In this document: piece after piece, positions 1 through 64,000 of the stretch | Layout of the letters: the number at the start of each line of letters is the position of its first letter | Numbering within the stretch: position 1 is the stretch's first letter | DNA from: Polyangiales bacterium | GTDB lineage: Bacteria > Myxococcota_A > Polyangia > Polyangiales > Ga0077539 | NCBI GenBank assembly: GCA_044229975.1 | Contig: JBGARZ010000011.1 | Span: 1-64,000, forward strand | Length of the DNA stretch: 64,000 nt | Direction of reading: 5' to 3' | The notes under the pieces: generated by a model | What the model saw: the letters and a program-made list of their open reading frames with translations, nothing else | Database searches by the model: none | What the model was told of the DNA's origin: nothing | Program-made: the position numbers and the translations under genes

Positions 1-116
1 CGTCGGGCTTCCTTCAGACAGTCCGTTGCCTCGCTGCCCTTGCCTCTCGCGTGGATCGTCATGACCTACTTTCCCGGGGACTTGCACCCCGAAGCCAACG
101 CCCATGCCGGGCGCAC
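1..116 (-). mobile_element. 5' end (domain I) of a class IIC group II intron; the rest, including any RT ORF, lies off the left edge
   Basis: Minus strand from 116 reads GTGCGCCCGGCATGGGCG...GGGGTGCAAGTCCCC...GCAAGGG...TCTGAAGGAAGC, matching the GUGYG 5' splice consensus and the domain I pattern of IIC introns. It begins just after a stem-loop, the known IIC target preference. Confidence 0.85.
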
Positions 117-242
117 AAAGCAGGCGCCCCTGCGGGGCTTCCAAACGCGCCCGGCCACACGACGGGGCTTCGATGCTCGCGTGGAGAATCGTTCGAGAAT
201 GCGGAGGCAACCTTCCGAAAGCCCCGGAGGGGCGCCTGCTTT
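117..242. repeat. REP-like inverted repeat pair (24-bp arms) that forms the intron target
   Basis: AAAGCAGGCGCCCCTGCGGGGCTT (117-140) vs AAGCCCCGGAGGGGCGCCTGCTTT (219-242), 1 mismatch; each arm has a GCCCC-n3-GGGGC hairpin. Confidence 0.8.
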
Positions 243-321
243 CGCTTGCCCGGGGTGCAGGCGCGGGACGCGACCAACCCCGGTCCGAATGCGGGCACAG
301 TGACCCTTCGAGGGATAGACC

Positions 322-1506
322 TCACAGCCGCCGCACGAACTCCAGCAACGCCGCCCGCTCCGCCGTCGTGAGCGCCTCGAAGGCCCGCACCGCGCTCACC
401 GCTTCAGACCCATCGCCTCCGTGCAAACGCACCGCCTCCTCCACCGAGCGCGCCCGCCCGTCGTGCAGGAGCGTCCGCGAGAACCGCACGCCCATCAGCG
501 GCGCCGTGCGCCACTCGCGCCCCGTCGCGACGCCCTCTCCCGCGACGCCGTCCGCGAGTGACGGACCCATGTCGTGCAGCAAGAGATCGGAGTAGACGAC
601 CGCCGCGCGCCCCGCCATCACGGCGACGGGGAAGTCCGCGCGCGTGGGCATCGACGGCGTGTGGCAGGTCGCGCAGCCCGCGTCGGCGAAGAGCCGCCGG
701 CCCGTCTCGGTGAGGCCCGTCCGCGCCGGGATGGCGAGCCGTCGCACGTAGCCCGCCGCGGCGCGCACCACGTCGTCGGTGAGGTCGACGCCGGGGCGCT
801 CGTCGTCGGTGAGGCCATCGGGGTTGGGAACCTCCGTGGGCGATCGCGACGAGGTGAGACCCATGTCGCCCTGAAACGCCTCGACCGTGAACGTGTCGAT
901 GTCCGCGAGGCGCGCCTTCACGCCGAGGCGCCCGATGCGCCCGTCGGCGAGGCGGTTGGCGCGTCCGCTCACGGGGCCACCGAGCGCGGCCTGGCGGGCC
1001 TCTTCGGCGAGGATGGCCTCGTCGGTGACGGCCTCGATCCAGCCGCGACCGAACACCGCTGGACCGAAGCGCGTCGACACCAGCAGGCGCTCGTCGGGTG
1101 GGAGCGTCGGCGGCGTCACGCCGCGCGTCGCGCCGGCGGTGAACTGGGGGCGGGCGGTGGTTCCGAAGGGGAGGCGGTGGGTGAGGTCGGGGCGGGCGGT
1201 GACGCCGTCGTCGGCGACGAGCACCATGCGGGTGACGCTGCCGGGCCCGCGGCCCGCCGCGCCGTGACACGCCCGACAGCTCGATTGGATGAACACCGGC
1301 CCGAGGCCCTGCGACGGGCGAAACACCCGCTCGAAGAGTCGGTCGCCCTCGGCAAACACCCGGCGATCGTCCTCGCTCGCGCCCGCCACGGGCTCGTCGG
1401 TGGGGTCGTCGGTGACGACGGTGAGCGCGGGTGCTTCGGGGCCACGACCGCAGCCCGCCATCGTCGGCGCGAGCGTCAGCGCGAGCATCGCGAGGGGTGT
1501 TCGCAT
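322..1506 (-). CDS. Di-heme oxidoreductase (DHOR-like) lipoprotein
   Basis: Lipobox (MAGC), two CxxCH motifs (CRACH, CATCH), YSDLLLHDMG, EWRTAPLMG and LLHDGRAR motifs. Confidence 0.85.
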   Translation of the reverse strand: MRTPLAMLALTLAPTMAGCGRGPEAPALTVVTDDPTDEPVAGASEDDRRVFAEGDRLFERVFRPSQGLGPVFIQSSCRACHGAAGRGPGSVTRMVLVADDGVTARPDLTHRLPFGTTARPQFTAGATRGVTPPTLPPDERLLVSTRFGPAVFGRGWIEAVTDEAILAEEARQAALGGPVSGRANRLADGRIGRLGVKARLADIDTFTVEAFQGDMGLTSSRSPTEVPNPDGLTDDERPGVDLTDDVVRAAAGYVRRLAIPARTGLTETGRRLFADAGCATCHTPSMPTRADFPVAVMAGRAAVVYSDLLLHDMGPSLADGVAGEGVATGREWRTAPLMGVRFSRTLLHDGRARSVEEAVRLHGGDGSEAVSAVRAFEALTTAERAALLEFVRRL

Positions 1507-1621
1507 GGCAGCGGAGGGGGACGCATCGGCGTTAGCCCCCGCGCGCGGATGACGTCAAGGGACACGGACGCCTCTGCGGCGCTGTCCTCGCTCGCGCCAA
1601 CGGGTCTATGCTCGCGGGTCC

Positions 1622-3382
1622 ATGCGTCGCGTGATCTGGTGGGTGTGCCTCGGGGTGTTGGCGCAGTGCGGGTCCGACCGACCGCCGCCGGTGGGCGACC
1701 TCCTCGTCGACGCCGGCACGCCCATCCCCCCGGAGCCGTGCACCTTCATGGGCGCGGTGTGCGACGGGCAGACGCCCTACCGCTGCGTCGCCAACGCGCG
1801 GCAGTACGGCACCGCCTGCACCGGGGCGCAGCCGTTCTGCGTGGCGGGCGGGTGCGCGGCGTGCCCACCGGCGGCCATGCGGTGCAGCCCCGACAACCCC
1901 GCGGTGCCCGAGCAGTGCCGCGAAGACGGCAGCGGGTGGACGGCCCTCGCGGCGTGCAACGAGGCGGGCGGCGAGCGCTGCACCGACGGCCGCTGCGGAG
2001 ACCCCTGCGCCGCGGTCGACGGCGCGCGCGGCTACCTCGGCTGCGAGTACTGGGCGACGCAGACGCCCAACAGTCAGCTCGACCCGGCGTTTCCCTTCGC
2101 GGTGGCGCTGTCCAACCCGCAGTCCTTCGCGGTGACGGTTCGCATCTCGGGCGGCGCGCTCACCGAGCCCATGACCCAGCGGCTGAACCCCGGCGCGGTG
2201 CAGGACGTCACCCTCCCGTGGGTGCAGCGTCTGGTGCAGACGTCTGCGGAAAACACCGGGTGCCCCGACGGCGCGCGCATGTGCCCGGGCTTCTCCCCCG
2301 CGGAGACGGCGACGGTGGTGGGCGGCGCGTACCACATCGAGGCCACGGCGCCGGTCGGGGCGTACCAGTTCAACCCGCTCACCTTCGAGCGCGAGGCGCG
2401 CGGCCTCACGTTTCACTCGTACTCCAACGACGCGTCGCTGCTGCTATCGCAGCGCTCGCTCACCAACCGCTACCTGGTGCTCACGGCCCCCAACTGGTCG
2501 CCGACCAGCACCATCACCCTGGGCGGCTTCATCGCCATCACCGCCGTGCAGGGCGAGACCACCTCCGTCACCGTCACCCTCCCCCCCAACGCCGGCGTCC
2601 TCGGCGAGGCAGGAACCGTCGTCCGCCGCGACAACCTCACCCCCGGCGACGTCTTCGTGCTGGTGGGCGGCGCGCCCGGCGACCTGAGCGGCGCGCTCGT
2701 CGAAGCCAGCGGCCCCGTCGCCGTCTTCGCGGGCCACGACTGCACCAACGTCCCGCAATCGCGCGTCGCGTGTGACCACGTGGAGGAGCAGGTTCCGCCC
2801 CTGGAGACGCTCGGTCGCGACTTCGTGGTGGCGCCGCTCATCGACCGCCCCGGCAACGCCTCCGTCATCCGCGTGGTGTCACCCTTCGCAGGCGTCACGC
2901 TGCGCTTCGACCCGCCGTCGGTGCAGCCCTCCGTCACCCTCGCCGCGCGGCAGGTGCTCCAGTTCCAGACGACGCAGGCGTTTCGCATGTCGGCGTCGCG
3001 GCCGGTGCTCGTCGCGCAGCTCATGACCGGCCAGGGGGCCTCCGCGGCCGTCCGGGCGGGCGACCCGGCCATGGTCTACGAGGTTCCGTCGCAGCAGTTT
3101 CGCGACCGCTACGACCTCCTCGTGCCCGCCACGTACACCAACAACTTCTTCGGCGTGGTGGTGCCGCGCGGCGCCAGCGCCCTCCTCGACGGCAACCCCA
3201 TGGACGGCAACCGCGTCAACGTCGGGCCGTGGGACGTCATCTCCAGCACCGTCACCGCCGGACGCCATCAGCTCCGGACGGCGGAAGGTGTTCCGCTCGG
3301 CGTGAAGGTCTACGGCACCGCGCGCTTCACCTCGTACATGTACCCGGGCGGCCTCGACCTCCAGCTCCTGCCGCCGGGCTGA
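1622..3382 (+). CDS. Secreted IgGFc-binding-domain protein with Cys-rich N-terminus
   Basis: Signal peptide/lipobox; GCEYW, YQFNPL, SNDASLLL, CDHVEEQ and SYMYPGG motifs. Confidence 0.8.
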   Translation: MRRVIWWVCLGVLAQCGSDRPPPVGDLLVDAGTPIPPEPCTFMGAVCDGQTPYRCVANARQYGTACTGAQPFCVAGGCAACPPAAMRCSPDNPAVPEQCREDGSGWTALAACNEAGGERCTDGRCGDPCAAVDGARGYLGCEYWATQTPNSQLDPAFPFAVALSNPQSFAVTVRISGGALTEPMTQRLNPGAVQDVTLPWVQRLVQTSAENTGCPDGARMCPGFSPAETATVVGGAYHIEATAPVGAYQFNPLTFEREARGLTFHSYSNDASLLLSQRSLTNRYLVLTAPNWSPTSTITLGGFIAITAVQGETTSVTVTLPPNAGVLGEAGTVVRRDNLTPGDVFVLVGGAPGDLSGALVEASGPVAVFAGHDCTNVPQSRVACDHVEEQVPPLETLGRDFVVAPLIDRPGNASVIRVVSPFAGVTLRFDPPSVQPSVTLAARQVLQFQTTQAFRMSASRPVLVAQLMTGQGASAAVRAGDPAMVYEVPSQQFRDRYDLLVPATYTNNFFGVVVPRGASALLDGNPMDGNRVNVGPWDVISSTVTAGRHQLRTAEGVPLGVKVYGTARFTSYMYPGGLDLQLLPPG

Positions 3383-3401
3383 GCGAGGTTCGGAGCAGAC
3401 G

Positions 3402-3986
3402 TCAGCGCGCGCGGGCGAGCTTCGCGGTGACGGTTCGCACGAGCCATTGTGCGTGCGCGACGATGTCGGCGGGCGCCATCGCGCAGGAGTCGCGGAGGTA
3501 CACCCAGCCGCTGCCGCTCAGCACGGCGCGCAGCGTGGTGGCGGCGGCGGCGCGGTCGTCCGCGTGAGCCTTCGGGTAGGCCGCGTCGAGCAGCGCCCGC
3601 ATCGCGTCGAGGTTGGTGCGCCGCGAGCGACGGAAGTGCGGCGCCATCCACCGCGCGGTGACCATCGCGGCGATGAGCGCGTGGTTGCGCTCGAAGACTC
3701 CGAAGAGGTCGCGCGCGTACCCCTCCAGGCCCGCGGCGTCGGCGCAGAGCGGGACCCCGCCGCGCTCCTGGAAGCGCGGCTGCATCGCGGCGAAGAGCAC
3801 GTCGCGGCTCTCGAAGTAGCGGTACACGGTGCGCTCGCCCACGCCGGCCTCCTCGGCGAGGCCGCGCATGGTGGGCTCGTCGCCGCGCTCGACGCACGCA
3901 AACGCGGCCTGGAGCAGCCGCTCGCGGGTGGCCTCGCCGTGCGACTCGCGCAGCGACGTGGGGCGCTTCGCCGGGGTCTTTGACAC
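3402..3986 (-). CDS. TetR/AcrR family regulator
   Basis: HTH TMRGLAEEAGVGERTVYRYF; GTG start at 3986 chosen; divergent from the cupin gene. Confidence 0.85.
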   Translation of the reverse strand: MSKTPAKRPTSLRESHGEATRERLLQAAFACVERGDEPTMRGLAEEAGVGERTVYRYFESRDVLFAAMQPRFQERGGVPLCADAAGLEGYARDLFGVFERNHALIAAMVTARWMAPHFRRSRRTNLDAMRALLDAAYPKAHADDRAAAATTLRAVLSGSGWVYLRDSCAMAPADIVAHAQWLVRTVTAKLARAR

Positions 3987-3989
3987 ACG

Positions 3990-4008
3990 GTCTGTCACGA
4001 TGACAGAC
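3990..4008. promoter_or_regulatory. Putative TetR operator
   Basis: Perfect palindrome GTCTGTCA-CGA-TGACAGAC in the ~50-bp gap between the divergent TetR and cupin genes. Confidence 0.7.
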
Positions 4009-4037
4009 TGTATGCCACAACGACGGAGGGCGCGGCG

Positions 4038-4595
4038 ATGGCGACGACAGACGAAGCGAAGCTGGTGGTGGAAAACGCGCGCTTCGGCGAGCGCTTCGAG
4101 TTTGGTCCGGCGACGACGGGGGCCTTCGCGTTCGACTTCTTCGTCGCGCCGAAGAGCGGCATGCCGATGCTGCACACGCACGCGAAGCAGAGCGAGGTGT
4201 TCCGGTGTCGCCGCGGGGAGATCACGGTGCTGCTCGCCGACGGGCCGCGGTTGTTGCGACCGGGCGACGACCTGACGCTGGCGCCCGGCACCTTCCACGC
4301 CTTCGAAAACCGGAGCGACGTCGAGGCGCACTGCGAGGTCGAGTACCAGCCGGGCGGTCGCAGTCGTGAGTGGTTGCTGCTCACCAACGCGATCGAGCGC
4401 GCGACCGGGAAGGAGCCTGGCCTGCTCGACATCGCGCCCTTCATCCTCGACGTCGACATCTTCATCAAGGGCCCGCCCATCTGGATGCAGCGGGTGATCT
4501 TCGGCGCGCTCCGGCCCATCGCTACGCTCCTCGGGCGACGCGAGCGGGCGCTGCGCTTCGCGGCCGAGATGTACGGGTCGGCCTTCGCCTGGTAG
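4038..4595 (+). CDS. Cupin domain protein
   Basis: HTHAKQSE and PGTFHAFEN cupin motifs; GGAGG RBS. Confidence 0.8.
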   Translation: MATTDEAKLVVENARFGERFEFGPATTGAFAFDFFVAPKSGMPMLHTHAKQSEVFRCRRGEITVLLADGPRLLRPGDDLTLAPGTFHAFENRSDVEAHCEVEYQPGGRSREWLLLTNAIERATGKEPGLLDIAPFILDVDIFIKGPPIWMQRVIFGALRPIATLLGRRERALRFAAEMYGSAFAW

Positions 4596-4596
4596 G

Positions 4597-6015
4597 TCAC
4601 CCGACGCCTCCCGAGAGCGCCGCCGCCGGGTCGATCTTCGCCGCCCGCCACGCGGGTCGCACGGCAGCCAGCACGCAGGCCGCCACGCCAAACACCAGCA
4701 CCCCCAGCACCGCCCTCCACTCGAACAAGAACCACCCGTCGGGCTTGAAGGGGAAGTCCGGCAGACGCGTCCGCGCCACGTGGTCGCAGCCCCACGCGAC
4801 GAGCCGCGCGAGCCCGATGCCCAGCACCGTCGCGACCGCGCCGATGGCGGCCGCCTCCAACAGCAGCAGCACGCGCACGTCGCGCCGCGTCGCCCCGAGC
4901 GCCCGCAGGAGACCGAGCTCGCCGCGCCGCTCGGCGATCATCGCCGCGAAGCCGTGCGCGATGTTGAGCGCCGCCACCAGCACCGTCACCACGCTCGCCA
5001 GCGACAGGATCACCGTCACCGCCGTCGCCAGCAGGCCCATCTGCTCGGCGCCGCGCGTCTGCACCTCCAACCCTTCGGCCCGCACCCGCGCCGAGACCTC
5101 CGTCATCCGCGACGGATCGCGCAGGTACACCACCACCGACGAGTAGCGCGTCGCCGCGTCCTCGCCCGCGTACTCGCGGTTGAGCCGACGCGCGACCGCC
5201 ATCGGGATCGTGATGCCCAGGTCCATCGCACGCGGTGAGATGCCCGCCAGCCGCGCGTGCACCCGGCGCGGCGTCCCCTGTCGGGCGGCGCCGAGACCCG
5301 CGCGGCCGATGTCCCACTCCAGCACGAGCCCCTCGGCCTGTCGCAGCAGCAGGTTGCCCAGGCGCGGCAGCCCGTGCGCCGGGGCGATGGCTCCATCGAA
5401 CACCTCGACAAGGTACGGCGACACCACCGCCGGGATGGGCGGCGAGCAGTGCCCGCCCGGCCGCGGCTGCCCCTGCTGCGGCAGCGCGTCGAGGTCGCAG
5501 AACTCCCCGCTCCCGGCGCCGCAGTCCGCGTCCGCGGCACACGCCCGGTTGCTCGCGCGGGTCATCGGGTCGTCGAAGTCCGCGCCCGGTCGCAGGTCGC
5601 GGCGCACCATCGACGGGTCGACGCCGTCGGCCGGAATCTCCCCCGCGCCTACGTCGCGACCCAGGATGGCCCTCCCCCCGCGGCCCGACGTCGGAAACGC
5701 CAGCCGCAGCCGCGGCAGCGCCATGCGAACGCCCTCCGCCCGACCGAGCGCCCTCGCCTGCGTCTCGTCGATGCCCGGCGGCCGCGCGCCCAGCAGCGAA
5801 AACACCGACCCCACGCTGCTCTCCGGCGGAATCACCTCCACCTGGTCGAGCGGCAGGATGCGACCGAACACCACCGCCCTCATGCCCGCAGAGAGCGCGA
5901 GGAAGAAGGTCAGCGTCGCCACGCCCGCGGAGATGCCGAGCGCCGCGACCCAGAACGTTCGCATCGAGCGTCGCAGGTCACGCCCGACGAGGGAGAGGAG
6001 CGGCCCTGCCCTCAC
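4597..6015 (-). CDS. ABC transporter permease (FtsX/MacB-like)
   Basis: N-terminal TM, large periplasmic part, ERRGELGLLRALGA motif, C-terminal TMs and RAAKIDP; GTGA overlap with the ATPase stop. Confidence 0.85.
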   Translation of the reverse strand: MRAGPLLSLVGRDLRRSMRTFWVAALGISAGVATLTFFLALSAGMRAVVFGRILPLDQVEVIPPESSVGSVFSLLGARPPGIDETQARALGRAEGVRMALPRLRLAFPTSGRGGRAILGRDVGAGEIPADGVDPSMVRRDLRPGADFDDPMTRASNRACAADADCGAGSGEFCDLDALPQQGQPRPGGHCSPPIPAVVSPYLVEVFDGAIAPAHGLPRLGNLLLRQAEGLVLEWDIGRAGLGAARQGTPRRVHARLAGISPRAMDLGITIPMAVARRLNREYAGEDAATRYSSVVVYLRDPSRMTEVSARVRAEGLEVQTRGAEQMGLLATAVTVILSLASVVTVLVAALNIAHGFAAMIAERRGELGLLRALGATRRDVRVLLLLEAAAIGAVATVLGIGLARLVAWGCDHVARTRLPDFPFKPDGWFLFEWRAVLGVLVFGVAACVLAAVRPAWRAAKIDPAAALSGGVG

Positions 6016-6728
6016 GACGCCACCGCCGGGGTCTGCGGGGCGTCGTCGACGATCTTGCCGTCGGCGAGGGTGAGCACGCGCGTGGCGATGGCCGTCGCGC
6101 GCGTCTCGTGGGTCACCAGCAGCACGGTCATTCCCCGCTCGGCGTGCAGCGATTGGAAGAGCCCGAGGATGGACGCGCCGGTCTCGGCGTCGAGGCTCCC
6201 GGTGGGCTCGTCGCAGAGAAGAATGGCGGGCTCCATGAGGAGGGCGCGCGCGATGGCGACACGCTGGCGCTGGCCGCCGGAGAGGGCGGTGGGGAGGTCG
6301 TCGCCGCGACCCGCGAGGCCGACGCGCTCGATCCAGCGATCGACGCGGGCGTCGAGGTCGGCGACAGGTGCGGGGGCGAAGCTCGCGGGGAGGGCGATGT
6401 TCTGGCGCACGGACCACGACGCGACGAGGTGGAAGGCCTGGAAGACGAAGCCCATCGAGGCGTGACGGAGGGCGGCGACCTCGGCGTCGGATAGTTGGGC
6501 GAGCGAACGATCGAGCACGCGCACCTCCCCTTCGAAGTCACGATCGAGCGCGCCCGCGACGTGGAGCAGCGTGCTCTTGCCGGAGCCCGATCGCCCGGTG
6601 ACAGCGACGAGCTCGCCGGCGGCGATGGAGACGGAGACGCCGTCGAGGGCCGCGCGACCGCCGGGGTAGCGCTTGCGGACGTCGCGCAGGGTGATGCGCG
6701 GCGCGGGATCAACCTGGGGGTCGGCCAT
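6012..6728 (-). CDS. ABC transporter ATP-binding protein (LolD/MacB-like)
   Basis: Walker A GRSGSGKS, LSGGQRQR signature, LLCDEPTG, VTH. Confidence 0.92.
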   Translation of the reverse strand: MADPQVDPAPRITLRDVRKRYPGGRAALDGVSVSIAAGELVAVTGRSGSGKSTLLHVAGALDRDFEGEVRVLDRSLAQLSDAEVAALRHASMGFVFQAFHLVASWSVRQNIALPASFAPAPVADLDARVDRWIERVGLAGRGDDLPTALSGGQRQRVAIARALLMEPAILLCDEPTGSLDAETGASILGLFQSLHAERGMTVLLVTHETRATAIATRVLTLADGKIVDDAPQTPAVAS

Positions 6729-6812
6729 GCGCGCGGGAGGATGTTGGGAAACAGGGACGAGGGCAACGCTGGTGTGGTTGACAGGAGAGAGTGGGTCGGC
6801 GCGAATGACGGG

Positions 6813-7499
6813 GTGGAAGCCGCACCGTATCGCGACGCACCGAAGCTCACCCAGGCGCAGCAGCTCGCGGCGGTCGGGCAACGGCGGCGCGAGGCGACCG
6901 GCGTTGATCCGCACGCGGCGGCGGGCGAGCGGCCGGTGTCGGACGTGCGCTCGACGGTGCTCGACCTCGTGACGGACATCGACGGATCGCAGGTGGGGTC
7001 GCACGTGCTCTTCGGGGCGTCGATGATCGGGCTGCTCGGGGTCTTCGTCGCCGCGGTGATGCTCGTGGTCACGGTGTCCGTGGTCACGGGTCGCCCGCTG
7101 CTCGTGCCGTTGGGGCTGGTCGCGGTGTTCGTGGCGATCGGGTACGGGGTCTCGCGGCGCCGCAACGCGCCCCGCCACTGGCTCGCGCGGCGGGTGCTGC
7201 GCGTCGACGGCTACCTGGAGCTGGTGGGCAGGGAAGACCACGTCGAGCGGGTGCTCGCGCGGCTGGAGTTCGAGCGGCAGCCGCCGGAGGTGCAGTTCGT
7301 GCGCGACCTGCTCGCGGGCGCAGGCTGCGCGTCGGCGGGCGTCGACGAGCGCTCACCGGGCGTGATCGTCATCCACAGTCCAGACGTGGCGGGAGACGCG
7401 AAGCGCCTGCACGGGTGGTTTCAGGCGCTCACCGACCGGGCGCTGGTTCCGCTGCACGAGACGTATCCGGTGGCGCTGGTGACGGTCGAAGAGCGCTGA
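6813..7499 (+). CDS. Hypothetical membrane protein (2 TM); start uncertain (6741/6774/6813)
   Basis: Coding-like codon usage; two hydrophobic helices. Confidence 0.6.
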   Translation: MEAAPYRDAPKLTQAQQLAAVGQRRREATGVDPHAAAGERPVSDVRSTVLDLVTDIDGSQVGSHVLFGASMIGLLGVFVAAVMLVVTVSVVTGRPLLVPLGLVAVFVAIGYGVSRRRNAPRHWLARRVLRVDGYLELVGREDHVERVLARLEFERQPPEVQFVRDLLAGAGCASAGVDERSPGVIVIHSPDVAGDAKRLHGWFQALTDRALVPLHETYPVALVTVEER

Positions 7500-7653
7500 G
7501 CGGACGAGCAGCGGAGAGGCGCGACGCCTACGTTTCGATCAGCGGTCCGGACCGCGCTGGGTGACCTTCCGGTCGCGACCCTCCGCTTCGCTCCGGGGGA
7601 GGGCGCACTGGGCTGGCGTGGGTGGGTGCCGCGTCGGCTACGCTGAGCACCGC

Positions 7654-9033
7654 ATGGAGCCCATCGTCGTCCGCGAGTACCGGAAGCAGTTGGTGGGGTT
7701 GCTCGTCCTCGTCTTCATGCCCGGGTCACTGGTGTACGGGAAGATCAGCCACCACCAGGGCTTCGACCGCGCAGACTGGCTCTCCTTCGCGCTCCTCCTG
7801 CTACCCGGCCTCTGGTTCATCATCACCGGCTGGTCGACCGTCACCGGGGACGACGATGGGCTGCGACTGCGCACCTTCCGCGGAACACGGCGCGTCCCCT
7901 GGGACTCCATCCGCGACTTCTACGTGCTCGAGTTCGGCGAGACCGCCGACGCCGTCGAGTTCGACGACCGCCGCCTGCTCGCATGGGTCCACGAGCACCC
8001 CCGCGCCGAGTCACTCCGTCAGCTCGTGCTCGCACACGCGACGAGCGCGGCGACGCGCGAGTGGGCAACGCGGGAGGCCCGGACGGTCGAGTCGCTGCCG
8101 TGCACCTTCGAGTACCCGCCGCCGCGAATCTCGTGGACGGAAGCGTTGGTCGCGAGCGTCCCGATTGCCCTCGTCGTCGGGGCGCTCGCAATCGAGTTCT
8201 CGCGGGGCGGCTGGGCGCTCCTCCGCGCGCCGTACCTTGTCTCCACGGCGTTCAAGTTGACGGCACTGCCGCTGTTGGTGGTCGGCCTGGAGTGGCCGTG
8301 GTTGCGCGCGCGACGCGACCTGCGCCGCCGACAGGGACAGCGCGTCAATGCCCGCGCGGAGGGCCTGCGCTACGACGACGGGTCGCGTGAGGTCGCGATG
8401 ACCTGGGAGGAGATCACCCGCGTCGTCCCGTCGGGTTCGGCCGGTAGCTTCGTGGAGTTCCGCACCATCGAGTCGAGCCGCGGCTCCTTCGAGGTGAGCA
8501 ACGCCATCAACGACTACCATCGGTTGATGGAGCTCATCGCGCGCCGCGCGCCGCGGGCGATGGAGGCGTGGCGCGACGCAGAAAACCGACGCGAGGACCT
8601 CCTGCCGCCGACGACGCAGCCCGGCGTGAAGGTTCATCACTACCGAACCCGCCCCGAGCGCAACGTCCTGTGGACGCTCGGCGCCGTCTTCGTGGTGATC
8701 GTGGGACTGGCCCTCTATCGCCGCCACTTCACGGACGCGGTCATCACCTCGCTGATCTTCGGGACGCCGCTGACCCTCTTCGCCGTGCGCTACCTCGCGA
8801 CGCGCGTGACGACGGACGCCCGCGGCATCACCTACGAGCGCCTCGGACGGAAGGGCCACCTCGCCTGGAGCGAGCTCGATCGTTGGCGACCGGCGGGCGC
8901 CGATGCCTTCGCGCACCTGCTGATCGAAGGCCGCGACCAGCGCTGGCGCATCTGGAGCGGACTCTCGGATGTGGTGGGCCTCGTCCAGACGCTCGAAGCG
9001 CACCGGCCAACGACCGCAGGCAAGAACCCATGA
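7654..9033 (+). CDS. Membrane protein with three TM-TM plus bacterial PH-like modules
   Basis: Three repeats of two TMs followed by xxxGLR/GIT...W.. motifs (DDDGLRL..VPWDSI; AEGLRY..MTWEEI; ARGITY..LAWSEL). Confidence 0.65.
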   Translation: MEPIVVREYRKQLVGLLVLVFMPGSLVYGKISHHQGFDRADWLSFALLLLPGLWFIITGWSTVTGDDDGLRLRTFRGTRRVPWDSIRDFYVLEFGETADAVEFDDRRLLAWVHEHPRAESLRQLVLAHATSAATREWATREARTVESLPCTFEYPPPRISWTEALVASVPIALVVGALAIEFSRGGWALLRAPYLVSTAFKLTALPLLVVGLEWPWLRARRDLRRRQGQRVNARAEGLRYDDGSREVAMTWEEITRVVPSGSAGSFVEFRTIESSRGSFEVSNAINDYHRLMELIARRAPRAMEAWRDAENRREDLLPPTTQPGVKVHHYRTRPERNVLWTLGAVFVVIVGLALYRRHFTDAVITSLIFGTPLTLFAVRYLATRVTTDARGITYERLGRKGHLAWSELDRWRPAGADAFAHLLIEGRDQRWRIWSGLSDVVGLVQTLEAHRPTTAGKNP

Positions 9034-9455
9034 GCAAGGCGTTCACCAAGGAGGACGACACCGTCGACGACACGCCGGTGGTGCCGCGACCGACGCTCGG
9101 CGCCGTCGTGCGGCTCACCCGCGACGCGGTGACACGACTGCGCGCGGAGGCCGCGACCACCGACGACCCGTCCCGTCGACAGCTGCTCACCGAAGCGCTC
9201 GAGCGCGCGACGCTGGTGCCCGACGGTACGCCCACCCGCGTGGTGCTCGGCGCGAGGGTGACGGTGGAGTCCGACGCGGAGGGGTGGCGTGAGCAACTGC
9301 TGGTGAGTCCCGAGGAGTTCGAGCTGACGGGCCTCGGGTGGAGCGTCGCGTCACCGGTGGGTCGCGCGCTGCTCGGTGCGGAGCCGGGCGACGAGGTCGA
9401 GGTCGACCGACCGCGCGGGCGCATCACGCTCCACGTCGTCGCCGTCGGGGCGTGA
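9030..9455 (+). CDS. GreA/GreB family protein (short form)
   Basis: MSKAFTKEDD start; SVASPVGRALLGAEPGDEVEV C-terminal motif; ATGA overlap with the upstream gene. Confidence 0.85.
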   Translation: MSKAFTKEDDTVDDTPVVPRPTLGAVVRLTRDAVTRLRAEAATTDDPSRRQLLTEALERATLVPDGTPTRVVLGARVTVESDAEGWREQLLVSPEEFELTGLGWSVASPVGRALLGAEPGDEVEVDRPRGRITLHVVAVGA

Positions 9456-9530
9456 CGGAGTCCTCGGCCGCGTGCGGTGAACGCGAACGTGATCGTCGCG
9501 CGCCTTGCTGACGCTGCGGCGTGGACGTAG

Positions 9531-9595
9531 CCGATTGACCTCATCGAAAATAAATCGCGAACCTCGTTGACATGTCCATTGAGGTCCGGTAGACA
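9531..9595 (+). promoter_or_regulatory. Sigma70-like promoter with conserved upstream box (Ro60/Y-RNA locus)
   Basis: TTGACA (9567-9572), 17 nt, TAGACA (9590-9595); upstream box 9531-9560 is 23/30 identical to 21468-21439 on the minus strand. Confidence 0.7.
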
Positions 9596-9640
9596 TCGCG
9601 ACGGGCAGAGGAGCGACAGGGCGTCGCTCCGACAACCACC

Positions 9641-9799
9641 ATGAACCATCCATTCACCACCACCAGATACGAGTTGGATCGCGGCAACAGCCGTCGTCCG
9701 GTGGGCTCGTGCGGGCGCTGGTGTGTCGGCACAGCACGCCGTATGTCCCGCGGCGGCGCGCAGCGTCGGCTGGGGAGCGCAGGGCAGATGAAGGGCTGA
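9641..9799 (+). CDS. Putative 52-aa leader peptide (MNHPFTTTRYELDR...)
   Basis: First ATG after the promoter; context ACCACCATGAAC resembles ACCGCCATGAAC of the tRNA-array leader; embedded in hairpins. No SD at canonical spacing. Confidence 0.3.
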   Translation: MNHPFTTTRYELDRGNSRRPVGSCGRWCVGTARRMSRGGAQRRLGSAGQMKG

Positions 9800-9895
9800 A
9801 ACCCTCCATCACCCTGAGAAGGTCTCAACGAGGCCGGCGCTCCCCCGAAGGAAGCGTCGGCCTTCTGCATTTCGGACCCATGCGTTGGCGCTTAT

Positions 9896-10351
9896 GCCGC
9901 GGGTTGAAACCCACGGCAACGATGCGTGCGCCAGGAAGTCGCCTGAAGTCCGCGGCGGACTCTTATTGGGAGTCCGTTGCGGACTTTGAATACCTTGTTG
10001 TTCGCTCCATCGTTGCCGTGGGTTTCAACCCATTCATTTCTACACATCGGCGGCGCCCTTGGCCGCAGGTTGAAACCTGCGGCAACGATGCGTTCAGTGA
10101 GCGAGGCCGCTGCAAGTCCGCACGCGGACTTCATTCCGAGTCGTCGTCCCTTCGACAAGACTCCAGATAGGATCTCGCCGCACTTTCGAAGGCTCAAGAC
10201 CCCGAGCACAGTCCGCGTGCGGACTTGCAGTGCCGTCCCCCACCGAACGCATCGTTGCCGCAGGTTTCAACCTGCGGCTCAAGGGCGCCACCGATGTGTA
10301 GAAGTGAAAGGGTTTCAACCCGCGGCAACCCGCGGCAACCCGCGGCAACCC
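9896..10351. repeat. REP/BIME-like array of nested inverted repeats
   Basis: Units GTTGCCGYRGGTTTCAACCYGCGGC in alternating orientation; AGTCCG-n-CGGACT hairpins; ~115-bp arms 10014-10130 / 10210-10327; ends in (CAACCCGCGG)x3. Confidence 0.85.
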
Positions 10352-10384
10352 ATTGTCCATTGAACACATTTTGATTCCCCGAAT

Positions 10385-10456
10385 ACCCACCGAGGCTGTT
10401 GGAGAGACCACCGGCGTGCGAAGCCGGAAGGCGTGGTTCGATTCCACGGGTGGGTG
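10385..10456 (+). tRNA. Atypical tRNA-Arg(GCG) or tRNA-like RNA
   Basis: Acceptor ACCCACC/GGTGGGT, anticodon arm CCGGC-GTGCGAA-GCCGG, T arm CGTGG-TTCGATT-CCACG; G at position 8, bulged D stem, G32, no encoded CCA. Confidence 0.7.
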
Positions 10457-10460
10457 CATA

Positions 10461-10537
10461 GGGGGAGCCGCAGTACTACGCCGGGATACTTCCCTGTCAC
10501 GGACCAATCTCCCGGCGTGACCCTCCTCGGCTCCTTC
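10461..10537 (+). ncRNA. Short Y-RNA-like RNA 1
   Basis: Terminal stem GGGGAGCCG/CGGCTCCTT, internal loop CAGTAC opposite a pyrimidine tract, inner stem ACGCCGGGA/TCCCGGCGT followed by TACTTC; just upstream of Ro60. Confidence 0.7.
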
Positions 10538-10543
10538 GTTCGC

Positions 10544-10630
10544 GTGGCCGCAGTACAGCAGCGGGATACTTCAAGCCAAAGTGGTTCACGTAACCATTCC
10601 AAGACACCCGCTGCGCTCTTCCTCGGCCGC
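10544..10630 (+). ncRNA. Short Y-RNA-like RNA 2
   Basis: Same architecture with compensatory changes: GTGGCCG/CGGCCGC, CAGTAC, GCAGCGGG/CCCGCTGC, ATACTTC, CCTCGGC. Confidence 0.7.
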
Positions 10631-10682
10631 ATTCCTGTCCCGTGTCCGCAGATCGATTGTCTGCATTGCAAGGAGTCCCCCC

Positions 10683-12362
10683 ATGGCGCGTCTCGGCATG
10701 TCCTCTTCACGCTCCCTCGCGGCGTCCGTTCGTCACCCGGACCGCACGACCAACAAGGCCGGCGGCGAGGCCTTCGACATCCGCGACCCCTCGCTCCGCC
10801 TTCTCACCATGGTCGGCGGCTCCTTCTGGAACGAGCCGCAGTACTACGGCGACACCCCCGGCGCCGAGCGCCTCCCCGGCTTGTCCGATGAGGCCACGCT
10901 CGTCGTGAGCACGGCCGTCGAGATCGCCCGCGGCCCCAACCCCCGCGACCTCCTCGCGCTCGCCCTCTGGGCCCGCTCGGAGATGAACATCCGCACCACC
11001 CCACAGGTGCTCCTCGCCGTCGCGGCCAACGAGGTCGCGACCAAGCCCTTCGTGCGCGCGTACACCCCGAAGGTGGTGCAGCGCGCCGACGAGCTGCGGC
11101 AGGTGTTCGCCGCGCACCTCTCGCTCTTCGCGGGGGGAGTGGGCGCCAACCAGCACGGGCAGAAGCTGCCCAACTCGCTGAAGAAGGGCCTCGCCGACGC
11201 GTTCGGACGGTTCTCCGAGGCGCAGTTGATGAAGTACGACTCGACCGTGCGCCCGACGTTTCGCGACGTCCTCCGCATGATCGATCGGTCGCGCGACCGC
11301 GGTCTCCCGCAGCCGCTCTTCCGGTACCTCACGACGGGTGAGATCACCGACCCGCTGGCGACGCCCGTCGCCGCCGCGCGCAAGCGCCTCGCGCAGAAGA
11401 CCGCCCTCGACGACGAGGCGCGCGAGCTGATTCGCGAGACGCACTGCACGTGGGAGGTGGTGCTCTCGCAGTTCGGCAACACCCGCGAGACGTGGGAGGC
11501 CGTGCTGCCGGAGATGGGCTACATGGCCGTGCTCCGCAACCTGCGCAACCTCGCGGTGAGCGGCGTCGACCTCACGCCCGTGCTGGCGAAGATCGCCGAT
11601 CCGAAGGAGGTCGCGCGCTCGCGACAGCTCCCGTTCCGCTTCTGGAGCGCGTACCTCACGCTCCAGCAGGCCAACGCGCTCACGTCCAAGGCGGCCGACG
11701 CCCTGGAGGACGCGCTGGCGCACTCCACGGCCGCGCTCTCGCGGCTCCCCGGCGTGACCGTCGTGGCCTCGGACAACTCCGGGTCCATGGGCACGCCGGT
11801 GAGCGCGAAGAGCATGGTGACGCGGCAGGTGGCGGCCAACCTGTTGGCGGCCATCGCGCAGCGCATCTCCGACGAGGGCCACGCGATGGTCTTCGGCGAG
11901 ACCGCGGCGCTGGTGCCGATCTCGACGCGCGACGGGCTCCTCACCAACGTGCGGAAGCAGTCGGAGACCGACGTGGGTCACTCGACCAACGCGCACCGCG
12001 CGGTGGAGCTCATGATCGAGAAGAAGATCAAGGCCGACCGGCTCATCGTCTTCTCCGACATGCAGTGCTGGAACAGCGCCGGCGACGGCCACACCCTCGC
12101 GGGCGCGGTCGCGAAGTACCGGCGCACGGTGAACGCATCGCTCTTCGTCCACTCCGTCGACCTGGCGGGCTCGGGCAAGAGCGCAGTGGTCCCGGACGAC
12201 CCGCGCACCAACCTGGTGAGCGGGTTCAGCGAGAAGGTGCTCGGCACCGTGCTCGCGTTCGAAGGAGCGGTGACCGCGGGCGCGACGGCGACGGCGGGCC
12301 CGCGTGAGGCGACGGTGGCGAAGGCGCTGCCGACGCTCGACGACATCCGGTCGCGCTACTGA
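10683..12362 (+). CDS. rsr: Ro60/TROVE domain RNA-binding protein with VWA domain
   Basis: AAGGAG RBS; NKAGGEAF, MGYMAVLRNLRN and SRQLPFRF TROVE motifs; MIDAS DNSGSM...FSDMQ. Confidence 0.9.
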   Translation: MARLGMSSSRSLAASVRHPDRTTNKAGGEAFDIRDPSLRLLTMVGGSFWNEPQYYGDTPGAERLPGLSDEATLVVSTAVEIARGPNPRDLLALALWARSEMNIRTTPQVLLAVAANEVATKPFVRAYTPKVVQRADELRQVFAAHLSLFAGGVGANQHGQKLPNSLKKGLADAFGRFSEAQLMKYDSTVRPTFRDVLRMIDRSRDRGLPQPLFRYLTTGEITDPLATPVAAARKRLAQKTALDDEARELIRETHCTWEVVLSQFGNTRETWEAVLPEMGYMAVLRNLRNLAVSGVDLTPVLAKIADPKEVARSRQLPFRFWSAYLTLQQANALTSKAADALEDALAHSTAALSRLPGVTVVASDNSGSMGTPVSAKSMVTRQVAANLLAAIAQRISDEGHAMVFGETAALVPISTRDGLLTNVRKQSETDVGHSTNAHRAVELMIEKKIKADRLIVFSDMQCWNSAGDGHTLAGAVAKYRRTVNASLFVHSVDLAGSGKSAVVPDDPRTNLVSGFSEKVLGTVLAFEGAVTAGATATAGPREATVAKALPTLDDIRSRY

Positions 12363-12381
12363 GCACGACGGCACAGACGGT

Positions 12382-12508
12382 GTACTCGGCAGTACAGCGC
12401 GGGGATTCATCGGTTCGAATCCCTTCGTGGCCCACCTACGGGCCGCGGCGCTCAAATCGCAGCGATGCGATCGGGAGCAATTGCTCCGCGCGCCCATTCT
12501 CCGAGCAT
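12382..12508 (+). ncRNA. YrlA-like Y RNA (circularly permuted tRNA mimic)
   Basis: CTCGG/CCGAG and GCGCGG/CCGCGC closing stems with a CAGTAC loop; inside, in order: T loop GGTTCGAATCC, loop-closed acceptor-like stem GTGGCCC/GGGCCGC, D-arm-like GCTC...GG-GAGC carrying an ATCGCA-GCGA-TGCGAT insert. Confidence 0.75.
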
Positions 12509-12521
12509 GAACCACGACGAA

Positions 12522-12577
12522 CGGCCCCATGGACTCCGCCTTCTCCCGGCAACGGGTGGCGAGCGTTCATGGGGCCG
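12522..12577. terminator. Long hairpin between convergent units (possible terminator or processing signal)
   Basis: CGGCCCCATGGAC/GTTCATGGGGCCG stem capped by CCCG-GCAA-CGGG; no U-tract. Confidence 0.35.
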
Positions 12578-12626
12578 CACGCCGTTCACGGTTTCGACAG
12601 AGCGGCGCCCGCAGGCACCGGAGTGC

Positions 12627-13388
12627 CTACAGCACGAAGGGCAGCACCGCGCGTCGCTCGCTCGGATAGTCCGCGAAGCGCTCGCGGTACCAGCGGTGGT
12701 GCGCAATGGCGCGCGGGAGGAGGTTGGCCACCGTCCAGACCGCGAAGGCCACGGCCGGGAGGCTGCGGGTGCAGAGCGCGAAGCCCGCCCACTCGACCAT
12801 CTCGCCCAGGTAGTTGGGGCACGACACCCATCGATAGGGCCCCCCATACGGAACGCGGTACCCACCCTCCCCCTCGCGCCGCAGCCCGCGCAGCACCTCG
12901 TCGGCGTGGACGTTCACCGCCATGCCGCCGACGAAGAGCGCCAGCCCGATGACGAAGCACGGATCGCGATACCACCCCGGCGCGTAGCCCGGCCCGAGCG
13001 CGAAGAGCCAACGCCCGTTGGTGTACCCGTTGATGACGTTGAAGAACGCCCCCGACAGCGCGACCAGCCACGGCATCGGCGTGGCCTTGCCCCGCCAGCG
13101 GAAGGGCTGCACCAGCGTTCGGTTGGCGTAGTGCAACAGCCACATCGCGAGGAAGAGCCACGCCCACGACTCACCGCGGTGCCGCCCCGTCGCGAAGGTG
13201 GCCACCATCAGCGTCGGCGACGCGGCCTCCATCAGCACCCATCCCCAGCGCGAGTCGAGCGTCGGCCCGGCCCAGGCGCTCGCGTGCCGACCGTACGGCG
13301 CGCCGCGGAAGAGCAGCACCACCAGCACCACGGCGGCGAGCGCGATCCACGCCGGGAGCAGCGCGCGAAGGGCCACTGCCTCGCTCAA
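12627..13388 (-). CDS. Steroid 5-alpha-reductase-like membrane enzyme (3-oxo-5-alpha-steroid 4-dehydrogenase family)
   Basis: APYGRH, GWVLME, HYANR, YRVPYGG, SCPNYLGEMVEW, NLLPRAIAHHRWY; TTG start overlaps the upstream stop. Confidence 0.9.
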   Translation of the reverse strand: MSEAVALRALLPAWIALAAVVLVVLLFRGAPYGRHASAWAGPTLDSRWGWVLMEAASPTLMVATFATGRHRGESWAWLFLAMWLLHYANRTLVQPFRWRGKATPMPWLVALSGAFFNVINGYTNGRWLFALGPGYAPGWYRDPCFVIGLALFVGGMAVNVHADEVLRGLRREGEGGYRVPYGGPYRWVSCPNYLGEMVEWAGFALCTRSLPAVAFAVWTVANLLPRAIAHHRWYRERFADYPSERRAVLPFVL

Positions 13389-14383
13389 GCGAGCATCCCC
13401 TGCTGGCCGTACCACTCCATCATCTCGCGCACGGTGTCTTCGAGCGGGCGCGGCCGGTGACCCAACACCCGCGCGGCCTTCGCGTGCGAGACCGATCGCC
13501 GCGTGTCGAGCGTGTGCAGCGCCGCGTGCGTGAAGGGCGTGCGCCACTGGAAGAGCCCCATCACCGCATCCACGGCGGGAACGATCGCCTGGAGCGGTCG
13601 CAGCGGCAGGACGATGGGCGGCGGCCGGCGACCCACCGCGCGCGCCGCGTACCCTGCGACCTCCAGCGCCTCGGCGCGTCGACCGCCGACGATGTAGTGC
13701 TCGCCCGCGGGTGCGAGCGCGGGGTCTTCCGCCGCGAGGCCGGCGGCGATGACGTCGCGCACGTCGACCCAGTCGAAGCCGCCGCGCACGAGCACGGGCT
13801 CCTTGCCGAGGGCGGCGCGGCGCAGCCAGCGGCCCTGGTTGGAGGTTCCGTGGTCGAAGGGGCCGAGCACGCCGGTGGGGTGCAGCGTGACGGCGTCGAG
13901 CCCGACGGTGACGGCCTCGTCGACGACCATGCTGCCGCGCGCCTTGGTGCGATCGTACGCGGGCATCGAGGCGTGGGTGGCGTAGGCGCGTCCCTCGTCG
14001 AGCACGTCGTCCGAGCGGTCGGCGTGGAAGGCGTGAATCGAGCTGTAGTGGATCATGCGCGCCCCGTGGGTCCGCGCGGCGGCGGCGACGTGACGCACGC
14101 CCTCGACGTTGACGGCCTCCATCAGCGAGAGGTCCCACGGGTGCAGTCGGACGAGCGCCGCGAGGTGGTGCACGGAGCCGCAGCCCTCCATCGCACGCTG
14201 CACCGAGGCCGCGTCGCGGACGTCGCCGCGCACGCGCTCCACGTCGAGCCCGGTGAGCGCGGACTCGGTGTGGTGGACCATCACGCGCACCGGCCGCCCC
14301 GCCGCGAGGAGGGAGCGCACCAGCGCCGAACCGAGGTGCCCGGTGGCGCCCGTCACGAGAACCTTCGACTGCATCTCTGTCAT
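13385..14383 (-). CDS. NAD-dependent epimerase/dehydratase (3-beta-HSD/dihydroflavonol reductase-like extended SDR)
   Basis: VLVTGATGHLG, HLAA, YxxxK (YDRTK), VDVRDV. Confidence 0.85.
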   Translation of the reverse strand: MTEMQSKVLVTGATGHLGSALVRSLLAAGRPVRVMVHHTESALTGLDVERVRGDVRDAASVQRAMEGCGSVHHLAALVRLHPWDLSLMEAVNVEGVRHVAAAARTHGARMIHYSSIHAFHADRSDDVLDEGRAYATHASMPAYDRTKARGSMVVDEAVTVGLDAVTLHPTGVLGPFDHGTSNQGRWLRRAALGKEPVLVRGGFDWVDVRDVIAAGLAAEDPALAPAGEHYIVGGRRAEALEVAGYAARAVGRRPPPIVLPLRPLQAIVPAVDAVMGLFQWRTPFTHAALHTLDTRRSVSHAKAARVLGHRPRPLEDTVREMMEWYGQQGMLA

Positions 14384-14426
14384 CTCCGCTTGACTCGCAC
14401 CGAAGCTAAGCCACGTCGCGGCAACG

Positions 14427-15446
14427 TCACCAGCGGTTGCGCGTCTCCTCGGCGAACCCACGGAGACGCTCGATGACGACCACCCGACCATCGCCGCCGG
14501 TGACCGTGCCCGACCACGTTCCGAAGCACTGGTGCACCTCCATCTTGAGGAGCTTCACGTCGACCCTCTCGTAGCGGTCGAAGGTCGGCATGAGCGTCAC
14601 GTCCACCTGCGATGACCCGCGCGAGCGCACCCGCCACGGGCGCAACGGATGGTCCCAGTCGTAGGTCCATTCGAGCTCCTCGCCGATCTTGGTGAGGCGA
14701 CCGTCGAGGCAGAGCGCGTTCTCGGTGTAGCCGGTTCCTTCGGTCCACTTGCCGCCGAACTGCAAGCCGACGAGGCGACCCTCCGTAGAGCGCCCGGAGG
14801 CGGCGGCCCAGTTCCAGTGGTTGGCGTACGGCCAGATGCCGCGACCGAGGTCCTGCACCGCCCACGCGTCGTCACCGACGGCCCAGCGTCGATCGCCGAC
14901 GGACACCACACCGCGCACCGGCCGCGCGTTGTGCTTCGACGTGAACTGAAACTGCTCGTCGCTCCACGGGATCACCACGTTGAGCGACTCGTGCCCCGCG
15001 GGCTTGTCGACCGTGAGCTCCACGTCGAGCCGACCGTGCCGCGTCGACGGCGCAACGGCGCGCAGCAACGTGGCCGAGGGCGTCTCGTCGATGGTCATCG
15101 AGAGCGACCGCGTCGACACCGCAGTGGTGCCCGTACACACCTGCTCCGGCAGCGCGAACCCGCGACCGAAGAGCGCGAACGTGTCGACCTTCGTCGCGCG
15201 GTGGTCGACGGCGTCGAGCACCCAGCAGCCCGCGAGGCCCGCGTAGTCGACGTCGGCGTACACGAGCGCCACGACCACGTCGGGCGTCATCACGCACCAG
15301 TAGTCCCAGCGCTTCTTGCGGCCGTGCGCGCCGCGCAGGTTGGCCCGCAGCATCGGGGCCCGCGACCATCCGCGCGCGACCGGGTTCAGTCGCCCGTTGG
15401 CGTCGCAGAGGTCGACCGGGTCGGTGAGTTCGCGCTCGTGTCCCAT
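14427..15446 (-). CDS. DUF2804 family protein
   Basis: GWSR, RKKRWDYW, DLGRGIWPY..WNWA, TENA, VHQCFG, GFAEE..NRW. Confidence 0.75.
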   Translation of the reverse strand: MGHERELTDPVDLCDANGRLNPVARGWSRAPMLRANLRGAHGRKKRWDYWCVMTPDVVVALVYADVDYAGLAGCWVLDAVDHRATKVDTFALFGRGFALPEQVCTGTTAVSTRSLSMTIDETPSATLLRAVAPSTRHGRLDVELTVDKPAGHESLNVVIPWSDEQFQFTSKHNARPVRGVVSVGDRRWAVGDDAWAVQDLGRGIWPYANHWNWAAASGRSTEGRLVGLQFGGKWTEGTGYTENALCLDGRLTKIGEELEWTYDWDHPLRPWRVRSRGSSQVDVTLMPTFDRYERVDVKLLKMEVHQCFGTWSGTVTGGDGRVVVIERLRGFAEETRNRW

Positions 15447-15477
15447 CGCGCGACGGATCTTCGCGCGGATCGCCTTC

Positions 15478-16074
15478 CTACGCCCGACCGCCCGCGTCGA
15501 ACGCGCGGAGCGTGACCGAGATGCGTCGGCGCCCGCTCCGCGCCGAGTGCGGCACCTCGTGCGTCCACGCCTGGTTGGTGTCGTACGGCAGCACGAACAC
15601 CGCGCCGTCGTGCGCGACGAAATCCCGCACACCGTCGGCCCGCCAGGGCCGCAGACGAAACGTCCGCTCCGCCCCGAAGGACACGGTCACGATGGGCGCG
15701 CCGCGCACCATGTCGATGGTGCTGTCGCGGTGCTTGCCGATGTAGTGCCCGCGCTCAGCGTCGTACCAGTTGAGCAGCAGGCCGTTGAGCCGAGCGTCGA
15801 TCTGCTCGCGCGCCCACGCGTGCAGCGCGCTCAGGTCGCCCGGCACGGGCAAGGCCCGGTTGAGGTTGCCCGTGTACCGGTAGTCGGCGCCGTAGGCCTG
15901 CTGCCAGCGCGGCGTCTTGACCAGACGCCCGTGCATCTTGATCTCGTGAAACTCATCCGGGTGCAGCGCCCACAGCGCCTCGAAGGCCGCGTCGTCGAGG
16001 CGCAGCTCGGCGGACAGCGAGCCCACGAAGAACGAGTGACGGTCGTCGAGACGGTGTTCTACGAGGTCGATCAC
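15478..16074 (-). CDS. AlkB-family 2OG-Fe(II) dioxygenase
   Basis: TPRWQQAYG, LLNWY, HRD (HxD), THEVP, RISVTLR. Confidence 0.88.
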   Translation of the reverse strand: MIDLVEHRLDDRHSFFVGSLSAELRLDDAAFEALWALHPDEFHEIKMHGRLVKTPRWQQAYGADYRYTGNLNRALPVPGDLSALHAWAREQIDARLNGLLLNWYDAERGHYIGKHRDSTIDMVRGAPIVTVSFGAERTFRLRPWRADGVRDFVAHDGAVFVLPYDTNQAWTHEVPHSARSGRRRISVTLRAFDAGGRA

Positions 16075-16183
16075 GACCCGCGATATGAACAGATGCACAG
16101 TGCCCGTCAAGGCGTCGCCGGGTCGCGGTGATGTCCTACTGGGGACACCGGTTTCTCCTCCGCTTCCAACGGTAGGACAGATC

Positions 16184-16427
16184 GCCGCGTCCACGCCGGA
16201 GTTCACCGTGCCGCCGCTGCGCCCGTCGCGCTCGGTTCACTCCACGGCTATTTCACGCGGATGGCCCCGCCGAAGCGGGGCTCAGGGCGCACTGAGAGGC
16301 ATTCGAGCGTCCCCGGGTGGACGCGCGGAGCCCCGCTTCGGCGGGGCCATCCGCGTGAAATAGCCGTGGAGTGAACCGAGCGCGACGGGCGCAGCGGCGG
16401 CACGGTGAACTCCGGCGTGGACGCGGC
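16184..16427. repeat. Perfect 100-bp inverted repeat with 44-bp spacer (REPIN/MITE-like)
   Basis: 16184-16283 is the exact reverse complement of 16328-16427; each arm carries a GCCCCGC-n4-GCGGGGC hairpin. Confidence 0.92.
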
Positions 16428-16479
16428 AGGTTCTCAACCTCGAACACCGCAACTCAAACTCCGATACGACACACGTCGC

Positions 16480-16593
16480 TCAGATCCACCGCAGCCAAAG
16501 CAGCTCGTCGACGTTCACCAGCGGAAGCACGACGTGCTTCGGCCAGAGCATCGTGTAGACGGCGGGCGTCGTGCGCGCGGGCTTCTTCGCCAT
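16480..16593 (-). CDS. Possible 37-aa small protein or gene remnant ([17 protein letters not shown]...)
   Basis: Strong GC3 codon bias in an otherwise empty intergenic gap. Confidence 0.3.
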
Positions 16594-16708
16594 GCGCGAC
16601 TCTATCAGTCGCCATCGAAAACCACGCCGACCCGACCGCAGCCCTCACCCTTCCGAGCATCGACGGGCAGCGCTACGGACCTCATCGCGCTACGGCGCGA
16701 GAGGAGCC

Positions 16709-17335
16709 GTGACCCGCGTGGCCGAGTTCTGGGAAGTCGCGTTCGTCGAGAAGCAGATGATGTGGGGCGTCGAGCCGACCCGGTCGGCCCTCGTCGCGCG
16801 CGACCTCTTCGTGCGAACGGGCATCCGGGATGTGCTCATTCCGGGCGTTGGCTACGGCCGCAACGCCCGCGCCTTCCTCGACGCCAGGATGTCCGTCACG
16901 GGCATCGAGATCTCCGAGACCGCCATCGCCCTCGCGCGATCACAGCTCGGCCTCGACATCCCCATCCACCACGGCTCGGTGACGGACATGCCGTACGACC
17001 ATCGTCGGTACGACGGCATCTTCTGCTACGGGCTCCTCTACCTGCTGGACGCCGACGCACGGGCGAAGCTCATCCGCGACTGCTTCGAGCAGCTCGCGCC
17101 CGGCGGACACATGGTCTTCACGGTCATCTCGAAGGAGGCCCCGATGTACGGCCGGGGGCCGCGGCTCGGCGACGACTGGTTCGAGGTGCACCCCGGCGTC
17201 CCGATGTTCTTCTACGACGCCGACTCGATCGCGGCGGCGTTTGGTCCGTACGGGCTCGTCGAGTCGTCACGCATCGATGAGCCCGCGCACAACAGCACGC
17301 TGCCGTTCATCAACGTGATCTGCACGAAGGCGTGA
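16709..17335 (+). CDS. Class I SAM-dependent methyltransferase
   Basis: GAGGAG RBS with [15 protein letters not shown] motif I, GIEIS, YDGIF, LAPGG. Confidence 0.85.
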
Positions 17336-17349
17336 CCCGCGATCTGGCG

Positions 17350-17904
17350 TCAACGAGTCGACTGCGTCGCGTACACCACCGGCAGGCCCCACTCGTCGAA
17401 GGAGATGCGCAGGCTCTCCAGCTCGTCGACCGGGTCGAGCGCGGGCGACGCCTCGGTGGCCTCCACGATGCGGGCGAGCGCCTCGGTGCTGTGCCGTAGC
17501 TGCCGCGCGCCGGCGATGGCGATCTGCTCCTGAAAACGCAGCGCGAGCGGGCTCTGCGCGCGGAGCAGCGTCTCGAACACGTCGCGTCCCAGCTCCAGCA
17601 GCGCGACGTCGGTGCGGGCGCGCACCGTGGCCGTCCGCGGCGAGCGGTCGACCAGCGCCACCTGCCCGAGCAGCGAGCCCGTCGGCATCACGGCGACGAC
17701 GCGCTCGGCCTCGCCCACGCGCTTCACCACCTCTACCTCGCCGCGCACCAGCACGAGGCACGATCGACCCGGCTCGCCCTCGCGCAGCAGCACGTCGCCC
17801 GCGCGCGCCGCGCGAGCCGTCGCCGCCCCGACGAGCGTGTCGAGCTCGGCGTCGTCGAAGCGTTCGAGCGCGGTGAGGCCGCGCAGCATCGCCCGGGTGA
17901 TCAC
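17350..17904 (-). CDS. Stand-alone cyclic-nucleotide-binding domain protein
   Basis: LLREGEPG, LLGQVALVD..PRTATVRA; GTGA overlap with the upstream paralogue. Confidence 0.85.
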   Translation of the reverse strand: MITRAMLRGLTALERFDDAELDTLVGAATARAARAGDVLLREGEPGRSCLVLVRGEVEVVKRVGEAERVVAVMPTGSLLGQVALVDRSPRTATVRARTDVALLELGRDVFETLLRAQSPLALRFQEQIAIAGARQLRHSTEALARIVEATEASPALDPVDELESLRISFDEWGLPVVYATQSTR

Positions 17905-18473
17905 GACTGCCCCCGCAGGCGGTCGAGGAAGCGGCGCATGGTCGCGACGGCTCCGCCCTCGACAGGGGGAGGCGGCGCGCTGCGGGGAGGCGGCGTGCTG
18001 GGGACGGCGGTCGCGCCGATGAGCTCGGAGACGCGGGCGTCGACGTCGCGGAAGCGCCGGGTGATGTCGCGGATGATGGCGCCCATGACCGCGGAGTACA
18101 CCGACGGCGCGGCCGAACGCAGCCGGGTGATGTCTGCGCCCGAGAGCTCGCAGACCATGGTCGGCGCGGTGGCGATGATGGTGGCCGAGCGCGGCGCCGG
18201 GTCGATGACGCACAGCTCGCCGAGCACCTCGCCGCCCCGCACCGTCGCGACCTCGGCGTCGTAGCCGTCGGGCCGACGGACGCGCACCGAGAGCGCGCCG
18301 TGGTGCACCACCATCATCGTGTCGCCCTGCTCGCCCTGGCGAAACAGGATCTCGTTCGCGTTGAGGCGACGCTCCCGCATGCTGAGCAGCAGCGCGTCGC
18401 ACTCGTCGTCGCTCAGCGACGCAAACGCCTTGACGTATCGGATGATGGTCCGATTGACGATTGAGGGCTCCAT
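17901..18473 (-). CDS. Stand-alone cyclic-nucleotide-binding domain protein
   Basis: LFRQGEQG, VLGEL..IDPAPRSATIIA; GGAGG RBS. Confidence 0.85.
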   Translation of the reverse strand: MEPSIVNRTIIRYVKAFASLSDDECDALLLSMRERRLNANEILFRQGEQGDTMMVVHHGALSVRVRRPDGYDAEVATVRGGEVLGELCVIDPAPRSATIIATAPTMVCELSGADITRLRSAAPSVYSAVMGAIIRDITRRFRDVDARVSELIGATAVPSTPPPRSAPPPPVEGGAVATMRRFLDRLRGQS

Positions 18474-18629
18474 CCGTGACCTCCTGCGGTCAGTGCGTCG
18501 CACGACACCCATCGCGTGCGCAAGGCCATCGTCGGACAGGCGGTGTCCAACCATGGGAGCGACCGCTCGGCCGGCCTACGCTCGCTGGCCATGGGCGCAC
18601 CGCCTTCGACGTGGCGACGGGCCTGCCGC

Positions 18630-18856
18630 GCTGGAGCCGCACCCCAACACCGCCTCCGTGTCCCTCGCGCTGGCCCCGCACCCCGACGGGCTCGGCGACG
18701 GCCACGTCGTCCACGACGACCCCGCATCGGGCGTCGAGCTCGCGCTGGAAGGCCCACCACGCCCCGGTGCAACACCTCGCCGAGGCGCTCGCCGCCGGGG
18801 CCGAGCGGCGGGAGTTCGAGACGGTGGCGCCGAAGAAGAAACCGAAGAAGAAGTAG
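18630..18856 (+). pseudogene. Frameshifted 3' gene remnant (ends ...VAPKKKPKKK)
   Basis: Coding-like bias switches frame near 18755; no convincing start. Confidence 0.3.
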
Positions 18857-18893
18857 GCAGTGGGCCGACCGCGCGCCCCCAAGGAACACTCCC

Positions 18894-20825
18894 CTGACGC
18901 AACCCCTCACACCGCCCCCGAACGTCGAGTGCTGGGCGGGCTATGAGCTCGACCTGCGACGCACTCACGGCACGCGCAACCACCGCCTCGCCGGCTCGTC
19001 CAACGTCCTCGGGTGGAGCCGCGACGGGTCGCACCTGCACGTCCTCCAGACCACGCGCCCCGGTCACTGGCGTCACCTGGATGGGGCCTCCGGGCTGCTG
19101 AGCGACGTGCTCGGGAGCATCGACCGCGAGGTCCGTCGCGGGGTGCGGGCGGGGCCTTCGCGGGTGGTGATCTTCTCTGCCCACGCCGAGCGCGAGAGGG
19201 AGTTCGCGGTCGGGGTGTGGGACCTGGACACCGGGCTCTTCCTGCACGCGCTCGACACCGGGCCCGAGATGTCCGGCCGCATCGCCACCTCCCGGGACGG
19301 CCGCGTGGCGATCGTGCAGACGCGGAGGCAGGTGACGGTCTTCCAGGTCGCCACCGGCGAACGTGGAGCGACCGTCGACGGAAGCGGCGTCTACGCGCTC
19401 GCAGACGACGGGTCGCGCTTCCTGGCCGGGGTCGGCGAGACGGAGGTCGGGTCGGTGCGCGTCTACGGCCTCGACGGCACCCTCGAACGGGAGCTGTCAC
19501 CCGTTGGCGCGACGATTCGCGACGCGCTGTTCACCCACGACGGGGGCGGCGTCATCGCCGGTCTCAGCGACGGAACGCTGGTGTGCTGGGACCTCGCGTC
19601 GGGCTCCGTGCGCTGGCGTGTCGCGGTGCACAAGGGCGACGTGACCGACATGACGAGGGCGCACGACGACGACACCGTCTACTCGACCGGCCTCGACGGG
19701 CGGTTGCGCGCCACGGCGCCCGGCGGGCGCGCGCGGTGGAGCGCGTTTCTGCACCGGCCCCGATCGGCGGAGCAGTGGTACGGCGCGTCGGCGGACACGA
19801 TCTTCCTGTCACCCGACGGGAGCGCCATCGCCGTGTACGACCGACACACGCGGGTCTGCGTCTTCGAGGTGTCGTCGGGCCGCGAGCGCACCACCTTCGA
19901 CGGGCACGACGGCGACGTGCGTTGCCTCGCGTTTTCCCCCGACGGGCGCTTGCTCGCGAGCGGCGCGGAGGACGGCGACGTGCGGGTCTGCGAGGTCGCG
20001 ACGGGCGCCACGACGTGGGTCTTCGAGGTCGACGAGGAGGGGGTGACGTCGATGGAGTTCGTTCCTGATCGACCGGCGCTGCGCACCGTCGGACGAGACG
20101 GGGTGGTGCGAAGCTGGAGCCTCACCAGCGGGATGGAGCTGGAGGCCCACACCGAGGGCGCCGCCACGATCACGGAGACCCACGGCTCGCGCGACGGCTC
20201 GCTCGTCTTGTTGCTCGCCGGACACCGCCTGGCGCTGTGGAACCTGGAGCGCTCGCCGCGCGAGGTGTGGAGCAAGGACCAGTGGCCGCAGCGGGTGATG
20301 GCCATGGCGTTTGCGGCCGACGGCGAGCACGCCCTCGTCGGCCGCGCGGGACAGGGGAGCGAGCGGGCCAACGAGAGCCGACTGGACGTGCTGGTCCTGG
20401 CGAACGGCAAGCGCCGATCGGCTTCGCGACCCCTGCGCGGGCCGCTGCTGGACCTGTGCGAGACCGACGCGGGGCCGGTCTCGGTCGCGATCGACGGCGA
20501 CGACCTGATCGTCACCGAGGAGTGGGGCGACCGCCGGGAGCGGCGCTGTCCGAAGGGCGCCCGCAAGGCGAGTCGGGTCTGCGTGTCGGCCGACGGACGG
20601 CTGCTGCTCGTCGCGACCTGGCACTACGTCGACCTGTGGCACCTGGCGGTCCCCGGCTGGCTCGCGCGCGTCGACCTGGGCCCGAGCGAGGAGTGGGTCA
20701 CGAGCGTGGCGATCGCGCCCTTCACCGACGCCCTCGCCATCGGGACCAACACCGGCCGGGTGCACGTGTACGAAGGCCGGGAGCTCGAAGCGAGCTCTCC
20801 GTTGAGCGAACACGAATCGGGGTGA
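18894..20825 (+). CDS. WD40/PQQ-type beta-propeller protein; start uncertain
   Basis: GHDGDVRCLAFSPDGRLLASGAEDGDVRV and several degenerate WD repeats. Confidence 0.8.
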   Translation: MTQPLTPPPNVECWAGYELDLRRTHGTRNHRLAGSSNVLGWSRDGSHLHVLQTTRPGHWRHLDGASGLLSDVLGSIDREVRRGVRAGPSRVVIFSAHAEREREFAVGVWDLDTGLFLHALDTGPEMSGRIATSRDGRVAIVQTRRQVTVFQVATGERGATVDGSGVYALADDGSRFLAGVGETEVGSVRVYGLDGTLERELSPVGATIRDALFTHDGGGVIAGLSDGTLVCWDLASGSVRWRVAVHKGDVTDMTRAHDDDTVYSTGLDGRLRATAPGGRARWSAFLHRPRSAEQWYGASADTIFLSPDGSAIAVYDRHTRVCVFEVSSGRERTTFDGHDGDVRCLAFSPDGRLLASGAEDGDVRVCEVATGATTWVFEVDEEGVTSMEFVPDRPALRTVGRDGVVRSWSLTSGMELEAHTEGAATITETHGSRDGSLVLLLAGHRLALWNLERSPREVWSKDQWPQRVMAMAFAADGEHALVGRAGQGSERANESRLDVLVLANGKRRSASRPLRGPLLDLCETDAGPVSVAIDGDDLIVTEEWGDRRERRCPKGARKASRVCVSADGRLLLVATWHYVDLWHLAVPGWLARVDLGPSEEWVTSVAIAPFTDALAIGTNTGRVHVYEGRELEASSPLSEHESG

Positions 20826-20890
20826 TGGCCGTGCACAGAACGGCGCGGGCGCACCGCTCCCCTTGATGGAAGTCGATTGGATATCGGCAA

Positions 20891-20965
20891 TGGCGCCCCC
20901 ACCGGGAATTGAACCCGGGTTCTCCGCGTGACAAGCGGGTATCCGTTCCACTGGATCATGAGGGC
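20891..20965 (-). tRNA. tRNA-Asp(GTC)
   Basis: GCCCTCA...CCCGC-TTGTCAC-GCGGA...CCGGG-TTCAATT-CCCGG-TGGGGGC-G-CCA; full cloverleaf, CCA encoded. Confidence 0.92.
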
Positions 20966-20974
20966 GATCGAGAG

Positions 20975-21048
20975 CGTTCTCGGGAGGACTCGAACCTCCA
21001 ATGACCGGCTTCGTAGACCGGGGGTCTATCCAATTGACCAACGAGAAC
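20975..21048 (-). tRNA. tRNA-Arg(ACG)
   Basis: GTTCTCG/CGAGAAC acceptor; CCGGT-CTACGAA-GCCGG; GGAGG-TTCGAGT-CCTCC. Confidence 0.9.
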
Positions 21049-21066
21049 AACGGACGAAGGCAAAGG

Positions 21067-21139
21067 CGTCCCCAGGGGGGTTCGAACCCCCGTGTCCTGG
21101 CTGAGAACCAGGCATCCTGGGCCACTAGATGATGGGGAC
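21067..21139 (-). tRNA. tRNA-Glu(CTC)
   Basis: GTCCCCA/TGGGGAC acceptor; CCTGG-TTCTCAG-CCAGG; Glu-type D arm. Confidence 0.92.
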
Positions 21140-21165
21140 GTGTCGCATCAGCTCGCGCTGATCGG

Positions 21166-21238
21166 CACCACCGGAGGGACTCGAACCCTCATCAACCGGA
21201 ACGAAACTCCGGTGTCCTGGCCGTTAGACGACGGTGGC
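21166..21238 (-). tRNA. tRNA-Glu(TTC) with atypical anticodon loop
   Basis: GCCACCG/CGGTGGT acceptor; Glu-type D arm; CCGGA-GTTTCGT-TCCGG (G32, G37, T38). Confidence 0.82.
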
Positions 21239-21280
21239 GGTTCCGGCTCTCGCCGGGGGCGCTCCGTGTCGTCTGTCGCG

Positions 21281-21385
21281 TTACCGCTGAGAAACGACCG
21301 GAGCGCAGGTATCCGAAGAACGACGGCGCATACGTTCGCGCTCTCGCTCTCGGTCATTCATCTGCGATCGGTCGTTGGTGTTCAT
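21281..21385 (-). CDS. Putative 34-aa leader peptide MNTNDRSQMNDRERERERMRRRSSDTCAPVVSQR
   Basis: Lies between the promoter and the first tRNA; D/R/E codon run matches the array anticodons; stop sits in hairpin 21259-21306; no SD. Confidence 0.55.
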   Translation of the reverse strand: MNTNDRSQMNDRERERERMRRRSSDTCAPVVSQR

Positions 21386-21403
21386 GGCGGTAGCTTCGCG
21401 CCG

Positions 21404-21468
21404 AACATACTCCACTCCCCAATGCGGTCAAGAGACCATCGACATTTTTATTCGATGTCCTCAATCGG
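21404..21468 (-). promoter_or_regulatory. Sigma70-like promoter with conserved upstream box (tRNA array)
   Basis: TTGACC (21431-21426), 16 nt, TATGTT (21409-21404); upstream box shared with 9531-9560; includes a CATCGA-n9-TCGATG dyad. Confidence 0.75.
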
Positions 21469-21490
21469 GTAGTGGCACCTGCGGTGCGCG

Positions 21491-22156
21491 TCAGTACACC
21501 CCGAACAGGTACCGGAAGGTTCCCACCGGCTCGAACTCGATGCCCCCGGTGAGCTGCCACGCGACGGTGCTGGTCGCGTCGACGGTGGCGCCCACCCACA
21601 GCCGCGCGCCGGTCATGTACCGCACCGGGGCGCGGGGCTCTGGCTCGCGCGTGGTCTCGCTCGACCACTCTCGCAGCGAGAAGGGCGCGCGGTACCCGTA
21701 CGCGACCGTGAGCGTCGCGACGGGGGCGGAGCGCGCGTCGGGCACCGGGTGCTCGCGCCAGGCCCAGCCGAAGCCCGCGCGCACCGACAGCACCCCCTCG
21801 CCCGCGTAGTAGAACATCCGCAGCGGGCGCGGCGCGGCGCCGACGAAGAGCTCGACGCCGCCGACGACCTGGGCGCTCGCGAAGGTGGACGTCGCGGCCT
21901 CGACGAAGGGCCCGAGGCGCAGGTCGTCGTCGCGCCCGATGGGGGCGGTGACGTCGCCGCCGAGGCGCAGGTCGAAGACGGGTGTCGTGGTGTCAGCCGC
22001 GGTGAAGGCGCCGCCGCCGAGGGACAGCCACGGGGACACTTCGAGCAGCGGGCGCTCGCGCGGATAGCGCGGCGGAGGCGGAGGCGGCTGGTGGGCCGCG
22101 GCGACGGAGGGGAGCGCAACGAGCGACGCCAGGAGACAGGCAGTGGGCGATCGCAT
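21491..22156 (-). CDS. Secreted/outer-membrane beta-strand-rich hypothetical protein
   Basis: Signal peptide, Pro linker, amphipathic strands, aromatic C-terminus. Confidence 0.65.
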   Translation of the reverse strand: MRSPTACLLASLVALPSVAAAHQPPPPPPRYPRERPLLEVSPWLSLGGGAFTAADTTTPVFDLRLGGDVTAPIGRDDDLRLGPFVEAATSTFASAQVVGGVELFVGAAPRPLRMFYYAGEGVLSVRAGFGWAWREHPVPDARSAPVATLTVAYGYRAPFSLREWSSETTREPEPRAPVRYMTGARLWVGATVDATSTVAWQLTGGIEFEPVGTFRYLFGVY

Positions 22157-22205
22157 ACGGGCGCCAAGGGTACACGCGCGGTGGCGACGGGGCGACGCCG
22201 CGTGG

Positions 22206-22295
22206 GAGCGGCGCGGGGAGTTCGCGCCGGGGTGCCCGTACGCCTACCTCACCGACCCGGACGGGTACCGCATCGAGGTGTGGTTCGCGCCGTAG
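22206..22295 (+). pseudogene. 3' remnant of a VOC/glyoxalase gene
   Basis: Reads ERRGEFAPGCPYAYLTDPDGYRIEVWFAP*, with the DPDGxxxE motif; no room for the 5' part. Confidence 0.65.
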
Positions 22296-22305
22296 GCCAG
22301 GTCGC

Positions 22306-25300
22306 TCACGGCGCGATGGCGATGCCCAGTCGGTGCCTGAGCCGGAAGTACTCCTCGCTCACGGCATACAGCCGCAGCTCGCGCAGGCGGTCGGCCTGCG
22401 GAACCGCCGCCTGCTCGTCCGGCGTGGCCTTCACCACCGCGAGGGACACCGCCAGGTCGTTGGCCAGCAGGAAGCCCGCGCGGTCGGCCGTGAGGTCGAT
22501 GGCGAGCGTCCAGCGCTTCAGGTCGAGCGACGCCTCGTTGGCGATGAGCCGGGTCACCAGCGACGCGAGCTGGTCCATCGCGCCCGCCGGGAGGTTGGCC
22601 TTGATGGCAGCGAGGTTGTCGTTGACCGGGCCCATGAGCTCGACGCCCACCGGGAAGGTCGGCTGCACCGCGCGAATCGCCGCGAAGAGCCACGCCCGCA
22701 GGCCCGTCCCCGTCGCCACGATCTGCCGCACGAAGTGCCCCGCCCGGAAGTACGACAGCCGCACCCCCGCGAGGAACGCCAGCGCCTTCGTCGGCCCGCC
22801 CGCCAGCGCCGTCGCGCCGAGGTAGAGCCCCGGGTCCTGCGTCAGCACGAAGTTGAGCCCCGAGTCGTCCGACGGCAGCGTGTACACGGGCGGCGTCTTG
22901 AGCCCCAGCACGCCCGCCGCGTAGTGGAGCGTCTGCGCCATCTGCCCGTCGTCCTTCGCCGGGTCGATGAGCGCCTTGTCCGAGAGCTTGTACTCGGACA
23001 GGGCCACGCCGCGCACCTTCAGCACCGCCGGGAGAATCGTCGCGAACACCCCCGTCAGCAGCGGGTCGAGCGACGGGTGCGCGAGGTCGGCCCGCCAACG
23101 CTCGTCGTTGAGCTTCTCCTGCGCCGCGGCCGGCCGGTCCGTCCGGAACTTCTTGTAGAAGCTCTCCTCCTCCGGCTCGGCGCCCTTCACGCTCACCAGC
23201 GCCTGGCACATGCACCACGCCTCGTCGGGCTTACGGGCCTCCGTAAACGCCCGCCGCAGCGCGTGCATCGACTCCACCCGCAGCGGGTTCTTCGCCAGCA
23301 GCGCCCGGTGCGTCACCACCGCGCGGTCGAAGAAGCGCTTGGTGTCCGTCAGGTACAGCTCCGCCAGCCGCTCGCCGTGGTCCTGCTCCGACGGCGCCAG
23401 CTCCTGCGCGCGCTCGTAGGCCGTCACCGCCTCCGCAGGCTGCTTCAGCTCCTTCTCGTAGAGGGCGCCCAGCAGCGCGAAGAGCTTCGCCTTCGCCGAC
23501 GCGTTGCCACCCTCGCCGAGGCGCCCGATGACGCGCCGGTAGCTCTGCTCCAGGCCGGCCCAGTCCTTCTTGGCGCCGCGCAGGCCCGCGAGACCTTCGA
23601 GCGCCGCCGTGTGCGACGGGTCGTGCTCAAGCGCCTGCTCGTAGTAGTCGATGGCCTCCTCCGGGCGATCGAGGTGGATCTCGCAGAGCTGCGCCGCCGT
23701 CGCGTAGTAGCGGGCGAGCTGCGCCTTGTCGTCCACCAGGTCGGCGAACTTCAGGATGATCTCGACGAGGCGGCTCCAGTCCTTCTCGTCGGAGTAGAGC
23801 TGCATCAGCTTCATCAGGATGCGCCGCTCGGACGGCCGAACCTCCAGCGCCGCCACGTACGCGCGCGCCGCCTTCGCCTTGTCCCCGAGCCGCGTCGCCA
23901 GCAGCTCGCCGAGCTCCATGTTGAGCGCGAAGCGCTGCGCCTCACCGTCCGCCAGCTCCAGCAGCCGACGCTTGGCCCGCACCACCTCGTCCCAACGACC
24001 CTCGGCCGCGTGCAGCGTCGCGAGAAGCTCCACCGTGCGCACGGAGGTCGGCGCCAGGTCGGCCGCCTCGTTGAGCGACGCGATGGCCGCCACGTTGTCG
24101 CCCCCCCGCCGCGTCGCGTCCGCGAACTCGTACAGGGCACCCGCGCGCACGTCGGCGTCGAGGTCCTTGCCGTGCGCCTTGAGGAGCGCGTCGTAGCGGG
24201 TCTTCGCCTCGTCCCACGCCTCGGCCGCGTACGTCGCCTTCGCCACGGCCAGCAGCGCGTCGCGATCGTCCGGCGCCACCTCCGCCGCCGCGCGGAACGC
24301 CTCCAGCGCCTTCGCCGAATCGCCCGACTTCGCCAGGGACTCGCCGTACTTCAGCGCGAGCGAGAGACCCTCGTCGCGACCGAGATCCTTCGCGCGGCCC
24401 GCGCGACCCGCGAGGTGCTTCGCCGCCTCGGCCCAGGCGCCCGCGTCGTAGTGCAGCTCGCCCAGCATCACCGCCGCGTCCTCGTTGGTCGCGTCGAGCA
24501 GCACGGACTTCTCCGCGGCGTTCATGGCCTTGGCCGGGTCCTTCACGCGCTCGCGGTAGATGCGCGCCACCTGCGCCCACAGAGCAGCCCGCTGGTTGCT
24601 CCCCTCGGCCGCCTCGATCTCGCGCTGGAGCAGCTCGATGGCGCCCTGCGAGTCACCGCGCGCCGCGTACAGCTCACGCAGCCGAGCCGTTGCAGATGCG
24701 CTGTCGGGGTCGACGTCGAGGGCCTGCTTGTAGCGATCGATGGCTCCGTCGCGGTCGCCCTTGTCCTCGAGCAGCTTGGCCGCCTTGAGGAAGACCTCGA
24801 CCTTCTCCGCCGGGGTCTTCGCCGCCGCCGCCAGCTTGTCGTAGGCCTCGGTCGCCGCGCGAACGTCGCCCTGCAAGCCCGCCACGCGGGCGTTGAGCTC
24901 CAGCGCCGTCGCGTTGGTCGGTTCGATCTCCAGGGCGCGCTCGAAGCACTTGCCCGCGCGCTCCACGCTCCCGATAGGGTCGAGGAACAACCGCCCCGCG
25001 CTCACCAGCAGCTCCACCTTCTTGGTGTTGTCGTCGACCAGCGTGGCGTGGCGGTCGAGCAGCGTCGCGAGCTCCTCCCACCGGACGAGCACGCGGTACA
25101 AGCGACCGAGGCCGCGCAGCGCGACGTCGTTGGCCGCGTCGATGGCGAGCGCCGACTCGAAGGCCGTCGCCGCCCGCGCGTGGTCGACGAACTCCTCCTC
25201 CACCAACGCCCCGATGCGGTTGTGCAGCTCCACCTTCTGGCGCGGCGTCGCGACGGCGTCGACCTGCGCCTCCAGCACCTTGAGCAACCCCTCGGTCTTG

Positions 25301-27618
25301 CCCTCCCGCGCATACAAGCGCTCCAGGCCCTTCAGCGCCGCCATGTTGCGCGCGTCGGCCGTGAGCGCCTTCTCGAACCACTCGGCCGCCTTCGACACGT
25401 CGCTCAGCCGGTCTTCGTAGACCTCCGCGATCTCGCAGTACGACTCGGCCCGCTTCTCCCCGGTCTGTGCCTCGGCCTTGTGTTCGAGCAGCTTCGCCAC
25501 GCCCGCCCAGTCCTCGGCGCGCAGCAGCACGCGCTCCAGCACCCGCGACGCCGTGTCGTGCGCCGGGTCTTCGGCCACGATCTTCTCCACCAGCTCGCGG
25601 CTCTTGGTGCGCTCGTCGAGCTTCGAGTCGAGCAGGTCGGCCGCGTCGGCGCGGAGGTCCCTCGCCTTGGCCGCCGAGGTCTGCGCGTCGGCCCGCTTCA
25701 GGAGCGTCCCGACCAGCTCGGGCCACTGCTGCGCCTTGCGGTAGATCGCCGCTGCGCCTTCGAGCGCCTCGTCGCTCCCGGGGTTCGCCGCGATCGCCTG
25801 GTTGAAGCACGCCAGCGCGTAGTCCGAGCGCTTCACGCGCTCCAGGTACCAGCGCCCCGCACGCAGGTAGAGGGCCACGCGCTCGGCCGGCTCGCGGTCC
25901 TTGGCGGCCTCGGAGACCTGCGCGGTGACCTCGTTCCACTTCGCGGTGTCGTCGCCGACGAGGCGCGTGATCTCCGCCGCCAGGTCGTCGTCCGCGGGCG
26001 ACGCGCTCACGGCCTCCGTGAAGGCGACGAGGGCGTTTTCGCTGTCGGCCAGCTCGCGCTCGTAGTGCCGACCGAGCTCCGCCCAGAGCCGCGCCTTCTC
26101 GGTCGCCAGCTCTTCGGCCTCGATGTCTTCGAGGTAGATCTCCGCCCGCTCCTCGGCCGTCGCCGTCGTGCGCCGGATCTCCTTCGCCCGCGCCGCGGCC
26201 AGCTCGTCGCCGCCCTCCATCGCCGCGATGGCCTCGTACGCAGCCTTCGCCGCGGGCAGATCCTTCAGCTCCGCTTCGAGCACCCGCGCCGCGCGGAACC
26301 GCAGCGCCTTCTTCGCGCTCGCGTCCTCGGCGCCATCGGCGACCTCCTGCAGGGCAGTCACCAGCTCGGCCCAGCTCACGCCGTTGCCGCCCGCCGCCTC
26401 CAGCGCGAGGGCCTTCTCGTCGTCCGCCGGGGCCGCCGCGAGGGCCGCCTTGCGCGCCGTGAAATCGTCCTTGCTCACCGCGTCGCCGCGCCGCGCCTTG
26501 GACGCCTCGAAGAGCGCCGACAAGAACGCTCCCGCGCTCGCGAACCGCTCTTCGGGATTCTTCGCGAGGGCCTTGAGCACCACCGCGTCGACTTCCTTGG
26601 CGACCCAGCCGCGCGGGGCGACCTTGCTCGGCGCTTCGGCCTCCTGCGTGATGTGCGCGACCACGAGGTCGGCGAGCGACGTCGCCGCGAACGGGGCCTT
26701 GCCGGTGAGCACCTCGTAGGTGAGCGCGCCGAGGCCATAGACATCCGAGCGCGCGTCGGCCGCGGTGCCGAAGCGGGCGCGCTCGGGGGCGAGGGCCTTC
26801 GCGCCGCCGAGCAGCACGAGGAAGCTGGCGGCATCCTGCGCGCCGTGGCGGGCGGAGCCGAGGCGGTCGATGCCGAAGTCCACGAGCACGGCGCCGAGGC
26901 CGCCTTCGCGGCGCACGAGGACGACGTGGTCGGTGCGGAGGTCACCGTGGGCGAGGCCCGCGGCGTGGACGGCGTCGAGGCCGTCGGCGATGGCCTGGAG
27001 CACGCCGCGCGCCTCGTTGATGTGCATGGCGCCGGCGCGAGCGATGCGGGCCGAGAGGAGCTGGCCGTCGATGTGGTCGGCGGCGACGTAGGGGCGCCCG
27101 TCGGGGAGCACGCCCGCGGCGACGATGTGCTGCACGGCGGCGTTGTCGATGCGCTTCAGCGCGCGCTGCGCGAGGAGGAAGCGGTGGAGCGCGCGGCGGT
27201 CGCGGGCGCGGCCCTCGCGGAGCACCTTGAGGGTGACCTGCTTCCCGTCGGGGGCGTTGGCGAGATAGACCGTTCCGAAGCCTTCGTCGTGGGTCTTCTT
27301 GAGGACCTTGAAGCCCTCGATGGTCTGACCGACCGAGAGGTCGTCGGCGGCGCGACCCTCGTAGACGGGGCGGAGGCGGGTCTCGGCGGCGCGGTCGGAG
27401 AGGACGATGGCGTCGGCGAGGGCCTCGTGGAGGTCGTCGCGCAGGCTGCGCTCGGCGAGGGCGCGCGCAAACGCGGGCCGGCTGGTCTCGGTGGAGACGT
27501 CGTCGGGGTTGAGCCCGAGTAGGTCGCGCGAGAGCCCTTGGAGGGCGTCGAGGTCATAGAGGCGCTCCAGCTCGACGCGGAGGATCTCGACGGGGCCGAT
27601 GGTTGCCGCGGTTGCCAT
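22306..27618 (-). CDS. Giant protein: degenerate Ser/Thr kinase domain, extended TPR solenoid and conserved myxobacterial C-terminal domain
   Basis: GFGTVY, VTLKVL, HGDL, DFG, APE, SDVYGLG; many TPR-like repeats; C-terminal TADRAGFLLANDL. Confidence 0.88.
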   Translation of the reverse strand: MATAATIGPVEILRVELERLYDLDALQGLSRDLLGLNPDDVSTETSRPAFARALAERSLRDDLHEALADAIVLSDRAAETRLRPVYEGRAADDLSVGQTIEGFKVLKKTHDEGFGTVYLANAPDGKQVTLKVLREGRARDRRALHRFLLAQRALKRIDNAAVQHIVAAGVLPDGRPYVAADHIDGQLLSARIARAGAMHINEARGVLQAIADGLDAVHAAGLAHGDLRTDHVVLVRREGGLGAVLVDFGIDRLGSARHGAQDAASFLVLLGGAKALAPERARFGTAADARSDVYGLGALTYEVLTGKAPFAATSLADLVVAHITQEAEAPSKVAPRGWVAKEVDAVVLKALAKNPEERFASAGAFLSALFEASKARRGDAVSKDDFTARKAALAAAPADDEKALALEAAGGNGVSWAELVTALQEVADGAEDASAKKALRFRAARVLEAELKDLPAAKAAYEAIAAMEGGDELAAARAKEIRRTTATAEERAEIYLEDIEAEELATEKARLWAELGRHYERELADSENALVAFTEAVSASPADDDLAAEITRLVGDDTAKWNEVTAQVSEAAKDREPAERVALYLRAGRWYLERVKRSDYALACFNQAIAANPGSDEALEGAAAIYRKAQQWPELVGTLLKRADAQTSAAKARDLRADAADLLDSKLDERTKSRELVEKIVAEDPAHDTASRVLERVLLRAEDWAGVAKLLEHKAEAQTGEKRAESYCEIAEVYEDRLSDVSKAAEWFEKALTADARNMAALKGLERLYAREGKTEGLLKVLEAQVDAVATPRQKVELHNRIGALVEEEFVDHARAATAFESALAIDAANDVALRGLGRLYRVLVRWEELATLLDRHATLVDDNTKKVELLVSAGRLFLDPIGSVERAGKCFERALEIEPTNATALELNARVAGLQGDVRAATEAYDKLAAAAKTPAEKVEVFLKAAKLLEDKGDRDGAIDRYKQALDVDPDSASATARLRELYAARGDSQGAIELLQREIEAAEGSNQRAALWAQVARIYRERVKDPAKAMNAAEKSVLLDATNEDAAVMLGELHYDAGAWAEAAKHLAGRAGRAKDLGRDEGLSLALKYGESLAKSGDSAKALEAFRAAAEVAPDDRDALLAVAKATYAAEAWDEAKTRYDALLKAHGKDLDADVRAGALYEFADATRRGGDNVAAIASLNEAADLAPTSVRTVELLATLHAAEGRWDEVVRAKRRLLELADGEAQRFALNMELGELLATRLGDKAKAARAYVAALEVRPSERRILMKLMQLYSDEKDWSRLVEIILKFADLVDDKAQLARYYATAAQLCEIHLDRPEEAIDYYEQALEHDPSHTAALEGLAGLRGAKKDWAGLEQSYRRVIGRLGEGGNASAKAKLFALLGALYEKELKQPAEAVTAYERAQELAPSEQDHGERLAELYLTDTKRFFDRAVVTHRALLAKNPLRVESMHALRRAFTEARKPDEAWCMCQALVSVKGAEPEEESFYKKFRTDRPAAAQEKLNDERWRADLAHPSLDPLLTGVFATILPAVLKVRGVALSEYKLSDKALIDPAKDDGQMAQTLHYAAGVLGLKTPPVYTLPSDDSGLNFVLTQDPGLYLGATALAGGPTKALAFLAGVRLSYFRAGHFVRQIVATGTGLRAWLFAAIRAVQPTFPVGVELMGPVNDNLAAIKANLPAGAMDQLASLVTRLIANEASLDLKRWTLAIDLTADRAGFLLANDLAVSLAVVKATPDEQAAVPQADRLRELRLYAVSEEYFRLRHRLGIAIAP

Positions 27619-27811
27619 GACGGGTACGGTGCTCCTAACGCCCGGCGGGTACGGTCGGAGAGACCGAAGAACGCCCGTCGAGCCGCTGATCGGGCGCGGA
27701 TACTACACAACCCGCCGGGGGAAACACCCGGATCTGGCGAGGGGAGCGCCACCGAAAGAGCGGGAGTGCCGCGGAGACGAGGTCGCGGCGGTGGTCGCGA
27801 CGGGGAGCGTC

Positions 27812-27986
27812 GAGCACCCGCCCACGCCCGCGGTGCGCGGACTTACCCGGAGGGACGCACCCGCCCACGTCCGCGAAACTCGGGCGCTCTCGGCGCCGGA
27901 CGGTCCGACGAAGTCCGCGCACCGCTGACGTAGGCGGGTGCGTCCCTTCGGGTAAGTTGGTGCACCGCGGACGTGGGCGGGTGCTC
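27812..27986. repeat. Imperfect ~60-bp inverted repeat (REPIN-like; CGTRGGCGGGTGC units)
   Basis: 27812-27871 vs 27927-27986 are reverse-complementary with few mismatches. Confidence 0.8.
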
Positions 27987-27989
27987 TCC

Positions 27990-29401
27990 GGAGCGATGGA
28001 GTCATCTCCCTCCACGCCGAGGCGCTGCGCGACTTCGACGAGGTCGTCGAACGCGACGTCTTCGTCCATGACGTCAAAGCCAACCGTCGGACTCGTTGAC
28101 TGGCAGGGCAGGCGCCAGACCGCGCCGGTCCACGCACCGGCGACTTGCGGTGCGACCCATCGATCCTGATCGTCAGGCCGGGTCTGCCAGATCGGGCCGC
28201 CGTTGGAGTACCCGATCGCGTAAAGATCGGGCCCTGCATATCGGTCGAACAACCACCCCGCAGCCAGGCCGCAAAGACGGGCGAACTCGGCCTCGTACCA
28301 CCATCCAAACCAACGATCGATCGTCTCTCCGACGGGTCCCACGTAGGTTGCAAGCGCCCCTTGGACAGCGCTCCGAAACGCGCTGGCAGCTAGCCCGCAC
28401 GCGAACGCCCGCTTCGTTGCTCCCGGGCCATCCCACGAAGCACCCGCTGGGGTGTTGGGCGTTGCGGTCACCTGCCAAAGCTGGAGTCGCAACGTAGCGC
28501 CGCGCGGACACGCCCTGTCGGCAGGCGTACGCAGGTCGACACACCGCCCAGCGGAGTCGCAGGTATCGCTTCCTGTGCACGTCCCGCAAGTGCTCCCGCA
28601 GCCGTCGTTGCCGCAAACGCGGCCGGTGCACCTCGGCACGCAGGAGTCGATGCACCTGCCGCTGGCGTCGCAGATGTTTCGCCCCACGCATGCGCCGCAG
28701 CTTCCCCCACAGCCGTTGTCGCCGCAGACCCTGCCCCCACAGCGCGGTACACACGGTGGCGGTTGACGACTGATGCTCAAGACCGTGGAGCCAGCCGCGC
28801 CTCCCGCGCCGTCGACGACCACAAACACCACTTGTCCCGCGGTCAGGTCGAGGGCGATCGCCTCGGCCCATACAGACCCTGCTCCGCCATCGTCGGTGCA
28901 AGCGAGTTCGGCTCCGGTGCATGAGCCTTCGCGGACGTAGAGCAGCGTGTTGAATCGCGACCCCAGCGTGCTGAAGCGGTACGTACCGGTCGCGGGCGCG
29001 GTCCATCGGTAGACGAGTTCACCCGCCGCCGAACCAGCGCGCGGACTCGTCTCGGATGTACCGCAACCGACAGTGTCCTGAAGGCTTGGCAGCCCTTCCG
29101 TGGTCCCGGTCGCGACCGACGTCCCGAGCGCGGACCCCAGTTCGAGCACGCGACACGACGGTACTGCCTCGGCGTCACCAACGTCGAACGCCACGACACC
29201 GCTCGCATCCGATGCATCGATGCCCTGACCCGCAGAGGTACCCGCGTCCACGGCACCGCCATCTGCGATCAACCCGCCGTCATCTCGGTCCACGGTGACA
29301 TCGAAGGTCTCCGCCGCGCAGCCAGTCAACAACGCGCATCCGAGCACAGCGACCCGTTGCGCGAGCCAAGCGCGCCATGACTCGCCCTCCTCCGAAAACA
29401 A
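27990..29401 (-). CDS. Secreted Cys-rich lipoprotein with PPC-like and C2-like domains; both ends look disturbed (ORF runs on through the repeat to 27635)
   Basis: LLTGC lipobox; CGDNGCGGSCG repeats; WDG...PDLY...DEDVAFDD; weaker GC3 than neighbours; best RBS+ATG (29378) is out of frame. Confidence 0.6.
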
Positions 29402-29493
29402 CTGCGCTCACGGCAACGCTCCCTCCCTGTTCGACCCCACGAGACCATGTCGACGTCCTCGGACACAACACGAACGAGCACAACTGAGCTTCA

Positions 29494-29721
29494 GAGCTGG
29501 CATCGGCGGCGTGGAAGACACGAGGCCGCAAGGGCGCAAGGGTCGCAAGGGGTGACGGGCGTTTGAGGTGATTTCAGGTGGAGTGGGGACGAGCAAGAGA
29601 TTGGTGAAGTACGTCGAGGATGACCGTGGACTCACCCGGATGCCCCCTCGGAAACCCCTTCACTCCTTGCGACCCTTGCGCCCTTGCGGCCTCGCGTCTT
29701 CCACACCGCCGATGCCTGCTC
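29494..29721. mobile_element. Non-coding inverted-repeat element sharing its core repeat with the GxxExxY locus
   Basis: ~70-bp arms 29494-29564 / 29652-29721 containing GCCGCAAGGGCGCAAGGGTCGCAAGG, also present at 61612-61638 and (rc) 62239-62265. Confidence 0.75.
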
Positions 29722-29727
29722 AAAACC

Positions 29728-30187
29728 TCAGAGCAAAACACCTGTCCACACATGGCCGACGCCGTGCCGGTAGTACATGGGCAACTTCACCATTGCGGTC
29801 GTGCCGCCGGGTCGAGGTCGACAACACCTCGCACACCCAGTCAGGCACGACGCTGATCGCCGCGTCTTTCGGAGACTCGGGCAAACGCTCGCGACGCCAA
29901 CCGGCAAGGTCAGGCCCGACGAGGTCGGGGCGGTCGCCGAGGCTGAGCTCGGGCTCTGGAAGGAAGATCCACCCGCCCGGCCCTCCGCGACCGCGACGAA
30001 ACGGCGGCGCGAGACCTTCGAGCAGCGAGCCGGCCGTGTTCTGATGCTGCGGCCGCGGCTTGGGCATGGTGAAGAGCTCGCCGTCGATGACCTCGACGAC
30101 CACACCGGCCGGAGCGTCCCGATACGCCGCCGCAACCTCCACCCGCAGGTTGGGAAACTCAGCGTCCAGCGCGGAATCTCCTGCCAT
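29728..30187 (-). pseudogene. Uma2 (DUF820) endonuclease, frameshifted and 3'-truncated
   Basis: EVIDGEL, PDLAGWRRER, PDWVCEVLS.ST; +1 frameshift after HDR (MVKLPMYYRHGVGHVW continues in another frame), then breaks where WLVDP is expected. Confidence 0.85.
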
Positions 30188-30403
30188 GGCCGCACGCTAT
30201 CACGCCGCAGCGGAGTGCCTTCACCGCAGCCCGCGGACTGCGCGCATGCGACGAGCAGCGCCGCGAGGGCGACGCCGCGTGGGTGCGGGCTCCGCTGGGG
30301 ATGGGGGCTCATGGGAGTTGATGAGGGCATGGCACGACGCGCGATGGAGCGACACGCCCCCCTCTCGACGATCGGGACATACCGCCGCATTGTCCCGCCC
30401 CCT

Positions 30404-31858
30404 ATGAGCCTCGACTCGATTCCGGTCGTACCAGGGCGCAACCTCATGGGGCACATCCACCTCTTCCAGGAGGGTGATCGCCTCGGGTTCTTCCAGCGCA
30501 TCGCCGAGACGGGTGAGCTCGCGCGGGTGTTCTTCCTGCAACGCCCGGTGGTGTTCGCCAACTCCCCGGCGAGCGCCCACGAGATCCTCGTCGAGAAGGC
30601 GCGCTGCTTCGAGAAGTCGCCGGGCATCCGGCTGCTGCTCCACTACCTCGCGGGCGACGGGCTCTTCACCTCCGAGGGCGACCTCTGGCGACGGCAGCGG
30701 CGACTGATGGCGCCGCTCTTCCAGCCCTCGATGATGGACCAGTACACCGGCTTCATGCACGACGTCGCCGCGCGCGCCGCCGCCACGTGGAAGGACGGCG
30801 CCGCGGTCGACCTCGCCCACGAAATGACCCGCATCACCATGGGCATCGTCGGCAAGGCGCTCTTCGACAGCGACACCTTCGACGAGAGCGACGCCCTCGG
30901 TGACGCCCTCACCGTCGCCCTCGCCTGGGCCGACTCGCAGGGCGCGTCACCGCGGCTCGTCGCGCAGGTCGCCGTCATCGACGCGCTCGAAGCCGCCCGC
31001 GGTCGCCTTCCGGGCGCGTTGGAGGGATGGCACCGCCGCGCGCTGGAGTCGCTCAAGGAGCCGTTCTTCCTCGAAGGCGCCCGCTCCGATCGGCTGCAGC
31101 GCGCCGTCGCGGTCATCAACGATCGCGTCCAGCAGATGATCGACGAGCGCCGGGCGCAGGGCCTCGCGCGCCACGACCTGCTCACCCGGCTGCTCGCCGC
31201 GCGCGACGACGAAAACGGCGGCACCACCGCCATGACCGACCAGCAGGTGCGCGACGAGGCCAATACCCTCTTCATCGCAGGCCACGAGACCACGGCCACG
31301 TCGCTGTCGTGGGCGTTCTATCTGCTCGGGCGACACCCCGCGGTGCGCGAGGCGGTGCAGCGCGAGGTCGACGCCCTGCCCCCAGGGCCGGTCACCTTCG
31401 CGATGGCGATGAGCTCGCTCCCGCTCACCACGCGCGTCTTCAAGGAGGCGATGCGTCTCTATCCGCCGGTGCCCGTCTACGCGCGGCGGCTCCTCGTCGA
31501 CGCCGAAATCCGCGGCGTCCCACTGCCCCGCGGAACCCTCGTCATGGTGACCCCGTACACCTCGCACCGGCTGCCGGAGGTGTTTCCCGACCCGGAGCGC
31601 TTCGACCCCGACCGCTTCCTCCCGGAGCGCGAGGCGGCGCGCCCGAAGTCCGCGTACATCCCCTTCGGCGCCGGGCCGCGCGTGTGCATCGGCATCCACT
31701 TCGCGATGCTCGAAGGCCCCATCGTGATGGCCACGCTCATGCGCCTCGCGCGCATCGAGACCGACCCCGCGCGGGTCATCGAGCCGCAGCTCTTCGCGAC
31801 GCTGCGACCGGGCGGCGGTGTCCCCGCGAAGGTCTACCGGCGCACGGTGGAAGCGTAG
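30404..31858 (+). CDS. Cytochrome P450
   Basis: AGHETT, ExxR (EAMR), PERFDP, PFGAGPRVCIG heme motif. Confidence 0.95.
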   Translation: MSLDSIPVVPGRNLMGHIHLFQEGDRLGFFQRIAETGELARVFFLQRPVVFANSPASAHEILVEKARCFEKSPGIRLLLHYLAGDGLFTSEGDLWRRQRRLMAPLFQPSMMDQYTGFMHDVAARAAATWKDGAAVDLAHEMTRITMGIVGKALFDSDTFDESDALGDALTVALAWADSQGASPRLVAQVAVIDALEAARGRLPGALEGWHRRALESLKEPFFLEGARSDRLQRAVAVINDRVQQMIDERRAQGLARHDLLTRLLAARDDENGGTTAMTDQQVRDEANTLFIAGHETTATSLSWAFYLLGRHPAVREAVQREVDALPPGPVTFAMAMSSLPLTTRVFKEAMRLYPPVPVYARRLLVDAEIRGVPLPRGTLVMVTPYTSHRLPEVFPDPERFDPDRFLPEREAARPKSAYIPFGAGPRVCIGIHFAMLEGPIVMATLMRLARIETDPARVIEPQLFATLRPGGGVPAKVYRRTVEA

Positions 31859-31871
31859 GAGGGACACCACG

Positions 31872-34800
31872 ATGACCCGAAGGATCTCGCTCGCGGCGCT
31901 CGCGCTCGTCGCCTTCGGCTGCGCCCCGCGCGCGGGCGATTCCACGCCCGATGTCGTGGTCGTCGAGGTGACGACGCCCGTCGACGTGACGCCGCCCGAC
32001 GTCCCACCGACGGACGATCTTCCCACCGCCATGGACGCGCCGCCCGACGACGTCCAGGCCGACGTCGCGGTCATCGAGGAAGACGTCGCCCCGACCGTCG
32101 ACCGCCCCGACGCGTGCCTGGAGATCGACATCGGATCGCGCGTCGGAATGGGCGTCGCGACCGGCGACACCACCGACCTCCCGAGCTACGCCGACTCGTC
32201 CTGCGGGGCGTCGGCGGGTGGGCCGCGCACCGGCGCCGACGTCGGCGAGGCCGCGCTGCTCTGGGTCGCGCCCGCGAGCGACGTGTACACGTTTCAAACC
32301 GCTGGGTCGGAGTTCGACACGGTGCTGTCATTGCGCGAGGGGCGATGCTCGGCCCGCGAGGTGACCTGTAACGACAACGTCACGGCCTTCAACCAGACGT
32401 CGCGCATCACCATCGCCGTCCCGATGGGGCGCGCGCTCGCCATCGTCATCGACGGGCGCGACACCGGCGGAACCTACCGCCTGGACATCCTGCCGAGCGG
32501 TGGCGTGAGCTGCCCCTCCCAGTGGATCGCGTGCGGCGGACGCTGCGTCGACCCCAGCAACGACCCGACCCAGTGCGGTGCGTGCGGCGTGCGCTGCGCC
32601 TCCGGGGAGGTCTGCCTCGCGGGCCGTTGCGGCACCCGCGCGGCGGCGTGCGGCGCGTCGAACTACAACGTTCCCTGCGGCATGGGCTACTGCCCCAGCA
32701 ACTCGACCTGCACCGCGGACACGCGTTGTTCGTGCCGCGCCGGGTTCGACTCCTACACCTGCGGCAACGCTCCCTGCTCGGGCAACGGCTGCATGCGCAA
32801 CAACTGGTGGTGCGCCCCGCTGCTGTGCCCGCCGCGCTGCGAGGGCCGGACCTGCGGCGCCGACGGCTGCGGCGGATCGTGCGGCGTGTGCGCGATGGGG
32901 CAGGCGTGCGATGACGCCGGGCGCTGCCAGACGGGCCTCGACCCGTGCCGCGGCGTTCCCACGGGAGGCGTGTGCACGGGCGCGACGACGCTCGACCTCT
33001 GCGCGACACCGACCGGGTCGACGGAGCCGCGCGTGACCTCGTACGCGTGCGCCACGGGGGAGCGCTGCCTGATGGCGCAGGGGGTCGCGCGCTGCGTGCT
33101 GCAAGCCGAGTGCATCGAGGGCGCCAGCCGCTGCCAGGCGTCGGCGGTGCAGCGCTGCGTGAGCGGTCGCTGGACGTCGACGGCCTGCCCCACCGGATGT
33201 CTGGAGCTGGGCGGCAGCGCGCAGTGCGCTGCGTCCGTGGCGACACGAACGCTCACGGGTGTTCTCCAGTACCAGTACCGGGTGCCCAACGCGGGCCGCT
33301 CGGCATGGAGCGACACCCCGTCGGTCGCGCGCGGTCAATCGGTGCTCGCGGTGTCGTACCGAGGAACGCAACCCATCGACAGCACCATCACGGCCGAGGG
33401 CGCGACGGCGGGCGCGTTCACGCTGCGGGTGCCAGAGCCCGCGGGCACTGATGACACGGTGGTGTTCGTCGCGTTGCGTGGAGATGACCGCGGCGGTGCG
33501 CGCTACGCGGTGCTCGACCCGGGCCTCGTCGGGTCGTCCCTGCCGGCGGGGTGCGTCGACGAGCTCCTCGGGCGGCGGCTGTGCACGGTGGCGGAGGTCG
33601 TCCCGGCGACGCCGCGGGTGTGGAGCGTCGCCGTGCCGCTGCGGAGCGTTCCCGCGGGCGGAACCATCACCGTCCCGCTGACGGCATCGGGGCCGCTGCG
33701 CATCTTCGATCAGATCCGGTCGACCTACGCGCAGACCCGCACGCGGTACGTGCGTGACGGGTTGAGCCTGGGCGCGTGGTTCAGTCCGGGCGTCGAGTGG
33801 AGCTGCGGCAACTGCTTCCTCGCGGCGCCGCCGCGCGCTGCGCCGGGCGGGCTCTCGCTGGGTTCGCAGTTCTTCCTGGGCGGCGGCGCCGAGGAGAGCT
33901 GGTGGAGCGACGCGACGCTCCAGCACGAGCTCGGTCACTGGGTGATGGAGAGCTACGGCGCGAGCCCCGACGAGGGCGGCCCGCACTACCTCGGGAGCCC
34001 GACGCTGCCGGGTCAGGCCTGGAGCGAAGGCTGGGCGACCTTCCACGGCGCGTCGGTGCGCAGCGACTCCGTCTACTACGCGACCAGCGGGGTGGTGCGG
34101 AGCGGCGCGCTGACGCGGTGGATGTTCTGGTTCGACGTCGACGCGCGGCGGTACAGCGACAGTCGGCTGACGTGGTCACGGCCGACGCCGGCGGGTGGTC
34201 TCCTGCAACGCATCGACGAGAACGAGGTGGCCGCCATGCTCTGGCGCCTGAGCCGCACCGCACGCGGCGCCGAGCCGGTGCTACGAACGCTGGCAGCGGA
34301 GCGGGTGGCCATCCCGCGGCGCGAGTCACCGGGCTTCGAGCGCGGATACACCCGACACCGCTGGGAGGTCGACCGCGACGCCGGCACCATCATCGAGAGC
34401 ACCGTCCGCGACCTCGGAACGGCCGCGCCGATGTTCGCCGACATGCTCGACGCGCTGCGCTGCACCGGCGGGTTCAGCGCCGCCGAGGTCGACGCGGTCA
34501 CCGAGCCGACGCGGGCGTACCCGTACCCGAGCGCGACGCCCATCTGTCGGCCGACGGTGGAGTCACCGCTCGCGCTGTCGTGGTCGTCCATCGACGCGCG
34601 CCCCGACGGCAACGTCACGCTCACCGCGGAGCTCGTCGCGCGCGGGGACTTCCCACAGCCGGTGACCTTCGCGATGGATGTTCCCTCGGGCGTGACGCTC
34701 GTCGCGGGCGCGGTGCAGGAGGTGGTGGGTCCGCTCGCGGCGGGTGATGTGCTTCGTCGCTCGTGGACGCTGCGCTACGACCGCGCGCCTGCGAGCGACG

Positions 34801-34973
34801 CGACGTTGCGGGTGGACGGTGCGGGCCCGGGCATGGGTTTCCACGGGGCGGCGCCGTATCGCTTTGGCCGTGTTGAGCGAGCGACGGTGGTGCCTGTGGT
34901 GGCGGGTCCGGTGGTGCGCTACCGCGGTCACGAGTTGGGTCGACCGACGATGGTGACCGTCGTCGCTCCGTAG
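31872..34973 (+). CDS. Large Cys-rich lipoprotein with gluzincin-type Zn-metallopeptidase domain
   Basis: AFGC lipobox; PPC-like domain; Cys repeats; HELGH plus downstream SEGWA. Confidence 0.8.
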   Translation: MTRRISLAALALVAFGCAPRAGDSTPDVVVVEVTTPVDVTPPDVPPTDDLPTAMDAPPDDVQADVAVIEEDVAPTVDRPDACLEIDIGSRVGMGVATGDTTDLPSYADSSCGASAGGPRTGADVGEAALLWVAPASDVYTFQTAGSEFDTVLSLREGRCSAREVTCNDNVTAFNQTSRITIAVPMGRALAIVIDGRDTGGTYRLDILPSGGVSCPSQWIACGGRCVDPSNDPTQCGACGVRCASGEVCLAGRCGTRAAACGASNYNVPCGMGYCPSNSTCTADTRCSCRAGFDSYTCGNAPCSGNGCMRNNWWCAPLLCPPRCEGRTCGADGCGGSCGVCAMGQACDDAGRCQTGLDPCRGVPTGGVCTGATTLDLCATPTGSTEPRVTSYACATGERCLMAQGVARCVLQAECIEGASRCQASAVQRCVSGRWTSTACPTGCLELGGSAQCAASVATRTLTGVLQYQYRVPNAGRSAWSDTPSVARGQSVLAVSYRGTQPIDSTITAEGATAGAFTLRVPEPAGTDDTVVFVALRGDDRGGARYAVLDPGLVGSSLPAGCVDELLGRRLCTVAEVVPATPRVWSVAVPLRSVPAGGTITVPLTASGPLRIFDQIRSTYAQTRTRYVRDGLSLGAWFSPGVEWSCGNCFLAAPPRAAPGGLSLGSQFFLGGGAEESWWSDATLQHELGHWVMESYGASPDEGGPHYLGSPTLPGQAWSEGWATFHGASVRSDSVYYATSGVVRSGALTRWMFWFDVDARRYSDSRLTWSRPTPAGGLLQRIDENEVAAMLWRLSRTARGAEPVLRTLAAERVAIPRRESPGFERGYTRHRWEVDRDAGTIIESTVRDLGTAAPMFADMLDALRCTGGFSAAEVDAVTEPTRAYPYPSATPICRPTVESPLALSWSSIDARPDGNVTLTAELVARGDFPQPVTFAMDVPSGVTLVAGAVQEVVGPLAAGDVLRRSWTLRYDRAPASDATLRVDGAGPGMGFHGAAPYRFGRVERATVVPVVAGPVVRYRGHELGRPTMVTVVAP

Positions 34974-35017
34974 ATCGCGAGCCGAGAGAGCTGACGGGTG
35001 CGTGGTAGGGTCGCGGG

Positions 35018-36355
35018 GTGAGTCGTCGCTTCGCCCTCGCGCTGGCCCTGGTGACGCTCGCCCCCGCGGCGCTCGCCAACGGTCGCTTCCCCACCGCGCA
35101 GATGGTGCAGCTCAGCACCGGAGCGCACCCCGCGCGCATCGTGTTGCGGACGACCTTCGGTGTGCTGCTCGGCGAGGACGACGGTCGTCGCTGGTCGTGG
35201 ATGTGCGAGGACGCGTTCAACTACGGGCGGCCTGACGTGTGGGACCCGCCGGTCGCGATGGGCTCGCCGGGGGCGGACGGCGTGCCGTTGCTGCTGGGGA
35301 TTCCGACGGGGCTGCGGCGCACGGTGGACAACTGCCAGCCGACCATCGTGAGCGAGGTGGGCACCGACTACACCGCGGACATCAGCGCCACCGAGGACGG
35401 TCGCACGGTGCACTGGGTGGGATCGTTTCAGGAGGCGGGGAGCACCTCGCTGGTCAACAGGGTGCGCGCGTCGTCGGACGGGGGGCGCACGTTTCGGACG
35501 GTGTACGAGGGCGCGCGGGGCGTGCTCTTCCTGACGATGGAGGCGGCGCCGTCGGACCCGCAGCGGGTGTACCTCACGGCGCACGGCGAGAGCCCGTCGC
35601 GCGACCTGCTCTATCGATCGGACGACGGCGCGGCGACGCTGCGAGAGATGACGCTCGACCTCCAAGGGGGCACCGAGGGGTGGATCTCGGGCATCGATCC
35701 GAGCAACCGCGACGTGCTGTACGTGCGCTCGTTTGCGGACGATCCGCGGGAGCGCGAGCCCGGCGCCACGCGGCTGCTGCGCTCGACCGACGGCGGGATG
35801 ACCTTCACCGAGGTGGTGCGAACGCAGGGCGTGATGCGCGGCTTCGCCGTGTCGGGCGACGGGCGGACGATCTGGGTGGGAGGCCCGGAAGACGGGCTGC
35901 TGCGGTCGGAGGCGGGCGGTGCGTTTGAGCGGGTGTCGGGGGTGCAGGTGCAGTGCCTGCGCTGGCACGCGGGCGCGCTGTACGTGTGCGGCAACCACGT
36001 CATCGACGGCTTCAACCTGGCGCGGTCGGAGGACGGTGGGCGGACGATGGTTCCGCTGGTGGACTTCCGAACGCTGAGCGCACCGACGGGGTGCGCGACC
36101 GGGACGCCGGTGCGCGAGATGTGCCTGCCGACGTGGACGACGGTGCGTAGCGGCTTCGGCGTGTTGCCCGATGCGGGGGTGGATGCGGGCAGCGGGCGTG
36201 ATGGTGGGATGGACGCGGGCACGCTGGCGCCACCGATGGAGGGAGGCTGTACCTGCAACGTGGGCGCGAGGGATGGGCGGGCGCGCGGCGGGAGCGGATG
36301 GCTGGCGGGGTTGATGGTGGGGATGGTTGCGTGGTGGAGGCGGAGGCGGGGTTGA
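35018..36355 (+). CDS. Secreted BNR/Asp-box beta-propeller protein with MYXO-CTERM tail
   Basis: Repeated SxDGGxTF boxes; C-terminal GGCTC, hydrophobic stretch, RRRR. Confidence 0.82.
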   Translation: MSRRFALALALVTLAPAALANGRFPTAQMVQLSTGAHPARIVLRTTFGVLLGEDDGRRWSWMCEDAFNYGRPDVWDPPVAMGSPGADGVPLLLGIPTGLRRTVDNCQPTIVSEVGTDYTADISATEDGRTVHWVGSFQEAGSTSLVNRVRASSDGGRTFRTVYEGARGVLFLTMEAAPSDPQRVYLTAHGESPSRDLLYRSDDGAATLREMTLDLQGGTEGWISGIDPSNRDVLYVRSFADDPREREPGATRLLRSTDGGMTFTEVVRTQGVMRGFAVSGDGRTIWVGGPEDGLLRSEAGGAFERVSGVQVQCLRWHAGALYVCGNHVIDGFNLARSEDGGRTMVPLVDFRTLSAPTGCATGTPVREMCLPTWTTVRSGFGVLPDAGVDAGSGRDGGMDAGTLAPPMEGGCTCNVGARDGRARGGSGWLAGLMVGMVAWWRRRRG

Positions 36356-36391
36356 GGGCGTAGCGAGGGCGTGATACCCGCGCGCTCCCCG

Positions 36392-37390
36392 ATGAAGACC
36401 GCGCGCCATCTCTTCTCCGTCGCCGCCCTCGCTCTCAACGCCTTCGGCTGCGTGGGTCAGCCCGAAGTTCTCGACGACCAGAGCGCCTCGCAGGAGGTCG
36501 CCGCGGCCACGATCACCTTCTCGCGCGACTTCACCCAGCGCGCCTCGACCACGCTCCGCGCGAGCGCCGATGTCCGCATCGTGTACGACGCCAACCGCCT
36601 CCCCGACTGCCGCGGCGGCGACATGGGCGGCATTCCCCAGTGGTCCATCACGGGCTTCGCGCGCATCGCCGATGGCCCGGTGGTGTCGTTCGCCGTGGCC
36701 GGTCTCAACGCGCCGACGACGGTGCCCACGGTCGCGCTCGATCGCGTGGGCGAGTTGCAGGTGTGGTTCCAGGCGACGAGCCGCTGGGGCTGCTCCGCGT
36801 ACGACTCCAACTACGGACGCAACTACCGCTTCGCCGTCGCGCAACCCGCCAACGCCCCCGACTGGATCGGCAACGGCAACTGGGTGCTCACCCGCGCGAC
36901 GTGCTCGGGCGGCCCCTGCGACAACGACCGCAACCCCCTCACCACCGTCTTCGACTACGGCACGGGCGCCCGCCAGCGCGCCGCCATCCGCTCGATCTAC
37001 TTCGAGGTCTACAAGGCTGGCGTCACCGATCGTGACAACCCCGACCTGTGGCGTCAGCTCGACGTTCAGGTGCTCTCGCGCCCGACCGGGACGACCCAGG
37101 CGTGGCGCTCGCAGTACGTTCGCATCGACGGCCGCGCGGGCAACAACGCCCGCTACGCGGTGCTCCTGCGTGAGCTCGACCCGCTCGGCGAAAACACCGT
37201 CACCCGCCGCGAAGACTGCCCCGCCGCGCCGCTCACCCTCAGCGCCGATGGCATGTATGTGAGCGCCGAGCTCGACTACTACTTCCGCGTCAACGGCGTG
37301 GAGTACCGTCCCGCTCTGGGGCAGGGCTTCCGCGGGCGCTTCACGCAGTACCGCGGGCTGTTCGCGCCCTGCGTCGTGACCCGTCCCTGA
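36392..37390 (+). CDS. DUF6209-like lipoprotein (possible carbohydrate-binding)
   Basis: AFGC lipobox; YDANRLPDCRG and WF...GCSAYDSNYGRNYRF. Confidence 0.65.
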   Translation: MKTARHLFSVAALALNAFGCVGQPEVLDDQSASQEVAAATITFSRDFTQRASTTLRASADVRIVYDANRLPDCRGGDMGGIPQWSITGFARIADGPVVSFAVAGLNAPTTVPTVALDRVGELQVWFQATSRWGCSAYDSNYGRNYRFAVAQPANAPDWIGNGNWVLTRATCSGGPCDNDRNPLTTVFDYGTGARQRAAIRSIYFEVYKAGVTDRDNPDLWRQLDVQVLSRPTGTTQAWRSQYVRIDGRAGNNARYAVLLRELDPLGENTVTRREDCPAAPLTLSADGMYVSAELDYYFRVNGVEYRPALGQGFRGRFTQYRGLFAPCVVTRP

Positions 37391-37393
37391 CCG

Positions 37394-37940
37394 TCACCCC
37401 TCGCCAAACACCTCGTCGAAGGCCCTCCGATTGGGCCCCTCGCCGCCGCGTTCGTACACCGCGAACACCACCCGCTCGAACACCCCCGCCATCTCTCCGC
37501 GCAGCCATCCCGCGAACGCCTCTGCCACCTCGCGCGGGTCATTCCGGAACACCCCGCAGCCCCACGCCCCGAGCACCAGCGTCCGGTGCTCCTGCGCCGC
37601 CATCACCCGCAGCACCAGGCCCGCCCGCCTCTTCAGCGCGTCGCGCACCACCCGCTCGCTCTCGTTGTGCCGCCGCGCCTCGCCCGCGTTGGGAGCAGGC
37701 GCCGTCACCACCGACATCACCCACGGCTCCTCGATGAGCGCCCACCGCTCGTTGCGAAAGAACGGAACCCGCGGCGAGTAGATGACGTGGTCGGTGTACG
37801 CGAACGAGCGCTCCTCGCGGTTGGCCTCGTAGTAATCCCACTGCGTCACCAGACAGGGGTAGAGCGCCGAGGCGCGGGCGAGGTCTTCCTCCTGCGACTT
37901 GGCGCCCGTGAGGAAGCCACCACCGGGGTTGCGCGCCCGC
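37394..37940 (-). pseudogene. 5'-truncated TIGR02452/DUF2263 (microbial PARG-like macrodomain) gene
   Basis: NPGGGFLTGAKSQEEDLAR and LVLGAWGCGVFRND are intact; the LNFAS segment and N-terminus are missing. Confidence 0.8.
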
Positions 37941-38062
37941 ACGTCGTCGAGCGGCGCACCGATGCCGAAGTGGGGATTGGGGGCGTTCGGGGCGGGCCGT
38001 ACACCGGGAGCCGAGGCTCTCCGACACCACGAAGTCCGCCGGACCATCCGTCGCTCAGACCC

Positions 38063-38117
38063 TTGCCAGCGCGGCTCGCCGGGCTTATGACCACCCAGTC
38101 ACATGACTACCCGGTCA
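38063..38117 (+). promoter_or_regulatory. Promoter plus tandem TetR operators
   Basis: TTGCCA-17-TATGAC; TGACCACCCAGTCA (38088-38101) and TGACTACCCGGTCA (38104-38117), the second overlapping the start codon. Confidence 0.7.
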
Positions 38118-38819
38118 CATGCCCGACCCCACGCTGCGTTCGACAATCTCCCGCCTGAGAAGCGCGCCCGCATCATCGAGCTCGCCATCGACGAGTTCGC
38201 CGGTCGGCCGTACTCGCAGGCGTCGCTGTCGCGCATCGTGGCGCGCGCGGGCATCGCCAAGGGCAGCATCTACCAGTACTTCCCCAACAAGCTGGAGCTG
38301 TACCGCTGGCTGCTCACCCGCGAGCTCGTCGACCGCAAGCGCGCGATGCTCGCCGCCGTCGTCACGCCGCCGGGCGGTGACGTGTTCGCGCAGCTGGAGC
38401 AGATGGTCTACGCGGGCATGCGCTTTCAGCTCGCCGACCCGCGGCTCGCGCGGCTCGCGGCCAACCTCTACGACCCCGACGTCGACCCCGACGTCCACGC
38501 GATGCATCGCGAGCTGCGGGCCACGGGGCAGGCGGGCGTTCGTGCGCTGCTCGAAGAGGCCCAGCGCGAGGGGACGCTCCCGAAGAGCACCGACCTCGAC
38601 GTCGCCGCGCCGCTCGTCGCGCAGGTGCTCGGCCCCGGCCTCGCCGAGGTGTTGCTGGGGCGCATGGGCACCGACCTGCACGGGTTTCTCAACGACCCGT
38701 CGGTCGCGCGTTCGTTGAAGGAGCCCGAGCTGCGCGCGCTGGTGCGCTCGGTGGTCGGAGTGCTGCGCCACGGGCTCGCGGGCGAGGCCCCGAAGGCGAA
38801 GAAGGAGAGAGGCCGATGA
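38103..38819 (+). CDS. TetR/AcrR family regulator
   Basis: FDNLPPEKR, ASLSRIVARAGIAKGSIYQYF. Confidence 0.9.
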   Translation: MTTRSHARPHAAFDNLPPEKRARIIELAIDEFAGRPYSQASLSRIVARAGIAKGSIYQYFPNKLELYRWLLTRELVDRKRAMLAAVVTPPGGDVFAQLEQMVYAGMRFQLADPRLARLAANLYDPDVDPDVHAMHRELRATGQAGVRALLEEAQREGTLPKSTDLDVAAPLVAQVLGPGLAEVLLGRMGTDLHGFLNDPSVARSLKEPELRALVRSVVGVLRHGLAGEAPKAKKERGR

Positions 38820-39433
38820 TCAAGTTCGGACAGCTCGCACAGGCGACCCGGTTGCTGCGCGAGGGCAAGCTCGGCGACGGCGCCATCCTCAAGGCCGACG
38901 CGGTCGACGCGCGCATCGATCCAGAGGTCGAAGTGCGCCTCGCCGACGTGCGCGGTTACCTCCCGACCATCGACGTCGACGCGCTCGTGAAGCTCCCGAC
39001 CGGGTCCTTCGGGCGCGCATACGCCGACCACATGATCGGCCACCAGCTCAAGCCCTTCCGGGTGAGCGAGGGCTTCGACCCGGAGATGCTGCGGCGCAAC
39101 ACCTTCGCGGCGCGCTACGCGGTCACGCACGACATCTTCCACGTGCTCCTCGGCTTCGACATGAAGCTCCCCGGCGAGATGGGCGTGCTCGCCTTCGCCG
39201 TCGCGCAGGGGTACGCGCGCATCCAGAAGCTCGCGCTCGCGTTCGCCCTGGTGCTCTATCCGCTGCTCGCGCCGCGGGAGGCGGGGCGCACGTTTCGCTG
39301 CTTCCGCGAGGGGTGGCGGTTGGGGCGCGGGGCGAGGTTCTTGTTGGGCGTGCGCTTCGAGGAGTGGTGGGAGCGCCCGCTGGCGGAGGTGCGCGTCGAG
39401 CTTGGGTTGCCCGCGTCACCGGCGGTGCACTGA
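38816..39433 (+). CDS. Coq4 family protein
   Basis: LPTGSFGRAY and HDIFHVLLG...GE motif; ATGA coupling. Confidence 0.85.
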   Translation: MIKFGQLAQATRLLREGKLGDGAILKADAVDARIDPEVEVRLADVRGYLPTIDVDALVKLPTGSFGRAYADHMIGHQLKPFRVSEGFDPEMLRRNTFAARYAVTHDIFHVLLGFDMKLPGEMGVLAFAVAQGYARIQKLALAFALVLYPLLAPREAGRTFRCFREGWRLGRGARFLLGVRFEEWWERPLAEVRVELGLPASPAVH

Positions 39434-39511
39434 CGCCCCTTGGGCCCACCGCAGCGCCTGCACGGAAACTGGCCCTCTCGCCCGCGGCGATTCTACGCTG
39501 CACAAAGCACC

Positions 39512-39796
39512 ATGAAACCCATCGAGATCATCTACTGCGTGGACGACCCCGACGCGCCGGTTCTCCACTACTACGACCTGCTCAGCGAGATGGACGCGCT
39601 CACCCGCTACGTCCTCACCGTCGCGGCGGCCCCCTTCGCGCCCGTCATCATCCTCAACGGCTCCGAGCTCGACAGCCGCAACGGCTACCGCCGCTGGGGT
39701 CCCACCGAGCGCCGCGGCGCCGACCGCGCCCACACCAACCGCCGCGTCCGCGGTCGGCGCACCGAAGACCGCGCCCCGGCCTACGCGCTCTGCTAG
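39512..39796 (+). CDS. Hypothetical protein (94 aa)
   Basis: ATG-initiated ORF with strong GC3 bias. Confidence 0.5.
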   Translation: MKPIEIIYCVDDPDAPVLHYYDLLSEMDALTRYVLTVAAAPFAPVIILNGSELDSRNGYRRWGPTERRGADRAHTNRRVRGRRTEDRAPAYALC

Positions 39797-40479
39797 GGCA
39801 GACACATCCCCTCGGCCGCGCGCCGACCCCGCGCGTACGCCGACGCATCCACCCGCATCCCCCGCCCCGACCGCAACCCCAGCCGCTCCTCCACGAAGCG
39901 ATCGAGCGCCTCGCGGTGCACCGCCGACGCCCGATCGAGCGTCGCCAGCTCCGCCCCCGTCGACGCCTCGCGCACGCCCTTCGCCGCCTCGCCGAGCCGC
40001 CGCGCCAGCACGTCGACCGCGCCCACGCGGAAGGCCTCGTGCCACTTCCGGCTCTTCCCTTCGCCGTGCGTCGCCGAGAGCCACTCGACGCGCTTCACCG
40101 CCCAGGCCCACAGCGTCTCCACCGCCGCCCGATCGCGCGCCCGACCGACCAGCGCGATGGCCTGCGCGTCGCCGCGGTCGAGCGTGTACGCGACGCACCC
40201 GTTGACCTCCGCGAGCGCACAGGCGAGCGCCACCTTCCACGGGCGCAGCTTGCGCGCGACCTCCAGCGGCGCGTCGGTGGCGTCGGCGATGGGATCGGGG
40301 TCGTCCGCCGCGTCGCGCTCGGCAGCGAGCCACTGCTCCAACCGGTGACGGGTGATGAGCGTCTGCGCCTGCGCCGCCGCGGTCGCGGCCTCGTGCACGT
40401 CGGGCGACGTCGCCAGCGCCAGCAGCTTGCGAACCCGGTCGAGCGCCTTCTCCGCGCTCACGCCGCCGACGGTGTCCAT
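39793..40479 (-). CDS. DUF2786 domain protein
   Basis: LDRVRKLLALATSPDVHEA..A...AQ.L; C-terminal AYARGRRAA. Confidence 0.8.
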   Translation of the reverse strand: MDTVGGVSAEKALDRVRKLLALATSPDVHEAATAAAQAQTLITRHRLEQWLAAERDAADDPDPIADATDAPLEVARKLRPWKVALACALAEVNGCVAYTLDRGDAQAIALVGRARDRAAVETLWAWAVKRVEWLSATHGEGKSRKWHEAFRVGAVDVLARRLGEAAKGVREASTGAELATLDRASAVHREALDRFVEERLGLRSGRGMRVDASAYARGRRAAEGMCLP

Positions 40480-40493
40480 CGCGACGCCCCCCT

Positions 40494-41267
40494 CTACCGA
40501 TGCTCGGCCGGCGGCGCGAACTCCTCCACCACGTCGGCGCGCTCGACCGGGCCGAAGTGCCCCGTGAAGAACAGCTCGCCCCGCGGCGCGATCTCCCGCA
40601 GCAGCCGCTGCACGTCGGCGCGGTTGCCCGCGAGGTCGCACATGTAGAAGTGCGTCTCCGCGCCATCACCCACGATCGCCCCGCGAAACAGGTCGCCCAC
40701 GAACACGGCCGTGCCCGCGGTGACCACCAGCGAGCCCGGCGTGTGCCCCGGCAGCGCGGTGACCGTCGCGTCGACGCCCGCGAGCTGCGCCAGCGAGAGC
40801 GTCGCATCGACCGGCACGTCGACCGTCGTGGGCGTGTAGATCGCCTCCTGGTCGGACGATCGGCGGAGGCGCGCGATGAAGCCCGTCGGACAGATCGGCG
40901 CGTTGTGCCCGGTGGCGAACATCCCCTGATCACCGGCGCCCGCCACCACCTGGGTCCCGTAGCGTCGCTGGAAGTACCGGGCACCGCCCGCATGGTCGGC
41001 GTGCCCGTGCGTGACCACCACGACGCGCAGCCGGGTCGGGTCGAGGCCCTCGTCGCGCAGCGCCTCGTCGAGCGCGGCGGCGTGGCGCTCGTAGCCGCTG
41101 TCGATCATCACGAGCGAGTCGCCCTGCGCGATGACGTGGGCGTGGGTCGAGTCGCGGGTGAAGGTGTGCACCGTGAGGCCGCCGACACGGCGCAGCGAGT
41201 GGGAGGTTCCACACCCGAGCAGCAGCGCGACGAAGAGGGCGAGCAGCGAGCGGTTGAGCGTCGTCAT
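40494..41267 (-). CDS. MBL-fold metallo-hydrolase lipoprotein
   Basis: THGHADHAGG, PGHTPGS, GDL, GH. Confidence 0.88.
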   Translation of the reverse strand: MTTLNRSLLALFVALLLGCGTSHSLRRVGGLTVHTFTRDSTHAHVIAQGDSLVMIDSGYERHAAALDEALRDEGLDPTRLRVVVVTHGHADHAGGARYFQRRYGTQVVAGAGDQGMFATGHNAPICPTGFIARLRRSSDQEAIYTPTTVDVPVDATLSLAQLAGVDATVTALPGHTPGSLVVTAGTAVFVGDLFRGAIVGDGAETHFYMCDLAGNRADVQRLLREIAPRGELFFTGHFGPVERADVVEEFAPPAEHR

Positions 41268-41359
41268 CGGCGTGGTCTCGCGGCGCAGCCTACACGAAGC
41301 ACCGCGGGTCCCCCGCGCGACGATGCTCCGGTCGACCATCGTCGCACCGGCGTCGGCGC

Positions 41360-43003
41360 TCACGGCAGCGAAGGGGCCCAGTGCGCCATGTGGTTGCCCT
41401 CGTCAACGGCCTGGTGGGGCAGCCAGAACGCTGTCGTGCTCGGGTCGCCGCCGCGCACCGACGGGCGAAACGCGGCCATCCAGAGCTGCGTGCGGCGCTC
41501 GTCGGCCGGGCGGTCTTGCTGTTGGAGACGGAGGCCGTAGTCGCGCCGGCTGGTGAAGGTGAACCACAGCAGGGCGTCGTCGGGGCCCGACCCGGCGCGG
41601 GAGGCGTAGGGCGCCCACGCCGGCCAGGAATTGCCGAGGGCACCGGCACCGTCGGCGCGCGCCAGGCGAACGGGGTCACCGCCCGTCGCCGCGATGATCC
41701 AGAGCTGCGCCCCCAGGTTGCTGTACGAGTCCCCGCCCGCGCGGTTGAACAACACCCAGCGGTTGTCGGGAGAGAATGCGGGGTAGTACTGGTTGATCTC
41801 GGCGCTGGCGAGCAGGGTGGTCGCCGCGCCGAAGGCTCCCCCCGACCACGGCATGAGCATCAGGTCGGCGGCGCCCGTGTGCCCGGTGGGGCTGAGCGCC
41901 ATGGGGGTTCGCGGCCGGGAGAAGACGACCCGCGTGCCATCGGGCGACCAGTCGGGCATCGTCCCGGCGAAGGCGTTGGCGAGGCCCGGCGCGGCGGCCC
42001 CCGTCGCGGCGTCGAGCAGCCGGAGCTGCACCCCGTTGGAGACGAGGAAACGAGCGTTGTCCGGGGAGAAGGTGCCGAAGCTCCCCGTGAGCGGCGTGCC
42101 GACGCTGGCGCGCGAAGCGACGTCGATCATGGGCGTCGGAGAGAGGCCAGGGATGCCGCGGCCGGCCCACATGCGGGTGCCGTCGCGCGAGACGGCGTGG
42201 CAGCCGGCGCAGTTCGAGGACTCCCCCCGCAAGAACACCTCCGGCCGCGTCTCGGGAGTGCCCACGTCATCGCGATGGATGCTGCCCGCCGTGGTGGCCC
42301 AGTAGACGGTTCCGCGGAGGGGGTCGGGCGTCACGCCCAGCGTGATGGGCGCCGAGCGACCGACCGCGCCGGCGCTCGTGGCCCCGACGGGCGAGCGGGT
42401 GCCACGGACGGTGACGGTGAGCGCGCCGCTCCCACGCGCCGACTCGGCCAGCAGCGCGAGGTCGGACGGTGCGAGGGTGAGCGCGCACCCGGCGCCGACG
42501 ACCGAGCAGCGGGTGTAGAAGCGCACCGCCGACGTCGATCCGACGAAGGACACCTCGAAGAGATCGTTGCTCGCACCGGGCCGAAAATGAAGCTCGAAGG
42601 AAGGGAGGTTCGGGGGGATGACCGTCTCCGTCGCGGGATAGACGATGGACGGCCCCGCGGCCTCCCCGGCGCCACCAAAGCGCGCGGACGAGTCGGCCGG
42701 CGCGTCGGGTCGAACGATGTCCCGCGCCGTCACCGCGGGCGGTCGATCGACCGAAGCACCTGCATCGACAGGAGACCCGGCGTCCGTCGAGACACCGGTG
42801 TCGACAGGAGACCCGGTGTCCGTCGAGACAACCGCGTCGATCGGAGACCCGGTGTCCGTCGAGGCACCGGTGTCCGTCGAGGCACCGGTGTCGACCGAGG
42901 CGGCGACATCGCGTGGCGAACTTGCATCACCTGGCAGGTAGGCGATGGGGCCGGTGCACCCCAGCGACCACCCCAACACCACCAGTGCTCTTCCAGTTCG
43001 CAT
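41360..43003 (-). CDS. TolB-like (PD40) beta-propeller lipoprotein
   Basis: Lipobox, STDTG linker repeats, PDWSPDG and PAFSPDN repeats, CAGCH. Confidence 0.8.
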   Translation of the reverse strand: MRTGRALVVLGWSLGCTGPIAYLPGDASSPRDVAASVDTGASTDTGASTDTGSPIDAVVSTDTGSPVDTGVSTDAGSPVDAGASVDRPPAVTARDIVRPDAPADSSARFGGAGEAAGPSIVYPATETVIPPNLPSFELHFRPGASNDLFEVSFVGSTSAVRFYTRCSVVGAGCALTLAPSDLALLAESARGSGALTVTVRGTRSPVGATSAGAVGRSAPITLGVTPDPLRGTVYWATTAGSIHRDDVGTPETRPEVFLRGESSNCAGCHAVSRDGTRMWAGRGIPGLSPTPMIDVASRASVGTPLTGSFGTFSPDNARFLVSNGVQLRLLDAATGAAAPGLANAFAGTMPDWSPDGTRVVFSRPRTPMALSPTGHTGAADLMLMPWSGGAFGAATTLLASAEINQYYPAFSPDNRWVLFNRAGGDSYSNLGAQLWIIAATGGDPVRLARADGAGALGNSWPAWAPYASRAGSGPDDALLWFTFTSRRDYGLRLQQQDRPADERRTQLWMAAFRPSVRGGDPSTTAFWLPHQAVDEGNHMAHWAPSLP

Positions 43004-43182
43004 GGCGTTTCCCTATCGTCGGCGCGTCGTCGAGAAACCGTCGACCGCGCGAGGATGGATACTCCACCATCAACCGGGCGGACAGCCCCTCGGCCCCGGT
43101 GTCGACGGACGTTGCCGCGGTCTCGCGGTTGGGCGCCAACGTTCGCCAACGGTCCCTCCCGTCCCGTACCTTCGGCCACCGA

Positions 43183-44130
43183 TTGAGCACCGACCACCAC
43201 CCCGCCACCCGCCCCGTCGCCTCCGCCCTCGCCGTCGCGCTGGCCTTCGCCGCCATCTACTTCGTGTGGGGGTCGACCTACCTCGCGATGCACGTCGCGG
43301 TGCGAACGCTGCCGCCATTCCTCCTCGCCGCGACTCGCTTTCTCATCGCCGGCGGTGCCCTCCTCGCGTGGTCGGTCGCGCGGGGCGGCGCGTGGCCGAC
43401 GCGCGCCTCGTGGGGCCACGCAGGCGTCGCCGGGCTGCTCATGCTCGCAGGCGGCAACGGCGGCGTCGTGTGGGCGGTGCAGCGCGTCCCGTCGGGCATC
43501 GCGGCGCTGGTGGTGTCGACGCTGCCGCTGTGGATGGTGCTCCTCGAATGGATCTCCGGCGGCGCGCGGCCCGGCCTCGGCGTGTCGGCGGGCATCGGCC
43601 TCGGGCTCGTCGGCATCGTCGTTCTGGTGGGCCCCGACGCGCTCGCCAGCGGAGGCACCCAGGGCGTCGACCCGCTGCGTGTCGGCGTGCTGGTGCTGGC
43701 CTCGCTGTCGTGGGCCGCCGGGTCGCTCTACGCACGCGCCAACAAGGTTCCGGGCCCGGTGACGATGGCGCCCGCCCTCCAGATGCTCGTCGGCGGCGCG
43801 GTGTTGCTCACCGCGAGCCTGCTCACCGGCGAGGTGGGCCGCTTCGACCCGGCGCGCGCGTCGATGGCGTCGCTGCTGTCGATGGCCTACCTCATCGTGT
43901 TCGGGTCGCTGGTCAGCTACAGCGCGTACGTGTGGCTGCTGGGGGTCGTGTCGCCCGCGCGCGTGTCGACCTACGCGTACGTCAACCCGGTGGTGGCGAT
44001 GTTCCTCGGGGCGGTGCTCGCGGACGAGGTGCTCACCGCGCGAACCATCGAAGCCGGCGCCATCATCGTCGGCGCCGTGGTGCTCATCACCACCGTCAGC
44101 GCGCGAAAGAAGGCGCCCGCTTCGTCGTAG
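43183..44130 (+). CDS. EamA/DMT family transporter (YedA-like)
   Basis: YFVWGSTYL, STYAYVNPVVA, about 10 TMs. Confidence 0.9.
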   Translation: MSTDHHPATRPVASALAVALAFAAIYFVWGSTYLAMHVAVRTLPPFLLAATRFLIAGGALLAWSVARGGAWPTRASWGHAGVAGLLMLAGGNGGVVWAVQRVPSGIAALVVSTLPLWMVLLEWISGGARPGLGVSAGIGLGLVGIVVLVGPDALASGGTQGVDPLRVGVLVLASLSWAAGSLYARANKVPGPVTMAPALQMLVGGAVLLTASLLTGEVGRFDPARASMASLLSMAYLIVFGSLVSYSAYVWLLGVVSPARVSTYAYVNPVVAMFLGAVLADEVLTARTIEAGAIIVGAVVLITTVSARKKAPASS

Positions 44131-44233
44131 CGGGCTCGCGCCTCTACATCCCTCTCACGATGCTCGAGCGGCAACGATCGGCCCCACCACGGACCTTCGT
44201 CTCCGGCGAACAGTGCGTACACTCCGTCGCCTC

Positions 44234-45280
44234 ATGAGCACCACCGTCGATGTGAGCGTGGCGATCGGGTCCGCTGCGCACGCGCGCCTCTCCCCGGTCG
44301 CCGAGCTGCCCGTGACCGGGACGCTCGCCTTCCTCCCCAACGGCAACCTGCTGGTGGTCGAGCGCCGCTGGAGCGAGCACCGCTTGGTCGCCCACGAGTT
44401 TGCGCCGGACGCCAACGGGCACTGGGCCGAGGCCCGCGCGGTGACCATCAAGGGCGTGCGCGGCAGCCCCATCGGATGCGCGGTGAGCGCGGGCGGGGCG
44501 TTCCTCGCGGCGGGGCCCAAGATCGCCCGCGTGTATGACTGGGCCGCGGCGAAGGTGCTCGCATCGCTCCCGACGGTGCGCCATCAGCTCGAACGCAACT
44601 CGCTGGGGTTCTCGCCGAGCGGCGCGCGCATCGCCGTGGCGGATGGCGGGTACGTCTCCCCGCGCAACCGCACCGTCACCGTCTGCGACGCAGCCACCGG
44701 CGCGAAGCTCACGGCGATCAAGACCGACGAGTGGGACTTCCAGTGGGCGGCGATGCCCGACGAGTCGACGGTGCTCACCCTCGGGTTGGCCTTCGATTGG
44801 AAGTACGACGACGAGGAGACCGAGGGGCAGTGGGTGCTCGGCTGCTACGACGCCGACACCGGCGCGGTGCGCTGGCGGCGGGTGTTGCGCGGCGAGCAGC
44901 GGCCGGGCATCGACCGCGCGGCGGGCCGCCTCTGGATCGCGGACACCGAGAGCCCGCACATCACGAAGAACCTGCTGGCGCTGTCGCTCGCGGACGGGGG
45001 CGTGGTGCGCACCGTGGGCTTCGACGGCGAGTGGCGCGCCGACAAGGCGGCCCCGACGATGGTCGGCCCCACGACGCTGATGCTCCCGGTGAAGACGTAC
45101 CAGAACGGAGGGGAGATGCGCACGGTGGTCATCGACACCGAGCGGGGTCGCGTGGTGGCCGAGCTCAGGCACGCGGGCGAGCTGTCGGGCGAGTGGTTTC
45201 CGCCGACGGCGCACCTGGAGACGCGACGGGTGGCCGCGACGGTCGAGGGCGCCACGGTCGTCTGGCAACTGCCTGGGTGA
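44234..45280 (+). CDS. Beta-propeller (WD40-like) hypothetical protein
   Basis: LAFLPNG, LGFSPSG, D..TG repeats. Confidence 0.6.
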   Translation: MSTTVDVSVAIGSAAHARLSPVAELPVTGTLAFLPNGNLLVVERRWSEHRLVAHEFAPDANGHWAEARAVTIKGVRGSPIGCAVSAGGAFLAAGPKIARVYDWAAAKVLASLPTVRHQLERNSLGFSPSGARIAVADGGYVSPRNRTVTVCDAATGAKLTAIKTDEWDFQWAAMPDESTVLTLGLAFDWKYDDEETEGQWVLGCYDADTGAVRWRRVLRGEQRPGIDRAAGRLWIADTESPHITKNLLALSLADGGVVRTVGFDGEWRADKAAPTMVGPTTLMLPVKTYQNGGEMRTVVIDTERGRVVAELRHAGELSGEWFPPTAHLETRRVAATVEGATVVWQLPG

Positions 45281-45412
45281 GGCCTGAGGTTCGGAGTGGG
45301 TGTCGTGGCGCCGCGAGGCGCTCTTCGTCGATCGAGACGAGGGACCGGTGTTCGTGAGAACGCCGGTTCCTCGCAGGCTCGCTGGAGGCACGTCGAAAGG
45401 GCTGGTCTCCTC

Positions 45413-46342
45413 TCATTCAAGGAGCCGGTTCAGTGGTTCGGTCGCCTCTCTGGATCGCAGGTCGAGCCCGAAGAAGTGAATCGCCTCCTCGGCGTCGACG
45501 GGCAGATCGTGCGGAACCCCATCGAGGCTGATGGCCTCCACGCGCACGCCGGACGCATCGCCGTAGCGGGTGTGGGTCCATCTCGCGCGCGGGTGGTCGG
45601 TCGCGCTCGGCGCCGGGCCCACGCCGAGCACGTCGCACCACTGCCCGATCGCCTCGGCGAAGTTGCGGTAGCGCAGCACGGCGTCGTCGGTGCCGTGCCA
45701 GAGCTGCACCCGCGGACGCGGCCCGCGGTAGCCGCGATAGGCCGCGCGCACGAGGTCACCCCACCGCCGCGCCGAGCGGGTCACGCGACCGTTGGCGCAG
45801 TCGGCGTTCCAGCGCGTGGGGCCAGCGAAGCAGCCATACGGAACCCCCGCGAAGGCCACGCCCGCCCGAAACACGTCGGGGTAGTTGCCCAGCAGCACGT
45901 TGGTGAGCATCGCGCCCGACGACACGCCCACCACGAAGACCCGCGCGCGGTCCGCGCCGTAGCGCCGCAGCGCGTACGCGACCATCGAGCGCACGCCCAC
46001 CGGGTCGCTGCCACCATTGCGCCGCAGCGCCGCGCGCGAGGCCACGTCGAAGCAGTGGTCCGCGCTCTGCGTCACCGACGGATACACCACGACGAAGCCG
46101 TAGCGATCGGCGAGGCGCGCGAACCCGGTGCTCGCGTGAAACCCGCGACCGTCGCCGTGACAGGCGTGCGCCGCCACAACCACCGCAGGACGAGGTGCGA
46201 GGTGGTCGGGCACGTAGACGAACATCCGCAGCGCGCTCGGGTTGGCGCCGAAGTCCGTGACCTCGGTGAGCGTCGCGGCCGAGGCGCGTGACGAGAGCGC
46301 CGTCACCAGCGCCGCTGCGAAGAGGAGGGTTCGTGTGCCCAT
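45413..46342 (-). CDS. PHB depolymerase family esterase (CE1 acetylxylan/feruloyl esterase-like), secreted
   Basis: FGANPS, GVSSG nucleophile elbow, WHGTDD, terminal His. Confidence 0.88.
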   Translation of the reverse strand: MGTRTLLFAAALVTALSSRASAATLTEVTDFGANPSALRMFVYVPDHLAPRPAVVVAAHACHGDGRGFHASTGFARLADRYGFVVVYPSVTQSADHCFDVASRAALRRNGGSDPVGVRSMVAYALRRYGADRARVFVVGVSSGAMLTNVLLGNYPDVFRAGVAFAGVPYGCFAGPTRWNADCANGRVTRSARRWGDLVRAAYRGYRGPRPRVQLWHGTDDAVLRYRNFAEAIGQWCDVLGVGPAPSATDHPRARWTHTRYGDASGVRVEAISLDGVPHDLPVDAEEAIHFFGLDLRSREATEPLNRLLE

Positions 46343-46410
46343 TGGGGTTTCGCTGCGATGACCTTTGCCACTGTCATCGTGCCCGGTCGCGACCCCATAC
46401 GGAACCCCTG

Positions 46411-46966
46411 ATGACCGACCGCCCCGGACTGCTCCGCCACTATGGCCCCGCGCTCGCGATCACGGCCGCGGTGCTGGTGCTGGTGACGGCGCGCGAGGGC
46501 GGTCGGGCGTTGCTCGCCGTGCTGGTGCTCGCCGTACTGGAGGTCACCTTCAGCGTCGACAACGCCGTCATGAACAGCCAGACCCTCGCGAAGATGAGCC
46601 GCTTCTGGCGGCGCATGTTCTTGACGGTGGGCATCGCCGTCGCCGTCTTCGGCGTACGGCTGTTTCAGCCTCGACGGCGTGGTGGCGGCCTTCGCGGTGA
46701 CGCGGCGCGTGCTGCTCATCGCCGCGGGCCTCGGCATCGGCGCCGTCTTCGTGCGCGCCATCACCACGCACCTGCTGGAGCGCGAGGCGCTGCGCGAGTA
46801 CCGGTACCTCGTTCATGGGGCGCACTACGCCATCACGGTGCTCGCGGTGACGATGCTGGCCGACATCCGCTTCCACCCGCCGCCGCTCGCCGCCGGGATC
46901 GTCGGGCTGCTGCTGGTGGGCGGCTCGTGGTGGGCCTCGGTGCGTCACGACCGCAAACACGCCTGA
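46411..46966 (+). pseudogene. DUF475/TerC-like membrane protein with internal deletion and frameshift
   Basis: LEVTFSVDNAV...FGVRLF is joined out of frame near 46665 to FSLDGVVAAFAVT...HGAHYAI; the central part is missing. Confidence 0.8.
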
Positions 46967-47092
46967 CGATGGCTCTGGAGTTCGGAGCAGGCTCGGCTCG
47001 GCCAGCATCGACTTGCATGAGTCGACCGTGATGCTCCAGCGCGGCTAATCCCTTGCTCCACCGCTCCCCCCTCCGCTATCACCACTGCGCAC

Positions 47093-48613
47093 ATGGAAGA
47101 CGTCGGGCAGCGCTGGCTACGGCTCCACCCCGCTGACAACGTCGGCGTCGTCGTCGACCCCGCTGGCCTCGCGGCGGGCGAAGTCATCGACGGCGTCCCC
47201 CTCGGCCAGGCCATCGCCATGGGTCACAAGTTCGCCCGCGCGGCCATCCCCAAGGGCGCGTCGGTGGTGAAGTTCGGCCACGTCATCGGGGTCGCCACCG
47301 TCGACATCGAGCCCGGCGCCCACGTCCATGTACACAGTGTCGAGATGCCCCCGGCCGCTCTCGTCGGCGGCAGCGAAGAGACCCACCACGAGCGCGCCCG
47401 CGACGCGGCCGACCTGCCCACCACCTTCCGCGGATACCGTCGCGCCAGCGGTCGCGCAGGCACCCGCAACTACGTAGTCGTGGTGAGCTCGGTCAACTGC
47501 TCGGCCACCGTGGTGAAGGCCGTCTGCCGACACTTCCTCGGACGCCCTGGCATCGATGGGGTCGTCCCCGTCACGCACACCGCGGGCTGCGCCCAGGCCA
47601 TCGGCGGCCTCGGGTACCGCGTGCTCAACCGCACGCTCGCCGGATGGATCTTCCACCCCAACGTCGTCGGCGCCGTCGTCATCGGCCTCGGCTGCGAAGG
47701 CACCACCTTCAAGTCCATTCTGGCCGCCCACGAGAGCAGCCCCGACGCGGCGCGCATCCCGCTGGAGACGCTCAACATCCAGGACGTCGGCGGCACCGCG
47801 GCGGCCATCGCGCAAGGCATCGCGGCCGTCGAGAAGGTGCTCGCGCAGCTCCCGACCTTCGAGCGCGAAGAGCTGCCCGTCTCGGAGATCGGCATCGCGC
47901 TCAACTGCGGCGGCAGCGATGCGTTCTCCAGCCTGACGGCCAACCCGGTGCTCGGCATCGTGAGCGATCTGCTGGTGCAGCGCGGCGGGATGGTGGCGCT
48001 GGCGGAGATCCCCGAGTGCCACGGCTGCGAAGACATGCTCGCCGCCCGCGCCGCGGACGACACCGTGCGCGCCCGCCTCGCCGAGACCTTCGAGTGGTGG
48101 AACGGGTACGCCTCCCGCCACCAGGTGAACCTCAACAACAACCTCGCGTCGGGCAACATCGCGGGCGGCATCACCACCATCGTCGAGAAGAGCCTCGGGG
48201 CCGTCGCCAAGGGCGGGCACTCGCCGCTCACCGAGGTGGTCGAGTACTCGGCGCCCATCACGCAGCAGGGCTTCGTGCTGATGAACACCCCCGGCTTCGA
48301 CCCGGTGTCCGTGACGGGACTCGTGGCGGGTGGCTGCAATGTCGTGACGTTCACGACGGGGCGCGGTTCGGTCTACGGGTGCTCCATCGCGCCGACGGTG
48401 AAGATCGCCACGACGAGCGGGCTCTTCCGTCGCATGCGCGGCGACATGGATTTCGACGCGGGTCAGGCGCTGACGGGCGCGACCATCGAGGCGCTGGGGG
48501 AGGCGCTGTATCGGGACTTGATCGAAGTGGCGAGCGGTCGCCACACGACGAGTGAAGAGCTGGGTCTGGGTTGGGAGGAGTTCGTGCCGTGGCCGATCGC
48601 CGAAACGTTGTAA
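47093..48613 (+). CDS. uxaA: UxaA-family (altronate/galactarate) dehydratase
   Basis: N-terminal SAF domain (GHKFA..HVHVH), GTRNY, CGGSD, EKSLGA..KGG, FTTGRG. Confidence 0.88.
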   Translation: MEDVGQRWLRLHPADNVGVVVDPAGLAAGEVIDGVPLGQAIAMGHKFARAAIPKGASVVKFGHVIGVATVDIEPGAHVHVHSVEMPPAALVGGSEETHHERARDAADLPTTFRGYRRASGRAGTRNYVVVVSSVNCSATVVKAVCRHFLGRPGIDGVVPVTHTAGCAQAIGGLGYRVLNRTLAGWIFHPNVVGAVVIGLGCEGTTFKSILAAHESSPDAARIPLETLNIQDVGGTAAAIAQGIAAVEKVLAQLPTFEREELPVSEIGIALNCGGSDAFSSLTANPVLGIVSDLLVQRGGMVALAEIPECHGCEDMLAARAADDTVRARLAETFEWWNGYASRHQVNLNNNLASGNIAGGITTIVEKSLGAVAKGGHSPLTEVVEYSAPITQQGFVLMNTPGFDPVSVTGLVAGGCNVVTFTTGRGSVYGCSIAPTVKIATTSGLFRRMRGDMDFDAGQALTGATIEALGEALYRDLIEVASGRHTTSEELGLGWEEFVPWPIAETL

Positions 48614-49704
48614 TCATCGGCGCGGGCGCCATCGGGCGGGGATACCTCCCGTGGGTCGTCGACGACGCGCGCCACGAGCTGGTCTTCGTCGACTCCAACC
48701 TCCAGATCGTTCGCCCCATGCGCGACCGCGGTCGGTACCGCAGCCACCGCGTGCGCGAAGGGCGCATCGAGTCGCGCGACGTGCTGGTGAAGGACGCCTG
48801 CCTGCCGGGCGAGTTCGACTGGCGGCGGTACGACCCGGAGGTGATCTTCGTCAACGTCGGTCCGCGCAGCGTGGCGCGCATCGCGGCGCTGCTCGAAGGC
48901 GCGACGTGCCCGGTCATCCTCTGCGAAAACGACCCGGCGACGGTGGAGATCCTCAAGCCGCACCTGGGCGGCGGAGGAGCAGCGGTCTTCGCGGTGCCCG
49001 ATGTCATCACATCGAACACGGCGCCCGCGGAGCTGTTGGCCGAAGACTCGCTCGCGACGGTCACCGAAGACGGCGTTCTCTTCATCGACGAGCGGGCGCG
49101 TGGCGCGGTGCACGGCGACATCCATTGGCTCTCCGAGCGCGAGCTGGTCGACCAGCAGTGGACGGCGAAGCTGTACCTGCACAACACGCCGCATTGCGTG
49201 ACGGCGTACCTCGGGGCGCTCGCGGGTTCGCGCTATGTGCACGAGGCGATGGCGCGGCCCGCGGTCGCGGAGATCGTGGCGGGCTCCATGAAGGAGATGC
49301 TCACGGCGCTGAAGCTGAAGTGGGAGATCCCCCACGAGTTTCTCGACTGGTACGCCGAGAAGGAACTCAAGCGCTTCGCCAACGTGCAGCTCTACGACCC
49401 GGTGAGCCGCGTGGCGCGCGAGCCCCTACGCAAGCTCGACCTCGACGGCCGGCTCATCGGCGCGGCGCAGATCTGCCTCGCGTCGGGCTTCATTCCCCAC
49501 AACATTCTTATCGGGATCGCGGGCGCGCTGCTCTTCAAGGACAGCAACGACTCCGACCGGCACCTCGACTTCATGCGGGGCGCGCTGTCGTCGGACATCT
49601 TCCTCACGCACGTGCTCAACCTCCGCCGCGGCGAGGCGCTGGAGATACTCCTGCGCGAGCGGATGGAGACCATCATCAAGATCGTGGAAGGCGTGCGCCG
49701 ATGA
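48589..49704 (+). CDS. Mannitol-1-phosphate 5-dehydrogenase-like protein
   Basis: GAGAIGRG, CEN, KLYLHN..H...AYLG, RF.N..L.D...RVAREPLRKL. Confidence 0.8.
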   Translation: MADRRNVVIIGAGAIGRGYLPWVVDDARHELVFVDSNLQIVRPMRDRGRYRSHRVREGRIESRDVLVKDACLPGEFDWRRYDPEVIFVNVGPRSVARIAALLEGATCPVILCENDPATVEILKPHLGGGGAAVFAVPDVITSNTAPAELLAEDSLATVTEDGVLFIDERARGAVHGDIHWLSERELVDQQWTAKLYLHNTPHCVTAYLGALAGSRYVHEAMARPAVAEIVAGSMKEMLTALKLKWEIPHEFLDWYAEKELKRFANVQLYDPVSRVAREPLRKLDLDGRLIGAAQICLASGFIPHNILIGIAGALLFKDSNDSDRHLDFMRGALSSDIFLTHVLNLRRGEALEILLRERMETIIKIVEGVRR

Positions 49705-50507
49705 ACTTCGAGAAGGAAGCGGCCCTCGCGCTGCGGGCGGTGTCCGAGGGCGCGCGCATCGCGGGCGAGCGACCCGAGCGGCTGTCCATCCAGACCAAGC
49801 AGTCGTTTCGCGACGTGGTGACCGAGGTCGACCGGCAGATCGAGGAGCGCATGAGCGTCGTCCTCGGCGAGGGCGCGTACCCGGTGGTCGGCGAGGAGCA
49901 CTTCGAGTCGGGCACCGAGAGTGAGCCCGCGGGTCTCTACTGGGCCGTCGACCCCATCGACGGGACGGCCAACTACGTCGCGGGCATCCCCTACTACGGC
50001 ATCTCGGCGGGCCTCGTCTCGGGCGGCACCGAGGCGCGTGTTGGTGCGGTGGCGCTGCCCGCGCTGCGGGAGCTGTACTTCACGCACGGCGACGAGGTGG
50101 CCTTCCGCAACGGGCGCGCGCTGCCTCCGGTCGACCGCCGTGAGCTGAGCCAGTCGCTGGTGGCGGGGAGCTTCTCCGGGGCGAAGGGCGATCCCGCCGA
50201 GCGGGCGTTGTTGTATCGGTTGTTCGGGGAGTTCAACGAGCGCAGTCGCGGGGCGCTGCGGCTGGGGTCGGCGGCGGCCAACTTCTGCTACGTGGCGTCG
50301 GGGCAGTTGCAGCTGGTGTACGGCTTCCACGCGGCGATCTGGGACGTCGCGGGCGGCCTCGCCATCGCGTCGCGAGCGGGCTGCGTGGTGCGCTGCGTGC
50401 GCGCTCCGGGCCGGGCGCGGGTGCATTACATCGCGGGCGGCGCGACGGCGGTGGAAGAGGCGCTGGAGATCATCGCGGGCGTCGGGCTCGGGGAGGCGTT
50501 CGCGTGA
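49701..50507 (+). CDS. Inositol monophosphatase family protein
   Basis: DVVTEVD, GEE, WAVDPIDGTANY, WDVAGG. Confidence 0.9.
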   Translation: MNFEKEAALALRAVSEGARIAGERPERLSIQTKQSFRDVVTEVDRQIEERMSVVLGEGAYPVVGEEHFESGTESEPAGLYWAVDPIDGTANYVAGIPYYGISAGLVSGGTEARVGAVALPALRELYFTHGDEVAFRNGRALPPVDRRELSQSLVAGSFSGAKGDPAERALLYRLFGEFNERSRGALRLGSAAANFCYVASGQLQLVYGFHAAIWDVAGGLAIASRAGCVVRCVRAPGRARVHYIAGGATAVEEALEIIAGVGLGEAFA

Positions 50508-51256
50508 AGGCGGTGATCCTGTGCGGGCGGGGCGAGTTTCACCTCGGGCCCAACGGTGAGCGCATCGGCAAGGCCGTCGCCATCGCGGGCGGTGAGCCGA
50601 TGTTTGGGCACGTGATGCGGGGCTACGCGCGCTCGGGCTTCCGCGACTTCATCCTCGCGTGCGGCGCCCAGGTGGCGAAGTTCGGACCGCTGATGGAGCA
50701 GGTGTACGGCGCGACGCGCGGGGCCGACGGTGTGTACACGGTCAACCTCCCGGAGCCGTGTCGGGTGGAGGTGGTCGACACCGGCGCCGACGCGCGGACG
50801 GGCGAGCGCGTGCGGCGGGTGAGCGATCGCCTGGGCGACGACGCGACCTTCGCGGTGACCTACGGCGATACGGTGAGCGACATCGACCTCGCGCAGGTGC
50901 GGGCGTTCCACGAGCGGCACGGGCGGCTCGCGACGCTGGTGGCCACCGACCTGCCGACGCGCTTCCGCGTGGTGGGTCTGCGCTACGGCGAGACGACGGT
51001 GCGCGGCTTCGCGGCGAAGCCGGTGCTGCTCAACGACCACATCAACGGGGGCTTCTACTTCTTCCGCCGCGAGGCGCTGTCGCGGGACTACTGGGCGGCG
51101 GGCGCAGAGCTGGAGACGGCCGTGCTCGAGGGGCTCGTGAAGGAGCAGCAGCTGGAGGCGTTTCCGTTTCGCGGGGGCGTGTGGCAGCACCTCGACAGCG
51201 AGCGCGACCTGGCCACCATCGACGCCATCGTGCGGGGTTGGGCCGCGCGGGGCTGA
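50504..51256 (+). CDS. Sugar-phosphate nucleotidyltransferase (glucose-1-P cytidylyltransferase-like)
   Basis: VDTG....TGER, TYGD.VSD, INGGFY, W..LDS.RD; N-terminal GGxGTR motif is degenerate. Confidence 0.8.
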   Translation: MKAVILCGRGEFHLGPNGERIGKAVAIAGGEPMFGHVMRGYARSGFRDFILACGAQVAKFGPLMEQVYGATRGADGVYTVNLPEPCRVEVVDTGADARTGERVRRVSDRLGDDATFAVTYGDTVSDIDLAQVRAFHERHGRLATLVATDLPTRFRVVGLRYGETTVRGFAAKPVLLNDHINGGFYFFRREALSRDYWAAGAELETAVLEGLVKEQQLEAFPFRGGVWQHLDSERDLATIDAIVRGWAARG

Positions 51257-51310
51257 GTCAGCGCGCGTTGGGGGCCGCGAGGGCGACCGCTGTGGCTGTT
51301 CGGGGCTTCA

Positions 51311-51724
51311 TCAGCTTCCGGCGTCGCAGGTCCCGCGGAAGTTGGGCTCGATTCCCTGACGAACCTGCTCGGCCGCGACGCATGCGTTGAGCGCGCAGGA
51401 CTCGGCAGGGCAGACTGGCTCCAGGGGCTCTCCACACATGGCCGGCGCCCGCCCGACACACCGCAGGGACGTCTCCATCTCATCGCGGCACACCGACGGG
51501 AGGTCGCGCAGACTGCCCACGCACGAGTCCGTGCACAGGGCCCGGTAGCCTTCCCGTTGGATCGCGGGGCAGGCGTCGCTGCTCCGACGACAGTAGGTCG
51601 CGCAGAGCGTCTCCAGTGACGCGTCCGCCGGGACCGAAGCGTCGGCTCCGCTCGCAGCGGTGCCACCGCAGCCCATCAACGTCAGCGAGAGCAAGCCCGC
51701 CCATCCCATCGAGTGAAGGTTCAT
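51311..51724 (-). CDS. Small Cys-rich lipoprotein
   Basis: LMGC lipobox and multiple regularly spaced Cys. Confidence 0.6.
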   Translation of the reverse strand: MNLHSMGWAGLLSLTLMGCGGTAASGADASVPADASLETLCATYCRRSSDACPAIQREGYRALCTDSCVGSLRDLPSVCRDEMETSLRCVGRAPAMCGEPLEPVCPAESCALNACVAAEQVRQGIEPNFRGTCDAGS

Positions 51725-51845
51725 GGCGGCGGTGCGTTGGCAACCGCGATGCCACCGGACATTGCCGCGGAAAACGCTGCGGGAGACTCAGCCAGGCGAG
51801 GCAGCGACGACTCGCAGCGAGACACGCGCGTTACGATCGGAGGGG

Positions 51846-52262
51846 TCAGTCGACGACGAGGGCGACGTCGATGTTGCCGCGGGTCGCGTTGGAGTACGGG
51901 CACACGCCGTGGGCCGCGGCCATGAGCGCCTCGGCCTGCTCGCGCGGGAGCTCGTCGAAGCGGCCGTGGAGCTCGACGCGCAGCTTGAAGCCCGCGTCGA
52001 CCTTGTCGAGGGACACCTGCGCGTTGATGCTGAAGGGCCCGACGGTGATCTTCTGCATGCGAGCGACGAGGCCGAGCGCGCTGCCGAAGCACGCGGAGTA
52101 GCCCGCGGCGAAGAGCTGCTCGGGGTTGGCGCCCGGCGCGCCGTTGCCACCGAGGCCCTTCGGGATGGTGAGCGCGAGGTCGATGGTGCCGTCGTCGGTG
52201 CGGACGCGGCCTTCGCGGCCTCCGGTGGCGGTGGCGTTGGCGGTGTAGAGCGTGGTGGTCAT
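51846..52262 (-). CDS. ohr: Organic hydroperoxide resistance protein
   Basis: GGREG, NPEQLFAAGYSACF, VCPYSNATRGN. Confidence 0.95.
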   Translation of the reverse strand: MTTTLYTANATATGGREGRVRTDDGTIDLALTIPKGLGGNGAPGANPEQLFAAGYSACFGSALGLVARMQKITVGPFSINAQVSLDKVDAGFKLRVELHGRFDELPREQAEALMAAAHGVCPYSNATRGNIDVALVVD

Positions 52263-52270
52263 CGGGGTGT

Positions 52271-52729
52271 TCAGCCTTTCTCGGAGGGAGCCTCGGCGCC
52301 TTGCGCGCGGAGGTTGTCGGTCAGCTTCTTGAGGTCGGCGCGGAGGCGCGTGAACTCGGCCAGGGTGATGCCCGAGCGGCACGCCATCGCCGCGGGAACG
52401 CTCACCGCCCGCTTGCGGAGCGCGCGCCCGGCGGCGGTGAGATGGATGCGCACGACGCGCTCGTCGGCGGGGTCACGCGTGCGCTGCACGAGGCCCTGCG
52501 CGGCGAGGCGCTTGAGCAGCGGCGTGAGGGTGCCCGAGTCGAGCTGGAGCCGGGCGCCGAGCTCCTTCACCGCGAGCCCGTCGGACTCCCAGAGCGTCAT
52601 CATCGCGAGGTACTGCGGGTAGGTGAGACCCAGCGGCGCGAGCAGCGACTGGTACGCCTGCGTCAGCGCGCGCGAGGCGGCGTACACGGCGAAGCAAAGC
52701 TGGCGATCGAGCCTCAGCGCATCAACCAT
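52271..52729 (-). CDS. ohrR: MarR-family regulator OhrR
   Basis: QLCFAVY sensing Cys, LTYPQYL, LDSGTLTPLLKRL; adjacent to ohr. Confidence 0.92.
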   Translation of the reverse strand: MVDALRLDRQLCFAVYAASRALTQAYQSLLAPLGLTYPQYLAMMTLWESDGLAVKELGARLQLDSGTLTPLLKRLAAQGLVQRTRDPADERVVRIHLTAAGRALRKRAVSVPAAMACRSGITLAEFTRLRADLKKLTDNLRAQGAEAPSEKG

Positions 52730-52734
52730 CGTGG

Positions 52735-52760
52735 ACAATCATATTGTGCACAATCGAATC
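52735..52760. promoter_or_regulatory. OhrR operator
   Basis: ACAAT-CAT-ATTGT overlapping the palindrome ATTGTGCACAAT just upstream of ohrR. Confidence 0.75.
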
Positions 52761-52844
52761 GAGCGCAAGAGGTGAGCGGAGATTTTCTGGGCGATGGGGT
52801 CGGCGCTCTCCCTCCGGTCACAGCCACCTTGAGAGGAGCACCGC

Positions 52845-54638
52845 TCAGTCCCCGCGCAGGTACCCCTCCAGCACCTCCGGCGCGAGGAAGGGATACATGT
52901 CCTGTAGCGGCTTCGACACCATCGTCCCGTCGGGCAATCGCTGCGACTGAACCGTCGGGATGATCTGCTGCTCGTACGCGGTGAACACCTCGAAGAACAT
53001 CGGCGCCCCCGACGCGACGGCCTCGCGCATCCCGTCGCGCAGCTCGTCGGCGGTGCGCGCCGCGCGGTAGCGGAGACCGAAGGCCGCGCAGAGCTTCTCG
53101 TGGTCGGGGATGGCCAGGCCCGAGCGCGCGTCGGTGCCCGAGAGGAAGCCGCCGAAGTAGTTGTTCTGCGTGTTGCGGATGGAGACGTAGCCGGCGTTGT
53201 TGACCACCACCATCACCGCGTTGAAGCCGTGGTGCGCCAGCACCGAGAGGTCGTGCAGGTTGGTCTGCAACGACCCGTCACCGGTGAGCCCGATGACCCG
53301 CCGCGAGGGGTCGGCCGAGGCCGCGCCGAGCACCGCCGAGCTCGTGTAGCCCATCTGCCCGAGGCCGCCGGAGATGATGACCCGCTGCCCCGGACGCGCG
53401 CGAAACGCCTGCCCCAAGGTGTAGTAGGCCGAGCCCGCGTCGGCGATGAGCACCTCGTCGCCGCGGGTGTGCTCGTTGAGCGCGAAGATCACGTCGTAGT
53501 AGCTGAGCTTGCCGTCGGGCCGCGGGTGCGGCTCACGGTCGACCGACAGCTCCTCCTTCAAGCGACGACAGTGGGCGTGCCACGCGCCCTCCGGCGCGAT
53601 GACCCCGGGCGCGCGCGCGGCGAGGCGTTCGATGAAGACCTCGACGGGGGCCTGGACCTTGCGCTGCACCCCGACGGCCTCGCGCCGCAGGATCATCTCG
53701 TCCATCTCGACCTGGATCTTGTAGGCGTCGGGCGCGAAGCGCTTGAGCTCGTACCCGGTGGTCATCGCGTGCAGGCTGCAACCGAGCGCGAGGATCACGT
53801 CCGCCGACTGCACCGCGATGTTGCCCGCGCGGTCGCCCTTCAGGCTCGGATGGCCCACCAGCAGCGGGTCGCCGTACGGAACGAGGTCGTTGGCGAGAGG
53901 CGTCGTGGCGACGGGGAGGTTCCAGAGGCGAACGAGCTCACGGAAGCGCTCGGCGGCACCGCTGACGCGCACGCCGTGGCCCGCGAGGATGAGCGGCCGC
54001 CTGGCCGACGCGAGGCGCGCGAGGATGTCGTCGACCTCCGCGTCGTCGAGCGTCGGCATCGGCGGAACGAACGACTCGTCGCAGCCTTCGAGCTCCGCCG
54101 GGTCGATGAGCGCGCCCTGCACATTGAGGGGAATCTCCAGCAGCGTCGGACCGGGTCGCCCGGAGGTCGCGAGCCCGATGGCCTTGTCCACGTGGAAGCG
54201 GATCTTCTTCGGGTCGTCGACGAAGGCCGCGTACTTCGTGATGGGCGCCGCGATGGAGACCATGTCGACCTCGAAGGTGCCGAACTGCCGCACCGCGAGA
54301 CCGGTGCCGCGGATGGTCTCGGATGCCTTCGCCTGGCCGACGATGAAGAGCACCGGGGTGGAGTCGGTCCACGCCTGGGCGATGCCGGTGACGGTGTTGG
54401 TTCCGCCGGGGCCGCTGGTCGCGTAGCAGACGCCGAGGGTGCCCGTGAGCCGGGCGTGGGCCTCGGCCGCGAAGGCACACGACTGCTCGTGATGGCTGCA
54501 CACGTAGCGAATGGTCTCGCTGCGGCTGACAGCATCTTGGAGGTGCATCATCCCGCCACCGGCGAGGAAGAAGACGCGGGTGACGCCCTGCTGTTCGAGG
54601 CGACGGGCGATGTAGTCGGCGACGCGGACGCGGCTCAT
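52845..54638 (-). CDS. Thiamine-diphosphate-dependent enzyme (acetolactate synthase-like, YerE-type)
   Basis: HHEQ, TSGPGGTN, GDGS...NN ThDP motif, GGGMMHL, SKPLQDMYPFL tail. Confidence 0.88.
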   Translation of the reverse strand: MSRVRVADYIARRLEQQGVTRVFFLAGGGMMHLQDAVSRSETIRYVCSHHEQSCAFAAEAHARLTGTLGVCYATSGPGGTNTVTGIAQAWTDSTPVLFIVGQAKASETIRGTGLAVRQFGTFEVDMVSIAAPITKYAAFVDDPKKIRFHVDKAIGLATSGRPGPTLLEIPLNVQGALIDPAELEGCDESFVPPMPTLDDAEVDDILARLASARRPLILAGHGVRVSGAAERFRELVRLWNLPVATTPLANDLVPYGDPLLVGHPSLKGDRAGNIAVQSADVILALGCSLHAMTTGYELKRFAPDAYKIQVEMDEMILRREAVGVQRKVQAPVEVFIERLAARAPGVIAPEGAWHAHCRRLKEELSVDREPHPRPDGKLSYYDVIFALNEHTRGDEVLIADAGSAYYTLGQAFRARPGQRVIISGGLGQMGYTSSAVLGAASADPSRRVIGLTGDGSLQTNLHDLSVLAHHGFNAVMVVVNNAGYVSIRNTQNNYFGGFLSGTDARSGLAIPDHEKLCAAFGLRYRAARTADELRDGMREAVASGAPMFFEVFTAYEQQIIPTVQSQRLPDGTMVSKPLQDMYPFLAPEVLEGYLRGD

Positions 54639-54718
54639 GGGCGGGACGGTACCGCCGAACGTCTCCCGACACAGCACCCTCGGGAATGCGCCCGCGGACG
54701 TCGTCGTTGCGCGCTCCG

Positions 54719-56041
54719 ATGGCCCACTGGCTGGCGCTGCTCCTCGCGGGGATCGTGTCGCTGCTGCTCTGTGTGGTGGCGGTGTTGACCACGCTCGCGG
54801 GCCTCGCGATGGCCCTGCTCCGTCGGCGCCGTCCGTCGGTCGTCGTGCGGCGCTCGGTGCGGGCGATGGTGCTCACGGCGCTCGTCGGGGTCGCGCTCGT
54901 CGCGGTCGCGCTCCGTTGGGGTCACTCCCCCGCGGTGCTCGCGGGCATCGACGTCGTGGCGCTCACCATCCCGCGCGACGCTTCGCAGGCGCGGTCGCCC
55001 GACCCGCGGTGGGAGATCCTCGCGGGCGACATGCACTGTCACGTCTTCCCGTGGGACCCGCGCCATCACGCCGCGCGCGACCTCGATGCGACCGTGCGCC
55101 TCGCCCGCTCCGAGGGCCTCGACTTCGTCGTGGTGACCCCGCACTTCTGGTGGGTGCACTGGCCCGAACCCTGGGTGGCCGAGCACTACCGCGCGCTGCA
55201 CCGCGACCTCCACGCGACGCTCGCGGCGCGCTCGTCGCCGGAGCTCGTTCTCATCCCTGGCATCGAGTACACCGACGACACGGGCGGGCACACGGGCCTC
55301 GCGTTTGGCGACGTCGACGCGAGCCTCGCGGCCTTCGAGCGACAGCGCGACCCGTCGGACTTCTTCCGCACCTACGTCGCGACGGGCGGCCTCGTGACCA
55401 TCCATCACCCCTTCCTCACGCCGCTGCGAACGCGGCTCCCTCAGGCCGGCGACATCTCGTGGCGGCCCTTCACCGCGCCCGACCAGGCCGTCGCTCCGGC
55501 GATCACCACGCTCGATGGGCTCGCCACGCAGGTCGAGACCTTCAACCTCGGCGTGTCCGAGCTGCGCGACCGCTTCTCCCTCGACGACCACGACGCATCC
55601 CTCCGAAGGGCCTTCGCGCAGATCGACCGGGAGGTTCCGCGGCGACGGCGTCGGATGACCGCGACGGGCGGAACCGACAGCCACGGCAGCTACCTGCGAC
55701 CGACGGTGTTCGTGCTGGCCGAGCGGCGCGACCGCCGGGCCATTCGCGAGGCGCTGATGGCGGGGCGGACGTGCGTTCGCTCGCGGGCGGGATGCACCTT
55801 CGAGGCGTCGGCGGACAGTCGGTCGTGGGGCCCACCGGGGAGCGCGCTGGAGGGCGTGACGGAGGTCTATGTGCGGGCGCGCGGCGAGCGCATCGAGGTG
55901 CTGCGCGACGGGGTCGCGGTGGCGCACCCGCGGGACGGCGAAGCGGCGCGGGTGGCGGTGACGCCGGGGCGATGCACGGTGCTGCGCGCGACGGTGGACG
56001 CCGGGTGGTCGGGCGCCGTGTACGCCAACTGCGGGCTGTGA
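54719..56041 (+). CDS. Membrane-anchored PHP-domain (CehA/McbA-like) metallohydrolase
   Basis: GDMHCH, GLDFVVVTPH, GIEY...GH, HHP, GGTDSH. Confidence 0.8.
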   Translation: MAHWLALLLAGIVSLLLCVVAVLTTLAGLAMALLRRRRPSVVVRRSVRAMVLTALVGVALVAVALRWGHSPAVLAGIDVVALTIPRDASQARSPDPRWEILAGDMHCHVFPWDPRHHAARDLDATVRLARSEGLDFVVVTPHFWWVHWPEPWVAEHYRALHRDLHATLAARSSPELVLIPGIEYTDDTGGHTGLAFGDVDASLAAFERQRDPSDFFRTYVATGGLVTIHHPFLTPLRTRLPQAGDISWRPFTAPDQAVAPAITTLDGLATQVETFNLGVSELRDRFSLDDHDASLRRAFAQIDREVPRRRRRMTATGGTDSHGSYLRPTVFVLAERRDRRAIREALMAGRTCVRSRAGCTFEASADSRSWGPPGSALEGVTEVYVRARGERIEVLRDGVAVAHPRDGEAARVAVTPGRCTVLRATVDAGWSGAVYANCGL

Positions 56042-56085
56042 CGGCCATCTCTCAAGGCCGCTGTGTCCGCTCACGGACCGGGGTT

Positions 56086-56220
56086 GGTCGCGGCTACGGC
56101 GCCGACCAGCCGATCGAACCCAACGCCACGGCGGAAGGGCGAGCGCGCAACCGACGGGTGGCGTTTCGCATCCTCCATGCGGACCCGCCGCCGCAACGCG
56201 GTCCGTGCACCAGCGCGTGA
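56086..56220 (+). pseudogene. 3' remnant of an OmpA-family peptidoglycan-binding domain
   Basis: GRGYGADQPIEPNATAEGRARNRRVAFRIL with no 5' part. Confidence 0.75.
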
Positions 56221-56224
56221 GCCG

Positions 56225-56749
56225 TCAGGTCGCGGGCGCGTCGAGCGGATACTTCCGCGACGCCGCGTAGAGCACGATGGCCGCGGCGGTGGTCAGGTTG
56301 ATGGACCCGCCGAAGCCGTCCGAGGGGATCTCCACACACTGGTCGGCCAGCGCGAGAACCTCCGCGGAGACGCCGTGCCGCTCGGCGCCGATCACCAGAC
56401 AAAGTGGCGCGTCGCAGCGCATGGACTCTGGCGCGATGCTCCCCTCGGCGAGCTCGATGGCCGCGACGATGTAGCCCTCGGCGCGGCTCTCACGCGCCAC
56501 GCTCGCGGCGTCTGGGCGCGACTCCCACGGGACCCATCCCACGGTGCCCGCGGCGGCCGAGAGCAACCGTCGGCGGTGGGGTTCGAGGTCGTAGCCGGCG
56601 ACGTACAAACGCTCCACGCGGAACGCATCGCAGAGGCGAAACATCGTCCCGATGTTGGGCAGGTAGCTGACGCCGTCGAGCACGACGCGAATCGGGCGGC
56701 GCGGCAGGTTGGGGAAGTCACGGCGGTCGGGGCGCGGTCGCGGCGGCAT
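56225..56749 (-). CDS. TrmH/SpoU family RNA methyltransferase
   Basis: PNIGTMFR, VIGAERHGVS, VEIP..G...SINL..AAAIVLY. Confidence 0.9.
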   Translation of the reverse strand: MPPRPRPDRRDFPNLPRRPIRVVLDGVSYLPNIGTMFRLCDAFRVERLYVAGYDLEPHRRRLLSAAAGTVGWVPWESRPDAASVARESRAEGYIVAAIELAEGSIAPESMRCDAPLCLVIGAERHGVSAEVLALADQCVEIPSDGFGGSINLTTAAAIVLYAASRKYPLDAPAT

Positions 56750-57696
56750 CAGAGTGTCTCGCCCAGGAGGCGGATGCAGCGCAACCGCAACGTTCCGATG
56801 CGGTCGCGGAAGAAGTCGAAGTTGGTGCGCACCGACGCCTCGAAGCCCGCGCCGATGTAGCCCGCGGGGCAGGTGTCCTCGAAGGCCGCTCCTCCGGCGC
56901 CGTCGCCGTGACGACGGAGCACCACGCCGAGCTCGCCAGAGGTCAGCCACGTCGCGACGGGAGCGCAGGTCTCCTGGAGGCGGTCGATGACGGCGCCGCC
57001 TCCGCCGCCGAAGCGGACGATGACCTGACCCGCCGGGCACGAGTCGTCCTGGCTGGTGTTGTACGTGGCGCCGACGCGGGCGCTGAGGGTGGAGGTCCCG
57101 AGGGTTCCGTCGGTGTTGAGTCGCGCGCACCGGGCCGCGATGCCGCTGACGTACTCCGAGGCCCAGGTCGTGAGCCCGACGAGCACCTGCCCGTCGCCGC
57201 ACTCGCGACGGACGATGGCCGTGCTCGTGGGCGCCGAGCTGCGCCACGGCGTGTAGACCACCTCTCCCGCCGCCAGGCGCCAGCGATTCGGCGCGCCCAC
57301 GTCCGCGGGACGAACGTCCACCGCCACGTCCGTCGTGACGTCCGTCGTGACGTCCGCCGTCACATCCGGCGCGACGTCCGCGGTCACGTCCGCCGCCACG
57401 TCCATCGCGACGTCGTCGGGGACATCCTGGGCCGCGGCGTCTTCCGCGCTGCCCGCGTCGATGATCGGGCGGTCATCTTCCATCGGCAGCGGGACGTCCG
57501 TCGCCTCACCGAGATCGACCGCGACGCCGAGGTCGACCGCCGCGCCGAGGTCGGTGAGCGCTGGTGCGTCGCGCGCCTCGACGACGTCGACGGGCGTGAG
57601 AGCTCCCCCGTCCGGCAGCGCGCGAAGCGCCGGGTGCCTGGGCTCACAGCCCAGCGCGACGAACCAGCACACCATCGACGCGATGCAGTAGCGCAC
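56749..57696 (-). CDS. Lipoprotein with Asp/Val/Ala linker and beta-prism (jacalin-like) C-terminal domain
   Basis: ALGC lipobox then EPRHP; three CxxG...G...DR/GI...C repeats. Confidence 0.65.
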   Translation of the reverse strand: MRYCIASMVCWFVALGCEPRHPALRALPDGGALTPVDVVEARDAPALTDLGAAVDLGVAVDLGEATDVPLPMEDDRPIIDAGSAEDAAAQDVPDDVAMDVAADVTADVAPDVTADVTTDVTTDVAVDVRPADVGAPNRWRLAAGEVVYTPWRSSAPTSTAIVRRECGDGQVLVGLTTWASEYVSGIAARCARLNTDGTLGTSTLSARVGATYNTSQDDSCPAGQVIVRFGGGGGAVIDRLQETCAPVATWLTSGELGVVLRRHGDGAGGAAFEDTCPAGYIGAGFEASVRTNFDFFRDRIGTLRLRCIRLLGETL

Positions 57697-57769
57697 GGCG
57701 GCGGACTCTAAACCCCTTCCGCCCCCGCGGGAGATGGGCGTACCTTCGCCCCAACCGTTGAGGACGGGG

Positions 57770-59139
<1,370 letters not shown>

Positions 59140-59143
<4 letters not shown>

Positions 59144-60198
59144 AGCGAGCTCTCCGATGGGCGCTGGTCGCGTCCGCGCTGCTGTGTGCAACGCCCGTCG
59201 GCGCGCAGACCAATGGATGCCGCGACATGGAGTCGATGCTCAACACGGGGCTTCGGCTGCGGCGCGACGGGCTCGACGCGGCGGCGCTGGAGGTGTTTCG
59301 CACGCTGCGCACCCGGTGCCCCCGGCCGCAGGTGATCGCGCAGGTCGCGCTGGCCGAACACGCGCTGCACCGCTGGCGCGACGCGTGGGTCCACCTGGAG
59401 AGCGCGCTGACCGACGTCGACGACCCGTGGATCAACTCGCGCCGTGTGGCGCTGGAGACGGTTCTCGGGGAGATACGGCCGCACCTCGCGGGGCTCATGG
59501 TGCGCGGCGACTTCCCCGGCGCGCAGGTCGCGGTCGACAACGTGGTCATCGGAACGCTCCCCTTGCGCGAACCATGGCGAGGCCCCGCTCCCTCGGTGGA
59601 GGTCGAGGTGCGGCCCGCGGGACAGGCGCCGCTCCGTCGCACCGTCACGCTTCAGGAAGACCACGTCACCGAAGAGACCTTCGCGATGCCAGCGCCGGTG
59701 GTCGTTGCTCCGCCCGTCGTCGTCGTACGGCCGGTCGCGGCACCGGTGGCGGAGCGCGCGTGGCAACGACCCGTCGGATGGACGGCGGTGGCGGTCGGCG
59801 GTGCGCTGCTCGTCGGCGGCGCGGTCGCGTGGGTCATCTCGGCGGGTCAGGCCAACAGCATGGAGAACGCCACGCCCCTCAGCGCGAACCCCTACGGCGC
59901 CTGGGCGCGCTTCGAGGCGGACGAGAACTACAGCCGCACGCGCTCGCCCTCCGAGGTGTGCGACCTGGCGCAACAACGCAGCGGAACCGACGCGTCGCAG
60001 GTGCGCGACCTGTGCTCCTCCAACGCGACGGCGACGACCCTGGCGCTGGGTCTGGGCATCGCCGGGGCGGTGGTGGGAGTCGCGGGTGTGGTGACGGTGC
60101 TGACGGCGCCGACGTCTCGCGCGACACGATCGGGCGTGCGGATGTCGCCGGGCGTGGGGCCGGGCTACGCGGGCGCGTCCGTCGCGTGGAGCTTCTGA
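59140..60198 (+). CDS. Secreted TPR/PEGA-like protein with C-terminal hydrophobic helices and terminal beta strand
   Basis: Signal peptide, TPR-like helices, PGAQVAVDN..IG PEGA motif, ends ASVAWSF; ATGA-coupled to the kinase. Confidence 0.75.
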
Positions 60199-60204
60199 CC
60201 GACC

Positions 60205-61569
60205 TCAACGAGGTGTGAAGCGGTAGCCGGTGTTGGGTGCGACGGCGCCCGTGCGGTTGAGGCTGACGAGGCGTCCCGCGGTCTGCTCGAAGGACTCCAG
60301 GCCGATGGTCGCTTCGCCGCCGCGGGAGAAGCTGCTGTTGCGGTTCTCGGAGCAGTAGACGAACTCGATGACGTTGGTGGTCTGGAAGAGGCGCGCCTCG
60401 AAGGACACCGTCGTGGCGCGGTCGCGGTAGAAGCTGACGTTGCTCCAGAGGACGTGGACGACGCGGGAAGGGGACGCGCCGTCGATCCAGAAGTACACGC
60501 CGCCGGACATGGTACCGACGATGAGGTCGTCCCAGAGGGGCGCGACGACGCCGCGCGGGAGCCCGCTGAAGGGGAGGCTGTGGTTGCGCCACGCCGTGTC
60601 GGACGACGGGCTCATGCCGCTCGCAGCGAAGGTGACGAAGCCGTTGGTGTCGTAGGTCAGCCGGTCGACGGATCGCCCGAAGTAGCTGAACGAGAAGCCC
60701 AGCGCCGTGACCGACGAGGCAACGTCGTCTCCGCTGGAGAGCCTCGTGGCGCTGCTCGGAATGGTGCTGCATCGCAGGGTGGTGAGCAGCTCCTGGGTGT
60801 ACGCGACGGAGGGCTCGGCGGCGGTCACGTCGAGGACGAGGTCGAAGGCGCCGGAGGTCGATCCGCTGCTGGAGCGGTAGCCGTCCACGACGAGGTAGTA
60901 GGTGCCCGCGGGGAGGTCGACGGTTCCGGTGGTGGTGGTGGCGTGGTCGAGGCAGGCGACCTCGTCGCGGAAGCGATGGTCGTCGGTCGCCTGCTCGGTG
61001 CAGCTCTGCGTGAGGTAGACCACCGGGACAAACGCCGTTCCGGTCGGACGGGCCGTCCAGGTGAGGCGACTGAAGGCAGGTAGCGTGACGAGGTAGCCGA
61101 CGTCGGCAGCGGCATCGTCGGCCGCGCAGCTCGGGCGGTGGTCGTTGGTGCGCCCGGCGGTGGTGCCGGTGAGCGCGTAGTGACCGAAGCCGGCGACAGT
61201 GGGGACGCCAGTGAGCACGCAGCTCTCAGTGGCGCCGCCGGTGGTCGTCGGGCCGGTGTCGATGGGGGTTGTGTCGGCGGTGATGGGTGGGACGTCGATG
61301 GCGCTGACGTCGATGGAGGCGATGTCCACGAGCGCGACGTCGGGAACGTCGACGGGCGCGGGGACGTCATCGGGGGCGATGACGACGTCCAAGGGGCTCA
61401 CGTCGGGGGCGACGACGGTGACATCGGTGCCCGCGTCGGGAACGTCCTCGGTCAGGGTGTCTGATGGACTGACAGAGTCGGGTGTCGCCCTGAAGTCGGG
61501 GTGTCGCGGCTCGCAGCCGACTGCGAGGTAGCCGACCACCATCCACCTCGCCGCGCGCTTGAGCTCCAT
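60205..61569 (-). CDS. Lipoprotein with PPC-like and NIDO-like domains
   Basis: AVGC lipobox then EPRHP; GTYYLVVDG; LGFSFSYFG...TNGFVTF...VAPLWDDL. Confidence 0.72.
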   Translation of the reverse strand: MELKRAARWMVVGYLAVGCEPRHPDFRATPDSVSPSDTLTEDVPDAGTDVTVVAPDVSPLDVVIAPDDVPAPVDVPDVALVDIASIDVSAIDVPPITADTTPIDTGPTTTGGATESCVLTGVPTVAGFGHYALTGTTAGRTNDHRPSCAADDAAADVGYLVTLPAFSRLTWTARPTGTAFVPVVYLTQSCTEQATDDHRFRDEVACLDHATTTTGTVDLPAGTYYLVVDGYRSSSGSTSGAFDLVLDVTAAEPSVAYTQELLTTLRCSTIPSSATRLSSGDDVASSVTALGFSFSYFGRSVDRLTYDTNGFVTFAASGMSPSSDTAWRNHSLPFSGLPRGVVAPLWDDLIVGTMSGGVYFWIDGASPSRVVHVLWSNVSFYRDRATTVSFEARLFQTTNVIEFVYCSENRNSSFSRGGEATIGLESFEQTAGRLVSLNRTGAVAPNTGYRFTPR

Positions 61570-61596
61570 AGCGCGTGGGACTCTACTGGGCGGCTC

Positions 61597-62283
61597 GTGA
61601 TGGGAGAAGAAGCCGCAAGGGCGCGAGGGTCGCAAGGGAAAGGAGGAAGGGAAAGGAGGAAGGGAAAGGAGGAAGGGAAAGAGGAGGAAAGAAGGGGAGC
61701 ATTGTTAGCGCTGACCCAGCGGCGAATCGAGCGACTCGTCGGCCTCGCCTTGTGCTTCGAGCCGTTGGTTGCGAGCGACGCGCTTCACGCCTCGGAGCAA
61801 CACGGGCACTTGGAAGTTGATGAGAAGGGCGAGCGAGAGTCCCGTCGCCTTGAGGTACGACAGCGCCTGCGCCGTGTGGACGTCGTTGAGGTGCTCAACC
61901 GCCTTGAGTTCAACGACCACGGTCTGTTCGACGAGCAGATCCATCTGTCCCGCGCCGACCCCTTGCCCTTTGTAGTCGACCCGAAAGACCATATGTCTTT
62001 CGAACCTCACGCCCCGCAACCCGAGCTCGATCTCGAGCGCAGCCTGGTACACCGATTCGAGGTAGCCGGGCCCGAGGTGTCGATGCACCTCGACGGCGGC
62101 GATCAACACACGCCTTGCGACCTCGTTCACCCCCAGTGGAGTGTCACGAAACCTCGCTGATGAGCTTGCAACAAGCCCTTCCTGCCCCTCCCGCCCTTCC
62201 TGTCCTTCCTGCCCCTCCCGCCCTTCCTGTCCTTCCTGCCCTTGCGACCCTGGCGCCCTTGCGGCCTCTTCTTCTCTCTTCAC
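61597..62283. mobile_element. Inverted-repeat-bounded GxxExxY element
   Basis: Left GTGA.G.GAGAAGAAG-CCGCAAGGGCGCGAGGGTCGCAAGGG plus (AAGGGAAAGGAGG)x3; the right end is a near reverse complement plus 9-bp pyrimidine repeats. Confidence 0.65.
61705..62130 (-). CDS. GxxExxY protein (PD-(D/E)XK nuclease fold); start uncertain
   Basis: VHRHLGPGYLESVY, DLLVE..VVVELKAV, QALSYLK, LLINF. Confidence 0.9.
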   Translation of the reverse strand: MNEVARRVLIAAVEVHRHLGPGYLESVYQAALEIELGLRGVRFERHMVFRVDYKGQGVGAGQMDLLVEQTVVVELKAVEHLNDVHTAQALSYLKATGLSLALLINFQVPVLLRGVKRVARNQRLEAQGEADESLDSPLGQR

Positions 62284-62434
62284 GTCGCTAGCCCTCCGCC
62301 GCCCCATGGCGCCACCGCCAGCAGCCATCGCAGCGCGCGTGCCACGCATTTTCATCGACAATCAATGCGTTCGCGGGGTGGCGGCGGGTGGCGGCGGGGT
62401 GGCGGCGGCGGGTGGCGATGCACCCGACCACCGC

Positions 62435-64000
62435 TCAGAACGTGTGCGTCCAGCGGCTCCCGGGGATGCGGTTTCCTGCGGCGTTGATGAAGTCCACCGT
62501 GAGCGCGCGCGTCGTCGGGTCGGCGCGCAGCAGCGTGTAGTTGTGGACGTTGTTGACGACCACGGGCCACTGCGAAGCGCGCAGCGAGGGCGGTCCATCA
62601 CGGTTGGCGCCAGCGGGGCCCATGATGACCTCCCAGATGTTGCTCCACGCGCCGGCCGCCTCGACGCGGCACACGCCGCCGAAATGCACATCGCCAGAGA
62701 GCCACACCACCCCGCGGAGGTTGTTGTTGGCGATGTGGTTCAGGATCTCCCGGCGCTGCGAGGCGTAGCCGTTCCAGTTGTCGCTGTCGGCGCCCGCGCG
62801 GTCGACGATGGGCACCGAGTTGACGATGAACTTGAACACACACGGCGAGCTACGCAGCCCCGCCTTCAACCAGTCCATCTGCGCGCGAGAGATGTACGTC
62901 GACGCGCGTGACGCATCCTCCGATCGCGTCGACGGGCGCCGCTCGCTGCGGCAGTCGAGGATGAAGAAGTCCGCGGTGCGCCCCCAGCGGAAGCTGCGCC
63001 AGATGCGGTCGGTGACCGTCGCGTTGCGGCGCGTGGCGCGGTGCTCGAAGAAGGCCTGCCTCGCCGCGGCGAGGCGGGAGGCGGGGAAGGTCTGGGGGTT
63101 CCAGTTGTTGAGCACCTCGTGGTCGTCCCAGGTGAGGTACATGCCGGTCGAGCGGTGCAGCGAGCGCATGCCCGCAGAGGCCCAGTTCTGCTCGTACTTG
63201 GCGCGGTACTGCGCGAGCGTGACGGCGTTGTCGCCGTAGTCCGTGTAGACGTGGTCGCCCGCGTGGATGAAGAAGTCGAGGTCGGTGCGCGAGCCCGCGT
63301 GCTGCAACACCGGAAACGGCCGGTTGGCCTGGTTGGAGCACGACGTCCCGGCGAAGACGATGGGGCTCAGCGCGTCGGCGGCGATGGCGGTCTGCACGCG
63401 CCCCACGAGGCTGCGCCCGGTGGGCCGGCCGACGGCGCCGACGAGGAAGGCGTAGAGGTGCTGCTTGTTGGGACGCAGCCCGTTGACGACGGTGCGGACG
63501 AAGCCCGCGCCCGACGGGGTGACGGCGCCGTCGAAGCGCACCGCCACGATGCGCGTGCCGTCCATCTCCAGCACGCGGAGCACCACCGGCCCGGTGCCGT
63601 CGAAGCGCGTCCAGAAGATCACCGACGAGTCCGTCGCGTCGCCCGCCATCACCCCGATGGGAAACTGCCCCGCCCGCTCGGGTAGCCCACGGAAGTCGGG
63701 GTTGGCCGGCGTCCCCGCGTCGCGCGGAACGTCTCGCGGAACGTCCGCCCCGACATCACGCGGCACATCGACGCGCGCATCCACCGAGGCGTCGCGACCG
63801 GCGTCGGTGCCCGCGTCGAAAGAGGCATCGGCGCCCGCGTCGACGGGGCTCGCGACGTCGGCGACGTCATCGTCGCTCGGGGCGTCTTCGTCGATGGCAG
63901 CGTCGAGGTCTTCGGGGTTGGCGTCGTAGGTCTCGTCGGGCCCGGCGTCCTCCTCGAAGGGGATGTCCTCCTCGGCCGTCTCGCCCGCGCAGCCCACCGC
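62435..64000 (-). CDS. phoD: Alkaline phosphatase D family lipoprotein; 5' end probably off-window
   Basis: GDHVYTD, WDDHEV.NN, LDCRSER, DNWNGY...R, LSGDVH. Confidence 0.9.
   Translation of the reverse strand, partial: AVGCAGETAEEDIPFEEDAGPDETYDANPEDLDAAIDEDAPSDDDVADVASPVDAGADASFDAGTDAGRDASVDARVDVPRDVGADVPRDVPRDAGTPANPDFRGLPERAGQFPIGVMAGDATDSSVIFWTRFDGTGPVVLRVLEMDGTRIVAVRFDGAVTPSGAGFVRTVVNGLRPNKQHLYAFLVGAVGRPTGRSLVGRVQTAIAADALSPIVFAGTSCSNQANRPFPVLQHAGSRTDLDFFIHAGDHVYTDYGDNAVTLAQYRAKYEQNWASAGMRSLHRSTGMYLTWDDHEVLNNWNPQTFPASRLAAARQAFFEHRATRRNATVTDRIWRSFRWGRTADFFILDCRSERRPSTRSEDASRASTYISRAQMDWLKAGLRSSPCVFKFIVNSVPIVDRAGADSDNWNGYASQRREILNHIANNNLRGVVWLSGDVHFGGVCRVEAAGAWSNIWEVIMGPAGANRDGPPSLRASQWPVVVNNVHNYTLLRADPTTRALTVDFINAAGNRIPGSRWTHTF

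Follow-up and report, generated by a model that had tools for sequence, protein, structure and literature searches.

Bacterial Y RNAs of the YrlA type (RF02553; PMC4201824; bioRxiv 10.1101/312249) are encoded on the same strand as the Ro60 gene and within a few kilobases of it, and they comprise a stem formed by their 5' and 3' ends, a YUAY-like motif before the variable region, and a tRNA-like domain in the order T arm, closed acceptor stem, D arm. In the YrlA stem, the 5' strand alone is conserved (PMC4201824). YrlA has neither an anticodon loop nor a free CCA end, its likeness to permuted pre-tRNAs has been discussed by Wang et al. 2018 (bioRxiv 10.1101/312249), and cleavage was seen in one of three species (Chen 2014, PMC4201824). 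A short second Y RNA, a long hairpin without a full tRNA domain, is represented by YrlB (RF02565) of S. Typhimurium and M. smegmatis and by Yrn2 of D. radiodurans, the latter co-transcribed with a tRNA and Yrn1 (PMC4201824). Such short Y RNAs evade bioinformatic detection, and some bacteria with Ro60 are left without a candidate (PMC4201824). In animals, a bulged C in the stem serves as the Ro60 site (PMC4030889). For the Ro60 of phage phiLo (phiRo60; PDB 9KOP, 9L5Y), Yrl1 and Yrl2 were taken upstream of the gene by their CGAA motif, and a mimic of Yrl2 gave a KD of about 17 nM (PMC12135203). L-arrays, such as the Anabaena trn operon, are long arrays of tRNA genes in which an HNH endonuclease gene is embedded, and they are stress-induced; the paper describing them (PMC8421152) contains no mention of 'TROVE', 'Y RNA' or 'Ro60'.

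The window, the whole 64,000-nt stretch of DNA analysed here, comes from an uncultured myxobacterium and contains a locus ordinary in kind, with a Ro60-type gene accompanied by short and tRNA-like Y RNAs (Table 1). Two hairpins, RNA1 and RNA2, precede the TROVE/vWA gene, and a third, RNA3, follows it. While the pairing of short and tRNA-like copies is known, the handle that these RNAs have in common is a distinct version that accompanies divergent TROVE genes, and this is what is new.

Table 1. Features of the locus, in window coordinates
Feature	Position	Strand	Basis
Possible sigma70-type promoter (TTGACA, 17 nt, TAGACA)	9567..9595	+	sequence
Possible leader ORF, 52 aa	9641..9799	+	translation
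Conserved leader hairpins, attenuator/terminator-like	9781..9873	+	BLASTN to L001, L002, L003
REP/MITE-like inverted repeats, outside the RNA family	9883..10330	.	self inverted match
tRNA-Arg(GCG)-like gene, without encoded CCA	10385..10457	+	ARAGORN; Rfam tRNA
RNA1, minimal Y-like RNA	10461..10537	+	fold, covariation, model R1
RNA2, minimal Y-like RNA	10544..10630	+	fold, covariation, model R1
TROVE + vWA protein, 559 aa, divergent non-Rsr Ro60 group	10683..12362	+	Pfam, PDB match, model, tree
RNA3, intact handle with likely damaged permuted-tRNA module	~12382..12508	+	R1, comparison with related long copies

The handle common to RNA1, RNA2 and RNA3 consists of an outer stem, one bulged base, a 2-bp helix and an inner stem, together with a WUWCWUC motif and a 3' pyrimidine loop. 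The elements on which a preceding sequence-only reading had based the likeness are confirmed: GCAGTAC starts at 10470, 10550 and 12389, the inner stem has GGGAT at its end in all three copies, and the pyrimidine-rich 3' loop measures 9 nt in each. The lengths it gave for the upstream copies, 77 and 87 nt, are correct, and the T arm-acceptor-D arm order is absent from both, in keeping with its statement that they lack a tRNA-like domain. The bulged 2-bp helix escaped that reading and was found with RNAalifold, which adds two invariant pairs following one bulged base. In RNA1, the outer stem leads to G10470, bulged C10471, the AG/CU 2-bp helix, the inner stem, AUACUUC and a small distal hairpin ahead of the 3' loop; in RNA2, the distal hairpin (GUGGUU/AACCAU) is one that also occurs in L001, a locus from the same genus. 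Taken alone, the GCAGTAC 7-mer is weak, the window holding 11 matches where 3.1 are expected, whereas the full handle is not a product of chance. Fold energies lie below those of shuffled sequences (z -4.4 for RNA1, -2.85 for RNA2 and -3.41 for RNA3), and for each RNA, none of 200 shuffles folded as well as the real sequence.

Compensatory stem changes, proposed earlier from the three copies, extend to homologous loci, where both handle stems covary. Anchoring by sequence only in Myxococcota loci yielded 43 sense and 0 antisense matches to the 5' motif; the 43 include duplicate loci and correspond to 31 unique copies, 24 with a 3' anchor and 7 without, the latter excluded from the pair count. 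In the 24 anchored copies, 309 of 336 cells are paired, compared with 199.6+/-9.1 when partners are shuffled, and none of 10000 shuffles reached 309. In a MAFFT alignment of 13 short copies (A2), 12 of 15 pairs carry two-sided changes (0/500 shuffles). Across 61 matches to the covariance model R1, 93.5% are paired and two-sided changes occur at all 15 pairs; 60 of these matches lie outside the training set by locus and coordinate, though they are fitted to the model. The two pairs of the 2-bp helix, which the model structure did not include, form in 59/61 and 60/61 matches, and covariation support for this helix is thin because its positions are mostly invariant; three substitutions at the handle G position all keep the pair. 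G-U pairs are frequent in the handle stems, and the bulged base across the 61 members is C in 28, U in 18 and A in 11, being C in RNA1-3. Pair counts based on a structure descriptor were partly circular and were replaced by the sequence-only anchoring. Outside Myxococcota, this descriptor (52 vs 36) and a loose regular expression (117 sense, 34 antisense) proved too noisy, and an order-wide pattern search, many of whose matches are probably coding sequence, does not enter the prevalence figures.

R1 assigns 70.4 bits to RNA1 and 76.2 bits to RNA2, both in its training set, and 36.0 bits to RNA3, which is outside it. At E<=0.01, the model matched 29 of 75 metagenome TROVE loci (one being a training sequence) and 13 of 70 viral loci (three being duplicate metagenome loci), and none of the 51 metagenome and 29 viral matches was antisense to the TROVE gene. 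No match at this threshold was obtained in 46 metagenome and 57 viral loci, many of which are short or may use diverged RNAs; prevalence figures from R1 alone are lower bounds. Of the 11 genomes in the family that gave an R1 match, 8 have this TROVE ortholog and in 2 more the match lies beside a second TROVE type, while a weak match in G149 has no TROVE gene nearby. Genome-wide search gave no match in G107, G112 and G051, all with the TROVE ortholog, because few candidates were scored; their loci hold copies. None of six cultured-phage loci reached E<=0.01 (best 0.013): BRock, MET23-P3 and CcrColossus gave weak sense-strand matches (E 0.013-0.18), and Satis, HGTV-1 and Desulfovibrio phage 7757 gave none. 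Five canonical Ro60 loci, searched with filters off, scored 10.4 bits at best (E>=1). In mycobacteriophage Shifa, two short copies and one tRNA-like copy stand beside a canonical Ro60 by eye and have a TTACCTC motif in common, so the R1 family and the canonical families are probably distantly related. On sequence grounds, the handle family is widespread beside divergent TROVE genes and goes unrecognised by Rfam as searched here.

The resemblance of this family to YrlA covers strand, distance from the Ro60 gene, the stem formed by both ends, the order of tRNA-like arms in the long copies, and the motif before the variable region, here WUACUUC. Long copies of relatives match RF02553 at 34-53 bits, and the intact tRNA-like copy of the source genome (G000:C21:32610-32753) at 40.5; all these scores fall below the cut-off of 69 and RNA1-3 are unmatched, a strict test, since canonical control loci scored 31-51 and likewise fell short. 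Unlike YrlA, the family lacks GNCGAAN0-1G (0/13 and 0/61 members, 0/74 together), with one mismatch in RNA1, one in RNA2 and three in RNA3. The first three positions of that motif are covarying stem positions in the handle family, whose invariant core, G-N-AG, is conserved on both strands. Further differences are the anticodon-like loop often kept in the long copies and a partner protein that is not an Rsr equivalog. RNA1 and RNA2 resemble YrlB and Yrn2 as short hairpins, and RNA1 follows a tRNA-Arg-like gene much as Yrn2 accompanies a tRNA; they differ in their 5' motif and in their tandem arrangement, and RF02565 matched neither in the local scan nor at E<=10 in the genome (150/1048 candidates scored). 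An Rfam scan of 7000-16000 at E<=5 returned only a sub-threshold tRNA and chance miRNA and snoRNA matches. The earlier suggestion that the minimal copies are uncatalogued therefore holds at the family level, there being no Rfam match at E<=5 and no YrlB match in the genome; the idea itself has a precedent, the pairing of short and tRNA-like copies having already been published (Chen 2014, PMC4201824). As in Y RNAs generally, the 5' and 3' ends form a long stem that encloses a large internal loop, and the genes adjoin the TROVE gene on the same strand. As in animal Y RNAs, one bulged base separates the terminal stem from a short helix at the position of the Ro60 site, and one side of the internal loop beyond is rich in pyrimidines; unlike them, the sequence is not GGUCCGA and Rfam Y_RNA gave no match.

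The 559-aa protein matches Pfam TROVE at 103.8 bits and vWA_Ro60 at 45.9 bits, and its predicted model (pLDDT 83; TM 0.72-0.75 to vertebrate Ro60, at 17-18% identity to animal Ro60) agrees with Pfam in a TROVE helical repeat with a vWA domain forming a ring. The Rsr equivalog NF041674 gave 60.9 bits against a cut-off of 900, and a quick midpoint-drawn tree separates the protein from five canonical Rsr proteins and groups it, on a long branch, with phiLo Ro60, which is also its best PDB sequence match (E 8.5e-22). Judged by these sequence comparisons, it is a divergent Ro60-type protein rather than a canonical Rsr. K167/K168 align with K141/K142 of phiRo60, while R137 of phiRo60 falls opposite a gap or a small residue and R178 opposite Ser/Arg. 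Where most relatives have His-Pro, this clade has Asp-Arg; this site may correspond to the Y-RNA-contacting H187 of animal Ro60. The published Yrl1 and Yrl2 of phiLo do not match the handle model, but two handle-type hairpins lie elsewhere, downstream of the phiLo Ro60 gene at L219:2683-2754 and 2874-2959, missed with default filters and found only with filters off.

RNA3 had been read as having the arm order of YrlA. Its handle core (12385-12505) is intact, and a T-loop (12412-12422), a closed 8-bp acceptor-like stem (12426-12447) and a D-like stem (12450-12478) do follow in the YrlA-type order, but the architecture is only partly preserved. The T stem has 2/5 contiguous pairs compared with 4-5/5 in 20/20 parsed long copies of relatives, the spacer between handle motif and T arm, 16-24 nt in the same 20/20, is lost, and the D loop measures 21 nt with an inserted hairpin; the intact 5-bp T stem and tRNA-like D loop from which an elbow could form are missing. 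The Rfam YrlA model did not match RNA3 at E<=5 locally or at E<=10 genome-wide (150/1256 candidates scored). RNA3 is absent from L001, is skipped in a ~92%-identical contig, and has no full-length homolog in 400 genomes of the order, where only short matches were found (best E 1.6e-4). About 20 nt were likely lost from RNA3, which more probably represents a remnant left by a deletion than an effector module. The proposal that one Ro60 loads interchangeable RNAs with different modules keeps its basis in a common covarying handle with differing distal modules beside one Ro60-type gene, but loses RNA3 as a good YrlA example. That RNA3 is instead a functional third module, with a GGGAUUC/GAAUCCC helix in place of the T arm and the inserted hairpin in place of the D loop, is unlikely, given its missing homologs and the spacer and T stem that all parsed relatives retain, even though its handle and acceptor-like stem are intact and relatives have non-standard modules just downstream of the gene (L002 at +317 and +554; L004, L006 and L008 at +87 to +92). 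At -61.5 kcal/mol vs -53.2 for the tRNA-like fold, this alternative has an advantage of 8 kcal/mol, but minimum-energy folds are weak evidence either way, and the intact C21 copy with its flanks misfolds too.

In relatives, the TROVE gene lies within tRNA arrays that also contain an HNH gene and number up to 25 called tRNAs, the long array and linked HNH gene being present in L002 and L004. These arrays resemble L-arrays; the array of the source genome differs in being reduced to the one tRNA-like gene that the window holds at this locus. That gene, overlooked in the sequence-only reading, ends 3 nt before RNA1, scores 26 bits with Rfam tRNA, under the cut-off of 29, and is 82-89% identical to the Arg tRNAs that precede the TROVE gene in L002/L003; it is likely a remnant of a long array, and the locus likely a shrunken tRNA array. 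REP/MITE-like repeats, also present on contigs C2, C4, C19, C21, C23, C34 and C39, occupy the place of the front half of the relatives' array. The leader hairpins are of a type that stands ahead of the tRNA array in relatives, and a similar GC hairpin with TGCATTT is visible by eye in L004, L005, L006 and L008; a terminator scan left them uncalled. The spacing of the promoter-like boxes is identical in L001, where a weakly similar ORF also lies in the position matching the leader ORF. A scan of 9400-12700 called 0 promoters, passing over the proposed one because its -10 box lacks the final T.

RNA1-3 are probably Y-type small RNAs bound by the neighbouring TROVE protein, a predicted ring, within what is likely a shrunken stress-response tRNA operon. 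A single transcript from near 9595 would run through leader, tRNA-Arg, RNA1, RNA2, TROVE gene and RNA3 and be cut into small RNAs, as are tRNA-Asp, Yrn2 and Yrn1 in Deinococcus. The outer basic surface of the protein would grip the G-[bulge]-AG/CU-C helix. By analogy alone, the chief role of the minimal RNAs, kept in both genus members that have the TROVE gene, may be that of a gate or stabiliser, occupying the ring and regulating whether damaged RNA can enter; copies with an intact tRNA body, a trans copy on C21 here and many in the relatives' arrays, may tether tRNA-handling enzymes or serve as decoys for them. RNA3 would be expected to load as well, though probably without tRNA mimicry. Counting against this explanation are the residue differences from animal Ro60 and phiRo60 described above, the TROVE loci without an R1 match, the weak match with no TROVE gene nearby, the promoter and terminator left uncalled by the scan, and the lack of an rtcB gene beside the locus.

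RNA1 and RNA2 could alternatively be cis operators in the TROVE mRNA leader, through which the protein controls its own translation or decay while free small RNA is irrelevant. RNA2 ends 52 nt before the ATG and many matches precede the gene by no more than a few hundred nt, but the ribosome-binding site is outside the hairpin, the upstream copy is absent in L004, L005, L006, L008 and L018, and handles are also found downstream of the gene, clustered within tRNA arrays, and on a stretch of contig that has no TROVE gene, which makes this reading improbable. A weak handle-like R1 match inside the TROVE CDS (10830-10885, 25.8 bits) might have suited it; the match, which relatives do not conserve, stems from the codons for NEPQYY and was dismissed as coincidental.

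Still less probable is a handle that serves as a processing signal. The long copies would then be pre-tRNAs in permuted or interrupted form, turned into working tRNAs by cutting and ligation (RNase P, CCA addition, RtcB) while TROVE serves as chaperone, and the minimal copies would be the excised piece in stand-alone form. This reading would suit the 7-nt anticodon-like loops and closed 7-bp acceptor stems of the relatives' long copies, the un-permuted forms before the second TROVE gene, the published comparison with permuted pre-tRNAs, and the three rtcB copies of the genome, all on other contigs with none adjacent to the locus. It is impossible for RNA3, which has no anticodon segment, and is countered by several loops that are not standard anticodon loops, as well as by the missing anticodon loop and free CCA end of YrlA and the restricted cleavage described above. 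That the hairpins are DNA-level repeats without an RNA role is scarcely credible, despite the REP-like repeats immediately upstream and the lack of a transcript in three sequencing runs (5-7% word share; contigs from relatives' DNA or RNA that leave RNA1 and RNA2 uncovered and reach at most the last 23 nt of RNA3), in view of the strict strand bias, frequent G-U pairs, conserved unpaired motifs, fusion of the handle to tRNA bodies, and the presence outside CDS of three copies in the window with few elsewhere in the 10-Mb genome.

With RNA1-3 read as Y-type RNAs of the TROVE protein, a wider view can be put forward tentatively, at somewhat less than even chances: a large divergent Ro60 branch of bacteria and phages would have its own Y-RNA family, defined by the G-[bulge]-AG/CU-C handle with WUACUUC, in which the handle is a universal docking adaptor, either bare, as in the minimal RNAs, or, in stress arrays, inserted in the anticodon stem of many different tRNA bodies, whether permuted or un-permuted, and the natural partners of phiLo Ro60 would be the two downstream hairpins. 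If these are its partners, the published RNP structure was obtained with a non-cognate RNA and would not show the true recognition mode of the branch. For phiRo60, already purified and solved, the model singles out two further candidate RNAs next to the gene. The analysis provides a covariance-supported definition of a short Y RNA class for the divergent Ro60 branch and tells the docking handle apart from its cargo, a distinction needed to ask about Y RNA roles beyond the Deinococcus PNPase case.

The three hairpins flanking the TROVE/vWA (Ro60-type) gene, RNA1, RNA2 and RNA3, belong to a real Ro60/Y-RNA locus, which behaves like a Y RNA system yet falls outside YrlA, YrlB and Rsr when membership of these groups is scored. 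The sequence-only reading had proposed Y-RNA-like genes in these three places, and all three fold strongly, while an Rfam search at E<=5 returned no Y RNA, YrlA or YrlB match for any of them.

Features of the TROVE locus, forward-strand numbering
Feature	Position	Strand	Evidence
tRNA-like gene	10385-10457	+	tRNA gene call
RNA1	10461-10537	+	fold z -4.4
RNA2	10544-10630	+	fold z -2.85
TROVE ORF, 559 aa	10683-12362	+	Pfam TROVE + vWA_Ro60
RNA3	about 12382-12508	+	fold z -3.41

The shared, covarying element that had been proposed is borne out as a handle comprising an outer stem, one bulged base, a 2-bp helix, an inner stem, a WUWCWUC motif and a 3' pyrimidine loop. In a MAFFT alignment of 13 short copies, 91.9% of cells are paired and both-sided changes occur in 12 of 15 pairs, with 0 of 500 shuffles as good and slid controls only 40-53% paired. 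Anchoring by sequence only in Myxococcota loci gave 43 motif matches in sense, duplicates included (31 unique, 24 with the 3' anchor), and 0 in antisense; 309 of 336 cells are paired in those 24 copies versus 199.6+/-9.1 in shuffles, although shuffles overstate the significance because the sequences are related. RNAalifold added two invariant pairs after the single bulged base, which hold in 59 and 60 of the 61 matches to R1, a covariance model built from handle RNAs including RNA1 and RNA2 and excluding RNA3. Among these matches, the G position of the 2-bp helix shows three changes, all compensated, and the bulged base is C in 28, U in 18 and A in 11; the Ro60 site of animal Y RNAs is described as a bulged C in the accessible part of PMC4030889. 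The YrlA motif GNCGAAN0-1G occurs in none of the 13 short copies or 61 matches, while G-N-AG-Y-R is present in 13 of 13 and 57 of 61, respectively.

R1 matches at E<=0.01 were found in 29 of 75 metagenome and 13 of 70 viral loci of the same TROVE group, none antisense; the E-values are rough and the counts include one training locus and three duplicates. Five canonical Ro60 loci gave no match. With 40 of the 61 matches shorter than 100 nt and devoid of a T loop (19 have one), the form commonly found by R1 is the minimal one. In the host's family, 11 of 31 genomes carry a match: eight also carry the TROVE ortholog, two have the match before a second TROVE type, and the eleventh has a weak match with TROVE absent nearby. 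The handle RNAs are very probably the RNA partners of the TROVE protein.

The host genome is GC-rich and 10 Mb in size, and the nearest TROVE relatives lie in Myxococcota metagenome-assembled genomes. The AlphaFold model of the protein (pLDDT 83) matches vertebrate Ro60 with TM 0.72-0.75, Deinococcus Rsr with 0.61 and phiRo60, the Ro60 of phage phiLo, with 0.55-0.56. By sequence, the top PDB match is phiRo60 (E 8.5e-22), Deinococcus Rsr is not among the four PDB matches, and the Rsr equivalog model scores 60.9 (cut-off 900). A quick tree from 43 selected proteins, rooted at the midpoint only and with phiRo60 on a long branch, shows a long, fully supported branch separating five canonical Ro60s from the window's clade, phiRo60 and a second TROVE protein of the same genome (G000:C4:125883-127747, 30% identical). 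K167/K168 align with phiRo60 K141/K142, whose mutation is reported to lower RNA binding in the part of PMC12135203 available. At residues about 200-202 (about 11280-11290), the clade has Asp-Arg where most relatives have His-Pro, a replacement that may alter an RNA contact. A handle-like match inside the TROVE CDS (10830-10885, 25.8 bits) lacks conservation in relatives and is probably a codon coincidence.

The tRNA domain ascribed to RNA3 has the proposed order of parts, yet as a module it is defective. Of 22 long copies picked by hand, 21 could be parsed, and in 20 of these the handle motif stands 16-24 nt from the T arm and the T stem forms 4-5 of its 5 pairs; in RNA3 the spacer is absent and 2 of the 5 pairs form. 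A hairpin interrupts the 21-nt D loop of RNA3, and its T loop is buried by a competing helix in the predicted fold. RNA3 is absent from the same-genus locus L001, a contig about 92% identical skips from 12364 to 12563, and no full-length homolog was found in 400 genomes of the order. RNA3 is possibly a lineage-specific third module; the simplest reading is that it lost about 20 nt by deletion. Elsewhere in the genome, the same handle is carried by an intact permuted-tRNA copy (G000:C21:32610-32753; YrlA 40.5 bits, R1 39.8 bits), directly following tRNA-Thr(CGT) (the pair at G000:C21:32540-32753, equal to L212:1414-1627), with no TROVE gene found within 1.5 kb and a counterpart in a same-genus genome (G177:C239, L242).

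The two-architecture concept itself is already known, since Chen et al. (2014, PMC4201824), in the sections available, describe for every species characterised one Y RNA that is tRNA-like and one that is a short hairpin, with Yrn2 co-transcribed with a tRNA. Their Table S1, as far as accessible, predicts YrlA next to TROVE genes of Firmicutes and delta-proteobacteria, and the window's TROVE branch may include some of these genes. According to the available part of Wang et al. (2018), YrlA lacks an anticodon loop. Our literature search found no description of the handle; Wolin-lab reviews, outside that search, could contain one. TROVE, Ro60 and Y RNA have zero occurrences in the accessible main text of the RNA-discovery papers checked, and TROVE is mentioned in passing in PMC7824862 and PMC11208441. 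By eye, the Chondromyces YrlA-II seed in the accessible supplementary text 2 of PMC4201824 looks like a tandem pair of tRNAs (Asn, Thr) and not like a Y RNA, a sign that tRNA arrays next to TROVE genes can be mistaken for YrlA.

In relatives, the TROVE gene is embedded in tRNA arrays, with 25 tRNA genes called in L002, 11 in L003, 12 in L004, 4 in L005, 9 in L006 and 12 in L008 within the fetched stretches, and none called in L001 or L007. These arrays come with an HNH gene and resemble stress-induced L-arrays as outlined in the accessible text of PMC8421152. Several handle RNAs occur in each of the arrays of L002, L004, L006, L008, L018 and L231; 7-nt anticodon-like loops (Phe-like, Cys-like and others) are present in some, and long variable arms or odd D hairpins in some. 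The window retains one array tRNA, a tRNA-Arg (10385-10457) that has anticodon GCG and does not encode CCA, and such a gene is called in the L002 and L003 arrays too; this anticodon is unusual in bacteria. It also retains the leader, where 9567-9873 holds a possible promoter, a leader ORF of 52 aa and attenuator-like hairpins that are conserved ahead of the tRNA array in every close relative examined; this region may be a translation-sensing leader. The gap between leader and tRNA is occupied by REP/MITE-like inverted repeats (9883-10330) with copies on at least 7 contigs. TGTCCATTG lies at 9573 in the promoter spacer and again at about 10354 before the tRNA, and twice in L001 too, and is a possible operator. 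A GreA/GreB C-terminal-domain gene (9030-9455) adjoins the leader upstream, and four tRNA genes (Glu, Glu, Arg, Asp) cluster at 20891-21238 on the - strand. Upstream of the second TROVE gene, a tRNA of normal part order whose anticodon arm contains the handle precedes a minimal handle RNA, a layout repeated in L021 and L228, with the tRNA form alone in L020.

In phage phiLo, the available part of PMC12135203 has Yrl1 and Yrl2 chosen upstream of phiRo60 by a CGAA motif, and the word 'downstream' is absent from the paper. With filters off, R1 found nothing upstream of the phiRo60 gene at E<=5 and two hairpins directly 3' of it (L219:2683-2754 and 2874-2959, MH673673.1), with 21.4 bits, E 0.0013 and fold z -5.5 for the first and 17.0 bits, E 0.018 and fold z -3.9 for the second (E-values in 40 kb). 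In each hairpin the bulged base is A, the 2-bp helix is GG/CC, and GGGUACUUC and a pyrimidine 3' loop are present; the two overlap the CDS of a 78-aa hypothetical protein. They differ from Yrl1/Yrl2, the upstream RNAs on which published binding results and structure 9L5Y are based, and are predicted to be the likely natural phiRo60 partners; this is a prediction and not a correction, because nM binding of phiRo60 to Yrl2 is reported in the accessible text of PMC12135203.

The analysis establishes the structure of the handle, its strand bias and linkage to the TROVE gene, the fold and the defects of RNA3. As to mechanism, the locus would yield one polycistronic transcript, probably stress-induced, processed into small RNAs, whose bulged helix the ring-shaped protein would bind. 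The minimal RNAs would gate or stabilise the ring; gating, by analogy, is a tentative suggestion that may well prove wrong. Intact tRNA-like copies would tether or decoy tRNA-handling enzymes. As a whole, this account of how the locus works is reasonably probable.

Follow-up and report, generated by a model that had tools for sequence, protein, structure and literature searches.

Near the right-hand end of the window (the whole 64,000-nt stretch of DNA analysed here, or 64 kb), a gene of the GxxExxY family (TIGR04256/PF13366; minus strand, 61705-62283) lies between two inverted ends, 61597-61638 (~43 nt) and 62239-62284 (~46 nt), that pair with each other. This bears out an earlier note on the same DNA, which had described ~40-bp inverted ends enclosing such a gene. 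The product scored 129.4 bits against TIGR04256 (cut-off 35, E = 8e-38) and 128.5 bits against PF13366 (cut-off 22, E = 2e-37), and since both scores exceed the curated cut-offs, we assign it to the GxxExxY/PDDEXK_3 family. Exactly one GxxExxY gene was found in the 10-Mb assembly (G000), which is 93% complete. The open reading frame extends to 62361 (218 aa). Because a GGAGG box (62292-62297) stands 8 nt ahead of an in-frame GTG at 62283, this GTG is the probable start, and judging from the sequence, the product is likely a 192-aa protein in which the adjoining repeat arm is translated.

Each inverted end contains a 26-nt core, which we call the arm. The arm on the 3' side of the gene (61612-61637, plus strand) is built from three CGCAAGG-type units, spaced 8 and 9 nt apart, and the arm on the 5' side (62240-62265, minus strand) falls in the reading frame, where it probably encodes a piece of the N-terminus; each differs from the commonest arm form by 1 mismatch. 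The left arm continues outward in a purine-rich extension (61597-61611, plus strand). The outward extension of the right arm (62266-62306, minus strand) resembles the gene-bearing copies of two congeners, G001 and G003, which occupy other sites and in which the 5' flank remains similar for ~40 nt beyond the core. A tandem purine tract of three perfect 13-mers and a partial copy lies 3' of the stop codon (61636-61698, plus strand), and a frame-preserving tract of tandem 9/27-mers (62175-62239, minus strand) is 54 nt longer than its counterpart in G001. A 9-nt period runs across 62166-62264, and its in-frame reading gives GQEGQEGRE twice plus GQEG, much as the note had read it. The note had also taken these mirrored purine tracts as part of the element itself. 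They are indeed present at this locus, but because they are absent in the orthologous elements of G001 and G003, we consider both to be local expansions private to this copy and ruled them out as a family feature. The general family trait is instead a purine bias on the arm strand beside each core.

The predicted structure of the protein (pLDDT 96.7) shows a PD-(D/E)XK core fold with the D...E-x-K arrangement (D141, E151, K153), in agreement with the fold that had been assigned to it previously. In the 218-aa numbering, the family motif is G99-x-x-E102-x-x-Y105, and E102, D141, E151, K153, Q165, and Y169 are conserved in 102-103 of 103 proteins compared. With a dN/dS of 0.13-0.20 among three congeners, the gene and its conserved catalytic residues are under purifying selection, which accords with the nuclease reading proposed below. 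We take the QxxxY element to be a RecB/Cas4-type motif. Structural neighbours, at middling scores, were mostly PD-(D/E)XK nucleases, including Cas4, lambda exonuclease, AddAB, Hjc, and restriction enzymes. The best match, among tied rows, was Cas4 SSO0001 (a middling Z of 7.9, rmsd 3.3, 96 aligned residues), and the best Foldseek E-value for the protein model was 5.5e-3; a sequence search for a solved homologue found none. The PD-(D/E)XK fold hydrolyses DNA and is not known to perform strand transfer on its own. In the portion of a published account that covers PDDEXK_3, the function of the family is listed as unknown and multiple transfers are noted, with no mention there of a repeat (PMC3424549).

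The element is flanked by a gene for a PhoD-like phosphatase (62435-63997) and one for a likely secreted protein without a Pfam hit (60205-61572). The phoD orthologues checked in congeners had different neighbours and no arm. Immediately outside the right arm lies a second repeat (62319-62418), with 14 BLAST hits in the genome and copies in congeners. Elsewhere in the window, we observed a further long hairpin repeat without a CGCAAGG core (27812-27986; 37 BLAST hits in the genome) and four clustered tRNA genes, all on the minus strand (20894-21238).

The arm family across the genome

By allowing up to 5 mismatches, we counted 205 arms in this genome, of which 176 formed 88 inverted pairs and 29 stood singly. 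The arm pattern matched 197 times and the reversed pattern not once, so this abundance is not due to chance. One pair spans 654 bp and bears the gene, and the other 87 are gene-less and span 90-171 bp. Among the latter is the pair at 29525-29690, whose outer arms pair for ~30 nt further and whose interior is related to 7 other copies. The earlier note had singled out a gene-less copy at this position, which is correct as to location, but it is one of 87 rather than a lone companion. The pair adjoins a gene for an Uma2 family putative restriction endonuclease (PF05685, 29753-30190) that has many congener paralogues. A survey of sequencing runs matched 13 DNA runs, at small shares, and listed no RNA run; contigs from the runs, aligned over 26-34 kb of the window, contained no joint across this gene-less copy.

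Using gene predictions from a purpose-built caller (7926 genes, 89% coding), we found that 85 of the 87 gene-less pairs overlap no predicted gene. Conservation in these copies is confined to the 26-nt core. Their interiors fall into groups of 14, 8, 5, 4, 3, 3, and 2, with 48 singletons, and show no resemblance to the gene (mean score of 18.9 vs 17.7 for shuffled sequence). A protein that selects on the core would be expected to leave this pattern, with the core alone conserved and 48 of 87 interiors unique. Within a copy, both arms also tend to carry matching minor variants, in 19 cases at position 6 (5.2 for shuffled partners) and in 26 at position 14 (9.2 shuffled), with kin copies contributing to these counts. 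Beyond the cores, outer flanks pair in a copy-specific manner, reaching a score of at least 8 in 33 of 87 copies compared to 7 of 260 shuffled ones. This outer pairing extends for 0-80 nt and has no common end. A scan for target-site duplications found direct repeats no longer than those of controls. We also considered whether the outer arms were copied from host gene ends, and none of 9 candidates was convincing.

Many arm pairs sit inside other repeats. By loose patterns, about 37 of the 87 gene-less pairs carry outer ends of other families (17 IS630-type, 10 family B, and 10 family C), and 50 of all 88 pairs, including the gene-bearing one, carry none of these. The nesting ends occur also without the core. 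Family A ends match the ends of an element encoding a DDE_3 transposase, present in two copies with identical transposase genes (L238, C32:623276-624811, and C14:131708-132850), one of which adjoins an arm pair; from its domain set and TA ends, we take this element to be IS630-type. Family B, a GCGAAGC-type hairpin, occurs both with the core and in its absence, and sometimes lies within IS630-like ends (C4:288328-288480, C32:170989-171137, and C10:150130-150380), and family C shows direct repeats of 9-11 bp. In a relative, G002, an arm pair within family C ends (L202, ~1000-1220) is inserted in what reads to us as a HAMP-repeat gene, with a duplication of 9-10 bp. Sharp termini and target duplications were seen only in nested subsets, through the ends of other families. 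The near-identical, evidently recent arm subfamilies that we examined were likewise nested within other repeats that have sharper ends, one of these repeats being IS630-type. Because these subfamilies are the nested ones, the latest copying can be explained without the GxxExxY protein, and ordinary transposases may account for the clearest cases of recent copying. Some of the arms have likely spread as passengers in MITEs of ordinary DDE transposases.

Homologous loci, site turnover and co-occurrence

To place the locus among its homologues, we collected 114 loci with a match longer than 90 aa. Relatives and the phylum supplied 35 of these, and the best hits of a pattern scan of GTDB supplied 79, which are therefore biased to one subfamily. 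Eleven were excluded for short flanks, leaving 103, among which are the locus of the window itself and some near-duplicates. An inverted flank was defined as an inverted match with an alignment score of at least 14 between the 250 nt on each side. Of the 103 loci, 73 had such flanks and the other 30 did not; among 243 control window pairs there were 4, and matches in direct orientation numbered 18. Inverted flanks at homologues, which the note had proposed as a check on its reading, are thus widespread. The hosts span many bacterial phyla as well as archaea. Arrays stood on both sides of the gene at 66 loci, where the repeated unit was CRCNRAG in 62, CGCAAGG in 2, and another word in each of two. 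The arm is not always translated in one frame, as the three frames occurred 29, 18, and 19 times over these 66 loci; a constant frame holds in this clade only. As a separate observation, one genome carries three GxxExxY copies with equal scores within 40 kb (L046; G261 C2:9537, 35104, and 45838), and the one copy examined there has no inverted flank.

The repeat type follows the protein tree to some degree. Base 2 of the heptamer changes 10 times on the tree, compared to 19.9 with shuffled labels (minimum 16), and base 5 changes 9 times (15.2 shuffled, minimum 10), while base 4 is near random, with 20 changes (24.1 shuffled, minimum 19). Residue 82 of the protein and base 5 vary together, with T accompanying G in 37 of 37 cases and A accompanying A in 12 of 15. 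An independent-pairs test of co-change between residue and base yielded one usable pair (starred branches) on a poorly resolved tree, a number at which significance is unreachable. Since the tree signal of the repeat type by itself follows from linkage, the co-evolution of repeat and protein that had been proposed as a check appears here as a signal on the tree of the kind that linkage alone would give.

The occupied sites are not fixed, in line with another check from the earlier note. Gene orthologues of ~80% identity occupy a different site in each of G000, G001, and G003. The G001 site is empty in G000, where only 7 nt separate the two adjoining genes; in G001, the orthologues of these two genes enclose a 1.4-kb block made up of a gene-less pair, the pair with the gene, and a small ORF unrelated to them. 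The G003 gene-bearing copy has no 3' arm nearby, and the gene upstream of it is followed by different sequence in G000, G001, G002, and G004. Arms in relatives formed 79 loci, 74 of them paired. Both flanks could be mapped to G000 for 13, all from G005, and all 13 elements are absent from G000; at any single site, gain and loss are indistinguishable, and the junctions are blurred by sequence divergence. In closer genomes, three of five gene-less queries gave a comparable site, and the element was absent at all three. These sites comprised one with family C ends and a 9-10 bp duplication, one with a larger replacement, and one with a single mappable flank. Among the sites compared, none gave a precise filled/empty junction for a non-nested copy.

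Deletion derivatives were found as well. G011 has no intact gene and instead carries four gene-remnant copies on four contigs. The two compared in full share a deletion that fuses the 5' and 3' parts of the gene at a CAAGG microhomology. Gene-less copies formed by internal deletion were thus seen in G011 and partly in G019, and were not detectable in the interiors of G000 copies. The G011 derivatives also sit within sharp 75-bp outer repeats, which occur elsewhere without the core.

Across the phylum, the gene is present in 62 of 401 genomes and RGAG-type arrays in 54. The gene occurs in 27 of the 54 genomes with such arrays at any count, in 19 of 24 with at least 5 on both strands, and in 9 of 9 with at least 20, thresholds that were picked after the table was seen, in a sample where kin are not independent of one another. 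In the 10 related genomes with at least 7 CGCAAGG arms (G000 included), the gene is intact in 3. We searched five gene-negative, arm-bearing relatives for remnants and found them in 2 and none in 3. Neither gene nor remnant was found in G020 (96% complete, 122 arms), and no remnants were found in G002 (88% complete) or G005 (64% complete). A 570-bp arm pair in G020 contains no gene evident by eye, and many of its arms have outer flanks made up of successive 7-nt units (L009, L012, and L014-L016). In G006, the gene adjoins a different repeat word and there are no CGCAAGG arms. The arm units are spaced 9-9 in G001 and G007.

Relation to known systems

The organisation resembles REPIN/RAYT and SRM/Ssn systems, and it is a member of neither. 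As in the parts of the REPIN/RAYT literature consulted (PMC3116915, PMC3733652), one repeat-flanked nuclease gene per genome accompanies many extragenic inverted doublets that have variable spacers and fold into hairpins, with the repeat type tied to the enzyme lineage. Doublets exceed singlets as in REPINs, both in the pairing of arms and in the extragenic position of gene-less pairs. Whereas RAYT is a tyrosine (HUH) transposase, the enzyme here is PD-(D/E)XK; searches of the enclosed gene gave PDDEXK_3 and no HUH/Y1 hit. The arm also differs in being a non-palindromic triple heptamer that folds weakly by itself (-2.5 and -2.7 kcal/mol for single arms) and whose base profile contains neither a GTAG nor a CGTC tag, and the gene sits inside one doublet.

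The likeness to SRM/Ssn (NTS-ssnA-NTS) lies in a tiny single-domain nuclease gene flanked by its own repeat, many dispersed copies, and a broad phylogenetic range; the published account reports at least one SRM flanking ssnA in 71% of cases and SRMs on both sides in 42% (PMC11893778). By contrast, Ssn is described there as a GIY-YIG enzyme that recognises a self-folding hairpin on ssDNA (PMC11893778), whereas the arm here is a periodic sequence whose only pairing is with the partner arm, and the enzyme is a putative nuclease of a different fold. Profile searches found no GIY-YIG domain in the enclosed gene. DDE insertion sequences and MITEs share inverted ends and gene-less copies with this element and, as far as G011 and partly G019 are concerned, internal-deletion derivatives, and some copies are nested in IS630-type ends. 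Still, the element has no DDE transposase, no common terminus, and no excess of target duplications. Intervening sequences of rRNA, which are located in an rRNA gene and act as an RNA stem, were ruled out, as the window contains no rRNA, the neighbours are protein genes, and there is no G-U bias.

In the literature searched, which lay largely outside subscription journals and supplements, we found no account linking GxxExxY, TIGR04256, PF13366, or PDDEXK_3 to a repeat. The repeat-gene system is real and widespread, and apparently undescribed.

Proposed explanation and its alternatives

We propose that the GxxExxY gene and its dispersed arms likely form an undescribed selfish gene-plus-repeat system. 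It is likely that the protein targets the arm. We lean, by a small degree, towards a mechanism in which the PD-(D/E)XK protein would recognise the triple-heptamer arms and nick or cut close to them, after which repair by the host would gradually place copies of arm pairs, some with the gene and some lacking it, at further intergenic positions. The same repair copying could also act between the two arms of one copy. Spread would then proceed by nick-and-repair copying rather than by cut-and-paste, a preference that we base on the ragged ends, the absence of a target-duplication excess, the private variants shared between arms, and a fold not known to perform strand transfer on its own. The earlier note had inferred an autonomous/non-autonomous pair analogous to RAYT/REPIN. 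That organisation is supported by the flanks, the unfixed sites, the tree signal, and the deletion derivatives. Simple transposition is disfavoured by the missing common ends, the lack of a target-duplication excess, the nesting of many pairs inside other repeat ends, and several arm-rich relatives in which no gene was found. More tentatively, and at somewhat less than even confidence, GxxExxY proteins could be the enzymes behind a kind of mobile DNA that is widespread in bacteria and archaea and as yet undescribed, in which a third nuclease chemistry, after HUH RAYT and GIY-YIG Ssn, is paired with a dispersed repeat of its own. Here, a domain of ~115 residues would read the triple heptamer by a residue-to-base code, and spread would occur without a transposase, fixed ends, or target duplications.

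With these results, a common nuclease family of no assigned role gains a specific, directly testable candidate substrate, and an explanation is offered for a class of intergenic repeat that numbers ~200 arms here and, in another genome, 303 matches to the arm pattern. The genome-wide arm count, the deletion derivatives, and the confounding by DDE MITEs are newly established here. If the protein does drive the spread, this would be a route of DNA mobility without a strand-transfer enzyme, and the natural repeat variants would correspond to very small sequence-specific nucleases with differing targets.

The strongest alternative, which we nonetheless consider unlikely, is that the protein is a retained, arm-specific nuclease whose present role, like that of Ssn, is chiefly a cellular one, such as the cleavage of repeat-bearing ssDNA that has entered the cell or been displaced, with the arms having spread otherwise or long ago. 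The repeat-gene-repeat layout and flanking rates like those of ssnA fit such a role, as does a single-copy gene under purifying selection (dN/dS of 0.13-0.20 among three congeners) from a family seen in few plasmid records (8 of 72,556) and in none of 50,697 phage records. Yet the gene stands at differing sites among congeners, is patchily distributed in the phylum, and decays into deletion derivatives, and for these reasons selfish turnover fits better than a retained role.

It is improbable that the gene is simply cargo that ignores the repeat, with the arm pairs acting as terminator-like or mRNA-stabilising hairpins spread by DDE MITEs and recombination. Gene-less pairs are enriched in convergent gaps (30 of 87 vs 366 of 3030, p = 2.7e-8) and depleted in divergent ones, and the majority of arms lie 20-50 nt past a stop codon, which fits this explanation. 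The nested pairs and the existence of gene-less, arm-rich genomes also speak for it. Against this, 50 of the 88 pairs, the gene-bearing one included, lack the ends of other repeats, one triple-heptamer class flanks the gene in many phyla and in archaea, and a plain hairpin has no need of a conserved core sequence.

We regard it as very unlikely that the selfish system proposed above is instead an RNA-level element, with the arms pairing in a transcript that is processed like an intervening sequence, or with the protein acting on an RNA stem. The whole element does fold into a single long stem (with DNA parameters), and copies lie just past stop codons, but on the transcribed strand of 42 co-oriented copies, G-U oppositions (49) did not exceed A-C oppositions (61; p = 0.29). 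The 66 gene-bearing loci gave 94 G-U vs 84 A-C (p = 0.50), though 31 loci lean towards G-U and 16 towards A-C, and no Rfam family was found at either element. Finally, it is very improbable that the protein is a regulator or architectural arm binder that does not cut: the 5' arm at the gene start would permit autoregulation, but nearly all of the 103 proteins (102-103) retain the catalytic D, E, and K.
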